Sequence record: MZ375356.1
DNA length: 64,000 nt
Direction: 5' to 3' (one strand)
Origin: Escherichia phage T4
The translations under genes were made by a program, and so were the position numbers. Within the stretch, counting starts at the first letter, position 1; the number at the start of each line of letters is the position of its first letter. Below the pieces are notes generated by a model. It made no database searches. It saw only the letters and a list, made by a program, of their open reading frames with translations, and had not been told where the DNA came from. Of this stretch, positions 1 through 64,000 are shown piece by piece.

Positions 1-1227
1 GTTCAGCCGATGAACAGCCCGACTGGCCAGGTATTCGCACTGCGCGCAGTATATGGTAAAGACCCAGTGGCTGCCGGTGCTAAAGAAGCATTCCACCCAA
101 TGTATGGTCCAGATGCAATGTTCTCTGGTCAGGGTGCTGCTAAGAAATTCCCAGCTCTGGCTGCTAGCACACAAACCACAGTAGGTGATATCTATACTCA
201 CTTCTTCCAGGAAACTGGTACTGTATATCTGCAAGCTTCTGTTCAAGTAACAATCGATGCTGGTGCGACTGATGCTGCTAAATTAGATGCTGAAATTAAG
301 AAACAAATGGAAGCTGGTGCACTGGTAGAAATCGCTGAAGGTATGGCTACTTCTATCGCTGAACTCCAGGAAGGTTTCAATGGTTCTACCGATAACCCAT
401 GGAATGAAATGGGCTTCCGTATCGATAAGCAAGTTATCGAAGCTAAATCTCGTCAGCTGAAAGCTGCTTACTCTATTGAATTAGCACAAGACCTCCGCGC
501 TGTTCACGGTATGGATGCTGATGCTGAACTGTCTGGTATTCTGGCTACAGAAATTATGCTGGAAATCAACCGTGAAGTTGTTGATTGGATTAACTACTCA
601 GCTCAGGTTGGTAAATCTGGTATGACCCTGACTCCGGGTTCTAAAGCTGGTGTATTTGACTTCCAGGACCCAATTGATATTCGTGGTGCTCGCTGGGCGG
701 GTGAATCCTTTAAAGCTCTGTTGTTCCAGATTGACAAAGAAGCAGTTGAAATTGCTCGTCAGACCGGTCGTGGTGAAGGTAACTTCATTATCGCTTCCCG
801 TAACGTAGTTAACGTTCTGGCTTCAGTTGATACCGGCATTTCTTATGCTGCACAGGGTCTGGCTACCGGCTTTAACACTGATACTACCAAGTCAGTATTT
901 GCTGGTGTTCTGGGTGGTAAATACCGCGTATATATCGACCAGTATGCTAAACAGGATTATTTCACTGTAGGTTATAAAGGTCCGAACGAAATGGATGCTG
1001 GTATTTACTATGCTCCATATGTAGCTCTGACTCCGCTGCGTGGTTCCGATCCGAAGAACTTCCAACCGGTAATGGGATTCAAAACTCGTTACGGTATCGG
1101 TATCAACCCATTTGCAGAATCCGCTGCTCAGGCTCCGGCTTCTCGCATCCAGAGCGGTATGCCTTCTATTCTGAATAGCCTTGGTAAAAACGCTTACTTT
1201 AGACGTGTATATGTTAAAGGTATCTAA
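1..1227 (+). CDS. 23: major capsid protein gp23, C-terminal 405 codons (5' end lies outside window)
   Basis: ORF in frame from window position 1; followed by hairpin terminator and segD/24 as in T4. Confidence 0.9.
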   Translation, partial: VQPMNSPTGQVFALRAVYGKDPVAAGAKEAFHPMYGPDAMFSGQGAAKKFPALAASTQTTVGDIYTHFFQETGTVYLQASVQVTIDAGATDAAKLDAEIKKQMEAGALVEIAEGMATSIAELQEGFNGSTDNPWNEMGFRIDKQVIEAKSRQLKAAYSIELAQDLRAVHGMDADAELSGILATEIMLEINREVVDWINYSAQVGKSGMTLTPGSKAGVFDFQDPIDIRGARWAGESFKALLFQIDKEAVEIARQTGRGEGNFIIASRNVVNVLASVDTGISYAAQGLATGFNTDTTKSVFAGVLGGKYRVYIDQYAKQDYFTVGYKGPNEMDAGIYYAPYVALTPLRGSDPKNFQPVMGFKTRYGIGINPFAESAAQAPASRIQSGMPSILNSLGKNAYFRRVYVKGI

Positions 1228-1253
1228 TCTCTAACGATAGAAACACAATTTTA

Positions 1254-1279
1254 GGGAACCTTCGGGTTCCCTTTTTCTA
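1254..1279 (+). terminator. rho-independent terminator after gene 23
   Basis: GGGAACC-TTCG-GGTTCCC hairpin followed by T-run. Confidence 0.75.
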
Positions 1280-1949
1280 TTTTATACGATAGCAATCAGG
1301 CATATCATCCGCATTTATCCAATTGCGAATAGTTTTAGGACTAACTTTAAAATGCTCCGCTGCGTAATCAGGATTATCAAATTTAACGCCCTTTATACAT
1401 ATTGGAATAAATTTTTTAATACCACCAAGTTTTTCAGAAATAGCTTTACGATGTGAAATCGATATAGGTTTGTTTTTTCGTGGATGAACATGTGTTTTAT
1501 AATATTCATTGCGCCCTTTAACTCGCTTCGCAATAGTTTCATCAGATTGCTTAACGCCTGTTTTTGCCTTTGATATTTTTCGTTTAGCTTCCACAGTCAT
1601 TCCTTCTTTTGTTCGTATTGATAACATATTACGATATGAAGGATCTTGCAAATGAACTAACTGGATTTCCTCTGCCACCAATAGCAGCATTATAGGTATC
1701 AGTTCTCATAACGAATTCCTCATTAACTAGTAAAGCTTCCATTTTATACATCTCCTCAGATGAGGAGAAAGAATAAAGAATTTCTTTTTTAAAGTTATGA
1801 ATACCATATTTTTTGATGGATTTTTTGATGTTTACGCCAGAACCCATATAACCATCGTTTTCGTCAAGAGTAGCATGAGCTCCGATGTAAATTTTTCCAT
1901 TGATGATATTAGTAATTTGATATATTAAATATTTCATTTTAAACATCAC
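1277..1949 (-). pseudogene. segD: GIY-YIG homing endonuclease SegD-like, interrupted by frameshift
   Basis: N-terminal ORF 1629..1949 has GIY-YIG motif ([17 protein letters not shown]); C-terminal ORF 1277..1690 has NUMOD3-like basic repeats; the two overlap in different frames; span 673 nt is not a multiple of 3. Confidence 0.7.
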
Positions 1950-1999
1950 TCCGTTTGTATATGATTATAATCATATTACTTTGGTCTTGTAAATAACTT

Positions 2000-2007
2000 T
2001 ATAAATA
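2000..2007 (+). promoter_or_regulatory. T4 late promoter TATAAATA upstream of gene 24
   Basis: exact TATAAATA 27 nt upstream of ATG at 2035. Confidence 0.7.
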
Positions 2008-2034
2008 GTATTATATTTCAACAAGGAAAATACA

Positions 2035-3318
2035 ATGGCTAAAATCAACGAACTTCTGCGCGAATCAACCACAACGAATAGCAACTCAATCGGTCGCCCA
2101 AATCTCGTTGCTTTGACTCGCGCTACCACTAAATTAATATATTCTGACATTGTAGCAACGCAAAGAACTAATCAACCTGTTGCTGCTTTTTATGGTATCA
2201 AATACCTTAACCCAGACAACGAATTTACATTTAAAACTGGTGCTACTTACGCTGGCGAAGCTGGATATGTAGACCGAGAACAAATCACAGAATTAACAGA
2301 AGAGTCTAAATTAACTCTCAATAAAGGCGATTTATTCAAATATAATAATATCGTTTATAAAGTATTAGAAGATACTCCATTTGCTACTATCGAAGAAAGT
2401 GATTTAGAATTAGCTCTTCAGATTGCAATCGTTCTTTTAAAGGTTCGTCTATTTTCTGACGCAGCGTCAACAAGCAAATTTGAAAGCTCTGATAGTGAAA
2501 TTGCGGATGCTAGATTCCAGATTAATAAATGGCAAACTGCAGTTAAATCTCGTAAACTTAAAACTGGCATCACAGTTGAATTAGCGCAAGATTTAGAAGC
2601 AAATGGATTCGATGCTCCTAATTTCTTGGAAGATTTGCTTGCAACTGAAATGGCAGATGAAATCAATAAAGACATTCTGCAGTCTTTGATTACAGTGTCA
2701 AAACGCTATAAAGTTACAGGAATTACTGATAGTGGATTCATCGATTTGAGTTATGCATCTGCTCCTGAAGCTGGTCGTTCATTATACCGAATGGTATGTG
2801 AAATGGTTTCGCATATCCAAAAAGAATCAACTTATACAGCAACGTTCTGTGTTGCTTCAGCTCGTGCCGCTGCGATTCTTGCTGCATCAGGCTGGTTAAA
2901 ACATAAACCAGAAGATGACAAATATCTTTCACAAAATGCCTACGGGTTCTTAGCTAATGGTTTACCGCTTTATTGCGATACTAACAGCCCATTAGATTAT
3001 GTAATCGTTGGCGTAGTAGAAAATATCGGTGAAAAAGAAATTGTTGGATCAATTTTCTATGCTCCGTATACAGAAGGTCTCGACTTAGATGACCCTGAAC
3101 ATGTAGGTGCATTTAAAGTTGTTGTTGATCCAGAAAGCTTACAACCATCTATCGGTTTATTAGTTAGATATGCTTTATCAGCAAATCCTTATACTGTAGC
3201 AAAAGATGAAAAAGAAGCAAGAATAATTGACGGTGGAGACATGGATAAAATGGCAGGTCGTTCAGATTTGTCTGTTTTATTAGGTGTTAAGCTACCAAAA
3301 ATTATCATTGATGAATAA
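2035..3318 (+). CDS. 24: head vertex protein gp24
   Basis: 427-aa ORF, size and position match T4 gp24; capsid-fold paralog of gp23. Confidence 0.9.
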   Translation: MAKINELLRESTTTNSNSIGRPNLVALTRATTKLIYSDIVATQRTNQPVAAFYGIKYLNPDNEFTFKTGATYAGEAGYVDREQITELTEESKLTLNKGDLFKYNNIVYKVLEDTPFATIEESDLELALQIAIVLLKVRLFSDAASTSKFESSDSEIADARFQINKWQTAVKSRKLKTGITVELAQDLEANGFDAPNFLEDLLATEMADEINKDILQSLITVSKRYKVTGITDSGFIDLSYASAPEAGRSLYRMVCEMVSHIQKESTYTATFCVASARAAAILAASGWLKHKPEDDKYLSQNAYGFLANGLPLYCDTNSPLDYVIVGVVENIGEKEIVGSIFYAPYTEGLDLDDPEHVGAFKVVVDPESLQPSIGLLVRYALSANPYTVAKDEKEARIIDGGDMDKMAGRSDLSVLLGVKLPKIIIDE

Positions 3319-3324
3319 AACAAA

Positions 3325-3347
3325 GGGACCTTTCGGTCCCTTTTTAT
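3325..3347 (+). terminator. hairpin terminator after gene 24
   Basis: GGGACC-TTTC-GGTCCC followed by TTTTT. Confidence 0.7.
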
Positions 3348-4352
3348 TTAACTTACCAACTCAATCCAAGCTGGACGAAGTACATCTTGTACCATTTTAA
3401 CTAATTCCTTTTTAATCAAAGAAGGATTATCTGCTTGAGTTAGAGTAATACCTTCACGAGAAGTTTCTTCCAAAATATCTTGAACAGTTAGCCCCATCAC
3501 CTTTCCAAAATCCTTTGGACCAATTTCGCCAATTTTAGAAATAACGTTATTTACGCGGTTCAGTGTAACGTAACAAGCTAAAATTCCCACCAATTTGTTA
3601 TCAGCTTCTGATAGCTCAACTTTAGCTTTAATAGGCTTATCAGACTTTTTCTTTTCACTAAATTTAGAGTTCTTGCATTTAATCGCTACACGATTTCCAT
3701 TACGAAGCCAAGAAGGATAACAAGGTTTCAATACATATCCTTCAGCAGTAAATACTTCGCCTTTTGCTTCGGCATTCCAAACGCATTTATTTGCATCAAC
3801 TAATCCAGCATGGTCTACTGTAAAATTATAATCTTGGACGACAGAATCTAAATCATTTGGCAATTTAATAAGCTCTTCAAATTTACCGCGACCTAAAAGT
3901 GGAGCCATTTTAAATTTAAATGTATTACAGAATGATTCCATCATATAATCATCTACATAAGTCACATCACCGCTTTCTGTAGTAACAATAATGTCAAATA
4001 CATAAAAATCTTTATCACCATAATCAACATTCTTCTGAATGCCAGGTCCAGCGAATTCGCCAAAGACTTGATAAGATACAACCGCTGAGGTTTCCATAAT
4101 ATCTTGTACAGCTTTAATGGAATCAGCATAATTCTTCAAAATAATTTCATACCCAAAGAAATCTTCAGCAGGAAGAATCGGTCCAGTGCGTTTAGCGCAA
4201 GTCACTTTATCACGCTCAATAATCAATGAGAAATTTGTGCCGTGAATCTTTTCACGAGCTACCCACTCCCCACCAGTCAATCCCAAGCTATAAAGTTTTT
4301 CAATAAATTTAGAGTTGTAATGATTTTCAAGACTGCTATACTTTTTAAACAT
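3348..4352 (-). CDS. rnlB: RNA ligase 2
   Basis: 334-aa ORF starting [16 protein letters not shown] with KIHGTN nucleotidyltransferase motif; matches T4 Rnl2. Confidence 0.95.
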
Positions 4353-4361
4353 AATTAATCC

Positions 4362-4640
4362 TCAAAATGTAATTTCTAACCAATCACCATCACGCTGATC
4401 ACTATTGACTTTAAAGCTGAATCCTTCTTTTCTCAGCCAATCACCAATTTCTTCTGTAATCAATTTATCACGAGCAATACAATAATAATTAAAATGTGTT
4501 TTACCTTGTTCAGCTGCTTTATTAGCAAGTTCTGAAAAATCTTTAATAAAACACTCTAGCTTAAACTGTTTACTTTTTAATGCTTTTTCGCGTAATTGAT
4601 TAGCAAAAGATTCATTTTCATAAAGATCATACTGTTCCAT
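4362..4640 (-). CDS. 24.2: hypothetical protein 24.2
   Basis: 92-aa ORF, position between rnlB and hoc. Confidence 0.6.
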   Translation of the reverse strand: MEQYDLYENESFANQLREKALKSKQFKLECFIKDFSELANKAAEQGKTHFNYYCIARDKLITEEIGDWLRKEGFSFKVNSDQRDGDWLEITF

Positions 4641-4842
4641 TTTTCACCTTTTTATTGATATGTCTTTTTCTATAGACAACTTTTTCTCGAGTTTCAAATT
4701 TATTCTTAGCAGTCATAGCTCGAGCCCATAATACAGCCACTTCTTTTGCCTGTAAGTTTAATTCACGAGCAATTTCAATGAATGACTTTCCAGACTCATG
4801 AAGAGTAAACACCACAACCTCAGTTCTCATAATCAATCTCAT
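4627..4842 (-). CDS. 24.3: hypothetical protein 24.3
   Basis: 71-aa ORF, position. Confidence 0.6.
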   Translation of the reverse strand: MRLIMRTEVVVFTLHESGKSFIEIARELNLQAKEVAVLWARAMTAKNKFETREKVVYRKRHINKKVKNGTV

Positions 4843-4894
4843 GTTATCGAGTTGGTGCCATTATATACATCATTTTCTGATTGTGTTTTGTGTG

Positions 4895-4927
4895 CTTTCA
4901 AAATGAAGAAAGGGGCCGAAGCCCCTT
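4895..4927 (-). terminator. hairpin terminator downstream of hoc remnant
   Basis: GGGGC-TTCG-GCCCC on minus strand followed by T-rich run. Confidence 0.6.
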
Positions 4928-5481
4928 ATGATAATGATACTTCATTAGAAGTAACGCTTAGTGCATCATAATCTGTCGCGGTTACTTGGGCTACGCATTT
5001 AATTCTTTTTACTCCACTTGTAGTTGGAGTATAGCTAAATGTAGAGTTAGTTTCTCCACCAACTTGTGAATCATCTACATACCACTGATACGTAGCAGAT
5101 GCTCCATCAGGTTGAGAAGCTAAGGCAGCAGTAAATTGAACTGGGGTTCCAATCACTCCAGCCGCAGGACTAGCAGGAGTTACGGCTAAGGTAGTCGTCT
5201 GTGTCTTATTTTTAACTGTGATAGTTGTTGTCGCTTCAGCCGTTTCCGGGCCTCCTTCAGAAAGTGTATTTGTTGCAACTACTTTAATAGTCTTTTGACC
5301 GGCAGGTCCTTTTAGCATAACTAAAAGTTGCTTCAGCTCCATCTTGTGGAACATTATCTACGCTCCAAGCATATGTAATAGTTCCGCCTCCAGTTTGACC
5401 ACTGGGTGTAGCAGTAAACTGCTTAGTTTCATCAATAACCCCTGTAGGTGTTTTAGGAGTTATATCAACTGTAAAAGTCAT
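4926..5481 (-). pseudogene. hoc: Hoc outer capsid protein, frameshifted after ~55 codons and lacking C-terminal half
   Basis: ORF 5284..5481 begins MTFTVDITPKTPTGVIDETKQFTATPSGQ then changes frame; ORF 4926..5354 continues with Ig-like domain sequence and stops 83 nt before 24.3; total ~190 codons versus 376 aa remembered for T4 Hoc. Confidence 0.8.
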
Positions 5482-5490
5482 AAGTTATCC

Positions 5491-6171
5491 TTATTTTAAT
5501 GTTACGAAAGAAGAGTTGCGTGTTTCACGAATTAAAACTGATCCATCGCGATTAATGTAATAAATTAAGCTAAATAAAGTTTGGTGTGCTGACGCATGTT
5601 CAAAACTAGTTGGGTGAGATTTCCAATCAGGAGTTTCAGCAATCCATTGATAAATCCACCAAGGAACAGTACAGAATCCTGGATTTTTTCCAATCAGTTG
5701 AAGATTCGGACTAAAGTTTTCCGGAAGAGTAAATACAGACGGCTTTTCAGATTCAATAATCTCAGCTACAGCCTGTTCGAATTTTTCTTCAACAAAAGGA
5801 GTATCTTCAATCAAAACATCGGTATTTTCAGGAATTTTATCCGTTTCTACTACTTCAATTTTAATGTCAGATTTAATCGGAGAATCAATCAGAAGTGCTG
5901 CTTCTGGATTGACTTCTTCATCGTCATATTTTAATCCCTCTGCGGCATCAGCAGCATCAATTAAGTCTTTAATAGATAACCCATCAGTCTCTGGCATAGG
6001 TTCACTAGCGAGCTTCTGGAGGGCTTCTTCAATATCAACAACGATATTATCAAAAGATTTATTCTTTTTGACCTTTATACCAAACTGTTCAGCATATTCA
6101 GCTAATTTAGCTTTAGCTTCTTTGTTATCATCAAGAGCCTTCAGCTCTGCAATATAATCTTTATCTATCAT
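5491..6171 (-). CDS. inh: Inh, inhibitor of prohead protease
   Basis: 226-aa ORF adjacent to hoc as in T4. Confidence 0.7.
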   Translation of the reverse strand: MIDKDYIAELKALDDNKEAKAKLAEYAEQFGIKVKKNKSFDNIVVDIEEALQKLASEPMPETDGLSIKDLIDAADAAEGLKYDDEEVNPEAALLIDSPIKSDIKIEVVETDKIPENTDVLIEDTPFVEEKFEQAVAEIIESEKPSVFTLPENFSPNLQLIGKNPGFCTVPWWIYQWIAETPDWKSHPTSFEHASAHQTLFSLIYYINRDGSVLIRETRNSSFVTLK

Positions 6172-6184
6172 AATATTTCCTCAG

Positions 6185-6192
6185 TATAAATA
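6185..6192 (+). promoter_or_regulatory. late promoter TATAAATA upstream of segE
   Basis: exact TATAAATA 27 nt upstream of ATG 6220. Confidence 0.6.
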
Positions 6193-6219
6193 TAGATTAT
6201 TTATTACTCGGAAAATAGT

Positions 6220-6748
6220 ATGTACCACTTTGTATATGAAACAACAAATCTAATAAATGGTAAAAAGTATATAGGAAAGCACTCTACTGATGACTTGAAT
6301 GATGGTTACCTTGGTTCCGGTAAGGCAATTCAGCAGGCTATAAAGAAATATGGTGAAAACAATTTCTCTAGAACAATACTAAAAGAGTTTAAAACTTCCG
6401 AAGAAGCGTACATGTATGAAGAAGAAATTATAACTCCTGAACTAATAAAAAGCAAAAATTATAATATGAAACCTGGTGGAATTGGTGGAATTGGTGGAAT
6501 TGTTATGACTACAGATGTTATAGCAAAGATGAAAGAATCTTCCGCTAAAAGATTTGAAAACTCACCGGGCACGGTATTAGGTAAAACTTGTTACTAATGG
6601 AACTAAAAATATTTTTATTAAACCTGGAGAACTTGTTCCAGAAGGATTTGTAAAAGGGATGGTTCATCCTAATAGAAAGTCCAGAAAAGGATGTAAAGTC
6701 AAACCGACTACCACAGGAACTTTTTGGGTCAATAATGGCGCAAAATAA
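6220..6748 (+). pseudogene. segE: GIY-YIG homing endonuclease SegE-like, at least two frameshifts
   Basis: ORF 6220..6597 has GIY-YIG motif (MYHFVYETTNLINGKKYIG); Seg-type C-terminal motif (IFIKPGELVPEGFVKGM) continues in the next frame to 6748; a second copy of that motif is in the third frame running into uvsW. Confidence 0.7.
6475..6501 (+). repeat. 9-bp tandem repeat (GGTGGAATT)x3 inside segE
   Basis: three perfect tandem copies encoding GGIGGIGGI. Confidence 0.9.
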
Positions 6749-6839
6749 ATTAATACAACCAGACGGTATTATTCCCGACGGATTTATTAAAGGTCGTCTC
6801 ATGAAAAGAGATTCTAAAGGCAAATTTAGTAAGGCAATT

Positions 6840-8348
6840 ATGGATATTAAAGTACATTTTCACGACTTCAGTCATGTACGCATCGATTGTGAAGAGAGCA
6901 CGTTCCACGAATTAAGAGATTTCTTTTCGTTTGAGGCCGATGGATATAGATTTAATCCTCGCTTCAGATATGGCAACTGGGATGGACGAATCCGTCTTTT
7001 AGATTATAATCGTCTTCTTCCATTCGGCTTAGTCGGGCAAATTAAAAAATTCTGTGATAATTTTGGCTATAAAGCCTGGATTGACCCACAAATTAACGAA
7101 AAAGAAGAATTATCAAGAAAAGATTTTGATGAATGGCTTTCTAAATTAGAAATCTATTCAGGAAATAAAAGAATTGAACCGCACTGGTATCAAAAAGATG
7201 CAGTGTTCGAAGGATTAGTTAATCGTCGTAGAATTCTTAATCTTCCAACATCTGCAGGTAAATCTTTAATTCAAGCTTTGCTTGCGCGATATTATTTGGA
7301 AAATTATGAAGGTAAAATTCTTATCATTGTTCCAACAACTGCTCTGACAACTCAGATGGCTGATGACTTCGTCGACTATCGTTTATTCAGCCATGCAATG
7401 ATAAAGAAAATTGGTGGCGGAGCATCAAAAGATGATAAATATAAAAATGATGCACCAGTCGTTGTTGGTACATGGCAAACTGTAGTAAAACAACCGAAAG
7501 AATGGTTCTCACAGTTTGGAATGATGATGAATGATGAATGCCATCTTGCTACAGGAAAAAGTATTTCATCTATCATATCAGGTTTAAATAACTGCATGTT
7601 CAAATTCGGTTTGTCTGGTTCATTACGTGATGGCAAAGCCAATATCATGCAGTATGTTGGAATGTTTGGTGAAATATTTAAACCAGTAACGACTTCTAAA
7701 TTAATGGAAGATGGACAAGTAACTGAGCTAAAAATTAATAGTATTTTTCTTCGCTATCCCGATGAGTTCACTACTAAATTAAAGGGAAAAACTTACCAAG
7801 AAGAAATAAAAATTATTACTGGGCTTAGTAAAAGAAATAAATGGATCGCTAAATTAGCTATTAAGCTTGCGCAAAAAGATGAAAACGCTTTTGTCATGTT
7901 TAAACATGTATCGCATGGTAAAGCTATTTTCGATTTAATTAAAAATGAATACGATAAAGTTTATTACGTATCAGGGGAAGTTGATACCGAAACCCGCAAT
8001 ATAATGAAAACCTTAGCTGAAAATGGTAAAGGAATAATTATAGTAGCTAGTTATGGTGTATTTTCTACTGGTATTTCAGTTAAAAATCTGCATCACGTTG
8101 TTTTAGCGCACGGTGTTAAATCAAAAATCATTGTATTACAAACAATCGGTCGTGTATTACGTAAGCATGGTTCTAAGACAATAGCAACAGTCTGGGACCT
8201 CATAGATGACGCAGGCGTCAAGCCAAAATCTGCTAATACGAAAAAGAAATATGTTCATTTGAACTATCTTTTAAAACACGGCATTGATCGTATTCAGCGC
8301 TACGCAGATGAAAAATTTAATTACGTAATGAAAACAGTTAATTTATAA
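6840..8348 (+). CDS. uvsW: UvsW RNA-DNA/DNA helicase (helicase core)
   Basis: ORF containing MDIKVHFHDFSHVRIDCEES and the LNLPTSAGKS Walker A motif; listed ORF 6735..8348 begins at an upstream in-frame ATG. Confidence 0.9.
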   Translation: MDIKVHFHDFSHVRIDCEESTFHELRDFFSFEADGYRFNPRFRYGNWDGRIRLLDYNRLLPFGLVGQIKKFCDNFGYKAWIDPQINEKEELSRKDFDEWLSKLEIYSGNKRIEPHWYQKDAVFEGLVNRRRILNLPTSAGKSLIQALLARYYLENYEGKILIIVPTTALTTQMADDFVDYRLFSHAMIKKIGGGASKDDKYKNDAPVVVGTWQTVVKQPKEWFSQFGMMMNDECHLATGKSISSIISGLNNCMFKFGLSGSLRDGKANIMQYVGMFGEIFKPVTTSKLMEDGQVTELKINSIFLRYPDEFTTKLKGKTYQEEIKIITGLSKRNKWIAKLAIKLAQKDENAFVMFKHVSHGKAIFDLIKNEYDKVYYVSGEVDTETRNIMKTLAENGKGIIIVASYGVFSTGISVKNLHHVVLAHGVKSKIIVLQTIGRVLRKHGSKTIATVWDLIDDAGVKPKSANTKKKYVHLNYLLKHGIDRIQRYADEKFNYVMKTVNL

Positions 8349-8373
8349 GGGCTTCGGCCCTTTGGAGAAAAAG

Positions 8374-8604
8374 ATGTTACTAGAATTTAAACAATTTCTT
8401 TATGAAGCTTCTATTGATGAATTTATGGGTAAAATTGCCTCTTGTCAAACATTAGAAGGTTTAGAAGAACTTGAAGCTTATTATAAGAAAAGAGTCAAAG
8501 AAACTGAATTAAAAGATACTGATGACATCTCTGTGAGAGATGCTTTGGCAGGAAAAAGAGCTGAATTAGAAGATTCAGACGATGAAGTAGAAGAAAGCTT
8601 TTAA
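8374..8604 (+). CDS. uvsW.1: UvsW.1, separated C-terminal piece of UvsW
   Basis: 76-codon ORF with RBS GGAG 10 nt after the uvsW stop; acidic C-terminal tail. Confidence 0.7.
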   Translation: MLLEFKQFLYEASIDEFMGKIASCQTLEGLEELEAYYKKRVKETELKDTDDISVRDALAGKRAELEDSDDEVEESF

Positions 8605-8659
8605 ATTAAAAAAGGCCCAACCAAAAAGGAAGGGCCAAAACTATAGACTAAAGGTCACA

Positions 8660-8827
8660 CTATAGCAAAAGTTGTGTTTCATTTAATTGTTCTTCCGAAC
8701 TTTCTGAAACTGGTAGTTCTTTAATGTAATTATAGCAAGGCCCAGGATGTACAGGACCTTTGTCTGTTTCAACAACCAATGCAGAATCGATTGGAGTTTT
8801 ACAGACAACACAAATCTTATCTGACAT
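8660..8827 (-). CDS. uvsY.-2: small protein uvsY.-2 (55 aa, two Cys pairs)
   Basis: ATG with RBS AGGAG; translation MSDKICVVCKTPIDS...; position downstream of uvsY. Confidence 0.5.
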   Translation of the reverse strand: MSDKICVVCKTPIDSALVVETDKGPVHPGPCYNYIKELPVSESSEEQLNETQLLL

Positions 8828-8850
8828 GATTGTCTCCTCTGAATTATATC

Positions 8851-8858
8851 TATTTATA
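8851..8858 (-). promoter_or_regulatory. late promoter TATAAATA (minus strand) upstream of uvsY.-2
   Basis: exact TATAAATA on minus strand 24 nt upstream of the ATG. Confidence 0.5.
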
Positions 8859-9012
8859 CAACTCTCATATGCATATCAATGCCCATATCTTTAGAATAAA
8901 AATATTCATCAAGATATCCGGCAAATTTTCCTTTAATATAAAGGACATCTTCACCACACGGGTGGTCGGCCAGGATACGAATATCCTGACGCTTAAGATT
9001 ATGCTTTTTCAT
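8854..9012 (-). CDS. uvsY.-1: small protein uvsY.-1 (52 aa)
   Basis: ORF MKKHNLKRQDIRILADHPCGEDV... directly downstream of uvsY; below ORF-track threshold. Confidence 0.45.
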   Translation of the reverse strand: MKKHNLKRQDIRILADHPCGEDVLYIKGKFAGYLDEYFYSKDMGIDMHMRVV

Positions 9013-9075
9013 TAAGAATTGAATTTCCGTTTCAAATTCTTCTTCATAATTAAAAGCATCATCAATGCTATCTCA

Positions 9076-9489
9076 TTATTTTCCAGCCTCAAATGCTCGC
9101 ATGTCTTGAATATGCTTAATAGCAAATCCACGTGATTTAATAGCATCAAGAGCTCCGCTACAGAAATCTAATAAAATCCCCCAATACTGCAACGAGGTAT
9201 CAACCTTTAAAACATCCTTATCCGCTGATAGAACTGTCTTCATTTCTGATTTCTCGTAACGATCCATACTAAATTCATCACCATCTCCTCGTCCCGAGTA
9301 GTAGTCTAATCTAGCTTTAAGAGCAACTTTTTTCTGTGCTTCAATTCTAAGCATTTCCTTTTTAATACTTGAATGCTTATTAAGCCATTTACTATATAAC
9401 ATCACATTATTAGCTGCTTCATACTGTAATTTAGTCGAATCTATAAACACATCTTTCTTCAATTCTTCTTGAAGATCTTCTAATCTCAT
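9076..9489 (-). CDS. uvsY: UvsY recombination mediator
   Basis: 137-aa ORF, size and position match T4 UvsY. Confidence 0.9.
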   Translation of the reverse strand: MRLEDLQEELKKDVFIDSTKLQYEAANNVMLYSKWLNKHSSIKKEMLRIEAQKKVALKARLDYYSGRGDGDEFSMDRYEKSEMKTVLSADKDVLKVDTSLQYWGILLDFCSGALDAIKSRGFAIKHIQDMRAFEAGK

Positions 9490-9505
9490 ATTGTTCTCTA
9501 TTCAA

Positions 9506-9549
9506 TTGTTATTGGTTGTTATTGGATGTTATTGGATGTTATTGGATGG
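9506..9549. repeat. tandem decamer repeat (TTGTTATTGG/ATGTTATTGG) x4 plus partial copy
   Basis: seen directly; lies in the uvsY upstream region between uvsY and gene 25. Confidence 0.9.
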
Positions 9550-9585
9550 ACTTAGATTCATTATACCACGTTTTAACGTGAAGCA

Positions 9586-9984
9586 TTATACTCTATTACT
9601 GGAAGCCAGCTGCAGTTTTATCTGCTCAATATCATCAGGATTATCGATGACCGAAAAGCGTATTTCTACTATCAGAGTATAATCGTCATAAACGGGTATC
9701 ACATTAACTGCTAATTTATCAATACGTGGCTCATAGTTTCTTACTGCGCTTTCGATATTGCGTTCAACCGTGTCAGCAGTAAGAGGAGTCATATTTTCAA
9801 AAAGCTGGTCTGATAAATCACATCCAAATTCAGGGTCAAACGGTCTTGAACCTTTTCTTGTTGTAATAATTCCCAAAAGACTGTTTTTAATTGACCTTAA
9901 TCCAAGCGATCTGGAAACGTCTTTGTTCCAATCCATTTTCATTTCCGGGTCAATATCAGAATAAAGCTTATTAATATTTGCCAT
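9586..9984 (-). CDS. 25: baseplate wedge protein gp25
   Basis: 132-aa ORF, size and position. Confidence 0.9.
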   Translation of the reverse strand: MANINKLYSDIDPEMKMDWNKDVSRSLGLRSIKNSLLGIITTRKGSRPFDPEFGCDLSDQLFENMTPLTADTVERNIESAVRNYEPRIDKLAVNVIPVYDDYTLIVEIRFSVIDNPDDIEQIKLQLASSNRV

Positions 9985-10610
9985 TATAGTAACTCAAAGA
10001 ACTCTTTGAGGCCTCTTATTACGTGAGCATGGGTTTTTCCACACTCTGGACACTTAATTGGAACAGCCAAATAAACGGTAGGCTTTAAAAGCATATCTTT
10101 TATAGCTACAATATCTGACTCTGTGATGATAGAATATAAATCTTCTAGTTCCTTTTCATTTAAGTCTTCAACTGGAATGCTTTCCCCGTTAGCATGAATC
10201 GTTTCTATACATGATACTATCATGTGGGCTATATTTTTATCATCAAAAATTTTAGGGTATCGGAATTTAATTTTAATGTCACCTAGTGTATACCAGAGGT
10301 CTTCTGGTGCATCTATTTGTGTATGTAATAGATTTATATGGGTTGGTATTTCAGTTCCACAGGTGCACTTCCAGGAGTTTTCGTGATTAACTTCACCGAG
10401 AGAATGTGCCCATAAATGAATCAACAATAGTTCTGATTCTTGGCGGTTTAAATCTTTTGCATTTGTGCAGTCTTTGATTAGCTTTTTAACAATTACTTCT
10501 ACGGAACCATTATTTTTGGCAGTAATAAGTTCTAGATATTCTTTAAGCGTGAATGCGCGACAATTGATTATTTTAGAACCAACTCTCACATCAAATTTGT
10601 ATTCATACAT
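9984..10610 (-). CDS. 26: baseplate hub protein gp26
   Basis: 208-aa ORF with Cys-x-Cys pairs, position. Confidence 0.85.
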
Positions 10611-10632
10611 ATTTAGCTCCTTTATTTATCAT

Positions 10633-10643
10633 ATTTATAAATA
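10633..10643. promoter_or_regulatory. divergent late promoters sharing palindromic TATTTATAAATA (gene 26 leftward, gene 51 rightward)
   Basis: TATAAATA readable on both strands within an 11-bp palindrome between the divergent starts at 10610 and 10661. Confidence 0.6.
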
Positions 10644-10660
10644 GAATAAAAGGAGCATCT

Positions 10661-11410
10661 ATGGCAAACATTATTCGTTGTAAATTACCAGATGGTGTTC
10701 ATCGTTTTAAACCATTTACGGTAGAAGATTATCGAGATTTTTTGTTAGTTCGAAACGATATAGAACATCGGTCACCACAAGAACAAAAAGAAATAATTAC
10801 TGATTTAATTGATGATTATTTTGGAGACTATCCGAAGACTTGGCAACCATTTATATTTTTGCAGGTATTTGTAGGGTCAATAGGTAAAACTAAAGTACCG
10901 GTCACATTTATATGTCCAAAATGTAAAAAAGAAAAGACAGTTCCATTTGAAATATATCAAAAAGAATTAAAGGAACCTGTTTTTGATGTAGCTAATGTTA
11001 AAATTAAATTAAAGTTTCCTTCTGAGTTTTATGAAAATAAAGCAAAGATGATTACTGAAAATATTCATTCTGTTCAAGTAGATGAAATATGGTATGATTG
11101 GAAGGAAATTAGCGAGTCCAGTCAAATAGAACTAGTTGACGCCATCGAGATAGAAACATTAGAAAAAATTCTCGATGCAATGAATCCTATTAATTTAACT
11201 CTACACATGTCATGCTGTAATAAGTACATTAAAAAATACACTGATATAGTAGACGTGTTTAAGCTATTAGTTAACCCAGATGAGATATTTACTTTTTATC
11301 AAATTAATCACACACTCGTAAAAAGTAATTATAGCTTAAATTCAATAATGAAAATGATTCCTGCCGAGCGCGGATTCGTATTAAAACTGATTGAGAAGGA
11401 TAAACAATAA
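10661..11410 (+). CDS. 51: baseplate hub assembly protein gp51
   Basis: 249-aa ORF, position. Confidence 0.85.
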
Positions 11411-12585
11411 TGAGTATGTTGCAACGCCCCGGATATCCAAATCTCAGCGTTAAATTATTTGATAGCTACGACGCTTGGAGTAATAATAGATTTGTTGAAT
11501 TAGCTGCTACTATTACCACATTAACTATGCGGGATTCTCTTTATGGCCGAAATGAAGGAATGCTGCAGTTTTATGATTCTAAAAACATCCATACAAAAAT
11601 GGATGGAAATGAAATAATTCAGATTTCTGTAGCTAATGCAAATGATATTAATAATGTTAAAACACGAATTTATGGATGTAAGCATTTTTCCGTGTCAGTA
11701 GATTCAAAAGGTGATAACATCATTGCTATTGAATTGGGAACTATTCATTCTATAGAAAATCTTAAATTTGGTAGACCATTTTTCCCTGATGCAGGTGAAT
11801 CTATAAAAGAAATGCTTGGTGTCATTTATCAGGATCGCACATTATTAACTCCAGCAATAAATGCTATAAATGCTTATGTTCCTGATATTCCATGGACTAG
11901 CACATTTGAAAACTATTTGTCATATGTAAGAGAAGTTGCTCTAGCTGTAGGAAGCGACAAATTTGTATTTGTATGGCAAGACATCATGGGCGTTAACATG
12001 ATGGACTATGATATGATGATAAATCAAGAACCATATCCAATGATTGTCGGTGAGCCATCTTTAATAGGTCAATTCATCCAAGAATTAAAATATCCATTAG
12101 CATATGATTTCGTTTGGTTGACTAAATCGAATCCTCACAAACGTGACCCAATGAAAAACGCTACTATCTATGCGCATTCATTTTTAGATTCTTCAATACC
12201 AATGATTACTACAGGAAAGGGTGAAAACTCTATTGTGGTGTCAAGGTCAGGTGCTTATTCTGAAATGACTTATAGGAATGGATATGAAGAAGCTATTCGT
12301 CTTCAAACTATGGCACAATATGACGGCTATGCTAAATGTTCTACTATCGGTAATTTTAACTTGACTCCTGGTGTTAAAATTATTTTTAATGATAGTAAAA
12401 ACCAATTTAAAACAGAATTTTACGTTGATGAAGTTATCCATGAATTATCCAATAATAATTCAGTAACTCATCTATATATGTTCACTAATGCAACGAAACT
12501 GGAAACAATAGACCCAGTTAAGGTTAAAAATGAATTTAAATCTGATACTACCACTGAAGAAAGTAGTTCTTCCAATAAGCAATAA
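11410..12585 (+). CDS. 27: baseplate hub protein gp27
   Basis: 391-aa ORF. Confidence 0.9.
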
Positions 12586-13063
12586 AGAAGTTTCTATTCC
12601 TAAAATGGGTCTTAAACATTATAACATTTTAAAAGATGTTAAAGGTCCTGATGAAAATTTAAAACTTCTCATTGATTCTATTTGTCCGAATTTATCACCG
12701 GCAGAAGTTGATTTCGTTTCTATTCATTTATTGGAATTTAATGGAAAGATTAAATCTCGTAAAGAAATAGATGGTTATACTTATGACATTAATGATGTTT
12801 ATGTATGCCAAAGATTGGAATTTCAATACCAAGGAAATACATTTTATTTTAGACCTCCTGGAAAATTTGAACAATTTTTAACGGTGAGCGATATGTTATC
12901 TAAATGCTTACTTAGGGTCAACGATGAAGTTAAAGAAATTAATTTTCTTGAGATGCCAGCATTCGTTTTAAAATGGGCAAATGATATTTTTACAACTTTA
13001 GCAATTCCTGGCCCTAATGGTCCAATAACTGGAATTGGCAATATTATTGGATTATTTGAATGA
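12530..13063 (+). CDS. 28: baseplate hub protein gp28
   Basis: 177-aa ORF overlapping the gp27 3' end. Confidence 0.85.
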
Positions 13064-14829
13064 AAAAGCCACAAGAAATGCAAACGATGCGTAGAAAAGT
13101 TATTTCAGATAATAAACCAACACAGGAAGCGGCTAAATCCGCTTCTAATACTTTATCTGGGCTTAATGACATATCTACGAAATTGGATGATGCTCAAGCT
13201 GCTTCTGAATTAATAGCTCAAACTGTCGAAGAAAAATCGAATGAAATAATTGGAGCAATTGACAATGTAGAAAGCGCAGTGAGTGATACTACTGCCGGTT
13301 CTGAGTTAATTGCTGAAACTGTCGAAATTGGCAACAATATTAATAAAGAAATCGGTGAATCGCTCGGAAGCAAATTAGATAAATTAACAAGTTTACTAGA
13401 GCAAAAAATCCAGACAGCTGGAATTCAACAGACTGGAACTAGTTTAGCTACGGTTGAAAGCGCTATTCCTGTTAAAGTCGTTGAGGATGATACTGCTGAA
13501 TCTGTGGGTCCTTTATTACCAGCTCCTGAAGCAGTTAATAATGATCCTGACGCTGATTTTTTCCCTACCCCTCAGCCAGTTGAGCCAAAGCAAGAATCAC
13601 CAGAAGAAAAACAGAAAAAAGAAGCATTTAACTTAAAATTATCTCAAGCTTTAGATAAATTAACGAAGACTGTTGATTTTGGATTTAAAAAATCCATTTC
13701 AATTACTGATAAAATATCAAGCATGCTATTTAAGTACACCGTCAGTGCTGCTATTGAAGCTGCTAAAATGACTGCAATGATATTGGCTGTTGTTGTTGGA
13801 ATAGACCTTTTGATGATTCACTTTAAATACTGGTCAGATAAATTTTCAAAAGCCTGGGATTTGTTTAGTACAGACTTTACCAAATTCTCTAGCGAAACCG
13901 GAACTTGGGGTCCTTTATTACAGAGCATCTTTGATTCTATTGATAAAATTAAACAACTTTGGGAAGCGGGAGATTGGGGTGGATTGACAGTAGCTATTGT
14001 TGAAGGGCTTGGAAAGGTTCTTTTTAATTTAGGTGAACTTATTCAATTAGGTATGGCTAAATTATCTGCAGCAATTCTTCGAGTCATTCCTGGTATGAAG
14101 GATACTGCTGATGAAGTAGAAGGAAGAGCATTAGAAAATTTCCAAAATTCTACTGGAGCATCTCTCAATAAAGAAGACCAAGAAAAAGTAGCAAATTATC
14201 AAGATAAACGAATGAATGGAGACCTTGGCCCAATAGCAGAAGGACTAGACAAAATCTCTAACTGGAAAACTCGTGCATCTAACTGGATTCGTGGTGTAGA
14301 TAATAAAGAAGCGCTGACTACCGACGAAGAGCGTGCGGCAGAAGAAGAAAAATTAAAGCAACTTTCACCGGAAGAAAGAAAAAATGCTTTAATGAAGGCT
14401 AATGAAGCTCGTGCTGCGATGATTCGTTTTGAAAAATATGCCGATTCAGCTGATATGAGTAAAGACTCAACGGTTAAATCAGTTGAAGCTGCCTATGAAG
14501 ACCTTAAAAAACGGATGGATGACCCGGATAATAATTCACCGGCAGTTAAAAAAGAACTTGCTGCTAGATTTTCTAAAATTGATGCTACTTATCAAGAGCT
14601 CAAGAAAAATCAGCCTAATGCCAAACCTGAAACTTCTGCTAAATCACCAGAAGCGAAACAAGTCCAGGTGATTGAAAAGAACAAAGCACAGCAAGCTCCT
14701 GTTCAACAAGCATCTCCTTCGATCAATAATACTAATAATGTTATTAAGAAAAATACTGTCGTTCATAATATGACACCTGTAACGAGCACGACTGCTCCTG
14801 GTGTATTTGATGCGACTGGAGTTAATTAA
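13060..14829 (+). CDS. 29: baseplate hub / tail length determinator gp29
   Basis: 589-aa ORF, ATGA overlap with gene 28 stop. Confidence 0.9.
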   Translation: MKKPQEMQTMRRKVISDNKPTQEAAKSASNTLSGLNDISTKLDDAQAASELIAQTVEEKSNEIIGAIDNVESAVSDTTAGSELIAETVEIGNNINKEIGESLGSKLDKLTSLLEQKIQTAGIQQTGTSLATVESAIPVKVVEDDTAESVGPLLPAPEAVNNDPDADFFPTPQPVEPKQESPEEKQKKEAFNLKLSQALDKLTKTVDFGFKKSISITDKISSMLFKYTVSAAIEAAKMTAMILAVVVGIDLLMIHFKYWSDKFSKAWDLFSTDFTKFSSETGTWGPLLQSIFDSIDKIKQLWEAGDWGGLTVAIVEGLGKVLFNLGELIQLGMAKLSAAILRVIPGMKDTADEVEGRALENFQNSTGASLNKEDQEKVANYQDKRMNGDLGPIAEGLDKISNWKTRASNWIRGVDNKEALTTDEERAAEEEKLKQLSPEERKNALMKANEARAAMIRFEKYADSADMSKDSTVKSVEAAYEDLKKRMDDPDNNSPAVKKELAARFSKIDATYQELKKNQPNAKPETSAKSPEAKQVQVIEKNKAQQAPVQQASPSINNTNNVIKKNTVVHNMTPVTSTTAPGVFDATGVN

Positions 14830-14837
14830 GGAATAAT

Positions 14838-15932
14838 ATGGCAATTGTTAAAGAAATAACTGCTGATTTAATTAAAAAGTCCGGTGAGAAAATTTCAGCC
14901 GGACAGAGTACTAAATCAGAAGTAGGAACTAAAACATACACAGCCCAGTTTCCAACTGGGCGTGCTAGTGGTAATGACATTACAGAGGACTTCCAGGTAA
15001 CAGATCTATATAAGAATGGATTATTATTTACTGCATACAATATGTCATCTAGGGATTCTGGAAGTCTTAGATCGATGAGATCTAACTACTCTTCTTCATC
15101 TTCGAGTATTTTACGTACAGCTAGAAACACTATTAGTAGTACAGTATCAAAACTATCAAATGGATTAATATCAAATAATAATTCAGGAACAATAAGTAAA
15201 TCTCCTATCGCAAACATTCTTTTACCGAGATCTAAATCTGATGTTGATACATCATCACATAGATTTAATGATGTTCAAGAAAGCCTTATCAGTAGAGGCG
15301 GAGGTACTGCTACTGGTGTGCTAAGTAATATTGCTTCAACCGCAGTATTTGGGGCACTGGAAAGTATAACACAAGGTATAATGGCTGATAATAATGAACA
15401 GATTTATACGACAGCCAGAAGTATGTATGGTGGTGCTGAAAATAGAACTAAAGTGTTTACATGGGATTTGACTCCACGTTCAACAGAAGATTTAATGGCT
15501 ATTATTAATATCTATCAATATTTTAACTATTTTTCTTATGGTGAAACGGGTAAATCTCAATATGCTGCTGAAATAAAGGGGTATTTAGATGATTGGTATC
15601 GTTCTACGTTAATTGAACCTTTATCTCCGGAAGACGCAGCTAAAAATAAAACACTATTTGAGAAAATGACATCGAGTTTAACTAACGTTCTAGTAGTTTC
15701 AAACCCGACAGTTTGGATGGTGAAAAACTTTGGCGCAACATCTAAGTTTGATGGAAAAACGGAAATATTTGGTCCATGTCAAATACAGAGCATTAGATTT
15801 GATAAAACACCTAATGGTAACTTTAACGGATTAGCTATTGCTCCAAACCTCCCTAGTACATTTACTCTCGAGATTACTATGAGAGAAATTATCACGTTAA
15901 ACCGTGCTTCTTTATATGCGGGGACTTTTTAA
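14838..15932 (+). CDS. 48: baseplate tail-tube junction protein gp48
   Basis: 364-aa ORF. Confidence 0.9.
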   Translation: MAIVKEITADLIKKSGEKISAGQSTKSEVGTKTYTAQFPTGRASGNDITEDFQVTDLYKNGLLFTAYNMSSRDSGSLRSMRSNYSSSSSSILRTARNTISSTVSKLSNGLISNNNSGTISKSPIANILLPRSKSDVDTSSHRFNDVQESLISRGGGTATGVLSNIASTAVFGALESITQGIMADNNEQIYTTARSMYGGAENRTKVFTWDLTPRSTEDLMAIINIYQYFNYFSYGETGKSQYAAEIKGYLDDWYRSTLIEPLSPEDAAKNKTLFEKMTSSLTNVLVVSNPTVWMVKNFGATSKFDGKTEIFGPCQIQSIRFDKTPNGNFNGLAIAPNLPSTFTLEITMREIITLNRASLYAGTF

Positions 15933-16897
15933 TGTATTCTTTAGAGGAATTTAATAATCAAGCAATAAACGCAGATTTCCAACGTAATAATATGTTTAGC
16001 TGCGTTTTTGCGACAACTCCATCAACTAAAAGCTCTTCGTTGATAAGTTCAATTAGCAACTTTTCTTATAATAACTTGGGCCTAAATTCAGATTGGTTAG
16101 GATTAACTCAAGGTGATATTAATCAGGGAATTACCACGCTAATTACAGCTGGCACACAAAAACTGATAAGAAAATCAGGAGTCAGTAAATATCTTATTGG
16201 TGCCATGAGTCAACGTACAGTTCAAAGTTTATTAGGCTCATTTACAGTTGGTACATATTTAATTGACTTCTTTAACATGGCATATAACTCATCTGGATTG
16301 ATGATATACTCTGTAAAAATGCCAGAGAATAGATTATCCTATGAAACTGACTGGAACTATAATTCTCCTAATATTCGTATAACCGGAAGAGAATTAGACC
16401 CTTTGGTTATTTCATTTAGAATGGATTCAGAAGCTTGTAACTATCGTGCAATGCAAGACTGGGTTAACTCCGTTCAAGACCCAGTAACTGGACTGCGTGC
16501 TTTGCCACAAGATGTCGAGGCAGATATTCAGGTTAATCTTCATTCTCGCAATGGATTACCTCATACTGCGGTGATGTTCACCGGATGCATTCCAATATCA
16601 GTGAGCGCTCCTGAGTTATCATATGATGGAGATAACCAAATAACTACATTTGATGTTACTTTTGCGTACAGAGTGATGCAGGCTGGAGCAGTTGATAGGC
16701 AAGCTGCGCTTGAATGGCTTGAATCTGCTGCTATAAATGGTATTCAAAGCGTTCTCGGAAATAGTGGAGGTGTTACTGGACTATCTAATTCGCTTTCACG
16801 ACTTAGTAGATTAGGGGGAACTGCAGGAAGCATTTCAAACATTAATACTATGACAGGAATTGTCAATTCGCAGAGTAAAATATTAGGAGCAATATAA
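15932..16897 (+). CDS. 54: baseplate tail-tube initiator gp54
   Basis: 321-aa ORF. Confidence 0.9.
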   Translation: MYSLEEFNNQAINADFQRNNMFSCVFATTPSTKSSSLISSISNFSYNNLGLNSDWLGLTQGDINQGITTLITAGTQKLIRKSGVSKYLIGAMSQRTVQSLLGSFTVGTYLIDFFNMAYNSSGLMIYSVKMPENRLSYETDWNYNSPNIRITGRELDPLVISFRMDSEACNYRAMQDWVNSVQDPVTGLRALPQDVEADIQVNLHSRNGLPHTAVMFTGCIPISVSAPELSYDGDNQITTFDVTFAYRVMQAGAVDRQAALEWLESAAINGIQSVLGNSGGVTGLSNSLSRLSRLGGTAGSISNINTMTGIVNSQSKILGAI

Positions 16898-16900
16898 CAA

Positions 16901-16928
16901 TGGGGACCGAAAGGTCCCCATATTTTTA
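16901..16928. terminator. bidirectional hairpin terminator between gene 54 and alt.-3
   Basis: TGGGGACC-GAAA-GGTCCCCA flanked by T-runs on both strands. Confidence 0.7.
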
Positions 16929-17216
16929 TTTACGGAATGAAATGAAAGCAGCAACTGAAGCAACTAAACTGTCTTCAATATAAACTTCAATTTTTACAGG
17001 AGCTTCTGACTCAAATTTACCTGTTACTACACCCTGAAAAATACTTTCAGTCTGTTCTGGCTTTGAAAAATTTTCAGAAGGAAAAATTCCGAACTTTTTA
17101 TCTGTTCCAAAAATTTTGATAAATTCATCGTAAACCGCTTCGTTAAAAGCATTATCAGCAGGAATAACGCCTTCAACTACAAGTTCTTGACCTAAAAAGC
17201 GTAAAGAAGATTTCAT
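16926..17216 (-). CDS. alt.-3: hypothetical protein alt.-3
   Basis: 96-aa ORF, position. Confidence 0.55.
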   Translation of the reverse strand: MKSSLRFLGQELVVEGVIPADNAFNEAVYDEFIKIFGTDKKFGIFPSENFSKPEQTESIFQGVVTGKFESEAPVKIEVYIEDSLVASVAAFISFRK

Positions 17217-17223
17217 TTTGTGT

Positions 17224-17278
17224 TCCTCATGTTATGTTAGTAAGACTACTATAACACAACACGAGGGACTTGTAAACT
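17224..17278 (-). promoter_or_regulatory. T4 early-type promoter plus leader for alt.-3 (55-bp element repeated at 30437..30491)
   Basis: minus strand GTTTAC -35, 18-nt spacer, TATAGT -10, then RBS; near-identical copy upstream of alc. Confidence 0.55.
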
Positions 17279-17452
17279 ACATTTTGAACTTTTTAGTACG
17301 CGTAATAGGCATGCGTCGATTTTATACTGTTTCATTGTTTGAAGAGCAGTATCAAAAACAGCATTAATGACACCAATTGGATTTCCACCCAAGTTTTTAA
17401 GCTTAACTAATGATAGTTTCTCATTAACACCTATCATTACGATATGCATCAT
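17249..17452 (-). CDS. alt.-2: alt.-2, degenerate paralog of Alt residues ~64-126
   Basis: MMHIV...KQYKIDACLLRVLKS aligns to Alt MMHIV...RQYKIDACMLRILKS. Confidence 0.6.
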   Translation of the reverse strand: MMHIVMIGVNEKLSLVKLKNLGGNPIGVINAVFDTALQTMKQYKIDACLLRVLKSSKCSLQVPRVVL

Positions 17453-17634
17453 TTTATCGCCTGGTTTAACGTTTTATTTGTATCACCGCCAGAGGTGTAT
17501 GTACAAAATCTAAATCCAGGAAGTACACTTTCTTCACCGGCTTGAATAGCAAAAATTTGTGGTATTTTATGCTTAGGATTTAAGTTAACAACCGGCGCCG
17601 AAGCGCCGTCAAATAATTCTGTAATAAGTTCCAT
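17449..17634 (-). CDS. alt.-1: alt.-1, degenerate paralog of Alt N-terminal ~60 residues
   Basis: MELITELFDG...PGFRFCTYTSGGDTN aligns to Alt MMELITELFDE...PGFRLCTYTSGGDTN. Confidence 0.6.
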   Translation of the reverse strand: MELITELFDGASAPVVNLNPKHKIPQIFAIQAGEESVLPGFRFCTYTSGGDTNKTLNQAIK

Positions 17635-17637
17635 GAT

Positions 17638-19686
17638 TTATCCTTGAACGAACTTGTAAGGCATGTTTGCAATATCTATGCAAGACGCAATAATTCCAAG
17701 AGATGATTCTACTTTCTGTTTAACATTTGATGAAACAAATGATGCAAAGTCAACTCTATCTTCTATATCACCTGTCATTGTAACCAATTCACCAGTTTCC
17801 ATTAAATGGTCTCCGTCATAGATTACCGATTCGGTGAGTTCTTCTGTGGTCATAACTTCAGCTTGAATAAGCTTGTTGTTAGTTTTAACTGTTCCATCAT
17901 TGTAAGATGCATCGGTTATTTTATTAACTTTGACCATTAATCCACGTGGCAAAATGACTTCCATTTCATTTGAAGGCGCTAAACTTCCACCGGGTAAAAC
18001 AACATTGACCTTATCAGCCCCAGTAATAACCCATCCAATTCCAACTAAATTATCGCTAGAATTTACAAGTCCTTCATCAGTTTTATCAATAGAAACGCTT
18101 AAACGCTTTTCGTCTGGTAAAACACCTATAGATGAATCAGTCATCCAAGTACCAAAAATATTTGGATATAATGATGTTGACACAAAGTTTCTAAAATAAA
18201 AAACTCGATTTTTTACCATTGCTTCGTATATTGAAGGTAACATTCGTTGTGAACGATACAAAGTAATACCTTTTGGTAATCGTTCACCATTTTTAAAGGC
18301 TGAATCTAAATTATCAATAGCTTTTTCTATGTCAGATGCTGTCAAAATACTTGTACGCTCATCTGGATTATATAATCCCAAAAGAGCATTATTTATGTCT
18401 ACATATCCTGAACCTACGTATTCACGAATTCCGCGTTTTTGCGCTGGTGTGTATTTAGATGAATCTTTATTTTCGACTATAGGATGTAATGACCATCCAG
18501 CGGTAAGAGCATATCCACGTAATTCTCTTCGAATAATCTTTGTTTTTATTGCATTCCAAGAATTTTGTACTAACTCATTTGCAGCATCTTGGTTTAAATG
18601 CGAATGTTTGTTAATATTTCTTTCAAACCAAGCACCCTTATATTTTTCTAAAGTATCATCGACGATAGAAGCAATAGTTTCTAAGGTTTTTATTGAAGTA
18701 ATAGATTCTTTTCGTAATCTTTCTAAAGCTTTATTTTTTATTTCTGCGTTAATAATGGATTCTTTATCTTCAGGAATTATAGAAGCTTCTCTGAATGCCA
18801 TCCCAGCTGTAACACTGCTAAGAGCATTCTCTAGTGCAAATCCTGAAGTAGAAATTACCGTTAATTCATTAGAATCAGAAATTAAAGGCGCGTCCGCTGG
18901 TTTATTTAATTCGGCCGCTGAAGCCTCAAATTTTTGAAACATTGGTGTTTCAAATCTAGAAGATTCCAATGACTGACTTTGCGCAATTGCTCTACGGGAA
19001 ATTTTAACTTTAACGATTACAGCTTGGTCAGAACGTTTATCATTTTCTTGCGCAATAGATGCTGCAATTGCCTCATTTTTAGTTACTTGAGCCCCAGTAT
19101 CTTTATTGATATAAACATCACCGACCTTCGATTCAACTTTAGTAAAGAGCTCGGTACTAATTTCCGGAACTCCTGGAATGTCTTCTAGTGATACATTTTT
19201 GCGATGTATAAGAATATATGCATACTTTTTATCGTAATCCCAGAGTTCCTTAAGAAGGACGTATCTACCACCTGAACGACTACGGATAAGTCTATCAGCA
19301 ATAACTTGAATTTGTCGAGCTTGGCCAGCAGTTTTAGACTTAAGAATACGGAGCATACAGGCATCAATTTTATACTGGCGCATTGTTTGCATTGCAACAG
19401 TAAAAACTGAATTGATATAATTAATTGGGCTTGGACCAAGACCTTTTAATTTAGCAATTGAACCTTTAGCAGTTAATGTAAAAGGAACAATATGCATCAT
19501 TTTATCGCCCATCTTTAAATCACGATTAGTATCACCTCCAGATGTATAGGTACATAAACGAAAGCCTGGTTGTTCAATTGCATCATCAACATGAACTGAA
19601 AAAATTTGCGGTATTTTCTTCTTTGGATATAAGTTTGTAATTGGAAGAGTAGTATCTTCGTCAAATAATTCTGTAATAAGTTCCAT
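17638..19686 (-). CDS. alt: Alt ADP-ribosyltransferase (packaged, injected)
   Basis: 683-codon ORF (682 aa from second Met), position before gene 30. Confidence 0.9.
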   Translation of the reverse strand: MELITELFDEDTTLPITNLYPKKKIPQIFSVHVDDAIEQPGFRLCTYTSGGDTNRDLKMGDKMMHIVPFTLTAKGSIAKLKGLGPSPINYINSVFTVAMQTMRQYKIDACMLRILKSKTAGQARQIQVIADRLIRSRSGGRYVLLKELWDYDKKYAYILIHRKNVSLEDIPGVPEISTELFTKVESKVGDVYINKDTGAQVTKNEAIAASIAQENDKRSDQAVIVKVKISRRAIAQSQSLESSRFETPMFQKFEASAAELNKPADAPLISDSNELTVISTSGFALENALSSVTAGMAFREASIIPEDKESIINAEIKNKALERLRKESITSIKTLETIASIVDDTLEKYKGAWFERNINKHSHLNQDAANELVQNSWNAIKTKIIRRELRGYALTAGWSLHPIVENKDSSKYTPAQKRGIREYVGSGYVDINNALLGLYNPDERTSILTASDIEKAIDNLDSAFKNGERLPKGITLYRSQRMLPSIYEAMVKNRVFYFRNFVSTSLYPNIFGTWMTDSSIGVLPDEKRLSVSIDKTDEGLVNSSDNLVGIGWVITGADKVNVVLPGGSLAPSNEMEVILPRGLMVKVNKITDASYNDGTVKTNNKLIQAEVMTTEELTESVIYDGDHLMETGELVTMTGDIEDRVDFASFVSSNVKQKVESSLGIIASCIDIANMPYKFVQG

Positions 19687-19714
19687 CATATCCTCTCTAG
19701 TGTTTATTCTATTC

Positions 19715-19722
19715 TATTTATA
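19715..19722 (-). promoter_or_regulatory. late promoter TATAAATA (minus) upstream of alt
   Basis: TATAAATA on minus strand 26 nt upstream of alt ATG. Confidence 0.6.
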
Positions 19723-19727
19723 AAATT

Positions 19728-19745
19728 AAAGGCCCGAAGGCCTTT
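19728..19745 (-). terminator. hairpin terminator after ORF 19744..19932
   Basis: AAAGGCC-CGAA-GGCCTTT followed on minus strand by T-rich run. Confidence 0.5.
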
Positions 19746-19932
19746 AATAATCTATTGGTAAGAGAGTACGATATATTTCAAACTTTGGACCTTTTTCATA
19801 AGCATCAAATGTTTCTGTGAATTTATTATAAGCATATGCATCTATAAATTCAATCATGATTTGTGATACAGAAGTAGAAACATCTCCACCTTCTTTTTGA
19901 GCCACGACAATTGTTTCTAAGTAAGCTTTCAT
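19744..19932 (-). CDS. small hypothetical protein between alt and gene 30
   Basis: 62-aa ORF, overlaps gene 30 stop. Confidence 0.45.
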   Translation of the reverse strand: MKAYLETIVVAQKEGGDVSTSVSQIMIEFIDAYAYNKFTETFDAYEKGPKFEIYRTLLPIDY

Positions 19933-21392
19933 AGACCAGTTACCTCATGAAAATCACCAAATACATCTTCGAATGTATTAGCTTTAGTTTTATCTTCACG
20001 TAAACGAATCGCAATCGGAAGAAATAATTTAACGTAATCAGTGCGGCCATCAGATTTTAACCAACCGTTGCATTCGCACTCTAGAATTTTTCCAATATAA
20101 TAATTTTGGTTTTCCATAATGCGAGTACGGTCAAGTTCATGCGATTTTACACCGGCTTTATCTTTTAAGCCTGAACCAGCATTTACCTTAATTTTTCCAC
20201 ACTCTGACTCAAGAATAAATCCACCCGCTTTAGTAGGGTCTTTACGGTGAGGATAAATTCCTACAATTTTTAAATCAACATCAATTACTTCTTTAAATTT
20301 ATAAAGATTTTTTGAACGAGCATTTTCCCATAATCCATCGATATTTTTGAGAATAATACCTTCAAGACCTTGGTCAATATACTTTTTATAAATTACCTTA
20401 GCTTCATCTAGGTTATTTACTACCTGGTTTTCAATTAAAATTACTTTATCATATCCAGATGTCATTTGTTCTAGTTTAGAAAAACGTACATCATATTTCA
20501 AACGAAATGCAGGAAGACTGTATATTTCTACCAACGGGACATAATCCCAGACCTGAAACTTCATGCATTGTGCTTCTTTTTCAGAAATGGTTCCCTTTAA
20601 AGATTTATTGGCGATTCCATTAGAAGCAGTACGTGATTCAGCTACTTCGGCGAATTCTTTAGCTTTACTGTTTTCAGGATAAGCATCAAAAAGAAAATCT
20701 AGGCCTTCTGGCTCCTTTTTAACTTGCTCATGGTATACCAATTCGCCATCAATCAACACACCTTCTGGATGAATCTGGCGGGCTTCAGCGGTCATTTTAA
20801 TTAACTCTTCCTTAAGAAGATCTAATCCTAGATATTCATTACCAGCTCGTGATAAAAGACGAACATCATCTAATTCATCACCTCTAACTTCAGCAAAACA
20901 CCGAGCTCCATCAGCTTTTAACTGAGCAAAGGCTGGAAATTTGATATTCTTATTAATGCCTTTTTCATCATAAGAACTTGCGAGCATTTGAGGTTGTTCA
21001 GGAATTAAACCTGGCCAAACTTTGTTTGCAATAGATACTGAAGCACCACATTCAAGGTCTCGCATCATCACTCGACGCAAAACTTCAACATCATCTTTTT
21101 TACCATCGGTGATATATCCAGTTAATTCCTCAATTGCTGCATTTCCAGTCAATTTCCGAGTAGCTAATGTGAATTCAATGAAGTCAAGCATATCGGTAAG
21201 AGTCAACATTCCAAAACTCTGGGTAGCAATACCAGGTTTAGGCCATTTCTTGATATAATACTGTAACCCACGAGAATAAGTCAGACGATATACTCGTTTA
21301 AGCAATTCATTATCTTTATTCTTTTCAAGAATTGCTTGCTTCTGTTTAGTTGAACCAATAGATGCTATTTCGTTCAGAATTTTAAGAATCAT
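19929..21392 (-). CDS. 30: ATP-dependent DNA ligase
   Basis: 487-aa ORF with KADGAR adenylation motif; matches T4 DNA ligase. Confidence 0.95.
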   Translation of the reverse strand: MILKILNEIASIGSTKQKQAILEKNKDNELLKRVYRLTYSRGLQYYIKKWPKPGIATQSFGMLTLTDMLDFIEFTLATRKLTGNAAIEELTGYITDGKKDDVEVLRRVMMRDLECGASVSIANKVWPGLIPEQPQMLASSYDEKGINKNIKFPAFAQLKADGARCFAEVRGDELDDVRLLSRAGNEYLGLDLLKEELIKMTAEARQIHPEGVLIDGELVYHEQVKKEPEGLDFLFDAYPENSKAKEFAEVAESRTASNGIANKSLKGTISEKEAQCMKFQVWDYVPLVEIYSLPAFRLKYDVRFSKLEQMTSGYDKVILIENQVVNNLDEAKVIYKKYIDQGLEGIILKNIDGLWENARSKNLYKFKEVIDVDLKIVGIYPHRKDPTKAGGFILESECGKIKVNAGSGLKDKAGVKSHELDRTRIMENQNYYIGKILECECNGWLKSDGRTDYVKLFLPIAIRLREDKTKANTFEDVFGDFHEVTGL

Positions 21393-21658
21393 TGTTCATC
21401 CTTTAGAGTTTGGTTTACAGCTCTATTATAAATCAATTCATCATTAAGCTCAGTCAAAGACCTGTGGTACGTGGTTCTAACTTTATTTCCTTGCATCCAG
21501 TGCTTGATATAAATGAAACCTTGCTCTACACATTTTTTAAAAATTCGTTCGTCTTTTTGAGCTCGGAATTCTGGATTGCATCTAAAAAATTGATTTACGT
21601 GACCGTAATCACGTGTAGTATTACCTTCATTTTCATAAATAGTGTGAACAACAAACAT
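21389..21658 (-). CDS. 30.1: hypothetical protein 30.1
   Basis: 89-aa ORF, position. Confidence 0.5.
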   Translation of the reverse strand: MFVVHTIYENEGNTTRDYGHVNQFFRCNPEFRAQKDERIFKKCVEQGFIYIKHWMQGNKVRTTYHRSLTELNDELIYNRAVNQTLKDEQ

Positions 21659-21996
21659 TAGAATGCTCCTTGGAAAATATTATCACCACAAGTAGGTCTA
21701 TTATACAAATACTCTATACCGCCGGGCTTAATATAGTTCCATGTCTGAAACGGATGCGTCTGATATGGATGATATGGATTATAAGGATTAAATCCAGGAG
21801 TTCTCCAGGTAGTGTTCCAAGGAAAAGAATCGTTTTTAATCATCTTTTCAATTACATCTTTTATAGCTTTTTCACTATCAAAACTTTCTTTATTTTCCTT
21901 TGGTGAAAAAAGCTTATTCTCTACATCGTTCCATGTATAAACTCGCTGAGCAGTTTTTGGAATATTGTCACGCTCTCCTCGAGCCATCCAATACAC
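21658..21996 (-). CDS. 30.2: hypothetical protein 30.2
   Basis: 112-aa ORF, position. Confidence 0.5.
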   Translation of the reverse strand: MYWMARGERDNIPKTAQRVYTWNDVENKLFSPKENKESFDSEKAIKDVIEKMIKNDSFPWNTTWRTPGFNPYNPYHPYQTHPFQTWNYIKPGGIEYLYNRPTCGDNIFQGAF

Positions 21997-22061
21997 AGGA
22001 ACACGTAATATTTCACTCGCGTGATCGCAGTGGTGAGCGAGATCGTCAATAACAAATTACG

Positions 22062-22482
22062 TTATTTCTCTTTTGCTTTTTTGAACAACTCTTCTTTTGA
22101 AGAATCATGACTACACATCAGTACTTCTGAGAAAGCACCAGGAAAAAGAGCATTCAAATTAAATTGACGATTTAATAGAGCGTCAATAGAATCACCCAAT
22201 GCTGTAACAGCAACAAAATTATAATCTTCTTTTAATTTGTTAATTACACAGAGCATCTTTATATGGAGACAAGTAACGAATAAAATCCGAACGATTGTAT
22301 TTTTCAATTAACTTGACGCCAAGTTCTTCATCACAGTTAAAGAGTTTACCAGGAGAAATAAATTTCTCATCTTGGATCATTTTTAAAATATGTTCTAACG
22401 GAAGATTATATTTCTGAGCAAAATAAGGAAGGCCTGATTGCCAGCTTAAACATACTCCATCAATATCAGTTAATAGTAGGCT
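22062..22482 (-). pseudogene. HAD-superfamily phosphatase-like gene in pieces (positional 30.3)
   Basis: HAD motif I (LLLTDIDGV) lies immediately after the upstream stop; motif IV-like GDSIDA is in ORF 22062..22307 in another frame; the only ATG is in a third frame. Confidence 0.5.
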
Positions 22483-22944
22483 TCATAGAGAGTCTCTTAA
22501 TAGGTTTAACACATCAATAAATTCAGCTTCGGTTAGTATTGTATCATCTTTTGTTAGACCACTAGCAATGCTGTGCTTCAAAACTTTTCCTTTCGAGGCT
22601 TGTAATGCATCACGAAAGCCCTTGTTTTGAATCGCTGCTTCAAAATATGCATTTGTGTATAATTCTTTCCACGCCGGGGAGTATCTTGAAAACGGAACTC
22701 CAAGCCAAAAGAGGGTCCCACGGTCCTGAGCTCTAGCATAAGACCTTCCAGCTTGTTGGGCGGCAAGCCCGGATAACCCAAATATACGTTGTTGTTCAAC
22801 ATTTTTCACCTTACACCCTTGGAGGAATCCTTCAAGACCTCCAAATTGAATACCATCCATAACGAAAGGCCATTGGGCGAAATTACTTAATGCACATGAT
22901 GGCCACCTAAAATTGCTTCTAATCTCTAACTCAGACATTTTCAA
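22483..22944 (-). CDS. NADAR/YbiA-like domain protein (positional 30.3')
   Basis: 153-aa ORF; LSNFAQWPFVMDGIQF resembles the YbiA/NADAR signature FSNFAAWPIKVDGKTW. Confidence 0.6.
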   Translation of the reverse strand: MKMSELEIRSNFRWPSCALSNFAQWPFVMDGIQFGGLEGFLQGCKVKNVEQQRIFGLSGLAAQQAGRSYARAQDRGTLFWLGVPFSRYSPAWKELYTNAYFEAAIQNKGFRDALQASKGKVLKHSIASGLTKDDTILTEAEFIDVLNLLRDSL

Positions 22945-23137
22945 TGCTTATAATTTCAACATCAGCCCAATGACCATAGCAAGGAAGACGAAATTCAACT
23001 GGCCAGTTAGGGTCCTTTTCTAATATAATAGACTCAACTTGTGGTTCTTCGTGTTCATCAGTATACGGATTTTTATCTGTTACTTTATATGTGACCTTAA
23101 TGTACTGAATTCCAAAAATCTTATTAATTATATTCAT
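22931..23137 (-). CDS. small hypothetical protein (30.x cluster)
   Basis: 68-aa ORF. Confidence 0.4.
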   Translation of the reverse strand: MNIINKIFGIQYIKVTYKVTDKNPYTDEHEEPQVESIILEKDPNWPVEFRLPCYGHWADVEIISIENV

Positions 23138-23331
23138 ACTAATTCCTTTAATCCGTAGATAGGAGATAATTCATCACCCATACGAAGGTCTTCATTTCCA
23201 TCTACCCAGGAAACAATATAAGCCTCTTTTATTTGAATACCACTCCATTTAAATGGAGGTAGAACCTTAGAAATTAATCCAGGTATACCAACTCCCTTTA
23301 ATTCAACAGTTTGACCTAAAAAGAATTTCAT
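23134..23331 (-). CDS. small hypothetical protein (30.x cluster)
   Basis: 65-aa ORF. Confidence 0.4.
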   Translation of the reverse strand: MKFFLGQTVELKGVGIPGLISKVLPPFKWSGIQIKEAYIVSWVDGNEDLRMGDELSPIYGLKELV

Positions 23332-23617
23332 TAGAACCTCATCTGAAAACCGTGCGATTTAACATTACCGCCGCCAATATCAGAAATGTTAATTTCACGC
23401 GCAATTGAAGGGTCAATGTCAATTTCACGATTGAGTTTAGTGATAGCTAAAGTATCACGCCCATTTACAGTACGGAACTCTAAAGGACAAACCACATCAA
23501 CGTAGTTTTAATCGATTCGCTAGTAAGTTGCAAATGTGCAGGAAGGTCTTTAGGTGCCTTTGAGAAAACCACTTCACAGAAATTTTTGCGGGTATCAAAA
23601 TAAGTAGTCATAAACAT
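23332..23617 (-). pseudogene. small 30.x gene split by frameshift
   Basis: ATG with RBS at 23617 gives MFMTTYFDTRKNFCEVVFSK... which stops after ~45 codons; plausible continuation ...VVCPLEFRTVNGRDTLAITKLNREIDIDPS... is in the next frame. Confidence 0.4.
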
Positions 23618-23707
23618 AATATTTTCCTCAGTAAGGGGCTGAAGCCCCTCATTTTATTTTAAATATCAAATTCATTAAGAACTACATCAAAGATTGCTTC
23701 AAGATGC

Positions 23708-24022
23708 TCAGGTAGCTCTGTTACTCAGAATATGACGAATCCAAGTTTTAACTAAGAGTTTACGATTAGCACCATTCCAGCAAGGATGAGTCCCTAAATC
23801 GCGTTGGCGGAAATCATCATCCAGAGCGATTTTGAAGTTGGAACCTTTCATCGTGATTGAAACCGTGATACCGTTTTCAAATCGCATATAAACGTAGTTA
23901 GGAGTCATATACTGTTCAATTTCGCATACTGATCCATTTTGATGTTTCCAGAGGCAAATAGTATCAATAGAACCTGCAATACCATTAGAAACATATTTAC
24001 GTTCAAAGTTAATGTAGTTCAT
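23708..24022 (-). CDS. hypothetical protein (30.x cluster)
   Basis: 104-aa ORF. Confidence 0.4.
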   Translation of the reverse strand: MNYINFERKYVSNGIAGSIDTICLWKHQNGSVCEIEQYMTPNYVYMRFENGITVSITMKGSNFKIALDDDFRQRDLGTHPCWNGANRKLLVKTWIRHILSNRAT

Positions 24023-24204
24023 TTTTATTCTCCGAGATGTTTAATTGCGGTACAGGTATAATATCATATCCTGTACCAAAGTAAACAATTATTTTACTAC
24101 TTTCCAATGCTGCATGTCAAGTTTACCAACTTTTTTCATCTTCTCAATTAAGCGTTCTGCACGTTGGCGAGCTAACATAATGCCATTCGCCTAATTCATT
24201 TTGT

Positions 24205-24417
24205 TCAATTTTTCCAACGAACTGTATTCAATTCATAAATCCAACCAGTAAAGAAATTATGAACTTGAATTGTAAAGGTGAAATCTGTTCCCATACCTTC
24301 TGTTGTTTCTACTTCAATAATATCACCTTCAACTGCCATTAAGAACCACATAGTTTCATCATATTTACCATTGAAGCATTTAGTTTTAACTGCAGCGTTC
24401 AGATTAATCGTTTTCAT
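24205..24417 (-). CDS. hypothetical protein (30.x cluster)
   Basis: 70-aa ORF preceded by early-type promoter. Confidence 0.45.
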   Translation of the reverse strand: MKTINLNAAVKTKCFNGKYDETMWFLMAVEGDIIEVETTEGMGTDFTFTIQVHNFFTGWIYELNTVRWKN

Positions 24418-24439
24418 TTTATTCTCCTTTGTTTGTGTA

Positions 24440-24474
24440 AGATAATACTATCACAAAGGAACTATACTGTAAAC
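24440..24474 (-). promoter_or_regulatory. early-type promoter (GTTTAC / TAGTAT)
   Basis: minus strand GTTTAC, 18-nt spacer, TAGTAT upstream of ORF start 24417. Confidence 0.45.
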
Positions 24475-24493
24475 AACTTTGTGCAATCTTTGG

Positions 24494-24523
24494 AAAATAA
24501 AAAAGGACTCCCGAAGGAGTCCT
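24494..24523 (-). terminator. hairpin terminator after small basic ORF
   Basis: AGGACTCC-CGAA-GGAGTCCT followed by T-run on minus strand. Confidence 0.7.
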
Positions 24524-24527
24524 CAAC

Positions 24528-24704
24528 TTATGCTTTCTGCTTACCAAAACGAGAAGCATCATCTCGAAGAACCGCACGTGCTCGGCGCATGATCTTCTCA
24601 ACAGTTTGATTGATACGAGAGTTCGACCCACGCTTGTAGCCAGCGCGTTTAGAATCACCAACTTTCTTTTCAACTGCTTTCTTTGCTTTAGCTTGTTTTG
24701 CCAT
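24528..24704 (-). CDS. small highly basic protein (positional 30.9)
   Basis: MAKQAKAKKAVEKKVGDSKRAGYKRG... from ATG; listed ORF 24528..24746 starts at a non-ATG codon. Confidence 0.4.
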   Translation of the reverse strand: MAKQAKAKKAVEKKVGDSKRAGYKRGSNSRINQTVEKIMRRARAVLRDDASRFGKQKA

Positions 24705-24948
24705 TATAAATTCTCTTTTAAATGAAAATGCAGGACTTATTGGCATTGCCTGCGCAAGCCCTCAAGGGGAACATAGGTTTTTGGATATTTAACGACCAGG
24801 ATAACCATAAACCCGTCATCATTCACATTCAAGAGGTACACCGTAAAACTGTCGGGGTCTTAAAACTATAATGATTCGCAAATCATTAATCAGACAGTTC
24901 GACGGCTCCTCGATTTAGCTCACACTAAGGCAGTGAATCTCCAATAAA

Positions 24949-25197
24949 TTACTTCAGTGTTACCACAAAGTGACGAACTGCTTTTCGTGCAGCAGAAGCC
25001 AGAGGCTTAGCATATTTAAGTTCATCTTTTTCCTGAAGCTCAGCAGCTAATGCAGTTTGAGCAGGATTCAGATGTTTGAAATAACGCAGGATTTCAAGAG
25101 CTTCGGCTTCAACATCAATAGATGCGCCATAGTTTTCGTGACCATTATTCCATGCGTTTCGTTGCAGTTCAAGAGCGTGTTGTAATTGTTTAATCAT
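24949..25197 (-). CDS. rIII: rIII lysis-inhibition accessory protein
   Basis: 82-aa ORF immediately before gene 31. Confidence 0.8.
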   Translation of the reverse strand: MIKQLQHALELQRNAWNNGHENYGASIDVEAEALEILRYFKHLNPAQTALAAELQEKDELKYAKPLASAARKAVRHFVVTLK

Positions 25198-25344
25198 TTA
25201 AAAATTCTCGTTAGAGATTAAAACTCGGTAGTCACGTTCTTCTGAATTTCATCTTCTTTCGACAGATCTCTCAGTTGTAGACTACCACATAGAATTGTTC
25301 GGTTAACTTATTATTCCGACACCCAATTCATATTATTATTTATA

Positions 25345-25680
25345 TCACTTATAAAGACACGGAATAGCTTTATAGTGACAGGTAACGAATTTTTGTTTAA
25401 TTTCTTTTGGCTGCTTAAGACCCAGAGCTACAAAAGGATGCGGAACATTTCGAATTTGACCAACTGGAAGAGAAGTCAAATCACCAACTTCGCAGAAACC
25501 TTCAGGAACATCAGGACCGACAGAGTGAACTACACACAGTTCAGGAACTTCACCTTGAACACGTTTACCGATAATAAGTCCTGATTCTGTAACTTCTTCA
25601 TCACCGGCTTGTGCAGGTTCAGAAACTAAAATAACATATTCACCGACAGCACGAATTGGTAGCTGTTGTACTTCAGACAT
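25345..25680 (-). CDS. 31: co-chaperonin gp31 (GroES analogue)
   Basis: 111-aa ORF, size and position. Confidence 0.9.
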
Positions 25681-25733
25681 CGTTTTTCCTTTTTGTTAAC
25701 AGATGAATTAATAACAAATAGTTCTTAAAGCAT

Positions 25734-26042
25734 TTATTTACCAATAAATTGAAGCAAATGCTCAACTTTCATACCATTAACGGAAATCAATTTGTCAATA
25801 GAAAAACCTCGCCACGCACCAAGCTCAACATCAAATACTGGAATCATGTCAGTAGATTCTTTCCGAGTAGATTCAGTCAATTTGCCAGTTTGCATGGTTG
25901 GCATAAAGTCTGCATCACGAGTACCTTTCATAGTACGAATAGTACCATCAGACTTTTCAAAAACTACGTTTGAAACACCCATGGACAATTTAGTTTTCAA
26001 AATTTCACGAATTGCTACTTTCTGCTCAGTTGTCAGTTTCAT
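25734..26042 (-). CDS. 31.1: hypothetical protein 31.1
   Basis: 102-aa ORF, position. Confidence 0.5.
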   Translation of the reverse strand: MKLTTEQKVAIREILKTKLSMGVSNVVFEKSDGTIRTMKGTRDADFMPTMQTGKLTESTRKESTDMIPVFDVELGAWRGFSIDKLISVNGMKVEHLLQFIGK

Positions 26043-26288
26043 TTATTTACCTATTACAGTTTTAATATGAGTTGTTCCACGTTCTTTAAGGGTGGAAAGT
26101 AATTTTTGGCATTTTTCTAAATCAGATTTCCAACTATATGGTCTATCAATACAAACCCAATTTGTCTTATAATACTGTTTCCATTTAGAGAAAAAATATT
26201 TCTTATACTCTACAGCAAATGAGATGTTCTCGTTAGAATAAGAACTAATTGCTGTGAGTTTACCAAACGAAATTTCATTATTCACCAC
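26043..26288 (-). CDS. 31.2: hypothetical protein 31.2
   Basis: 81-aa ORF, position. Confidence 0.5.
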   Translation of the reverse strand: MVNNEISFGKLTAISSYSNENISFAVEYKKYFFSKWKQYYKTNWVCIDRPYSWKSDLEKCQKLLSTLKERGTTHIKTVIGK

Positions 26289-26859
26289 AGAATTCGTTGA
26301 TATTTTCCCAGTTTAACTTATTCAAGTTTTTCTTAGGAACATTAAACACTTCAATACCTGCATTTCGCAGAATATCATCCCAACCGGGTTTATTTTTGTC
26401 GTATGTTTCACAATAAACCAGCTTTTTAATACCAGATTGAGCTATCGCTTTTGCGCAATCTGGACAAGGAGAAAGTGTTACATACATAGTAGCACCTTCA
26501 ATAGAAGAACCATTTCGTGCAGCAAACAAAATTGCATTTAGTTCAGCATGAATTTCATTTTTAGATGACCATTCCGAGTGAGCACTACGATGTTCTTTCG
26601 CCAAAACAAAACGATCAGTTGAACCAAATGATACGCATTCAGGCTTATGACCTTGAATGATAGCATGTTTAGGCTTATTCAACAACCATCCTTGCTCAGC
26701 AGCATAATCACAACAGTTCACACCCCCTGCGGGTGAACCATTATACCCAGTAGAAATAATACGTCCATTCTTTTCAATTACTGCTCCTACCTTCCAGGAG
26801 CAACATTTTGATTCCTGCGATACTAAATATGCAATTTGAAGTACTGTACTCGCTTTCAT
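26278..26859 (-). CDS. cd: dCMP deaminase
   Basis: 193-aa ORF with cytidine/dCMP deaminase zinc motifs (HAELNA, PCPDCA). Confidence 0.9.
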   Translation of the reverse strand: MKASTVLQIAYLVSQESKCCSWKVGAVIEKNGRIISTGYNGSPAGGVNCCDYAAEQGWLLNKPKHAIIQGHKPECVSFGSTDRFVLAKEHRSAHSEWSSKNEIHAELNAILFAARNGSSIEGATMYVTLSPCPDCAKAIAQSGIKKLVYCETYDKNKPGWDDILRNAGIEVFNVPKKNLNKLNWENINEFCGE

Positions 26860-27194
26860 TTCATAATCACCAGATAAGCAGATTTAGCAGTTTCAACACG
26901 ATAAATTTCGTGACGAAGTTTAGTTATACTTTTAATAACAGAACTAATTATATTCTGCCCATCTTTAAAGCGGTTTTTCTTATCAATAAAAACTGCGCCA
27001 GTCATCTTTTTGTGAAGCTCAACTGGATACTTCGTCACAATAATAGCATCATACACAGAAGGATGAATACTATTCACCAGAGTATCATTCATTAAAGTTA
27101 TTCTAATGAACTGTGCTGTTTCAGAATCAAGCGCTCTATGATCGCCAGTATCATTTTCAAGACAATTATCAATTATATCAGTTAAATTCATCAT
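26856..27194 (-). CDS. cd.1: hypothetical protein cd.1
   Basis: 112-aa ORF, position. Confidence 0.5.
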   Translation of the reverse strand: MMNLTDIIDNCLENDTGDHRALDSETAQFIRITLMNDTLVNSIHPSVYDAIIVTKYPVELHKKMTGAVFIDKKNRFKDGQNIISSVIKSITKLRHEIYRVETAKSAYLVIMK

Positions 27195-27430
27195 AGTACG
27201 CCATACACCCTTTGTGCTTCAACTAATCCATCAAAATCCAGTTTAAGATGCGATATTTGATCGCCATCACCTGGATTCACAATTACTAATACTGAACGAG
27301 GAGTTTCGGTAATAACACGAACCGATGTTTCAGGAAATCGTTCAGAAACCTTATTTACTAATTCCTGCGCAAATAGTTTAACTTTTTCTTGGAATTCTTT
27401 AACAGTAATCGGTTTTTCACTTAGCAACAT
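27191..27430 (-). CDS. cd.2: hypothetical protein cd.2
   Basis: 79-aa ORF, position. Confidence 0.5.
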   Translation of the reverse strand: MLLSEKPITVKEFQEKVKLFAQELVNKVSERFPETSVRVITETPRSVLVIVNPGDGDQISHLKLDFDGLVEAQRVYGVL

Positions 27431-27454
27431 TTTGTTTTCCTCATTTGTTTTGGT

Positions 27455-27490
27455 AGAGCTATAATATCACAACTCTACCGTAAAGTAAAC
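27455..27490 (-). promoter_or_regulatory. early-type promoter (GTTTAC / TATTAT) with inverted repeat GGTAGAG..CTCTACC
   Basis: minus strand GTTTAC, 18-nt spacer, TATTAT upstream of cd.2. Confidence 0.45.
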
Positions 27491-27492
27491 CA

Positions 27493-27708
27493 TTAAATCG
27501 CTTTGAATTCCGCAGTTTGAGATTCAAAGCGAATATCGCCTTTGATAACAAGCTCAGCATCAAGACCAAATACGACAATGATATGCGCGGAACCTGGATA
27601 CAGTGTAATGGCAATAGAATCCACCTGGTCTGGAAGCAAAGTGTTCAATACATGAGTCACTTGAGCATGGATTCGAAGCTCAGCTGCGTTATCAAGTTTT
27701 TCAAACAT
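27493..27708 (-). CDS. cd.3: hypothetical protein cd.3
   Basis: 71-aa ORF, position. Confidence 0.5.
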   Translation of the reverse strand: MFEKLDNAAELRIHAQVTHVLNTLLPDQVDSIAITLYPGSAHIIVVFGLDAELVIKGDIRFESQTAEFKAI

Positions 27709-27766
27709 ATTATTAGCGATTTTGGCTACACTACTTCTACGATTTTAGAGTAAGTCGGAAACATAT

Positions 27767-27957
27767 TTACCTCACATAATTTTCTTCAAGCCAATCAATA
27801 ACATCCAACGCATTATCAAAAGTTGAACCATCTACTCTGTCTTCTGTTTCATAATCAAGAACATCTGCCTACTCTTCCGTCAACAATAGGCCATAGACAA
27901 AATAGATATTTCTTTTCTTTTTCAATTTTATCACAAAGACGATAAATCTTTTCTAGG

Positions 27958-27965
<8 letters not shown>
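27767..27965 (-). pseudogene. cd.4: cd.4 with internal frameshift
   Basis: ATG overlapping cd.5 stop gives MNNLEKIYRLCDKIEKEKKYLFCLWPIVDGRV then stop; ...ADVLDYETEDRVDGSTFDNALDVIDWLEENYVR continues in next frame; span 199 nt = 201-2. Confidence 0.55.
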
Positions 27966-29284
<1,319 letters not shown>

Positions 29285-29288
<4 letters not shown>

Positions 29289-29584
29289 TTACATTTATCC
29301 TCTTTTAGCTCTTGACGATAATAACATATCATAGTTTTCTGGTCATGTACATATCGTTTTACATCATTAAGCCAAATACGAAATTCCTGAGAATCTTCAA
29401 ATGGCATACCGACCCAGGCTTTACCATCAATAACTTTAACTTGCCAAGATAGTTTAGCTTCATCATATGACTTTATTTGCACAGGCCAATTAGGATGAAC
29501 TGTTTCTTTCTTTACTTCTAGAGGCTTTGTCGAACAACCAACTAGAAGACCAATAGATAATATTACTGCTGATAGTTTAATCAT
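29285..29584 (-). CDS. pseT.2: hypothetical lipoprotein-like protein pseT.2
   Basis: 99-aa ORF with N-terminal signal-like segment ending LVGCS. Confidence 0.5.
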
Positions 29585-29934
29585 TTAGAAAGGTCCTGGA
29601 TGTCTTCTGCGAACTTGTTGAAGGAGTTGTTGATTTGTTTTTCAACCAATCCTGGCTTATGAGCCACCACATCCGCCTTCTTTGCATCTTTGCGCAGTTT
29701 TTCATTTTCACGCTCAATAGCAGCAATTGCCTCACGATTTTTATTATTCATCGCATCAATATAATTATACTGAATTCGCAAATTATTTAATGCTAAGGCG
29801 TTTTCATTGGCCGTTTTTGTAATTTCAGTAACTGATGTTTCTAATCTTTCTACCTTATGTTTTAAAATAATAGATGTTCCGCCAAATGCTATTACAAGTA
29901 ATAGCAATCCAGCTGTAAAATTACTTACATGCAT
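29581..29934 (-). CDS. pseT.3: hypothetical membrane-anchored protein pseT.3
   Basis: 117-aa ORF with N-terminal hydrophobic helix. Confidence 0.5.
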   Translation of the reverse strand: MHVSNFTAGLLLLVIAFGGTSIILKHKVERLETSVTEITKTANENALALNNLRIQYNYIDAMNNKNREAIAAIERENEKLRKDAKKADVVAHKPGLVEKQINNSFNKFAEDIQDLSK

Positions 29935-30428
29935 AAAGTTTTAATAACCTCTACAATATCGTCTTGAGAAAGACCGTTAATTAAAATATGATGTTCAGCT
30001 GGAGATTTAGAAATTTTAAAGCATGCCTCAACATCTTCTGCCATATCCGATGCACTACGATTTGGATTACTAATACCAAGGCGATGTTTTCCCGTCAAAG
30101 GATTAACGATGATATAGCATTTGCAGCTATTGATATGAACATTGGGTTGAGTCTGATTAATGAACACTTCACAATCATACTTAGCAAGTTGATTTTCTAA
30201 AAAGACTTTCATCTCTTCAACCGCATCAGGAAGCATATCACGGGCTTGCTCAAGACGACGATTTCGATATTCTTTAATGGTCGTTTTCCGCTTGACTTGC
30301 TTAGCTAAATCTTTCTTAAGATCAGTGATATATCCAACTCGACGATTTCCTTTGAATACAGAAATCCCATCTGTAGTATCACCGTATGCTTCAACGACCA
30401 TTTCAGTAGTAATAAGTTGTAAATCCAT
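29925..30428 (-). CDS. alc: Alc, host transcription terminator acting on cytosine-containing DNA
   Basis: 167-aa ORF (from second Met), position between pseT cluster and rnlA. Confidence 0.8.
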   Translation of the reverse strand: MDLQLITTEMVVEAYGDTTDGISVFKGNRRVGYITDLKKDLAKQVKRKTTIKEYRNRRLEQARDMLPDAVEEMKVFLENQLAKYDCEVFINQTQPNVHINSCKCYIIVNPLTGKHRLGISNPNRSASDMAEDVEACFKISKSPAEHHILINGLSQDDIVEVIKTLCM

Positions 30429-30436
30429 CATAAAGT

Positions 30437-30491
30437 CCTCATGTTATGTCAGTAAGACTACTATAACACAACACGAGGGACTTGTAAACAA
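30437..30491 (-). promoter_or_regulatory. early-type promoter plus leader for alc (copy of the 17224..17278 element)
   Basis: 55 bp identical to the alt.-3 element except one base. Confidence 0.55.
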
Positions 30492-30492
30492 C

Positions 30493-32079
<1,587 letters not shown>

Positions 32080-32080
<1 letters not shown>

Positions 32081-32101
32081 AATAAAATGGGCCTTGCGGC
32101 C
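32080..32101 (-). terminator. hairpin between nrdB and denA
   Basis: GGGCC-GCAA-GGCCC on minus strand followed by ATTTTATT. Confidence 0.45.
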
Positions 32102-32107
32102 CACTCC

Positions 32108-32610
32108 TTAAAAGTATTTTTTAAAACTCATCATAACTTTATCATCAACATCATTATCAATCTGTGCAACAAGGTAAGATGACAGTTCTACTTCTTGCGG
32201 CGCGGATTGAACATTATCAGAATTAAGATATTCACGAATCCAAGGATATGGATGTTTAACCGGAGCATCGGTAATTGGGCATGGAAGACCGCACTGTTTC
32301 ATACGAGATACAGTTAAGTAATCAATAAAGCTCCACATGCTATTTGTATTTAATCCAGGAACATCACCATCTTTAAATAAATGAACTGCCCAGTCTTTTT
32401 CCTGGCGGTTAACTTCCATGAAAATATCAACTGCTTCTTGTTCACACTCTTGGGCAATTTTAACCCATTCATCACCATCAGTACCGGATTGAAGTTGACG
32501 AATAATATATTGGGTGCCTTTAAGGTGAAGCTGTTCATCACGTGCAATGAACTTCATAATCTTGGCATTACCTTCCATGATTTCCATGTTCTTATGGAAG
32601 TTAAAGGTAC
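32108..32610 (-). CDS. nrdB: ribonucleotide reductase small subunit NrdB, exon 2
   Basis: translation ...TFNFHKNMEIMEGNAKIMKFIARDEQLHL aligns to class Ia R2; boundary placed after intron terminal G; exon1+exon2 = 388 aa. Confidence 0.8.
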
Positions 32611-33206
32611 CGTATGTTCGATTGAGCTCGCTAATTCTCAACCCGTTCTCTTATGAACTGCTGCATGTTACCATGCAGTCCAGACTATATCACAATCCCG
32701 GAGGGATTCTCCCCATTTCGAGTCGCTTGACCCTACGTCCGAAGACTAGTCGTTGAACCTTGTTTTGCAATTGTCGCCGTGCCATCGTTTATATGTTGAT
32801 GGTGATAAATCTTTCTTATCACAATATGGACAATTCAATTGAATTCTATTTGGATTTAATTTACATCTGTCATTATGTTTTAGATAAAATCCAGGACCTT
32901 TACCAATGTGACCACAGAAATCACATGTGATTTCTTTTTGTGCAGGATGGGTCCCGTTCTTAACCATTTCTAATGTTTTTGCTGATGTTCTTTTCTTATG
33001 TTCTTCCATCAGAATCTTTAGGTAGGTCCGTTAGCATCTATCCAAATTTTTCTATAGTTCAATTGTGCATCCTCTTAAAAGTATAATCATATTTATATTA
33101 TACTAATTAAAGGTGCAAGCAAAACCTTGGCTGCTAGTTTTCCATAAAGGACTTTCCAGCAATTAAAGGAGTTTTCGATAAACGTTACCGTTTAAAGGCG
33201 CATTTT
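32611..33206 (-). mobile_element. group I intron in nrdB (596 nt) carrying truncated I-TevIII ORF
   Basis: interrupts conserved R2 sequence YVSFA/C/TFNF; exon 1 ends in U, intron ends in G; in-frame stop right after splice site. Confidence 0.75.
32746..33009 (-). pseudogene. I-TevIII: I-TevIII homing endonuclease remnant (truncated zinc-finger/HNH-type ORF) inside nrdB intron
   Basis: 87-aa ORF with Cys/His clusters (CDFCGH, CPYCDKK), too short for an intact HNH endonuclease; the T4 copy is known to be truncated. Confidence 0.6.
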
Positions 33207-33870
33207 ACGCAAAAGATACATAAAAACGAATAGCTTCTAAGGCATTAATAACGTGCAAACAGAGGTAAAGAGATTTCATCAGATCTCGTTTAGCTCTTTG
33301 CTCAACGTCTTTATCAGCTAGAATTAGACCTTGGTCTTTATAATATTCAACCATGTCTTTAGCATTTTCCCATTCACGGGTTTTAACCAAGACATCATCG
33401 TAATATCGCCCAATGGACTCAGCACGTTTCATAATAGCTTCATCTAATACAATCTCATCAAACACCTTCGATGGATCAGTATAAAGATTTCGCATGATAT
33501 GAGTATATGAACGACTGTGAATAGTTTCACTAAAAGTCCATGTAGCAACCCATGTATCAAGGCTTGGGTCTGAAATTAATGACATAAGTACAGCAGATGG
33601 CGCACGACCCTGAATGCTATCCAAAAGTGATTGATACTTCAGGTTGTTAGTAAAAATATTTTGCTGATACTGAGGAAGCTTATTAAATTGCGCAGCATCC
33701 ATCATTAAGTTTACTTCTTCAGAACGCCAAAAAAAACTGATCTGCCGCTCAATGAGTTCTTCAAATACTCGATGTCGTTGAATATCATATCGAGCTAAAC
33801 CTAATCCAGAACCAAAGAACATCGGTTCATTCAAAACATCAACTGGATTTGTATTAAAAACTGTACTCAT
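33207..33870 (-). CDS. nrdB: ribonucleotide reductase small subunit NrdB, exon 1
   Basis: 221-codon ORF ending ...NALEAIRFYVSFA at the 5' splice site. Confidence 0.85.
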
Positions 33871-34565
33871 TTAGAATCCTTAAATTTACATTTATCATAA
33901 TGCCATCTTAAAGCATTGCCTTTATTAACTTTCTTACCACAGTGCGGGCAAGGTGGATACTCTGCTCCTTGTTTAGTTCTCAAAGAAATCAAATCACGGG
34001 TTTCTTTAGTATGAGGAACATCTCTTGTCGGAGAAATTGTACCATACATCGGATTAAGCACGCCGACTTTAGCAGCAGCTATATTCTTTTTAGCTTCTTC
34101 AGTTTTAGGCTTTCTCATCTTTTTCTTAGTTTCTTCGCTTTTAGCCCTTCCTTTGGTTGCCGCCGATATTTTGTGTTTGGTTTCTTCTGTTAAACGCAGA
34201 CCTGTTTTCGCTTTTGACATTTTCAGTCTCGTTTCTTCAGAAATGACCGTACCTTTGCGAAATTGCGAATTTAACTTCTTTGCATGGGCATATATTTTAG
34301 AATGAACTTTATAATGACGTTTCTTAGTTCCTTTCATATTGCACATCATGAAAAATGCGAATATAACAGATTTTACCGGATAAATCTTTGATAAAATAGC
34401 ATGCGCTATAAAATGCTCTCTAGCTGTTAATTCAACTAAATTTTCTTTATCATCAGAACCTCCCATGCATCTAGGGATTATATGATGTGTCTCTTTATAT
34501 TCGGATAAAGGTTCCCGAGCCTGAGCTCGGGAAATTAGGTCGTTATAGATTTTTTGATAATTCAT
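33867..34565 (-). CDS. mobE: HNH homing endonuclease MobE (intact ORF) between nrdA and nrdB
   Basis: 232-aa ORF with HNH motif HHIIPRCMGGSDDKENLVELTAREH and repeated basic S-E-ETK-K-MSKAK modules. Confidence 0.75.
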   Translation of the reverse strand: MNYQKIYNDLISRAQAREPLSEYKETHHIIPRCMGGSDDKENLVELTAREHFIAHAILSKIYPVKSVIFAFFMMCNMKGTKKRHYKVHSKIYAHAKKLNSQFRKGTVISEETRLKMSKAKTGLRLTEETKHKISAATKGRAKSEETKKKMRKPKTEEAKKNIAAAKVGVLNPMYGTISPTRDVPHTKETRDLISLRTKQGAEYPPCPHCGKKVNKGNALRWHYDKCKFKDSK

Positions 34566-36829
34566 TACAATTTACACGCTGCACAATCATCGGCTTTAGG
34601 AGTTTCTATTTCATAATCATCAGTACCAGAACCATCACGGGTATTATGATAATAGAAATTTTTAATGCCATAATACCATCCGTATAGCATGTCATCAATC
34701 ATTATTGACATTGGAACCTTTCCTTTTGGAAAAATCTGCGGGTCATAATATGTATTCGCTGAAGCTGATTGACATACCCATTTCAGCATAATAGCTACCT
34801 GCGTAAGATAAGGTTTATTACCTTTCTTAGCTAATTTCCATGTATAATCATAGAGGTCTATGTTATGCTCAATATTGGGCACGACTTGATTAAAGGAACC
34901 CTCTTTTGATTCTTTAACACTTACCGGTCCACGTGGAGGCTCGATGCCGTTTGTACTGTTAGAAACTTGGGAAGATGACTCACATGGCATAAGTGCTGAT
35001 AATGTGCTATTACGGATGCCAAATAGCTTAAGGTCTTCCCGCAGCGCCGACCAGTCACAAACGTATTTTGGAGCTGCGATTTGGTCAATCTTTTTATTGT
35101 ACCAGTCGATAGGTAATTCGCCTCGAGACCAACGAGTGTCTGAATAATATTCGCAAGGTCCTTTTTCTTTGGCGAGCTTAATGGATGCTTTAATGAGTCC
35201 ATACTGTAATCTCTCAAATAGTTCATGTGTTAAATCGTTAGCATCTTCATAAGAAGCAAAGTTACTTGCCAGCCAAGCTGCATAGTTGGTAACACCTACA
35301 CCGAGGTTACGACGCTTTTTAGCTTTTTCTGCTTCAGGAACCGGATATCCTTGGTAATCCAACAGATTATCAAGAGCACGAACTTGAACTTCTGCCAATT
35401 CATTAATTTTATCTTGGTCTTGCCAGTCAAAATTATCTAATACGAATGCAGAGAGAGTACACAATCCAATTTCAGCATCAGGGCTATTCACATCATTTGT
35501 TGGAATAGCAATTTCACAGCACAAGTTACTCTGACGAATAGGTGCCTTTTCACGAATAAACGGAGTATAGTTATTCGTATTATCAATGAACTGCACATAA
35601 ATCCTTGCTGTTCCTGAACGTTCAGTCATGAGCAATTCAAATAGTTCACGGGCTTTAATACGCTTTTTACGAATATTAGGGTCTTTTTCTGCTGCTTCGT
35701 ATAATTCACGGAAACGGTCTTGGTCTTTAAAATAAGAATAATAAAGCTCGCCACCCATTTCATGCGGACTGAACAAAGTAATGTAATCGTTTTTTCCAAA
35801 ACGTTCCATCATCAAATCATTCAGTTGAACACCATAATCCATATGACGAATGCGGTTTTCTTCTACGCCTTTGTTATTTTTCAAAACGAGAAGATTTTCA
35901 ACTTCCAAATGCCAAATAGGATAATAAGCAGTAGCAGCGCCGCCACGAATTCCACCCTGTGAACATGATTTAACTGCAGTCTGAAAATGTTTCCAAAAAG
36001 GAATAACACCAGTATGGCGTACTTCACCCATGCCAATCTTAGAACCTTCGGCACGAATCATACCAACGTTAATACCAATTCCAGCGCGTTTAGAGATATA
36101 TTCAACAATTGAAGCAGAAGCCTTATTGATAGACTTCAATGAATCTCCTGCCTCAATAACAACACATGAACTAAACTGTCGAGTCGGAGTACGACAACCA
36201 GCCATAATAGGAGTTGGCAATGAAATCTGTCGAGTAGATACTGCTTCATAAAAACGGATAACATGTTTTAATCTATCAACAGGTTCATCTTGATGCAGTG
36301 CCATTCCAATAGTCATAAATGCAAACTGTGGAGTTTCATAAATTTGACCAGTGGTTTTATCTTTAACTAGATATTTTTCTTTTAATTGCATTGCCCCGGA
36401 ATAAGTAAATTCCATATCCCGTTCGTGCTTAATTTTTGATTCTAAAAATGTAATTTCTTCTGCTGAATATTTTGACAATAATTCAGGGTCGTATTTACCT
36501 GCATTTACACAATAAGAAATATGGTCAATAAATGAACGTGGTTCATACTGCCCATAAACATGCTTACGAAGAGCAAACATTAAACAGCGTGCAGCTACAT
36601 ATTGATAATCAGGTTCTTCAACCGAAATAGAATTCGCAGCAGCCTTAATGACAATAGTCTGAATATCATCAGTTGTCATTCCATCACGGAGATAAGATTT
36701 AATATTTTCATATAATTCATAAGGATCTACTGATGTTCCTTCAGCTGCCCAAGATAAAACTTTAATAATTTTTTGTGGGTCAAAGCTCTGAGAAACACCA
36801 CTACTTTTGATAACATTAATTAATTGCAT
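34565..36829 (-). CDS. nrdA: ribonucleotide reductase large subunit NrdA
   Basis: 754-aa ORF, class Ia R1 with C-terminal Cys pair (DDCAACKL). Confidence 0.95.
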   Translation of the reverse strand: MQLINVIKSSGVSQSFDPQKIIKVLSWAAEGTSVDPYELYENIKSYLRDGMTTDDIQTIVIKAAANSISVEEPDYQYVAARCLMFALRKHVYGQYEPRSFIDHISYCVNAGKYDPELLSKYSAEEITFLESKIKHERDMEFTYSGAMQLKEKYLVKDKTTGQIYETPQFAFMTIGMALHQDEPVDRLKHVIRFYEAVSTRQISLPTPIMAGCRTPTRQFSSCVVIEAGDSLKSINKASASIVEYISKRAGIGINVGMIRAEGSKIGMGEVRHTGVIPFWKHFQTAVKSCSQGGIRGGAATAYYPIWHLEVENLLVLKNNKGVEENRIRHMDYGVQLNDLMMERFGKNDYITLFSPHEMGGELYYSYFKDQDRFRELYEAAEKDPNIRKKRIKARELFELLMTERSGTARIYVQFIDNTNNYTPFIREKAPIRQSNLCCEIAIPTNDVNSPDAEIGLCTLSAFVLDNFDWQDQDKINELAEVQVRALDNLLDYQGYPVPEAEKAKKRRNLGVGVTNYAAWLASNFASYEDANDLTHELFERLQYGLIKASIKLAKEKGPCEYYSDTRWSRGELPIDWYNKKIDQIAAPKYVCDWSALREDLKLFGIRNSTLSALMPCESSSQVSNSTNGIEPPRGPVSVKESKEGSFNQVVPNIEHNIDLYDYTWKLAKKGNKPYLTQVAIMLKWVCQSASANTYYDPQIFPKGKVPMSIMIDDMLYGWYYGIKNFYYHNTRDGSGTDDYEIETPKADDCAACKL

Positions 36830-37146
36830 AAGTCCTCAACTTGAAAATCGTCTTTAAACAATCGGTTAACTATATGAGCTATTATATCACCATGACACGG
36901 CTTTGGTTTACATGTGCATCCTAGCCTCATTCCACGTAAAGGCTCTAAATGTGCTTTAGTTATTTCTCCGGATTTAATTCGACGTATAAAATCTTTTTTG
37001 AATAATTCAATGGCAGCCTCCCGGCTGCCAGCATCTTTACCGACGTAATTTCCCCAAAATGTACCGCGGTGAATATTAACATCAAAGTCGGATTTATATT
37101 TATTCACTACCCGGCATAGACGGCCCACGCTGGAATAATTCGTCAT
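36820..37146 (-). CDS. nrdA.1: hypothetical protein nrdA.1
   Basis: 108-aa ORF with [12 protein letters not shown] motif. Confidence 0.5.
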
Positions 37147-37375
37147 ATTGTTTTTCCGTTAAAACAGTAATATCGTAGTAACAGTCAGAAGAAGTTTTAA
37201 CTGTGGAAATTTTATTATCAAAATACTCACGAGTCATTTTATGAGTATAGTATTTTTTACCATAAATGGTAATAGGCTGTTCTGGTCCTGGAACTTCTAA
37301 CTCGCTTGGGTTAGGAAGTGTAAAAAGAACTACACCAGAAGTATCTTTAAATCGTAAAATCATATATCCTCGCAA
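37100..37375 (-). CDS. nrdA.2: hypothetical protein nrdA.2
   Basis: 91-aa ORF; overlaps nrdA.1 by 47 nt in another frame. Confidence 0.45.
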
Positions 37376-37383
37376 TAATAAAA

Positions 37384-37695
37384 TTACACCGCCATCTTTC
37401 CTTTAATAGGAGGGTGTGATACATAGTTGTTAAGAACGAAATCTTTAGGCCTAAGTTTAAGAACATATTTTAATTGTTCTTTAGTAGAAAGATATCGGAA
37501 TTTATAAGGTAGACCACTTATTACCAGCTCACAAAGCTCTTTAGGTTCACGCCTCAAAATTTCTTTACATTGTTCTACGTGATTCATATAGATATGAGTA
37601 TTACCACCAGAAAATATCAAATCCCCTGGAATAAGATTACACATCTTAGCTACAATATGAACTAACGTAGCATATGACGCAATATTAAACGGTAG
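37384..37695 (-). CDS. td: thymidylate synthase, exon 2
   Basis: begins CTACCGTTTAATATT (LPFNIASYA) directly after intron 3' end ...CATAATG. Confidence 0.9.
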
Positions 37696-38703
37696 CATTA
37701 TGTTCAGATAAGGTCGTTAATCTTACCCCGGAATTATATCCAGCTGCATGTCACCATGCAGAGCAGACTATATCTCCAACTTGTTAAAGCAAGTTGTCTA
37801 TCGTTTCGAGTCACTTGACCCTACTCCCCAAAGGGATAGTCGTTAGGCATTTATGTAGAACCAATTCCATTTATCAGATTTTACACGATAAGTAACTAAT
37901 CCAGACGAAATTTTAAAATGTCTAGCTGCATCTGCTGCACAATCAAAAATAACCCCATCACATGAAATCTTTTTAATATTACTAGGCTTTTTACCTTTCA
38001 TCTTTTCTGATATTTTAGATTTAGTTATGTCTGAATGCTTATGATTAAAGAATGAATTATTTTCACCTGAACGATTTCTGCATTTACTACAAGTATAAGC
38101 AGAAGTTTGTATGCGAACACCGCACTTACAAAACTTATGGGTTTCTGGATTCCAACGCCCGTTTTTACTTCCGGGTTTACTGTAAAGAGCTTTCCGACCA
38201 TCAGGTCCAAGTTTAAGCATCTTAGCTTTAACAGTTTCAGAACGTTTCTTAATAATTTCTTCTTTTAATGGATGCGTAGAACATGTATCACCAAACGTTG
38301 CATCAATATTGTATCCATTAATTTTAGAAAGCTCTTTAATCCAAAAATTTTCTCGTTCAATAATCAAATCTTTCTCATATGGAATTTCTTCCAAAATAGA
38401 ACATAAACACATTACCATGTTTGTTAAAAGACCTCTGAAGTTTTATAGAAGAATGGCATCCTTTTTCTAAATCTTTAAAATGCCTCTTCCATCTCTTTTC
38501 AAAATCTTTAGCACTTCCTACATATACTTTATTGTTTAAAGTATTTTTAATCTGATAAATTCCGCTTTTCATAAATACCTCTTTAAATATAGAAGTATTT
38601 ATTAAAGGGCAGTCCTACAATTTAGCACGGGATTGTCTACTAGAGAGGTTCCCCGTTTAGATAGATTACAAGTATAAGTCACCTTATACTCAGGCCTCAA
38701 TTA
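37696..38703 (-). mobile_element. td group I intron (1008 nt) carrying disrupted I-TevI
   Basis: 5' boundary CTTGGGT/TAATTGAGGCCTGAG and 3' boundary CTGAACATAATG/CTACCG match the remembered T4 td intron; 8 nt shorter than the 1016 nt remembered for T4. Confidence 0.9.
37843..38572 (-). pseudogene. I-TevI: I-TevI GIY-YIG homing endonuclease, frameshifted
   Basis: ORF 38375..38572 MKSGIYQIKNTLNNKVYVGS...KHGNVF then frame change; ORF 37843..38418 resumes ...CSILEEIPYEKDLIIERENFWIKEL to end ...KWNWFYINA; GNVF-EC junction lacks 2 nt. Confidence 0.9.
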
Positions 38704-39873
<1,170 letters not shown>

Positions 39874-39895
39874 TCAATGACACATAATATTTTCC

Positions 39896-40138
39896 TCAAA
39901 CAGACTTTTTCACAATTTTCCAATCAGCTTTAAACTGCTCGACGTCAGAATGGTAAATCCAAAATCCTGCGCTTTCTCCGTCTTCATAAAGAGGACATCC
40001 ATCGCATTCATCTTCCCATCCCATATCACGTAAAAGATGTTCAGCTTTTTCAACAAGTTCAGAATCTTTACCGATGATATTAAAATACCATTTACCTCTA
40101 ACTTCTGAATCTTTGATGCTCTGGCGTTGTAATCTCAT
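39896..40138 (-). CDS. frd.1: hypothetical protein frd.1
   Basis: 80-aa ORF, position. Confidence 0.5.
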   Translation of the reverse strand: MRLQRQSIKDSEVRGKWYFNIIGKDSELVEKAEHLLRDMGWEDECDGCPLYEDGESAGFWIYHSDVEQFKADWKIVKKSV

Positions 40139-40239
40139 TTTATTCTCCTTAGCAAGCTTTAATCAAAAGATATAAACAGACCAACATAACTGCTGCCATA
40201 ATATAAGGTGCGAACATTTTCTTTTCTCCATTAGTTTTG

Positions 40240-40277
40240 ATAGGGTAATAGTATCACACTACTACCCTGATGTAAAC
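40240..40277 (-). promoter_or_regulatory. early-type promoter (GTTTAC / TACTAT)
   Basis: minus strand GTTTAC, 18-nt spacer, TACTAT upstream of frd.1. Confidence 0.4.
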
Positions 40278-40313
40278 TACTTTTTGAAAGTTTTTCGCAA
40301 AAGTTCAATGATT

Positions 40314-40656
40314 TCATCTACATTGTTCGTCAACAATGCAGTGAATTTTTGTTACGCCAGAAACCTTGTCTTTGACTTCATCTTCTTCAGAAGTCGGTTC
40401 TTTATATTCGCGGAAACAATAAAACTCTTCACTAAGTTCAAAATAATCATCACCCATACCATCATCATTATAGATTTCACCATTAGCACAAATGATTTCG
40501 GTTACATAATCAAAGCCATCTAAACTTGATATTGATAACTTCAAACCAACCGCCATTTTCTTGAATGATGCCGACCATACTAGCATTTGATGAACTAATA
40601 TCAATGAAAGATTTAATACGATGTGGATTTAACTCGTATTTTTTGCCGATTTCCAT
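40314..40656 (-). pseudogene. frd.2: frd.2 with frameshift
   Basis: ATG with RBS at 40656 gives MEIGKKYELNPHRIKSFIDISSSNASMVGIIQENGGWFEVINIKF then stop; ...SLDGFDYVTEIICANGEI... continues in the frame of listed ORF 40314..40604. Confidence 0.5.
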
Positions 40657-40701
40657 TTTGATTTTCCTCATTTTAATAGGGGCTTGATAGCCCCTTGATA
40701 A

Positions 40702-40927
40702 TTATTGTTCAATCAGTCCCATGTAAAATTCTGCGTCTTCAGAATCCATGCCATCACAATATTCATTAGCCATAAAGCGGGTGAGGTCTTCAAGAGGACC
40801 TTCAATAACGATTTGAATACTCCAAAACTTAGAATCTTGCACGCTTGTGATACTAAGTTCAGGATAACGATTACGAATAATCTCTTCAATATTCAAAATC
40901 AACGATGTCAATATCAACTTTAGCCAT
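40702..40927 (-). pseudogene. frd.3: frd.3 with frameshift near codon 13
   Basis: ATG with RBS AAAGAGGAAA at 40927 gives [13 protein letters not shown] then stop; downstream frame (listed ORF 40702..40917, non-ATG start) carries the rest. Confidence 0.5.
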
Positions 40928-40944
40928 ATTATTTTCCTCTTTAA

Positions 40945-41037
40945 TTAGCAGTATTGCCGATAGTTGTATAGTACCATAAAGCTTTATGCTTGTAAACCGT
41001 TTTGTCCATAAAGCTTTATGCTTGTAAACCGTTTTGT
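40945..41037 (-). promoter_or_regulatory. early-type promoter region with perfect 32-bp tandem duplication (40974..41005 and 41006..41037)
   Basis: each copy carries GTTTAC -35 and a GCTTTA MotA-box-like motif; only the proximal copy is followed by GGTACTATACAACTATC; element family also at 57760 and 60818. Confidence 0.5.
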
Positions 41038-41044
41038 GAAAAAA

Positions 41045-41079
41045 TTTTTAAAATAAAAAAGGGGACCTCTAGGGTCCCC
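41045..41079 (-). terminator. gene 32 transcription terminator
   Basis: GGGGACC-CTAGA-GGTCCCC on minus strand followed by T-run. Confidence 0.8.
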
Positions 41080-41101
41080 AATTAATTAGTAATATAATCT
41101 A

Positions 41102-42007
41102 TTAAAGGTCATTCAAAAGGTCATCCAGGTCCGTGTCATCAGCACTAGATGAACTACCAGAGCTTGAGCTCATAAAATCATCTTCAGTTTTTGTATTGAA
41201 GTCATCAACATTGAATGCATCCAAATCATCAGCAACTTTATCAGCTTTCTTAGCAGCAGTTGCAGCAGCACCGCCCATCACAGCAGTTCCCATAACTTGA
41301 CCGAATTTAGTATTAAGTTCTTCAAACGATTTGAATTTATCTTTAGAAGTCATTTCAGAAAGGTCAACCATTTGTTCGAACAGTTCTTTCTGGAAAGATT
41401 CATCGTCAATGTTTGGAATCGCAGATTGATTCAGGAATTTAGATTCATCGTAGTTACTAAATCCAGAAACTTGTTTAACTTTCAGTACAAAGTTAGCACC
41501 TTCCCACGGACAAGTTACATCAACTGGAGTTTCACCCATTTCAACATCAACCGCAATCATTGCATTGATTTTATCCCAGATTTTCTTACCGAAACGGTAT
41601 TTAAATACTTTACCTTCGTTTTCTGGAGCAGCTGGGTCTTTTACTACAAGAATGTTAGCCCAGTAAGAAGTTTTACGTTTAACAAGACTGTACTCTTTAT
41701 TGTCAGTGTTGTATAGATCATTTTTACTGATGTATTGACATACTGGGCAAGAATCGTAATCACCATGGGTAGATGAACATGTTTCAATATACCATTTACC
41801 ATTTTTCTTGAAACCGTGATTTACAAGAATTGCGAATGGTGCTTGTTCATCATTTTTAGACGGAAGAAAACGAATTACTGCTTGACCGTTACCCGCATTA
41901 TCGAGTTTCAGTTTCCACTCGCCTTTATCTTCAGAAGAAAAACCTTTATTGCCATTCAGTTTAGCCATTTGTGCAGCGAGTTCAGCAGTAGATTTACGTT
42001 TAAACAT
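41102..42007 (-). CDS. 32: single-stranded DNA-binding protein gp32
   Basis: 301-aa [26 protein letters not shown]... with acidic C-terminus. Confidence 0.95.
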
Positions 42008-42060
42008 TTTTATTTCCTTTTTAATTTAATTTAATTAACAGTTGGTGCTATGACACTTTA
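42008..42060 (-). promoter_or_regulatory. gene 32 translational operator (pseudoknot plus unstructured UUAAA repeats)
   Basis: minus strand GTGTCATAGCACCAACTGTTAATTAAATTAAATTAAAAAGGAAATAAAAATG, the autoregulatory gp32 binding region. Confidence 0.7.
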
Positions 42061-42062
42061 CC

Positions 42063-42690
42063 TCATAGCTGGCATAATTCGCAATACTCTGGGTCTTCGA
42101 GAGGTATCCAACCTGAGTTGAAATACTTTACCATCGATTTAGCAGTTGTATCAGTTATATTTATATTACCTTTAACTCTTCGCCATCCAGGAGTTTTACC
42201 GTACAGATTAGAGGATAATAACACATAATTCTCGTAAGCAATATGAGATAATTTCCAAGACTCTATATTAGCTCGTGATGTTTTCCAAGGTCTAAAATCG
42301 TCACGGTTCATATAAAGCCAATCTCATATGCTCTCTAACTTCCGGGTCTTTGGCTGGATGAGTTTCACCACTCACACCAAATCCACCACCAGCATATACC
42401 AGATTAAAATAGTCTGGATTATCTCTGGCATTTACTTCAAGTTGGTATTTTCGTTCTGCTTCAATAACATCCAAGTCATCATCAATTTGAATTATTTTAA
42501 CGCTCGGTTTTTGAAGCATTAGCGCATTCAAAAATCTTTTTTGTTTACATGAGCTCCAGTATTCCTTTCCGGAAGAGTCATATATTATTCCGTTCTCAAA
42601 TGAGCAATTTAATTTACTACCGATATAGTAGTATGGCGGAGTCTTATTTTTGACACGGTCTTCAAATGTAAACCAATATACTATATTCAT
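42063..42690 (-). pseudogene. segG: GIY-YIG homing endonuclease SegG-like (gene 32.1), frameshifted
   Basis: ORF 42301..42690 has GIY-YIG core (YYYIGSK, NLVYAGGG); ORF 42063..42311 overlaps in another frame; span 628 nt. Confidence 0.6.
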
Positions 42691-42691
42691 A

Positions 42692-43345
42692 TCAATACTT
42701 GCAAGATTTCACAGTTTCAATGAAAACATTTTTAGCTTTCTGTGAATCAATATTTAAAATTTTTCTATAAGCCTTTAACTTTATAGAATAATTATTCCAG
42801 ACTAAATTATCAGTCTGTTCATCATGTTTATCAATTATATTTAAAAACGAATCAAGCAAGATAAACGTCTCAAACGAAATTATGTTCGATTGCAGAAGTT
42901 TAAAAATATAACTTGATTGAACTTTTGGATTATACTCAAAAATTTCTTTAAAAGCAGAAACTTCAACTTTTTTACTAAAATAATAAATGTTGCGAATATC
43001 TTCTTCAAACTTAAATTTAATTTGCTTTAAGCGTCCGATATATTCACGATAAAACACAAGTGCATCAGCGTCAGAGATGTCACCAATCCAAGCATCTTGG
43101 TTAGCAACCAAATTGCTTATAAAGATTAAAGCAAGTTCCTTTAATTTATATTTTTCTGATAACTTCTGGAAAAAATACTTATCCCTTCGCTTTTGATAAG
43201 CGGCATCAGACACCCGCATGCACCAATTATACTTAATTACATCATACTTTCCATTCATATGTTGTTTTATCATTAAGTATAATTTATAAACTGATTTACC
43301 ATCAATGTATCTTTCACCACCAGCAGGCATGCGGAGTTTAATCAT
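42692..43345 (-). CDS. 59: helicase loader gp59
   Basis: 217-aa ORF, size and position. Confidence 0.9.
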   Translation of the reverse strand: MIKLRMPAGGERYIDGKSVYKLYLMIKQHMNGKYDVIKYNWCMRVSDAAYQKRRDKYFFQKLSEKYKLKELALIFISNLVANQDAWIGDISDADALVFYREYIGRLKQIKFKFEEDIRNIYYFSKKVEVSAFKEIFEYNPKVQSSYIFKLLQSNIISFETFILLDSFLNIIDKHDEQTDNLVWNNYSIKLKAYRKILNIDSQKAKNVFIETVKSCKY

Positions 43346-43680
43346 AGTAGAAAATCTAATGTATTAGTTTTTTCACAACGAACAACAGAAGGACGTAAAA
43401 GATTTTCGTCAATAGCTTCTGACTGAATTTTTTCAATTATACCCGAAGGAATAAATTTAGCAAATTGAGTTTCAGGAATAGAATTTTCTTCTAAGAATGC
43501 TGTTGTAGCTTCAAGATAACTCATTCCAAACTCTTCTACCATTTTTTCAATAATAAATCCATTTTCTTGGCGGTCAAGAAGCTTTGCTATTTCATCCTTT
43601 TCTTTCTTAATTGAAAGTTCTTTTTCTGAAAGACCGGTCTCATCGACCGGACGAATATCATTTAGAGAAAACTGTGTCAT
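43342..43680 (-). CDS. 33: late transcription co-activator gp33
   Basis: 112-aa protein from MTQFSLNDIRPV...; listed ORF has 3 extra upstream codons. Confidence 0.85.
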   Translation of the reverse strand: MTQFSLNDIRPVDETGLSEKELSIKKEKDEIAKLLDRQENGFIIEKMVEEFGMSYLEATTAFLEENSIPETQFAKFIPSGIIEKIQSEAIDENLLRPSVVRCEKTNTLDFLL

Positions 43681-43927
43681 AAAGTTCAACTACCTCTTCA
43701 GTTTCAGCTTCAAACACATCACGGTTATCTTTATGATACAAAGCTAATAGACGATTAAACATCTTACCATCAACGCCAAGTTCATCTTTAGCACGAATTC
43801 GAATATCTTTAATCAGTTCATTATAACCGGAAATTTTCAGTTTATGATCAGATGCTTCTTTAATAAATTTAGCCAAGTCTTCGCCATGGATAGCTTCATC
43901 AAATTCAACCATTTCTTTTTTAGCCAT
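43658..43927 (-). CDS. dsbA: DsbA dsDNA-binding protein
   Basis: 89-aa ORF, position between 33 and rnh. Confidence 0.75.
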   Translation of the reverse strand: MAKKEMVEFDEAIHGEDLAKFIKEASDHKLKISGYNELIKDIRIRAKDELGVDGKMFNRLLALYHKDNRDVFEAETEEVVELYDTVFSK

Positions 43928-43935
43928 TATTCACC

Positions 43936-44853
43936 TCAAAATTCATTAATGCTATTAGTTAATTTAGAAAGACCCGCTTTTACAAAATATGAATAAATTT
44001 TGCCACGCGGTGGTAATTTATATGAATTATAGTAATTCACAATGTTTGAAGCAATATTATCAGGAATATAATCAAAATCAATTAGAACTAAATTTTCTTT
44101 ATAACGATTATATTCAGATTCAGTGAGAAGCACCTTAGCTTGCTCACGGTCATTAGCAATAGCTTCAACGATTGAAGTTTTCATTGAAGGAGTTCGTTCA
44201 CCTTCAACTCTGGTAAACCAAAAGTCAGATCGTACTTTAACTGAAGCAACGTTATCCTTTTTGTCGCCTTTAAGGATTTTAGTCATACAGTCAATTTCAG
44301 CAGAACCGCTTTTAATTTTAACCCATTTCTTATGCATCGGAGACCATTGCTTAACATTTGGATATTTGTGAAGCTGAGTAAAGTCACCATCTGACGAAAT
44401 GATTAAAATCTTATGTCCTTCTAAAGAGAACTTTTTAACAAGAACAGCAATGTGGTCATCTGCTTCATACTTATCAATATCCATAACAATGTATGGCATA
44501 TAAGCTTTCAATTCATCTATAACTTTATGGCTGGATTCAAAATAACCTTCCCAGTCCCAAGTAGATTCTTCTCGTGCTTTTCCACGGTTTTTCTTATAAT
44601 AATAAGCGAAATCACGACGCCAATATCCAGATTTCGCGTTATCAATACACAGTACAATTTTAGTGTATCCAAGCGTTTTTGCTTTTTTGACATTAAACTT
44701 AATTGAGTTCAATATCAAATGACGAACCATTGATAAATTAATTTTTTCTTTATCTGGGAAGTTTACCAAAGCAGTTGAAAGCGCAATTTGACTAAAGTCA
44801 ATTAAGCAGATTCCTTCTTTGTAATCTTCATCCAACATCATTTCTAAATCCAT
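43936..44853 (-). CDS. rnh: RNase H (5'-3' exonuclease / flap endonuclease)
   Basis: 305-aa protein from MDLEMMLDEDYKEG...; listed ORF extends 5 codons upstream. Confidence 0.9.
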   Translation of the reverse strand: MDLEMMLDEDYKEGICLIDFSQIALSTALVNFPDKEKINLSMVRHLILNSIKFNVKKAKTLGYTKIVLCIDNAKSGYWRRDFAYYYKKNRGKAREESTWDWEGYFESSHKVIDELKAYMPYIVMDIDKYEADDHIAVLVKKFSLEGHKILIISSDGDFTQLHKYPNVKQWSPMHKKWVKIKSGSAEIDCMTKILKGDKKDNVASVKVRSDFWFTRVEGERTPSMKTSIVEAIANDREQAKVLLTESEYNRYKENLVLIDFDYIPDNIASNIVNYYNSYKLPPRGKIYSYFVKAGLSKLTNSINEF

Positions 44854-44913
44854 ATGAACCTCGTTCAATTAGTGAGATTTCTATTATACCATCCAAATCT
44901 TAAAGTAAACAAG

Positions 44914-44921
44914 TATAAATA
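44914..44921 (+). promoter_or_regulatory. late promoter TATAAATA for gene 34
   Basis: exact TATAAATA 34 nt upstream of ATG 44956. Confidence 0.7.
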
Positions 44922-44955
44922 CTTATTATTGAAAACACAATAGGAGCCCGGGAGA

Positions 44956-47900
44956 ATGGCCGAGATTAAAAGAAAGTTCAGAGCAGAAGATGGTCTGGAC
45001 GCAGGTGGTGATAAAATAATCAACGTAGCTTTAGCTGATCGTACCGTAGGAACTGACGGTGTTAACGTTGATTACTTAATTCAAGAAAACACAGTTCAAC
45101 AGTATGATCCAACTCGTGGATATTTAAAAGATTTTGTAATCATTTATGATAACCGCTTTTGGGCTGCTATAAATGATATTCCAAAACCAGCAGGAGCTTT
45201 TAATAGCGGACGCTGGAGAGCATTACGTACCGATGCTAACTGGATTACGGTTTCATCTGGTTCATATCAATTAAAATCTGGTGAAGCAATTTCGGTTAAC
45301 ACCGCAGCTGGAAATGACATCACGTTTACTTTACCATCTTCTCCAATTGATGGTGATACTATCGTTCTCCAAGATATTGGAGGAAAACCTGGAGTTAACC
45401 AAGTTTTAATTGTAGCTCCAGTACAAAGTATTGTAAACTTTAGAGGTGAACAGGTACGTTCAGTACTAATGACTCATCCAAAGTCACAGCTAGTTTTAAT
45501 TTTTAGTAATCGTCTGTGGCAAATGTATGTTGCTGATTATAGTAGAGAAGCTATAGTTGTAACACCAGCGAATACTTATCAAGCGCAATCCAACGATTTT
45601 ATCGTACGTAGATTTACTTCTGCTGCACCAATTAATGTCAAACTTCCAAGATTTGCTAATCATGGCGATATTATTAATTTCGTCGATTTAGATAAACTAA
45701 ATCCGCTTTATCATACAATTGTTACTACATACGATGAAACGACTTCAGTACAAGAAGTTGGAACTCATTCCATTGAAGGCCGTACATCGATTGACGGTTT
45801 CTTGATGTTTGATGATAATGAGAAATTATGGAGACTGTTTGACGGGGATAGTAAAGCGCGTTTACGTATCATAACGACTAATTCAAACATTCGTCCAAAT
45901 GAAGAAGTTATGGTATTTGGTGCGAATAACGGAACAACTCAAACAATTGAGCTTAAGCTTCCAACTAATATTTCTGTTGGTGATACTGTTAAAATTTCCA
46001 TGAATTACATGAGAAAAGGACAAACAGTTAAAATCAAAGCTGCTGATGAAGATAAAATTGCTTCTTCAGTTCAATTGCTGCAATTCCCAAAACGCTCAGA
46101 ATATCCACCTGAAGCTGAATGGGTTACAGTTCAAGAATTAGTTTTTAACGGTGAAACTAATTATGTTCCAGTTTTGGAGCTTGCTTACATAGAAGATTCT
46201 GATGGAAAATATTGGGTTGTACAGCAAAACGTTCCAACTGTAGAAAGAGTAGATTCTTTAAATGATTCTACTAGAGCAAGATTAGGCGTAATTGCTTTAG
46301 CTACACAAGCTCAAGCTAATGTCGATTTAGAAAATTCTCCACAAAAAGAATTAGCAATTACTCCAGAAACGTTAGCTAATCGTACTGCTACAGAAACTCG
46401 CAGAGGTATTGCAAGAATAGCAACTACTGCTCAAGTGAATCAGAACACCACATTCTCTTTTGCTGATGATATTATCATCACTCCTAAAAAGCTGAATGAA
46501 AGAACTGCTACAGAAACTCGTAGAGGTGTCGCAGAAATTGCTACGCAGCAAGAAACTAATGCAGGAACCGATGATACTACAATCATCACTCCTAAAAAGC
46601 TTCAAGCTCGTCAAGGTTCTGAATCATTATCTGGTATTGTAACCTTTGTATCTACTGCAGGTGCTACTCCAGCTTCTAGCCGTGAATTAAATGGTACGAA
46701 TGTTTATAATAAAAACACTGATAATTTAGTTGTTTCACCTAAAGCTTTGGATCAGTATAAAGCTACTCCAACACAGCAAGGTGCAGTAATTTTAGCAGTT
46801 GAAAGTGAAGTAATTGCTGGACAAAGTCAGCAAGGATGGGCAAATGCTGTTGTAACGCCAGAAACGTTACATAAAAAGACATCAACTGATGGAAGAATTG
46901 GTTTAATTGAAATTGCTACGCAAAGTGAAGTTAATACAGGAACTGATTATACTCGTGCAGTCACTCCTAAAACTTTAAATGACCGTAGAGCAACTGAAAG
47001 TTTAAGTGGTATAGCTGAAATTGCTACACAAGTTGAATTCGACGCAGGCGTCGACGATACTCGTATCTCTACACCATTAAAAATTAAAACCAGATTTAAT
47101 AGTACTGATCGTACTTCTGTTGTTGCTCTATCTGGATTAGTTGAATCAGGAACTCTCTGGGACCATTATACACTTAATATTCTTGAAGCAAATGAGACAC
47201 AACGTGGTACACTTCGTGTAGCTACGCAGGTCGAAGCTGCTGCGGGAACATTAGATAATGTTTTAATAACTCCTAAAAAGCTTTTAGGTACTAAATCTAC
47301 TGAAGCGCAAGAGGGTGTTATTAAAGTTGCAACTCAGTCTGAAACTGTGACTGGAACGTCAGCAAATACTGCTGTATCTCCAAAAAATTTAAAATGGATT
47401 GCGCAGAGTGAACCTACTTGGGCAGCTACTACTGCAATAAGAGGTTTTGTTAAAACTTCATCTGGTTCAATTACATTCGTTGGTAATGATACAGTCGGTT
47501 CTACCCAAGATTTAGAACTGTATGAGAAAAATAGCTATGCGGTATCACCATATGAATTAAACCGTGTATTAGCAAATTATTTGCCACTAAAAGCAAAAGC
47601 TGCTGATACAAATTTATTGGATGGTCTAGATTCATCTCAGTTCATTCGTAGGGATATTGCACAGACGGTTAATGGTTCACTAACCTTAACCCAACAAACG
47701 AATCTGAGTGCCCCTCTTGTATCATCTAGTACTGGTGAATTTGGTGGTTCATTGGCCGCTAATAGAACATTTACCATCCGTAATACAGGAGCCCCGACTA
47801 GTATCGTTTTCGAAAAAGGTCCTGCATCCGGGGCAAATCCTGCACAGTCAATGAGTATTCGTGTATGGGGTAACCAATTTGGCGGCGGTAGTGATACGAC

Positions 47901-48822
47901 CCGTTCGACAGTGTTTGAAGTTGGCGATGACACATCTCATCACTTTTATTCTCAACGTAATAAAGACGGTATAGCGTTTAACATTAATGGTACTGTAATG
48001 CCAATAAACATTAATGCTTCCGGTTTGATGAATGTGAATGGCACTGCAACATTCGGTCGTTCAGTTACAGCCAATGGTGAATTCATCAGCAAGTCTGCAA
48101 ATGCTTTTAGAGCAATAAACGGTGATTACGGATTCTTTATTCGTAATGATGCCTCTAATACCTATTTTTTGCTCACTGCAGCCGGTGATCAGACTGGTGG
48201 TTTTAATGGATTACGCCCATTATTAATTAATAATCAATCCGGTCAGATTACAATTGGTGAAGGCTTAATCATTGCCAAAGGTGTTACTATAAATTCAGGC
48301 GGTTTAACTGTTAACTCGAGAATTCGTTCTCAGGGTACTAAAACATCTGATTTATATACCCGTGCGCCAACATCTGATACTGTAGGATTCTGGTCAATCG
48401 ATATTAATGATTCAGCCACTTATAACCAGTTCCCGGGTTATTTTAAAATGGTTGAAAAAACTAATGAAGTGACTGGGCTTCTATACTTAGAACGTGGCGA
48501 AGAAGTTAAATCTCCTGGTACACTGACTCAGTTTGGTAACACACTTGATTCGCTTTACCAAGATTGGATTACTTATCCAACGACGCCAGAAGCGCGTACC
48601 ACTCGCTGGACACGTACATGGCAGAAAACCAAAAACTCTTGGTCAAGTTTTGTTCAGGTATTTGACGGAGGTAACCCTCCTCAACCATCTGATATCGGTG
48701 CTTTACCATCTGATAATGCTACAATGGGGAATCTTACTATTCGTGATTTCTTGCGAATTGGTAATGTTCGCATTGTTCCTGACCCAGTGAATAAAACGGT
48801 TAAATTTGAATGGGTTGAATAA
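44956..48822 (+). CDS. 34: long tail fibre proximal subunit gp34
   Basis: 1288-aa ORF with internal tandem ~30-aa repeats (RRGIARIATTAQVNQ, RRGVAEIATQQETNAG, RGTLRVATQVEAAAG). Confidence 0.95.
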   Translation: MAEIKRKFRAEDGLDAGGDKIINVALADRTVGTDGVNVDYLIQENTVQQYDPTRGYLKDFVIIYDNRFWAAINDIPKPAGAFNSGRWRALRTDANWITVSSGSYQLKSGEAISVNTAAGNDITFTLPSSPIDGDTIVLQDIGGKPGVNQVLIVAPVQSIVNFRGEQVRSVLMTHPKSQLVLIFSNRLWQMYVADYSREAIVVTPANTYQAQSNDFIVRRFTSAAPINVKLPRFANHGDIINFVDLDKLNPLYHTIVTTYDETTSVQEVGTHSIEGRTSIDGFLMFDDNEKLWRLFDGDSKARLRIITTNSNIRPNEEVMVFGANNGTTQTIELKLPTNISVGDTVKISMNYMRKGQTVKIKAADEDKIASSVQLLQFPKRSEYPPEAEWVTVQELVFNGETNYVPVLELAYIEDSDGKYWVVQQNVPTVERVDSLNDSTRARLGVIALATQAQANVDLENSPQKELAITPETLANRTATETRRGIARIATTAQVNQNTTFSFADDIIITPKKLNERTATETRRGVAEIATQQETNAGTDDTTIITPKKLQARQGSESLSGIVTFVSTAGATPASSRELNGTNVYNKNTDNLVVSPKALDQYKATPTQQGAVILAVESEVIAGQSQQGWANAVVTPETLHKKTSTDGRIGLIEIATQSEVNTGTDYTRAVTPKTLNDRRATESLSGIAEIATQVEFDAGVDDTRISTPLKIKTRFNSTDRTSVVALSGLVESGTLWDHYTLNILEANETQRGTLRVATQVEAAAGTLDNVLITPKKLLGTKSTEAQEGVIKVATQSETVTGTSANTAVSPKNLKWIAQSEPTWAATTAIRGFVKTSSGSITFVGNDTVGSTQDLELYEKNSYAVSPYELNRVLANYLPLKAKAADTNLLDGLDSSQFIRRDIAQTVNGSLTLTQQTNLSAPLVSSSTGEFGGSLAANRTFTIRNTGAPTSIVFEKGPASGANPAQSMSIRVWGNQFGGGSDTTRSTVFEVGDDTSHHFYSQRNKDGIAFNINGTVMPININASGLMNVNGTATFGRSVTANGEFISKSANAFRAINGDYGFFIRNDASNTYFLLTAAGDQTGGFNGLRPLLINNQSGQITIGEGLIIAKGVTINSGGLTVNSRIRSQGTKTSDLYTRAPTSDTVGFWSIDINDSATYNQFPGYFKMVEKTNEVTGLLYLERGEEVKSPGTLTQFGNTLDSLYQDWITYPTTPEARTTRWTRTWQKTKNSWSSFVQVFDGGNPPQPSDIGALPSDNATMGNLTIRDFLRIGNVRIVPDPVNKTVKFEWVE

Positions 48823-48830
48823 GAGGTATT

Positions 48831-49949
48831 ATGGAAAAATTTATGGCAGAGTTTGGACAAGGATATGTCCAAACGCCATTTTTATCGGAAAGTAATTCAG
48901 TAAGATATAAAATAAGTATAGCGGGTTCTTGCCCGCTTTCTACAGCAGGACCATCATATGTTAAATTTCAGGATAATCCTGTAGGAAGTCAAACATTTAG
49001 CGCAGGCCTTCATTTAAGAGTTTTTGACCCTTCCACCGGAGCATTAGTTGATAGTAAGTCATATGCTTTTTCGACTTCAAATGATACTACATCAGCTGCT
49101 TTTGTTAGTTTCATGAATTCTTTGACGAATAATCGAATTGTTGCTATATTAACTAGTGGAAAGGTTAATTTTCCTCCTGAAGTAGTATCTTGGTTAAGAA
49201 CCGCCGGAACGTCTGCCTTTCCATCTGATTCTATATTGTCAAGATTTGACGTATCATATGCTGCTTTTTATACTTCTTCTAAAAGAGCTATCGCATTAGA
49301 GCATGTTAAACTGAGTAATAGAAAAAGCACAGATGATTATCAAACTATTTTAGATGTTGTATTTGACAGTTTAGAAGATGTAGGAGCTACCGGGTTTCCA
49401 AGAAGAACGTATGAAAGTGTTGAGCAATTCATGTCGGCAGTTGGTGGAACTAATAACGAAATTGCGAGATTGCCAACTTCAGCTGCTATAAGTAAATTAT
49501 CTGATTATAATTTAATTCCTGGAGTTGTTCTTTATCTTAAAGCTCAGTTATATGCTGATGCTGATTTACTTGCTCTTGGAACTACAAATATATCTATCCG
49601 TTTTTATAATGCATCTAACGGATATATTTCTTCAACACAAGCTGAATTTACTGGGCAAGCTGGGTCATGGGAATTAAAGGAAGATTATGTAGTTGTTCCA
49701 GAAAACGCAGTAGGATTTACGATATACGCACAGAGAACTGCACAAGCTGGCCAAGGTGGCATGAGAAATTTAAGCTTTTCTGAAGTATCAAGAAATGGCG
49801 GCATTTCGAAACCTGCTGAATTTGGCGTCAATGGTATTCGTGTTAATTATATCTGCGAATCCGCTTCACCTCCGGATATAATGGTACTTCCTACGCAAGC
49901 ATCGTCTAAAACTGGTAAAGTGTTTGGGCAAGAATTTAGAGAAGTTTAA
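48831..49949 (+). CDS. 35: long tail fibre hinge protein gp35
   Basis: 372-aa ORF. Confidence 0.9.
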   Translation: MEKFMAEFGQGYVQTPFLSESNSVRYKISIAGSCPLSTAGPSYVKFQDNPVGSQTFSAGLHLRVFDPSTGALVDSKSYAFSTSNDTTSAAFVSFMNSLTNNRIVAILTSGKVNFPPEVVSWLRTAGTSAFPSDSILSRFDVSYAAFYTSSKRAIALEHVKLSNRKSTDDYQTILDVVFDSLEDVGATGFPRRTYESVEQFMSAVGGTNNEIARLPTSAAISKLSDYNLIPGVVLYLKAQLYADADLLALGTTNISIRFYNASNGYISSTQAEFTGQAGSWELKEDYVVVPENAVGFTIYAQRTAQAGQGGMRNLSFSEVSRNGGISKPAEFGVNGIRVNYICESASPPDIMVLPTQASSKTGKVFGQEFREV

Positions 49950-49954
49950 ATTGA

Positions 49955-49980
49955 GGGAGCCTTCGGGTTCCCTTTTTCTT
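49955..49980 (+). terminator. hairpin terminator after gene 35
   Basis: GGGAGCC-TTCG-GGTTCCC followed by TTTTT. Confidence 0.7.
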
Positions 49981-49988
49981 TATAAATA
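49981..49988 (+). promoter_or_regulatory. late promoter TATAAATA for gene 36
   Basis: exact TATAAATA 23 nt upstream of ATG 50012. Confidence 0.7.
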
Positions 49989-50011
49989 CTATTAAAATAA
50001 AGGGGCATACA

Positions 50012-50677
50012 ATGGCTGATTTAAAAGTAGGTTCAACAACTGGAGGCTCTGTCATTTGGCATCAAGGAAATTTTCCATTGAATCCAGCCGGTGACGATGT
50101 ACTCTATAAATCATTTAAAATATATTCAGAATATAACAAACCACAAGCTGCTGATAACGATTTCGTTTCTAAAGCTAATGGTGGTACTTATGCATCAAAG
50201 GTAACATTTAACGCTGGCATTCAAGTCCCATATGCTCCAAACATCATGAGCCCATGCGGGATTTATGGGGGTAACGGTGATGGTGCTACTTTTGATAAAG
50301 CAAATATCGATATTGTTTCATGGTATGGCGTAGGATTTAAATCGTCATTTGGTTCAACAGGCCGAACTGTTGTAATTAATACACGCAATGGTGATATTAA
50401 CACAAAAGGTGTTGTGTCGGCAGCTGGTCAAGTAAGAAGTGGTGCGGCTGCTCCTATAGCAGCGAATGACCTTACTAGAAAGGACTATGTTGATGGAGCA
50501 ATAAATACTGTTACTGCAAATGCAAACTCTAGGGTGCTACGGTCTGGTGACACCATGACAGGTAATTTAACAGCGCTAAACTTTTTCTCGCAGAATCCTG
50601 CATCTCAACCCTCACACGTTCCACGATTTGACCAAATCGTAATTAAGGATTCTGTTCAAGATTTCGGCTATTATTAA
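50012..50677 (+). CDS. 36: long tail fibre distal connector gp36
   Basis: 221-aa ORF. Confidence 0.9.
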
Positions 50678-50685
50678 GAGGACTT

Positions 50686-53600
50686 ATGGCTACTTTAAAA
50701 CAAATACAATTTAAAAGAAGCAAAATCGCAGGAACACGTCCTGCTGCTTCAGTATTAGCCGAAGGTGAATTGGCTATAAACTTAAAAGATAGAACAATTT
50801 TTACTAAAGATGATTCAGGAAATATCATCGATCTAGGTTTTGCTAAAGGCGGGCAAGTTGATGGCAACGTTACTATTAACGGACTTTTGAGATTAAATGG
50901 CGATTATGTACAAACAGGTGGAATGACTGTAAACGGACCCATTGGTTCTACTGATGGCGTCACTGCAAAAATTTTCAGATCTACACAGGGTTCATTTTAT
51001 GCAAGAGCAACAAACGATACTTCAAATGCCCATTTATGGTTTGAAAATGCCGATGGCACTGAACGTGGCGTTATATATGCTCGCCCTCAAACTACAACTG
51101 ACGGTGAAATACGCCTTAGGGTTAGACAAGGAACAGGAAGCACTGCCAACAGTGAATTCTATTTCCGCTCTATAAATGGAGGCGAATTTCAGGCTAACCG
51201 TATTTTAGCATCAGATTCGTTAGTAACAAAACGCATTGCGGTTGATACCGTTATTCATGATGCCAAAGCATTTGGACAATATGATTCTCACTCTTTGGTT
51301 AATTATGTTTATCCTGGAACCGGTGAAACAAATGGTGTAAACTATCTTCGTAAAGTTCGCGCTAAGTCCGGTGGTACAATTTATCATGAAATTGTTACTG
51401 CACAAACAGGCCTGGCTGATGAAGTTTCTTGGTGGTCTGGTGATACACCAGTATTTAAACTATACGGTATTCGTGACGATGGCAGAATGATTATCCGTAA
51501 TAGCCTTGCATTAGGTACATTCACTACAAATTTCCCGTCTAGTGATTATGGCAACGTCGGTGTAATGGGCGATAAGTATCTTGTTCTCGGCGACACTGTA
51601 ACTGGCTTGTCATACAAAAAAACTGGTGTATTTGATCTAGTTGGCGGTGGATATTCTGTTGCTTCTATTACTCCTGACAGTTTCCGTAGTACTCGTAAAG
51701 GTATATTTGGTCGTTCTGAGGACCAAGGCGCAACTTGGATAATGCCTGGTACAAATGCTGCTCTCTTGTCTGTTCAAACACAAGCTGATAATAACAATGC
51801 TGGAGACGGACAAACCCATATCGGGTACAATGCTGGCGGTAAAATGAACCACTATTTCCGTGGTACAGGTCAGATGAATATCAATACCCAACAAGGTATG
51901 GAAATTAACCCGGGTATTTTGAAATTGGTAACTGGCTCTAATAATGTACAATTTTACGCTGACGGAACTATTTCTTCCATTCAACCTATTAAATTAGATA
52001 ACGAGATATTTTTAACTAAATCTAATAATACTGCGGGTCTTAAATTTGGAGCTCCTAGCCAAGTTGATGGCACAAGGACTATCCAATGGAACGGTGGTAC
52101 TCGCGAAGGACAGAATAAAAACTATGTGATTATTAAAGCATGGGGTAACTCATTTAATGCCACTGGTGATAGATCTCGCGAAACGGTTTTCCAAGTATCA
52201 GATAGTCAAGGATATTATTTTTATGCTCATCGTAAAGCTCCAACCGGCGACGAAACTATTGGACGTATTGAAGCTCAATTTGCTGGGGATGTTTATGCTA
52301 AAGGTATTATTGCCAACGGAAATTTTAGAGTTGTTGGATCAAGCGCTTTAGCCGGCAATGTTACTATGTCTAACGGTTTGTTTGTCCAAGGTGGTTCTTC
52401 TATTACTGGACAAGTTAAAATTGGCGGAACAGCAAACGCACTGAGAATTTGGAACGCTGAATATGGTGCTATTTTCCGTCGTTCGGAAAGTAACTTTTAT
52501 ATTATTCCAACCAATCAAAATGAAGGAGAAAGTGGAGACATTCACAGCTCTTTGAGACCTGTGAGAATAGGATTAAACGATGGCATGGTTGGGTTAGGAA
52601 GAGATTCTTTTATAGTAGATCAAAATAATGCTTTAACTACGATAAACAGTAACTCTCGCATTAATGCCAACTTTAGAATGCAATTGGGGCAGTCGGCATA
52701 CATTGATGCAGAATGTACTGATGCTGTTCGCCCGGCGGGTGCAGGTTCATTTGCTTCCCAGAATAATGAAGACGTCCGTGCGCCGTTCTATATGAATATT
52801 GATAGAACTGATGCTAGTGCATATGTTCCTATTTTGAAACAACGTTATGTTCAAGGCAATGGCTGCTATTCATTAGGGACTTTAATTAATAATGGTAATT
52901 TCCGAGTTCATTACCATGGCGGCGGAGATAACGGTTCTACAGGTCCACAGACTGCTGATTTTGGATGGGAATTTATTAAAAACGGTGATTTTATTTCACC
53001 TCGCGATTTAATAGCAGGCAAAGTCAGATTTGATAGAACTGGTAATATCACTGGTGGTTCTGGTAATTTTGCTAACTTAAACAGTACAATTGAATCACTT
53101 AAAACTGATATCATGTCGAGTTACCCAATTGGTGCTCCGATTCCTTGGCCGAGTGATTCAGTTCCTGCTGGATTTGCTTTGATGGAAGGTCAGACCTTTG
53201 ATAAGTCCGCATATCCAAAGTTAGCTGTTGCATATCCTAGCGGTGTTATTCCAGATATGCGCGGGCAAACTATCAAGGGTAAACCAAGTGGTCGTGCTGT
53301 TTTGAGCGCTGAGGCAGATGGTGTTAAGGCTCATAGCCATAGTGCATCGGCTTCAAGTACTGACTTAGGTACTAAAACCACATCAAGCTTTGACTATGGT
53401 ACGAAGGGAACTAACAGTACGGGTGGACACACTCACTCTGGTAGTGGTTCTACTAGCACAAATGGTGAGCACAGCCACTACATCGAGGCATGGAGTGGTA
53501 CTGGTGTAGGTGGTAATAAGATGTCATCATATGCCGTATCACACAGGGCGGGTGGGAGTAACACTAATGCAGCAGGGAACCACAGTCACACTTTCTCTTT

Positions 53601-53766
53601 TGGGACTAGCAGTGCTGGCGACCATTCCCACTCTGTAGGTATTGGTGCTCATACCCACACGGTAGCAATTGGATCACATGGTCATACTATCACTGTAAAT
53701 AGTACAGGTAATACAGAAAACACGGTTAAAAACATTGCTTTTAACTATATCGTTCGTTTAGCATAA
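50686..53766 (+). CDS. 37: long tail fibre distal subunit gp37 (receptor binding)
   Basis: 1026-aa ORF with C-terminal His-x-His repeats ([33 protein letters not shown]). Confidence 0.95.
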
Positions 53767-53793
53767 GGAGAGGGGCTTCGGCCCCTTCTAAAT

Positions 53794-54345
53794 ATGAAAA
53801 TATATCATTATTATTTTGACACTAAAGAATTTTACAAAGAAGAAAATTACAAACCGGTTAAAGGCCTCGGTCTTCCTGCTCATTCAACAATTAAAAAACC
53901 TTTAGAACCTAAAGAAGGATACGCGGTTGTATTTGATGAACGTACTCAGGATTGGATTTATGAAGAAGACCATCGCGGAAAACGCGCATGGACTTTTAAT
54001 AAAGAAGAAATTTTTATAAGTGACATTGGAAGCCCGGTTGGTATAACTTTCGATGAGCCCGGCGAATTTGATATATGGACTGATGACGGTTGGAAAGAAG
54101 ACGAAACATATAAGCGAGTTTTAATTCGTAATAGAAAAATTGAAGAATTATATAAAGAGTTCCAAGTTTTAAATAATATGATTGAAGCTTCTGTCGCCAA
54201 TAAAAAGGAAAAATTCTATTATAAAAACCTTAAGCGGTTCTTTGCTCTTTTAGAAAAGCATGAGCATTTAGGTGGTGAATTCCCTTCATGGCCTGAAAAA
54301 GAACAGAAGCCTTGGTATAAGCGTTTATTCAAGCATTACGTATAA
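53794..54345 (+). CDS. 38: tail fibre assembly chaperone gp38
   Basis: 183-aa ORF. Confidence 0.9.
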   Translation: MKIYHYYFDTKEFYKEENYKPVKGLGLPAHSTIKKPLEPKEGYAVVFDERTQDWIYEEDHRGKRAWTFNKEEIFISDIGSPVGITFDEPGEFDIWTDDGWKEDETYKRVLIRNRKIEELYKEFQVLNNMIEASVANKKEKFYYKNLKRFFALLEKHEHLGGEFPSWPEKEQKPWYKRLFKHYV

Positions 54346-54348
54346 ATA
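54341..54348 (+). promoter_or_regulatory. late promoter TATAAATA for holin gene t
   Basis: exact TATAAATA 17 nt upstream of ATG 54366, overlapping the gene 38 stop. Confidence 0.65.
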
Positions 54349-54365
54349 TCTTAAAAGGAGGGTCT

Positions 54366-55022
54366 ATGGCAGCACCTAGAATATCATTTTCGCCCTCTGA
54401 TATTCTATTTGGTGTTCTAGATCGCTTGTTCAAAGATAACGCTACCGGGAAGGTTCTTGCTTCCCGGGTAGCTGTCGTAATTCTTTTGTTTATAATGGCG
54501 ATTGTTTGGTATAGGGGAGATAGTTTCTTTGAGTACTATAAGCAATCAAAGTATGAAACATACAGTGAAATTATTGAAAAGGAAAGAACTGCACGCTTTG
54601 AATCTGTCGCCCTGGAACAACTCCAGATAGTTCATATATCATCTGAGGCAGACTTTAGTGCGGTGTATTCTTTCCGCCCTAAAAACTTAAACTATTTTGT
54701 TGATATTATAGCATACGAAGGAAAATTACCTTCAACAATAAGTGAAAAATCACTTGGAGGATATCCTGTTGATAAAACTATGGATGAATATACAGTTCAT
54801 TTAAATGGACGTCATTATTATTCCAACTCAAAATTTGCTTTTTTACCAACTAAAAAGCCTACTCCCGAAATAAACTACATGTACAGTTGTCCATATTTTA
54901 ATTTGGATAATATCTATGCTGGAACGATAACCATGTACTGGTATAGAAATGATCATATAAGTAATGACCGCCTTGAATCAATATGTGCTCAGGCGGCCAG
55001 AATATTAGGAAGGGCTAAATAA
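54366..55022 (+). CDS. t: holin T
   Basis: 218-aa ORF with one N-proximal transmembrane segment (VAVVILLFIMAIVWY). Confidence 0.9.
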   Translation: MAAPRISFSPSDILFGVLDRLFKDNATGKVLASRVAVVILLFIMAIVWYRGDSFFEYYKQSKYETYSEIIEKERTARFESVALEQLQIVHISSEADFSAVYSFRPKNLNYFVDIIAYEGKLPSTISEKSLGGYPVDKTMDEYTVHLNGRHYYSNSKFAFLPTKKPTPEINYMYSCPYFNLDNIYAGTITMYWYRNDHISNDRLESICAQAARILGRAK

Positions 55023-55295
55023 TTATTTGTTCGTATACATCTCTAGATATCGATATACACCCTCAAAACCCTCGTTGAATTCGTCGATGAGGGTTTTCTT
55101 ATCTTCTTGAGTTAATTCAGAAACAATTTTACGGAATGAATTTTGATTTAACTTTCTACCTTCATGCGTTACTCCAATCTCATTTAGAAATGCAATAAAA
55201 TTAGCACGATTCTCAACAATATCTTCTCTGGAAAATTTAATCAAAATAGATGCAACAGTAATAATTTCACGAACTGTATCAATGTTTTTATTCAT
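55023..55295 (-). CDS. asiA: anti-sigma70 factor AsiA
   Basis: 90-aa ORF MNKNIDTVREIITVASILIKF... Confidence 0.9.
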   Translation of the reverse strand: MNKNIDTVREIITVASILIKFSREDIVENRANFIAFLNEIGVTHEGRKLNQNSFRKIVSELTQEDKKTLIDEFNEGFEGVYRYLEMYTNK

Positions 55296-55307
55296 TAACT
55301 ATACCAC

Positions 55308-55460
55308 TCAATTAGTTGACTTTGTTATAATATCATCAGACGCTTGATTTGTAAACTGGTCTGTGTAATTTTCTTCAAAAATTTTTTCTACGAATTCCTT
55401 GAACGATTCACGTTCCTGAGCTACATTATGCTCGATTACCTTTTCAAGATTATGACTCAT
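55308..55460 (-). CDS. asiA.1: small protein asiA.1 (50 aa)
   Basis: ATG overlapping arn stop; below ORF-track threshold. Confidence 0.4.
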   Translation of the reverse strand: MSHNLEKVIEHNVAQERESFKEFVEKIFEENYTDQFTNQASDDIITKSTN

Positions 55461-55735
55461 TCGAAATAATCTTCAATTTCATAATCATGGACATAAATCA
55501 TTATAGTTTTTAATACATCATCAATATTTTTTCCTGGAGCTGGAATTACGTAAAAATACCCTGCTTTTGAGAGGTCTTTATAAGTTCCAATCAAGAAATC
55601 ATTATTCTCAAGATGTAACTCTTCAACTAATTCATTGACAATTGAATGGTATAGGTTTGGCAGAAACTTATATAGCTTTTCTAGAATATCAATTTTGAAT
55701 GTATATTGAACCACGGACTGAGAATCAATAATCAT
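55457..55735 (-). CDS. arn: Arn anti-restriction (McrBC inhibitor)
   Basis: 92-aa acidic ORF, position between asiA and motA. Confidence 0.8.
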   Translation of the reverse strand: MIIDSQSVVQYTFKIDILEKLYKFLPNLYHSIVNELVEELHLENNDFLIGTYKDLSKAGYFYVIPAPGKNIDDVLKTIMIYVHDYEIEDYFE

Positions 55736-55844
55736 AGACCTTCCCCTTATGTTTCTGTTTGCGATTAGATTCTTTAAACGCTTTCTTCTTATCCTTATGA
55801 ACAGAAGCTTTATTAAAATTATGCTTTGCGACTAAATTGTTCAT
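55725..55844 (-). CDS. arn.1: small basic protein arn.1 (39 aa)
   Basis: ORF MNNLVAKHNFNKASVHKDKKK..., 3' end overlaps arn start. Confidence 0.35.
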   Translation of the reverse strand: MNNLVAKHNFNKASVHKDKKKAFKESNRKQKHKGKVYDY

Positions 55845-56015
55845 AGTGCTGAATTACCTCTCTTAAACATTTGCATGTGAATGAAAACTTTTAGCTACAC
55901 CACATTCAAATATGTTCTCTTAAATCGCGTGTATCGATATCCCATCTCAACAATAAAATGCCGTATTAGATTTTTATCTTTATCGTTTAGAGAATTAAAA
56001 TAATCAGATTTTGAA

Positions 56016-56312
56016 TTAATTTCCCTGGCCAAATTGAATCACCTTCAGTTGACGTTTTAACTCTTTTATCATCTCTTCGTTCATCGCAATATAAAGATCG
56101 CGTAGAGCAGGTTTTAGCATTCCATTTACTGGAGAACTAAATGGACATACATAATCTTTTCCTACGAGCTTTTTAGTGAATTCCATATCACAGAACTGAA
56201 ATCCCGGCTCATTGGTATAAATTCCCCAATTAGTTGACATCATTTTATTGGCATATTCCAGTGCCTGGATTTGATTCATAATTCCATCAATTTGAAACTT
56301 TTTAATATTCAT
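56016..56312 (-). CDS. arn.2: hypothetical protein arn.2
   Basis: 98-aa ORF. Confidence 0.45.
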   Translation of the reverse strand: MNIKKFQIDGIMNQIQALEYANKMMSTNWGIYTNEPGFQFCDMEFTKKLVGKDYVCPFSSPVNGMLKPALRDLYIAMNEEMIKELKRQLKVIQFGQGN

Positions 56313-56767
56313 TAGTAAAGGTCCTCAGAGTAAAGTTCTTTTTCACTACCACGTTCAATACTTACTTGTCCAGCGTAAGTTGCAATAATCATTGCTTCTT
56401 CACGTGTCCAATAATTACTATATTGGTCAATAAACCCTTGGTCATCATCACAAACTTGCTGAGTAACTAATTGAGGTTTAACTACATCTAAAACTTCTGC
56501 CATATCTTTAGAATAATGACGAGCACCTGGAATAATAAGAGTTCGTCCATCTTTTAATTTAAAACGGTTGGCTGCGCAAACAATTCGTCGTTGATACTTT
56601 TGGTTTTCATCCCAGTACGCAGTCTGCCAACAGATTTCAGGAACTTCTTTCAGAATATCTTCTGTGCATTTATAACCATGCGCTTTAAATTTTTCAACAA
56701 GACTTTCTGGAGTTTCACGAGATAAAGGAACATTCAGCATTTTTAAACGATTGATAAATGGGTTCAT
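56312..56767 (-). CDS. arn.3: hypothetical protein arn.3
   Basis: 151-aa ORF. Confidence 0.45.
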
Positions 56768-57093
56768 TTAAACCATCCTTTAATACGCTGCCACAAAGTT
56801 TTCTGTTGAGCTTTGTTGACGCCAATTGAGCGAATAACCGGTTGAGATTCCTGGAATTCTTTATAATCAGCAAGGTAAATTTCGTAAGCTGCATCCGTAA
56901 ATGAACTTATCGCTGCCATAAAATTATTGCGAATACCTACTGGAGCATCTTTACTTTCACGAATAATCATGTATTTACCAGTCTTAATCTTTACGATAGT
57001 TCCAAGATAAGCTCCATGGTACCAAATATCCCAACCCTCTTGAGTAGGTTCTGCGCAACGACGAAGTTCATTGACAATTTCTAACTTGTTCAT
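56764..57093 (-). CDS. arn.4: hypothetical protein arn.4
   Basis: 109-aa ORF. Confidence 0.45.
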
Positions 57094-57103
57094 TATTTAT
57101 TCC

Positions 57104-57739
57104 TCACAGTTCAGATGCTACAGTGATTACAGCTTCAATGTTTTCTGCCGAGCGTTTAATGTCAAGATACACATTACCGTTTTTAGCGATTTTACATGAC
57201 ATTCCGATGTCAGTAAATTTCTGAATATGATGTTCCATCATTTTGTATCCAAAAATTCGCATATTTCCATTGTTATTAATTTCAAAATTACGAATTCCGT
57301 TAGTGCGTTTTTCTAAAATAGCAAGATAATTACTACGATAAATTTCAACCTTTTTAAGAACAAATCCATTTTTATCTAAAAGTTTTAACATGAGGTCTTT
57401 ATCTTCTTCCATATCGGAAGTAATCTCGCGAGCTTTACGAGTTGCTCGTTTTTTCAGCAGTTCCGGAGCATTTTCCTGTGCATATAAAGTTGCTGCATTT
57501 GAAATAATATCCTGAGCTTCACCAGTAATGATTAATCCATCACCAGATTTCTCCACCAGGCCTTTTTTAATCAATACCCCAATATTACTATTAACTACTG
57601 CGTTACCTAAATCTGGATGCACCTCACGAACTTCTGCAGCTGTAATGAAATCTTTCTTAGCAATGGTAATTAAAATCGTAGCAGTTTTTTCATTCAGAAC
57701 ATCGTTAGAAGCTTTGATGATGTAAGTTACTTTAGACAT
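57104..57739 (-). CDS. motA: MotA middle-transcription activator
   Basis: 211-aa ORF MSKVTYIIKASNDVLNEKTATILI... Confidence 0.9.
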   Translation of the reverse strand: MSKVTYIIKASNDVLNEKTATILITIAKKDFITAAEVREVHPDLGNAVVNSNIGVLIKKGLVEKSGDGLIITGEAQDIISNAATLYAQENAPELLKKRATRKAREITSDMEEDKDLMLKLLDKNGFVLKKVEIYRSNYLAILEKRTNGIRNFEINNNGNMRIFGYKMMEHHIQKFTDIGMSCKIAKNGNVYLDIKRSAENIEAVITVASEL

Positions 57740-57759
57740 TTTCTAATCTCCGTAATTCT

Positions 57760-57820
57760 GTATCAGTAGTTGATAGTTGTATAGTACCACAGTATGCTTT
57801 GGTTGTAAACCGTTTTGTGA
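57760..57820 (-). promoter_or_regulatory. early-type promoter element upstream of motA (family shared with 40945 and 60818)
   Basis: minus strand CACAAAACGGTTTACA...GTGGTACTATACAACTATCAACT. Confidence 0.5.
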
Positions 57821-57827
57821 AAAAATT

Positions 57828-57861
57828 TTTAAAATAAAAAAGGGAGAGCCTCGGCTCTCCC
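57828..57861 (-). terminator. hairpin terminator upstream of motA promoter
   Basis: GGGAGAGCC-GA-GGCTCTCCC on minus strand followed by T-run. Confidence 0.7.
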
Positions 57862-57866
57862 TAAAA

Positions 57867-58016
57867 TTACTGCATGACTGTGATAACTGTCATGATAACA
57901 CGTTGAATTCCGAACGCAAGAAGACCTCCTGCTACGGCTGGAACAACGCCTAAACCCGCCAGTAAAATGCTACCAGATACTAATGCAGCGCTTGTAATAC
58001 CAATGAATGGACTCAT
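57867..58016 (-). CDS. small hydrophobic membrane peptide (49 aa; positional motA.1)
   Basis: ORF MSPFIGITSAALVSGSILLAGLGVVPAVAGGLLAFG...; ATGA overlap with gene 52 stop. Confidence 0.45.
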   Translation of the reverse strand: MSPFIGITSAALVSGSILLAGLGVVPAVAGGLLAFGIQRVIMTVITVMQ

Positions 58017-59341
58017 TTGATTTCCTCTAAATCTTTGGTGTATTCAGTAACTACATCAGTAGTTTTCCAATATTCGTTTTCTTCTTTTTTAGCTTTAGCT
58101 TCTTCAGCAAGTTTCTTTGCTTCATCGGAAGTCATATGAAAAATATTCATTCCAACTAGTTTATCAACATAAGAAGAATACATATCGATTTTCGAAAGTT
58201 CTTCGGTCAGTTCTTTACGAGTTTTACCCTGTACAACAATTTCACCTGAAATTACTTTCTTAATGAAATGTGCTTTGGCAAAGGCTAAACGAAAAGCTGA
58301 CTCAGTTTCTTTAATTTTGTTATCAATTCGTTTTTGGACATAAGTTTTACGAACTTCAACAAAGTCTTTAATTAAATCAACTACGTTATCGTAAACTTGC
58401 AGCTTTCCTTTCTCATTAATAACCGTAATATTCTGGGAACGACGCTCAATCAGTCCGAAGTCTTTCATAATTTTTGCATGGCGTTCTTCTTCGTTATCGC
58501 TCAAAGAATATTCTTTGCGGAATTTAACTTTGAAGCCAAAACCATGCTCACCACAAGCATCATCCCATGTAATGAAGCCTTTATCTTCAAGTGGGTCTAA
58601 GATTTTACTCACATAAGTTTCACGATCATACTTATACGGAATCTCAGTGATATGCATTTGAGTTCGTGAAGTAAACTTATATGTTCCACGAATTTCATAT
58701 TGCCCATCAATTTCAACGACTTCACCACGAAATTCTGGGAATTCTACTTTCGGTTTAGTTACTTTCTTTCCTTGAAGAGCTTGCAGTACAGCTTTCTTGA
58801 CAGAAGAAACACTATGAGGAAGAATGTAAGTTGCATAACCAGTTGCAATACCGGAAACGCCATTAAGAAGAACAGTAGGAATAATAGGCAAATAGAAAGC
58901 AGGCGGAATGTGTTCTTTATCTTGATGTACCGGAGCATATTCAGTATCTTTATATACGTTATAGAAATTTTTACTTACACGAGCAAAAATATAACGACTT
59001 GCCGCTGCCTTTTGGACAGTACGAGAACCAAAGTTTCCTTGACCATCTAACAGAGGAAAGTTATTATTCCAAGTATTAGCCATCAAAGCACCTGCGTCTT
59101 GTGCAGAGTTTTCACCATGATGATATCCAAGGTCCGCTACACCACCTGCAATAGAAGCGAGTTTGTGAAACTTATCTTTATTTCCTCGTGCCAAATCAAG
59201 AGCTCGAGCAATAACAAATCGTTGAACTGGCTTAAATCCATCAATCATATTTGGGATAGCACGATTTTCAACCGTGTACATAGCATAAGCCAATGCTTCA
59301 TTATCAATGATACTTTTTAAATCGCGATTATTCAGTTGCAT
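58013..59341 (-). CDS. 52: DNA topoisomerase II medium subunit gp52
   Basis: 442-aa GyrA-like ORF MQLNNRDLKSIIDNEALAYAMYTVENRAIPN... Confidence 0.95.
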   Translation of the reverse strand: MQLNNRDLKSIIDNEALAYAMYTVENRAIPNMIDGFKPVQRFVIARALDLARGNKDKFHKLASIAGGVADLGYHHGENSAQDAGALMANTWNNNFPLLDGQGNFGSRTVQKAAASRYIFARVSKNFYNVYKDTEYAPVHQDKEHIPPAFYLPIIPTVLLNGVSGIATGYATYILPHSVSSVKKAVLQALQGKKVTKPKVEFPEFRGEVVEIDGQYEIRGTYKFTSRTQMHITEIPYKYDRETYVSKILDPLEDKGFITWDDACGEHGFGFKVKFRKEYSLSDNEEERHAKIMKDFGLIERRSQNITVINEKGKLQVYDNVVDLIKDFVEVRKTYVQKRIDNKIKETESAFRLAFAKAHFIKKVISGEIVVQGKTRKELTEELSKIDMYSSYVDKLVGMNIFHMTSDEAKKLAEEAKAKKEENEYWKTTDVVTEYTKDLEEIK

Positions 59342-59484
59342 AAATTTACCATACTAGTGAATGTAGTGCCAATAACATCAGAAATGAAAAGCACGACTTG
59401 AATTAATCCGAACATTACTCCGTAATATAGTGCTACCAATAAAGCAGCAAGGGCTAATGAATAGCCCAAGATTTTCTTAATCAT
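59332..59484 (-). CDS. small membrane protein (50 aa; positional 52.1)
   Basis: ORF MIKKILGYSLALAALLVALYYGVMFGLIQVVLF..., hydrophobic. Confidence 0.4.
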   Translation of the reverse strand: MIKKILGYSLALAALLVALYYGVMFGLIQVVLFISDVIGTTFTSMVNLCN

Positions 59485-59630
59485 TAGATAACAACACAAA
59501 TGTTAAATATGCACACATACCCTGGGCTAAAGCTTGTGAAAACACACTGCTAGCATCGATACAGATAGTTAAAACACATGCTACTATCCAACAAATAAAT
59601 GAAATAACTCCTAATAATTTTGCAATTCAT
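59477..59630 (-). pseudogene. ac: ac (acriflavine sensitivity membrane protein), frameshift immediately after start codon
   Basis: ATG at 59630; hydrophobic body IAKLLGVISFICWIVACVLTICIDASSVFSQALAQGMCAYLTFVLLSND is one frame off; span 154 nt = 156-2; intact product would be 51 aa. Confidence 0.6.
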
Positions 59631-59637
59631 ATTTTCC

Positions 59638-59718
59638 TCACTGGCGTCCGAAGACGCCTTTAGTTTTAAGATTGTTACGATAGAACTGCATCACGTGTTC
59701 GTTATGGAAATTACTCAT
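59638..59718 (-). CDS. stp: Stp peptide (26 aa)
   Basis: exact translation [26 protein letters not shown]; TAATG overlap with ndd stop. Confidence 0.85.
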
Positions 59719-60173
59719 TAATATGCCTGTAAAACAAATTTAAAGTTATCAGCCAACATACGGTTCATTTCTTCGAGTGTTTGATACTCAGAATGATGAT
59801 TACGAGTAAACGCCAAAGCTAGCTGACCTTTTCCAAATCCCGTCGTTAGAGGTTTCATCTTAGAAGCAGGCAGATAAAACACTGTGTATGGAACATTGTT
59901 ATTTGCAATAGTACGCGCAAGTTGAGACCGGCGTTGACGAATATGACTTAAAACCGCACTGAATCCTTGCTTAGAACGCTGATTACCTACATAAAATCGT
60001 GCAGATACGCATGGATTACTAAATGGACCACCGAGTTTACTCACTAAAAAGTAAAATCCAGGTTTAGATAAAATATCTTTATGCGGAGTTCCTAAAAACC
60101 ATTCACCACCCTTGATTGTACCAATAACAGTAGCGCCTGCATCATTCAGATCAGTAACAGTCATATATTTCAT
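59718..60173 (-). CDS. ndd: Ndd nucleoid disruption protein
   Basis: 151-aa protein from [18 protein letters not shown]...; listed ORF extends 16 codons upstream. Confidence 0.85.
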
Positions 60174-60228
60174 ATTAATTTCCTCTAAATTATTTTCTAC
60201 TCCAAGGCCGCATGAATACACACGGCCA

Positions 60229-60447
60229 TTAAATTACTCGTCGCAGTCGACGCTCAATTCCCAAAACTCTTCTAGTATAAGTTTCAGTATCATTTTCAAT
60301 ACAGAAACGTTCATTACTATTATTTGCTAAAGTAGCATTAACTGTCATTTTTTCGCTAGTGCTCTTAAGAGGTGAAATACGAATTAACTGATCACCGTTA
60401 TCTAAACAAAAAATTTCACCAACTTTTACATCTTTAAAACTTTTCAT
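60229..60447 (-). CDS. ndd.1: hypothetical protein ndd.1
   Basis: 72-aa ORF. Confidence 0.45.
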
Positions 60448-60455
60448 AATTCACC

Positions 60456-60566
60456 TCAAGGAGTATAAAATCCAAATGCAGTTGTTGACCATCCCATCCA
60501 ATATGGAAAATTTACACCAATGTAAAACATAAGAATATAAAACCAACCGCTCAGCAAATTCATCAT
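60456..60566 (-). CDS. small hydrophobic peptide (35 aa; ndd.x cluster)
   Basis: ORF MMNLLSGWFYILMFYIGVNFPYWMGW...; ATGA overlap with next ORF. Confidence 0.3.
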   Translation of the reverse strand: MMNLLSGWFYILMFYIGVNFPYWMGWSTTAFGFYTP

Positions 60567-60694
60567 TTTACACCATTCCAAATTGTTTCAACCACGGATT
60601 TTAAACCATTTTGATGAATATCCATTCCTACTACCGCTGAAACCTGTGCAACCCACCACGCACAAGCAATAAGTACAGAATTCAAAATTTTCAT
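60563..60694 (-). CDS. small hydrophobic peptide (43 aa; ndd.x cluster)
   Basis: ORF MKILNSVLIACAWWVAQVSAVVGMD... Confidence 0.3.
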   Translation of the reverse strand: MKILNSVLIACAWWVAQVSAVVGMDIHQNGLKSVVETIWNGVK

Positions 60695-60777
60695 AATAAC
60701 CTCATTACAAAAGTAAATGTTAAACAAATTACTGGAATACTAATTAACCAAACAAAACACCACCATAATGAACTCAT
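60691..60777 (-). CDS. small hydrophobic peptide (28 aa; ndd.x cluster)
   Basis: ORF MSSLWWCFVWLISIPVICLTFTFVMRLL. Confidence 0.3.
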   Translation of the reverse strand: MSSLWWCFVWLISIPVICLTFTFVMRLL

Positions 60778-60817
60778 AGTTCAATCTCAGCGATTTTCAT
60801 TTTATTCTCCAAATCCG

Positions 60818-60880
60818 TATCAGTTGATAGTTGTATAGTACCACGGTCCTTGTGGTATGTAAACTGTTTTGTGAAATTTT
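60818..60880 (-). promoter_or_regulatory. early-type promoter element (family shared with 40945 and 57760)
   Basis: minus strand CACAAAACAGTTTACATACC...GTGGTACTATACAACTATCAACTGA. Confidence 0.5.
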
Positions 60881-61438
60881 TTAAATGGAAAGATACCATC
60901 CGTTGTAGTTGCTTTTTCTTACAACTTTACGAAGGTCTTCTCTGTCACCGATGAACTTCGGAGTGTACTGGATGACACCTGGATGAATTTCTTTAGTGTT
61001 GAATATAATTATACAGTCAGCGACTTGATGATTTAGAATGGGCCCTAGATTTATTCCAGAACCATATGGATACTCTCCGCTGCATCCCGTTGTTACCGAA
61101 ATCCAACGTGAGTCAGTTTGATGTGTCTTAACTTCTACACGAAGCCCGCAGTATTTTGGATGAGCCAATACATCCCATGCATATGTGTACGGATCATCGA
61201 CATCCTCTTGGCCTTTATTGACATATCCACTCAACCAATCTGCCACAAAAAACTCTGCGTACACAGCGATACGGCATCTTTCGATAACTTCTGCCTTATC
61301 TTGATTTGGGTTTTGTTTTAAAGAGTATCTTGCAGTATCAGCAATTTTGACCTTCATTTCACAGGTCAAGTCACTGTTCGATAGGGTAAATGTCGGAATC
61401 TGAAATAGTCTCTGTAACCCAGGATTCGTTTTCTGCAT
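60881..61438 (-). CDS. denB: endonuclease IV
   Basis: 185-aa ORF, size and position. Confidence 0.8.
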   Translation of the reverse strand: MQKTNPGLQRLFQIPTFTLSNSDLTCEMKVKIADTARYSLKQNPNQDKAEVIERCRIAVYAEFFVADWLSGYVNKGQEDVDDPYTYAWDVLAHPKYCGLRVEVKTHQTDSRWISVTTGCSGEYPYGSGINLGPILNHQVADCIIIFNTKEIHPGVIQYTPKFIGDREDLRKVVRKSNYNGWYLSI

Positions 61439-61492
61439 TTAAACTTTCCTTTATGTCGGAATCACCGATATTCATATAAATCATAATTTCTC

Positions 61493-61517
61493 TTAAAACA
61501 AAAGGGCCGAAGCCCTT
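61493..61517 (-). terminator. hairpin terminator after denB.1
   Basis: AAGGGC-TTCG-GCCCTT on minus strand followed by TTTTGTTTT. Confidence 0.6.
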
Positions 61518-61521
61518 TATT

Positions 61522-61716
61522 TTACTTGAATTGTGCAATTCTTTTCTCTAGACATTCAGCATAAGATTTCATTGAGATGAACTGCGAAAGTAGCAGTTCT
61601 TGCTCAACTGCGCTAACTGTTAGAAACTTTGCGCTTTCTAAAAATTTGCTCAGTGCATTAATTTTGAGCATTAATTGATCGTATTCTTCTTTTACTCGTG
61701 CTTGATAACCTAACAT
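61522..61716 (-). CDS. hypothetical protein (positional denB.1)
   Basis: 64-aa ORF. Confidence 0.4.
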   Translation of the reverse strand: MLGYQARVKEEYDQLMLKINALSKFLESAKFLTVSAVEQELLLSQFISMKSYAECLEKRIAQFK

Positions 61717-61744
61717 AATTTTCCTTAGTTAAGGGCCGAAGCCC

Positions 61745-62526
61745 TTATTTAAATTGTTCAGTAACGTCTTCAACTACTTCATATTGGCAGGTACGCATTT
61801 TAGCATCGTTGTAATCAATCGGAATTGATACTACATCGCGAGGATGAACTTTAACTTTTACAACTCGGCTGGTTGAACTACCAAAGTGACGAATATAAGA
61901 TTTAGAACACACATGCAAACCACGAGAACAAGTTTGTGTATCATCGTCATTCACACGAGTACGTGGCATTTTAACTACTACCCGGACTGTTATCAAAGGT
62001 GTTTGAGTGACAGTCAAAGTAATTGCTGCGAACTACTTTCCAAGCATAGAAAACCATCTTCTGTAATTTCAATATCGTTTGCTACCAAGAAATCAAAGAG
62101 TCGAGATACCGCTTTTTGGCTTGGGTTTTCCAACAGATTTTCCAAGAACGGAAAATAAAATTCAAAGTTTTCGCCTTTTTCCATCGAGTCAAGAATACGA
62201 TCAACCAAACCAGACCGCAATTCAATATTTTGATAGAACAAGCTTCCACCTTCAATTCGAACATCGCCGGAAATATATTTTTCAACAGCACGACGAACAT
62301 TAATTTTTTGTGCCGCTTCTTCCAACTTATCCGCTACAAGCAGATTAAGAATTTCCTGGAAGTTTGAATGAGTATTAGGAGTTGCGTTATAAGTTACGCC
62401 ATCAACAGTAATTGAAATGAATTTTTTAGATGCATTCCAAATAATGTCAGATTTAGCAACTGGAGCAATAACTGCATCGCTATTAACTTTAACTGTAATA
62501 TCACCGCTAATAGTAACTTTAGGACG
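61745..62526 (-). pseudogene. rIIB: rIIB remnant: N-terminal ~51 codons absent, internal frameshift near 62017
   Basis: [30 protein letters not shown]... through ...[10 protein letters not shown] (in ORF 62014..62850) then frame change to ...CSRGLHVCSKSYIRHFGSS...EQFK (ORF 61745..62017); remembered N-terminus MYNIKCLTKNEQAEIV not present. Confidence 0.6.
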
Positions 62527-63990
62527 AGGAGCTTTACTTTTAACTACCTTTGGAATATAACTTTTTACTAAAGCTTCAATTTCTGACAAATAATGAATGT
62601 TAACTTCATCACTTTCAAACATCGCCATAATATCAGGAAGCAAATCAATCTGCGATTCTACTTCTGGATTAATAAACAGAAGACGTTCGTTATGATGAAT
62701 ATTCAAAGTGTTATTAAATTCACTATCATCTAACGCACGTGCTAATCCACGGACAATATTAACACGATTTTTAATATTATCAATAACGATATTAATTTTT
62801 GTTGTATTAATACCAAACAGACGAACTTGATGCAACGGCTGAAGTTTCATGACTTTGCTTAATGCGCTTCAGTCGAGGGTCAAGATTTACTTCATACACA
62901 ACTCCCGCGTTGCATAACTTACTGTCAGGTTCAAACATGCTCTGCATCTTTTTATATGACAGATTTTTAGTCGTGAATTTGACTGAATTACTAATCATAT
63001 AATCTCGAGCAGAATACCCCATCTTCAATTCACGATGTGTGACGAGGAGATGTAGATTCTTTAAATCGTTTTACATCTTCATTAAATGCTTTCTCACTGA
63101 GTTCTTTAACTCGTTCAATAATATTTTTACGAGTGCGATCATCCAGTGAAAGAGCCTCGCGAGATGGAGCAATATCAAGTGAACCCATTGGAAACTTAAT
63201 GTAATTCACTTCATTGCGAATGCTTAGCCAGTTACGGTCTCTAATAACACCATCGATAGGATAAACAATACCACCGTAGATAGCATATAATCCACCACGA
63301 TCAGGCCAGTATCTTTCTGGATTTACACCGTAATAGTCATCAAAATCCGGAAAATAATCAATTTCGCGGTCAAGACCATTAATGATAGCCAAATCTTTGA
63401 ACGGTCGCATGATATAAGAAACTTCATAAGCAAAGTTTCTAAAGTCTTTTTCTTCAACTGGAACTACGATTTCAATACCAGTTTTATCATCTGGACCCAT
63501 TTCTTTTACGAATGTAGGTTTAATCTGTGGACCATCACCATCCATGTAAGCTATAACCACGAATTTCACCTTTATGATACGAAGTAATACTAAACGTATC
63601 AGTATAACTAAACGGAGATTTAGAACCTAAACCAAATCCGCCAATAAAGTCATTAGATTCAGCTTTAGATGAACTGAAGTATGAATTATACAACCCAGGA
63701 GAATTATCATCACCTTGAATATCAAAATCACTCATACCCGGACCAAAATCTCGACAAACAAATCGTGGGTCTAAACGTCCAGGAACTTGTATGATAAATT
63801 TTTCAGGATTTCCATTAAGTGCATGAGCATCAATCATGTTAGTAATCAATTCACGGACTACTGCGCGAATCTTGTTTGTATACAAATCAGATGACAGAAT
63901 TTTAAATACTTTAGGAGATGCTGTGATGCTAAATGCTTTTGATTTAGAACCATTACCAAGAATTGTTTCTTTTTCAGTGGTGATAATCAT
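62527..63990 (-). pseudogene. rIIA: rIIA remnant: N-terminal ~490 codons in four frame segments, fused to rIIB remnant
   Basis: begins [20 protein letters not shown]; successive ORFs 63535..63990, 63030..63569, 62807..63028, 62014..62850 each change frame; too short for 725-aa rIIA. Confidence 0.6.
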
Positions 63991-64000
63991 AATTTCCTCA

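Follow-up and report, generated by a model that had tools for sequence, protein, structure and literature searches.

The rII locus examined here very probably descends from an r1589-type fusion of rIIA and rIIB, carried by a laboratory derivative of bacteriophage T4 and later broken by a series of small deletions. We analysed a single stretch of 64,000 nucleotides (record MZ375356.1), hereafter the window. In it one deletion of 869 bp has removed the boundary between the two cistrons, and six deletions of two or three nucleotides have followed in what was left. The proteins RIIA and RIIB shield T4 from the Rex exclusion that lambda lysogens exert, and play a role in lysis inhibition; they are dispensable on the lambda-free strain MG1655.

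The rII locus in the window

Judged on its sequence, the segment 61745-63990 of the window (minus strand) corresponds to the rII locus of T4. The whole window aligns to T4 positions 105284..168903, then 1..2199, and the segment itself to rIIA (12..2189) and rIIB (167965..168903) of NC_000866. When positions 61400-64000 were compared by megablast with 50,697 phage records, the matches were T4 and its relatives, with 99.4-99.5% identity to T4 records. At 99.5% identity over 2.6 kb, the pattern seen in rII is not due to chance. The best matches (99.5%) were OL964745 (T4_7t1) and OL964735 (T4_3t3), and no other match ran unbroken across the query. The T4 neighbourhood (denB, denB.1, rIIB, rIIA, rIIA.1, 60) is conserved: denB and denB.1 lie directly downstream of the rIIB part, while rIIA.1 is found, by wrap-around, at the start of these two sister records. 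The window and both sister records terminate at the identical point, 10 nt upstream of the rIIA ATG.

The region spans 2246 nt from the rIIA start at 63990 to the last stop, a TAA at 61745-61747 (minus strand), as an earlier note made from the letters had proposed and as both the ORFs and the sequence confirm. Five overlapping ORF fragments run from 63990 down to that stop (Table 1). A weak match to the Pfam family HATPase_c_3 was also seen in the N-terminal part of the rIIA segment.

Table 1. Coordinates of the rII features and of the neighbouring gene in the window
Feature	Position	Strand	Basis or remark
rIIA start codon ATG	63988..63990	-	T4 coordinate 2189
rIIA-derived segment, codons 1-492, minus 9 nt in four microdeletions	62524..63990	-	Alignment to NC_000866 and OZ035787
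Sole product that can be read from the native rIIA start codon: 146 native residues, then SLHGW and a stop; 151 aa	63535..63990	-	Translation
2-bp deletion, TG from GGTTA[TG]TAGC, after rIIA nt 437; first frameshift; private to the window	63553..63554	-	Alignment
2-bp deletion, AT from ACAC[AT]ATCG, (AT)2 repeat; second frameshift; private to the window	63036..63037	-	Alignment
In-frame loss of 3 bp, a TGA unit from TGATGA; private to the window	63027..63028	-	Alignment
2-bp deletion, TA from AAGT[TA]TCGT; third frameshift; also in OL964745 (T4_7t1)	62824..62825	-	Alignment
Junction microhomology CCTAAAG, single copy left	62517..62523	-	Alignment to wild type
rIIB-derived segment, third base of codon 55 to codon 312 and TAA	61745..62516	-	Alignment
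2-bp deletion, AC from GGTT[AC]TTCT, rIIB part; fourth frameshift; private to the window	62051..62052	-	Alignment
2-bp deletion, AA from GGGT[AA]AGTA, rIIB part; fifth frameshift; private to the window	61979..61980	-	Alignment
denB.1, intact, next gene downstream	61522..61716	-	Confirms T4 synteny

A single deletion joins rIIA to rIIB

The window, OL964735 and OL964745 were aligned to wild-type T4 (OZ035787 and NC_000866). Against OZ035787 all three have in common one gap of 869 bp across the divide between rIIA and rIIB, which in T4 reference coordinates covers 713..1 plus 168903..168748. Lost with it are rIIA codons 493-725 and their stop, the 11-nt intercistronic gap and rIIB codons 1-52: the distal 233 codons of rIIA are gone and codons 1-492 are kept. 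Much of this had been anticipated in the earlier note, which supposed a junction-spanning deletion of about 0.9 kb and an rIIB short of some 51 N-terminal residues. The deletion is indeed single, with endpoints at T4 713/168748 that leave both genes incomplete, and the figure for rIIB was essentially right, the actual loss being 52 codons.

The junction sits at window 62524/62516, around the 7-bp repeat CCTAAAG. In the wild type this motif is a direct repeat, present at rIIA codons 493-495 and again at rIIB codons 53-55; extended to 13 positions, the two wild-type copies are identical at 11. The same 7 bp mark both endpoints and one copy is retained, as is expected of a deletion between short direct repeats. 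Spontaneous deletions of this kind are classical in T4. Two apparent substitutions beside the junction are an effect of the imperfect repeat and represent no real changes. If the repeat is assigned to rIIB, the rIIB-derived segment amounts to codons 53-312; it lacks 4 nt in two microdeletions.

The join is in frame. The junction peptide reads ...VKSKAPR/PKVTISGD... (the slash marks the join) and lies inside a single ORF, 62014..62850, which bears out the view that rIIB-type sequence is read in frame with upstream rIIA. A single deletion has taken the rIIA stop, the intercistronic gap and the rIIB start, so that the suspected resemblance to r1589 holds as that of a junction-spanning, in-frame rIIA-rIIB fusion.

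The deletion r1589 is Benzer's rIIA-rIIB fusion, used in cracking the genetic code; on Benzer's map it begins in segment A5 and takes out B1. It reportedly served both Champe and Benzer in 1962 and Crick et al. in 1961. In r1589 as in the window, a single deletion over the cistron divide takes the distal third of rIIA and the dispensable beginning of rIIB, and joins the two genes in frame as one polypeptide. The extent from A5 to B1 agrees with what is found here, where 492 of 725 A codons are kept (68%) and 52 of 312 B codons are lost (17%), the comparison being one of architecture and map segments rather than of sequence endpoints. On this footing we lean, if only slightly, towards identity of the window's fusion allele with r1589 proper. 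There is one plain difference. The fusion ORF of the window is destroyed by five frameshifts, and the useful B activity of r1589 presumably cannot be present in it.

The unbroken form of the fusion exists in a sister clone. OL964735 (T4_3t3) has an uninterrupted ORF of 2259 nt, coding for 752 amino acids that combine residues 1-492 of RIIA with residues 53-312 of RIIB, and the intact fusion protein is in GenBank as UJD20213.1. Exact look-up found this very sequence on 12 contigs (NCBI and Logan). UJD20213.1 was missed by the homologue search, and it is grouped within the rIIB cluster. When 160 nt around the junction were required to match at 100%, only OL964735 and OL964745 were recovered from the phage collection. 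An exact 40-mer across the junction had no match in IMG/VR, JGI metagenomes or GTDB genomes, and E. coli genomes and plasmids, searched with 160 bp, contained none.

Decay of the fused gene

Relative to both the wild type and OL964735, rII in the window carries five frameshifting deletions of 2 bp and one in-frame deletion of 3 bp. The earlier note had arrived at four further frameshifts; this was a miscount, caused by a 72-nt segment overlooked between the last two. Translation that begins at the native rIIA start never arrives at the rIIB part; the N-terminal fragment of rIIA listed in Table 1 is all that it can yield. The suggestion that rII function was probably lost appears sound in this light: from its reading frames alone, the allele of the window must be predicted to be null for both rII functions.

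The three clones form a series. All have the identical 869-bp junction and the same record layout. In OL964735 the 752-aa fusion is intact; in OL964745, which has 40 further differences in common with the window, the frameshift at 62824/5 among them, there is one frameshift. Counted as frameshifts in the fusion ORF, decay goes from none in T4_3t3 to one in T4_7t1 and five in the window.

Where the fusion came from

Several features of these records point to the CiPGr genome-reduction experiment, in which T4 was grown on E. coli MG1655 equipped with SpCas9, lambda-Red and a library of spacers and templates, comprising eight spacers per non-essential gene, through 300-600 serial transfers (Yuan et al., 2022; PMC9825161). 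Deletions of 100 bp were the 'cassette-100' design of that study (PMC9825161). Genome-wide, T4_3t3 departs from wild-type T4 by five deletions of ~100 bp, one 3-bp deletion and one 1-bp insertion, to which a few substitutions and the rII deletion must be added. Annotations in the sister records cite 'T4583L', and the CiPGr paper names a T4_583L mutant. The window almost certainly forms the last 64 kb of a sister record, and the ~100-bp deletions that match the cassette-100 design, along with these annotations, make it a strong inference that it comes from a T4 clone of that experiment. The window has 77 differences from the wild type, of which 40 are common to T4_7t1; set against the sister clones, it carries a private 351-bp deletion in the ndd region and a 32-bp duplication.

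Was the fusion made during the experiment, or brought into it? We think it likely that it was already present in the parental T4 stock, for several reasons. The same junction is found in the nearly unmutated T4_3t3 and in the heavily mutated lineage of T4_7t1 and the window, and these have no other indel in common. A deletion of 869 bp fits neither the 100-bp nor the whole-gene design. T4_3t3 is 1373 bp shorter than the wild type; once the 869 bp are set aside, 504 bp are lost, that is 0.30%, which equals the reduction of 0.3% given for T4_100_t3 in the CiPGr paper (PMC9825161). This match, together with the five 100-bp deletions, suggests that T4_3t3 is the clone that the paper calls T4_100_t3. 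The same paper lists seven unplanned large deletions, and rII is absent from the list (PMC9825161). Finally, a stock of the r1589 kind has been documented independently: a T4 from a culture collection was described with an rIIAB fusion, sensitive to RexAB, its position and size 'indistinguishable' from the r1589 sketch of Benzer and Champe (Maffei et al., 2021; PMC8594841). That stock, like the parent that we envisage for the window, was a T4 sold as wild type with rIIA and rIIB fused into one ORF (PMC8594841, S5 Fig); the likeness is known from its description, and its fusion ORF is intact while that of the window is broken.

Two observations run counter to a parental origin. Microhomology at the junction is also typical of the 'minihomology' deletions provoked by Cas9 (PMC8262927), and outside OL964735 and OL964745 the junction was not found in any collection searched. 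They lend themselves to another account, in which the 869-bp deletion arose de novo during CiPGr, after a Cas9 cut in a designed rII protospacer; UvsX-dependent minihomology end-joining between the CCTAAAG copies would have sealed the break, and the product would then have swept through, or recurred across, the lines. As a non-essential locus, rII was presumably targeted. The deletion does resemble the escapes studied by Wu et al. (2021; PMC8262927), which have short-repeat endpoints (3-8 nt there, 7 bp here) with one copy retained, and in which identical minihomology deletions recur independently. Moreover, the two other large deletions of the window, in hoc (578 bp) and in ndd.2a-ndd.5 (351 bp, with 10 bp of microhomology), are likewise flanked by microhomology and were unplanned. 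Yet T4_3t3, where the junction is also found, has otherwise only designed 100-bp deletions and almost no change; the 869 bp are counted neither in the paper's 0.3% reduction nor among its unplanned large deletions; a random escape would have had to reproduce the in-frame architecture of r1589 by coincidence, and an r1589-like stock is on record in any case. Both the de novo event and the end-joining route proposed for it appear improbable to us. In the deletions of Wu et al. a Cas cut fell inside the lost segment, whereas the deletion in the window most probably predates exposure to Cas9.

With a parental origin, the history of the locus may be put as follows. A deletion of 869 bp between 7-bp direct repeats created the in-frame, 752-aa rIIA(1-492)::rIIB(53-312) fusion that T4_3t3 displays. 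This allele would in all likelihood have been that of a parental 'wild-type' stock, as an r1589-type fusion circulating in collections and not one made by the experiment. In the lineage of the window, the ORF was then broken by the five 2-bp deletions and the 3-bp deletion that the alignment reveals, with the 151-aa fragment as its remnant. On lambda-free MG1655, where there is no Rex exclusion to resist, rII is dispensable and its decay would have gone unopposed; its microdeletions would simply be part of genome-wide, slippage-type losses of 1-3 bp, kept wherever frameshifts are tolerated.

What produced the small deletions

Across the 64 kb, the window has 56 microdeletions of 1-3 bp relative to the wild type (38 of 2 bp, 12 of 3 bp and 6 of 1 bp), alongside about 10 real substitutions, all of them missense and most in the tail-fibre genes 34-37. 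All 38 deletions of 2 bp sit in non-essential genes or in intergenic DNA. The essential coding sequence, 25 kb in all, has none of them (P = 1.3e-8); the only small deletions there are in-frame ones of 3 bp, in genes 29, 34 and 48. At 2.7 per kb, the density in rII compares with 1.3 per kb for all non-essential coding sequence and is surpassed in segE (6.5 per kb) and 30.2 (4.8 per kb). It is unremarkable, and the frameshifts are no specific feature of rII.

It might be asked whether these events are real. The genomes were assembled de novo from short reads by SOAPdenovo (PMC9825161), and the A/T-rich repeats in which the events fall can be error-prone; the true fusion ORF might on this reading be intact. 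That sequencing or assembly artefacts should explain them is nevertheless extremely unlikely. Errors would not spare essential genes as the 2-bp deletions do, nor would 40 events recur exactly in T4_7t1, an independently assembled sister clone. These common events must be heritable and are no assembly noise. T4_3t3, a third clone of the same project, is essentially without such events, and the CiPGr paper saw such deletions in population reads (PMC9825161). Homopolymer sequencing error was considered as well, and rejected: the events are of 2-3 bp rather than 1 bp, and they avoid essential genes.

The microdeletions carry the signature of slippage. One unit of a tandem repeat is removed in 46% of the 2-bp and 71% of the 3-bp events, against 15% and 7.5% for random positions; the remainder mostly show 1-nt microhomology, and nearly all involve A/T dinucleotides. 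Repeats were also gained in the lineage, with +9 bp in segE, +20 bp of a 10-mer at 9517 and the tandem duplication of 32 bp at 40974-41037. Tracts prone to slippage are far from saturated, 9 of the 242 dinucleotide tracts in non-essential genes being affected. Some dispensable genes gather many events (in T4_7t1 the mobB region has about 11 in 750 bp), and the dispensable alt, rnlA, rnlB and pseT, about 5 kb together, have no microdeletion. Such clustering makes uniform neutral slippage alone insufficient.

The explanation tentatively offered in the CiPGr paper is that small deletions are escapes from CRISPR (PMC9825161), which for rII would mean that each destroyed one of the roughly eight designed SpCas9 protospacers. 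Several events per targeted gene suit a design with eight spacers, and untargeted essential genes are free of 2-bp deletions. Every one of the six rII events touches the seed of one or more possible NGG protospacers, an outcome that chance alone would bring about in roughly 6% of cases. At first sight there even seemed to be Cas9 scars, three rII deletions lying 9 nt upstream of a TGG and two at the predicted cut site; a histogram of distances, and tests on all 72 events against local and motif-matched controls, revealed no enrichment and this impression was rejected. Visual inspection for Cas12a PAMs around the rII deletions gave no fit either.

The wider test pooled the window with T4_7t1, which gave 72 small deletions, and considered NGG sites at large rather than the spacers used. 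Measured in this way, any NGG target was overlapped by 50 of the 72 (expected: 55.6 from local, 52.7 from motif-matched controls), seed or PAM was affected in 39 (45.6 and 39.8), and the cut site was spanned by 11 (15.1 and 16.5); 22 events lay out of reach of any NGG target. A scan of k-mers and offsets around the 72 events brought out no other convincing positional motif; its best result, an adjacent AGC (9 against 1.5 expected), was borderline after correction. It also tells against escape that deletions of 3 bp occur in the untargeted essential genes 29, 34 and 48, and that tandem repeats expanded in the same lineage. We consider CRISPR escape a rather unlikely source of the small deletions in rII.

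Slippage may have been enhanced in this particular lineage. As a tentative reading, in which we place limited credence, the microdeletions could stem from a mutator state of replication slippage specific to this lineage rather than from Cas9 escapes, with A/T-rich di- and trinucleotide units lost, and in some cases gained, at far more than ten times the usual mutation rate of T4; we give this rate the same guarded standing. Both the window and T4_7t1 have a frameshift in frd, a gene that is intact in T4_3t3. It is possible that loss of the frd product, dihydrofolate reductase, limits dTTP and, through 'thymineless' mutagenesis, favours slippage in A/T repeats. Among replication and recombination genes, no substitutions were found in 32, 59, rnh and 30 in either the window or T4_7t1, nor, in the part of T4_7t1 outside 46001-91999, in genes 43, 44, 62, 45, 41, 61, uvsX, 46 and 47. 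The sole change in a candidate mutator gene is one in dda, in T4_7t1 (again outside 46001-91999).

Consequences for work with T4

The allele as such is already known: its junction is public in GenBank and the small deletions have been reported. What might be added concerns the latter, which lack the geometry of escape from SpCas9, and this questions the tentative explanation of the CiPGr paper. Their missing geometry is the only residue of the analysis that is mildly surprising. For the rest, the biology of T4 is little affected, as we are dealing with a classical laboratory allele in an engineered lineage.

With reference to phage engineering, the finding supports the idea that 'wild-type' stocks of T4 with an r1589-like fusion circulate and serve, unrecognised, as parents of engineered phages. 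A parental fusion would already be defective in rIIA. Stocks of the r1589 kind are Rex-sensitive and defective in lysis inhibition, and their use can bias conclusions about fitness and about which genes are 'removable'.

Small deletions and the frd frameshift

When compared with wild-type T4, the window displays 56 deletions of 1-3 bp over positions 1-64000, nearly all of which remove A/T dinucleotides or units of tandem repeats. None of these 56 shifts the reading frame of an essential gene. Small deletions of this kind have been tentatively explained as CRISPR-escape mutations, arising during the serial transfers of the CiPGr Cas9 genome-reduction experiment (Yuan et al. 2022, PMC9825161). 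The distribution of the window's 1-3 bp deletions runs contrary to this explanation: SpCas9 NGG targets are not enriched for them. Another origin is possible. The gene for dihydrofolate reductase, frd, carries a 2-bp frameshift, common to the window and T4_7t1 (OL964745), a sister mutant clone with the same rIIA-rIIB fusion junction; a further sister, T4_3t3 (OL964735), is devoid both of this frameshift and of the 1-3 bp deletion class. Across the three genomes, presence of the frameshift correlates with that of the A/T microdeletions, and the frd lesion, via dTTP limitation, is a candidate for their cause.

Features of the window that differ from wild-type T4
Feature	Window position	T4 position	Location	Sister clones
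578-bp deletion	4932-4939 (junction)	~110196-110773	within hoc	also in OL964745
3-bp deletion plus one added 9-bp unit TGGTGGAAT (3 copies vs 2)	6463-6500		segE	
10-mer TGTTATTGGA, +2 copies	9517-9536		between uvsY and gene 25, near oriF	
2-bp frameshift	39540	145400	frd	
Perfect 32-bp tandem duplication	40974-41037	146852-146883	intergenic, frd.3/gene 32	private to window
Missense P1177L (gp34); D232V (gp35); P189L (gp36); N937S, I951V, Y953H (gp37)	48482-53542		genes 34, 35, 36, 37	
351-bp deletion	60628-60637 (junction)		ndd.2a into ndd.5	private to window

Larger deletions and repeat gains

The ndd deletion, flanked by 10-bp direct repeats CTACTACCGC, fits neither the whole-gene nor the 100-bp design of the CiPGr experiment. 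Adjoining the hoc deletion are a change of the hoc stop codon (TAA>TTA) and a 1-bp deletion. BLAST output breaks the segE change up into an untidy cluster of substitutions and indels. At this site the 3-bp deletion of T4_7t1 is not the one in the window, and at the uvsY/gene 25 site T4_7t1 has three added copies of the 10-mer.

As for T4_3t3, its whole genome has five deletions, each about 100 bp long, that look designed (in cd.3 and arn.2, for example) and a missense change, I69N, in holin t. The prefix 'T73t3' in its locus tags is a typo, the record being T4. In the REMoDE preprint (10.1101/2022.09.30.510419) this mutant's record served as 'the genome for T4 phage'.

Substitutions

Real substitutions with respect to wild type are all missense, and they are concentrated in the long-tail-fibre genes; position 14980, in gene 48, is also changed. 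Such clustering suggests that host recognition may have changed adaptively in the course of serial transfers.
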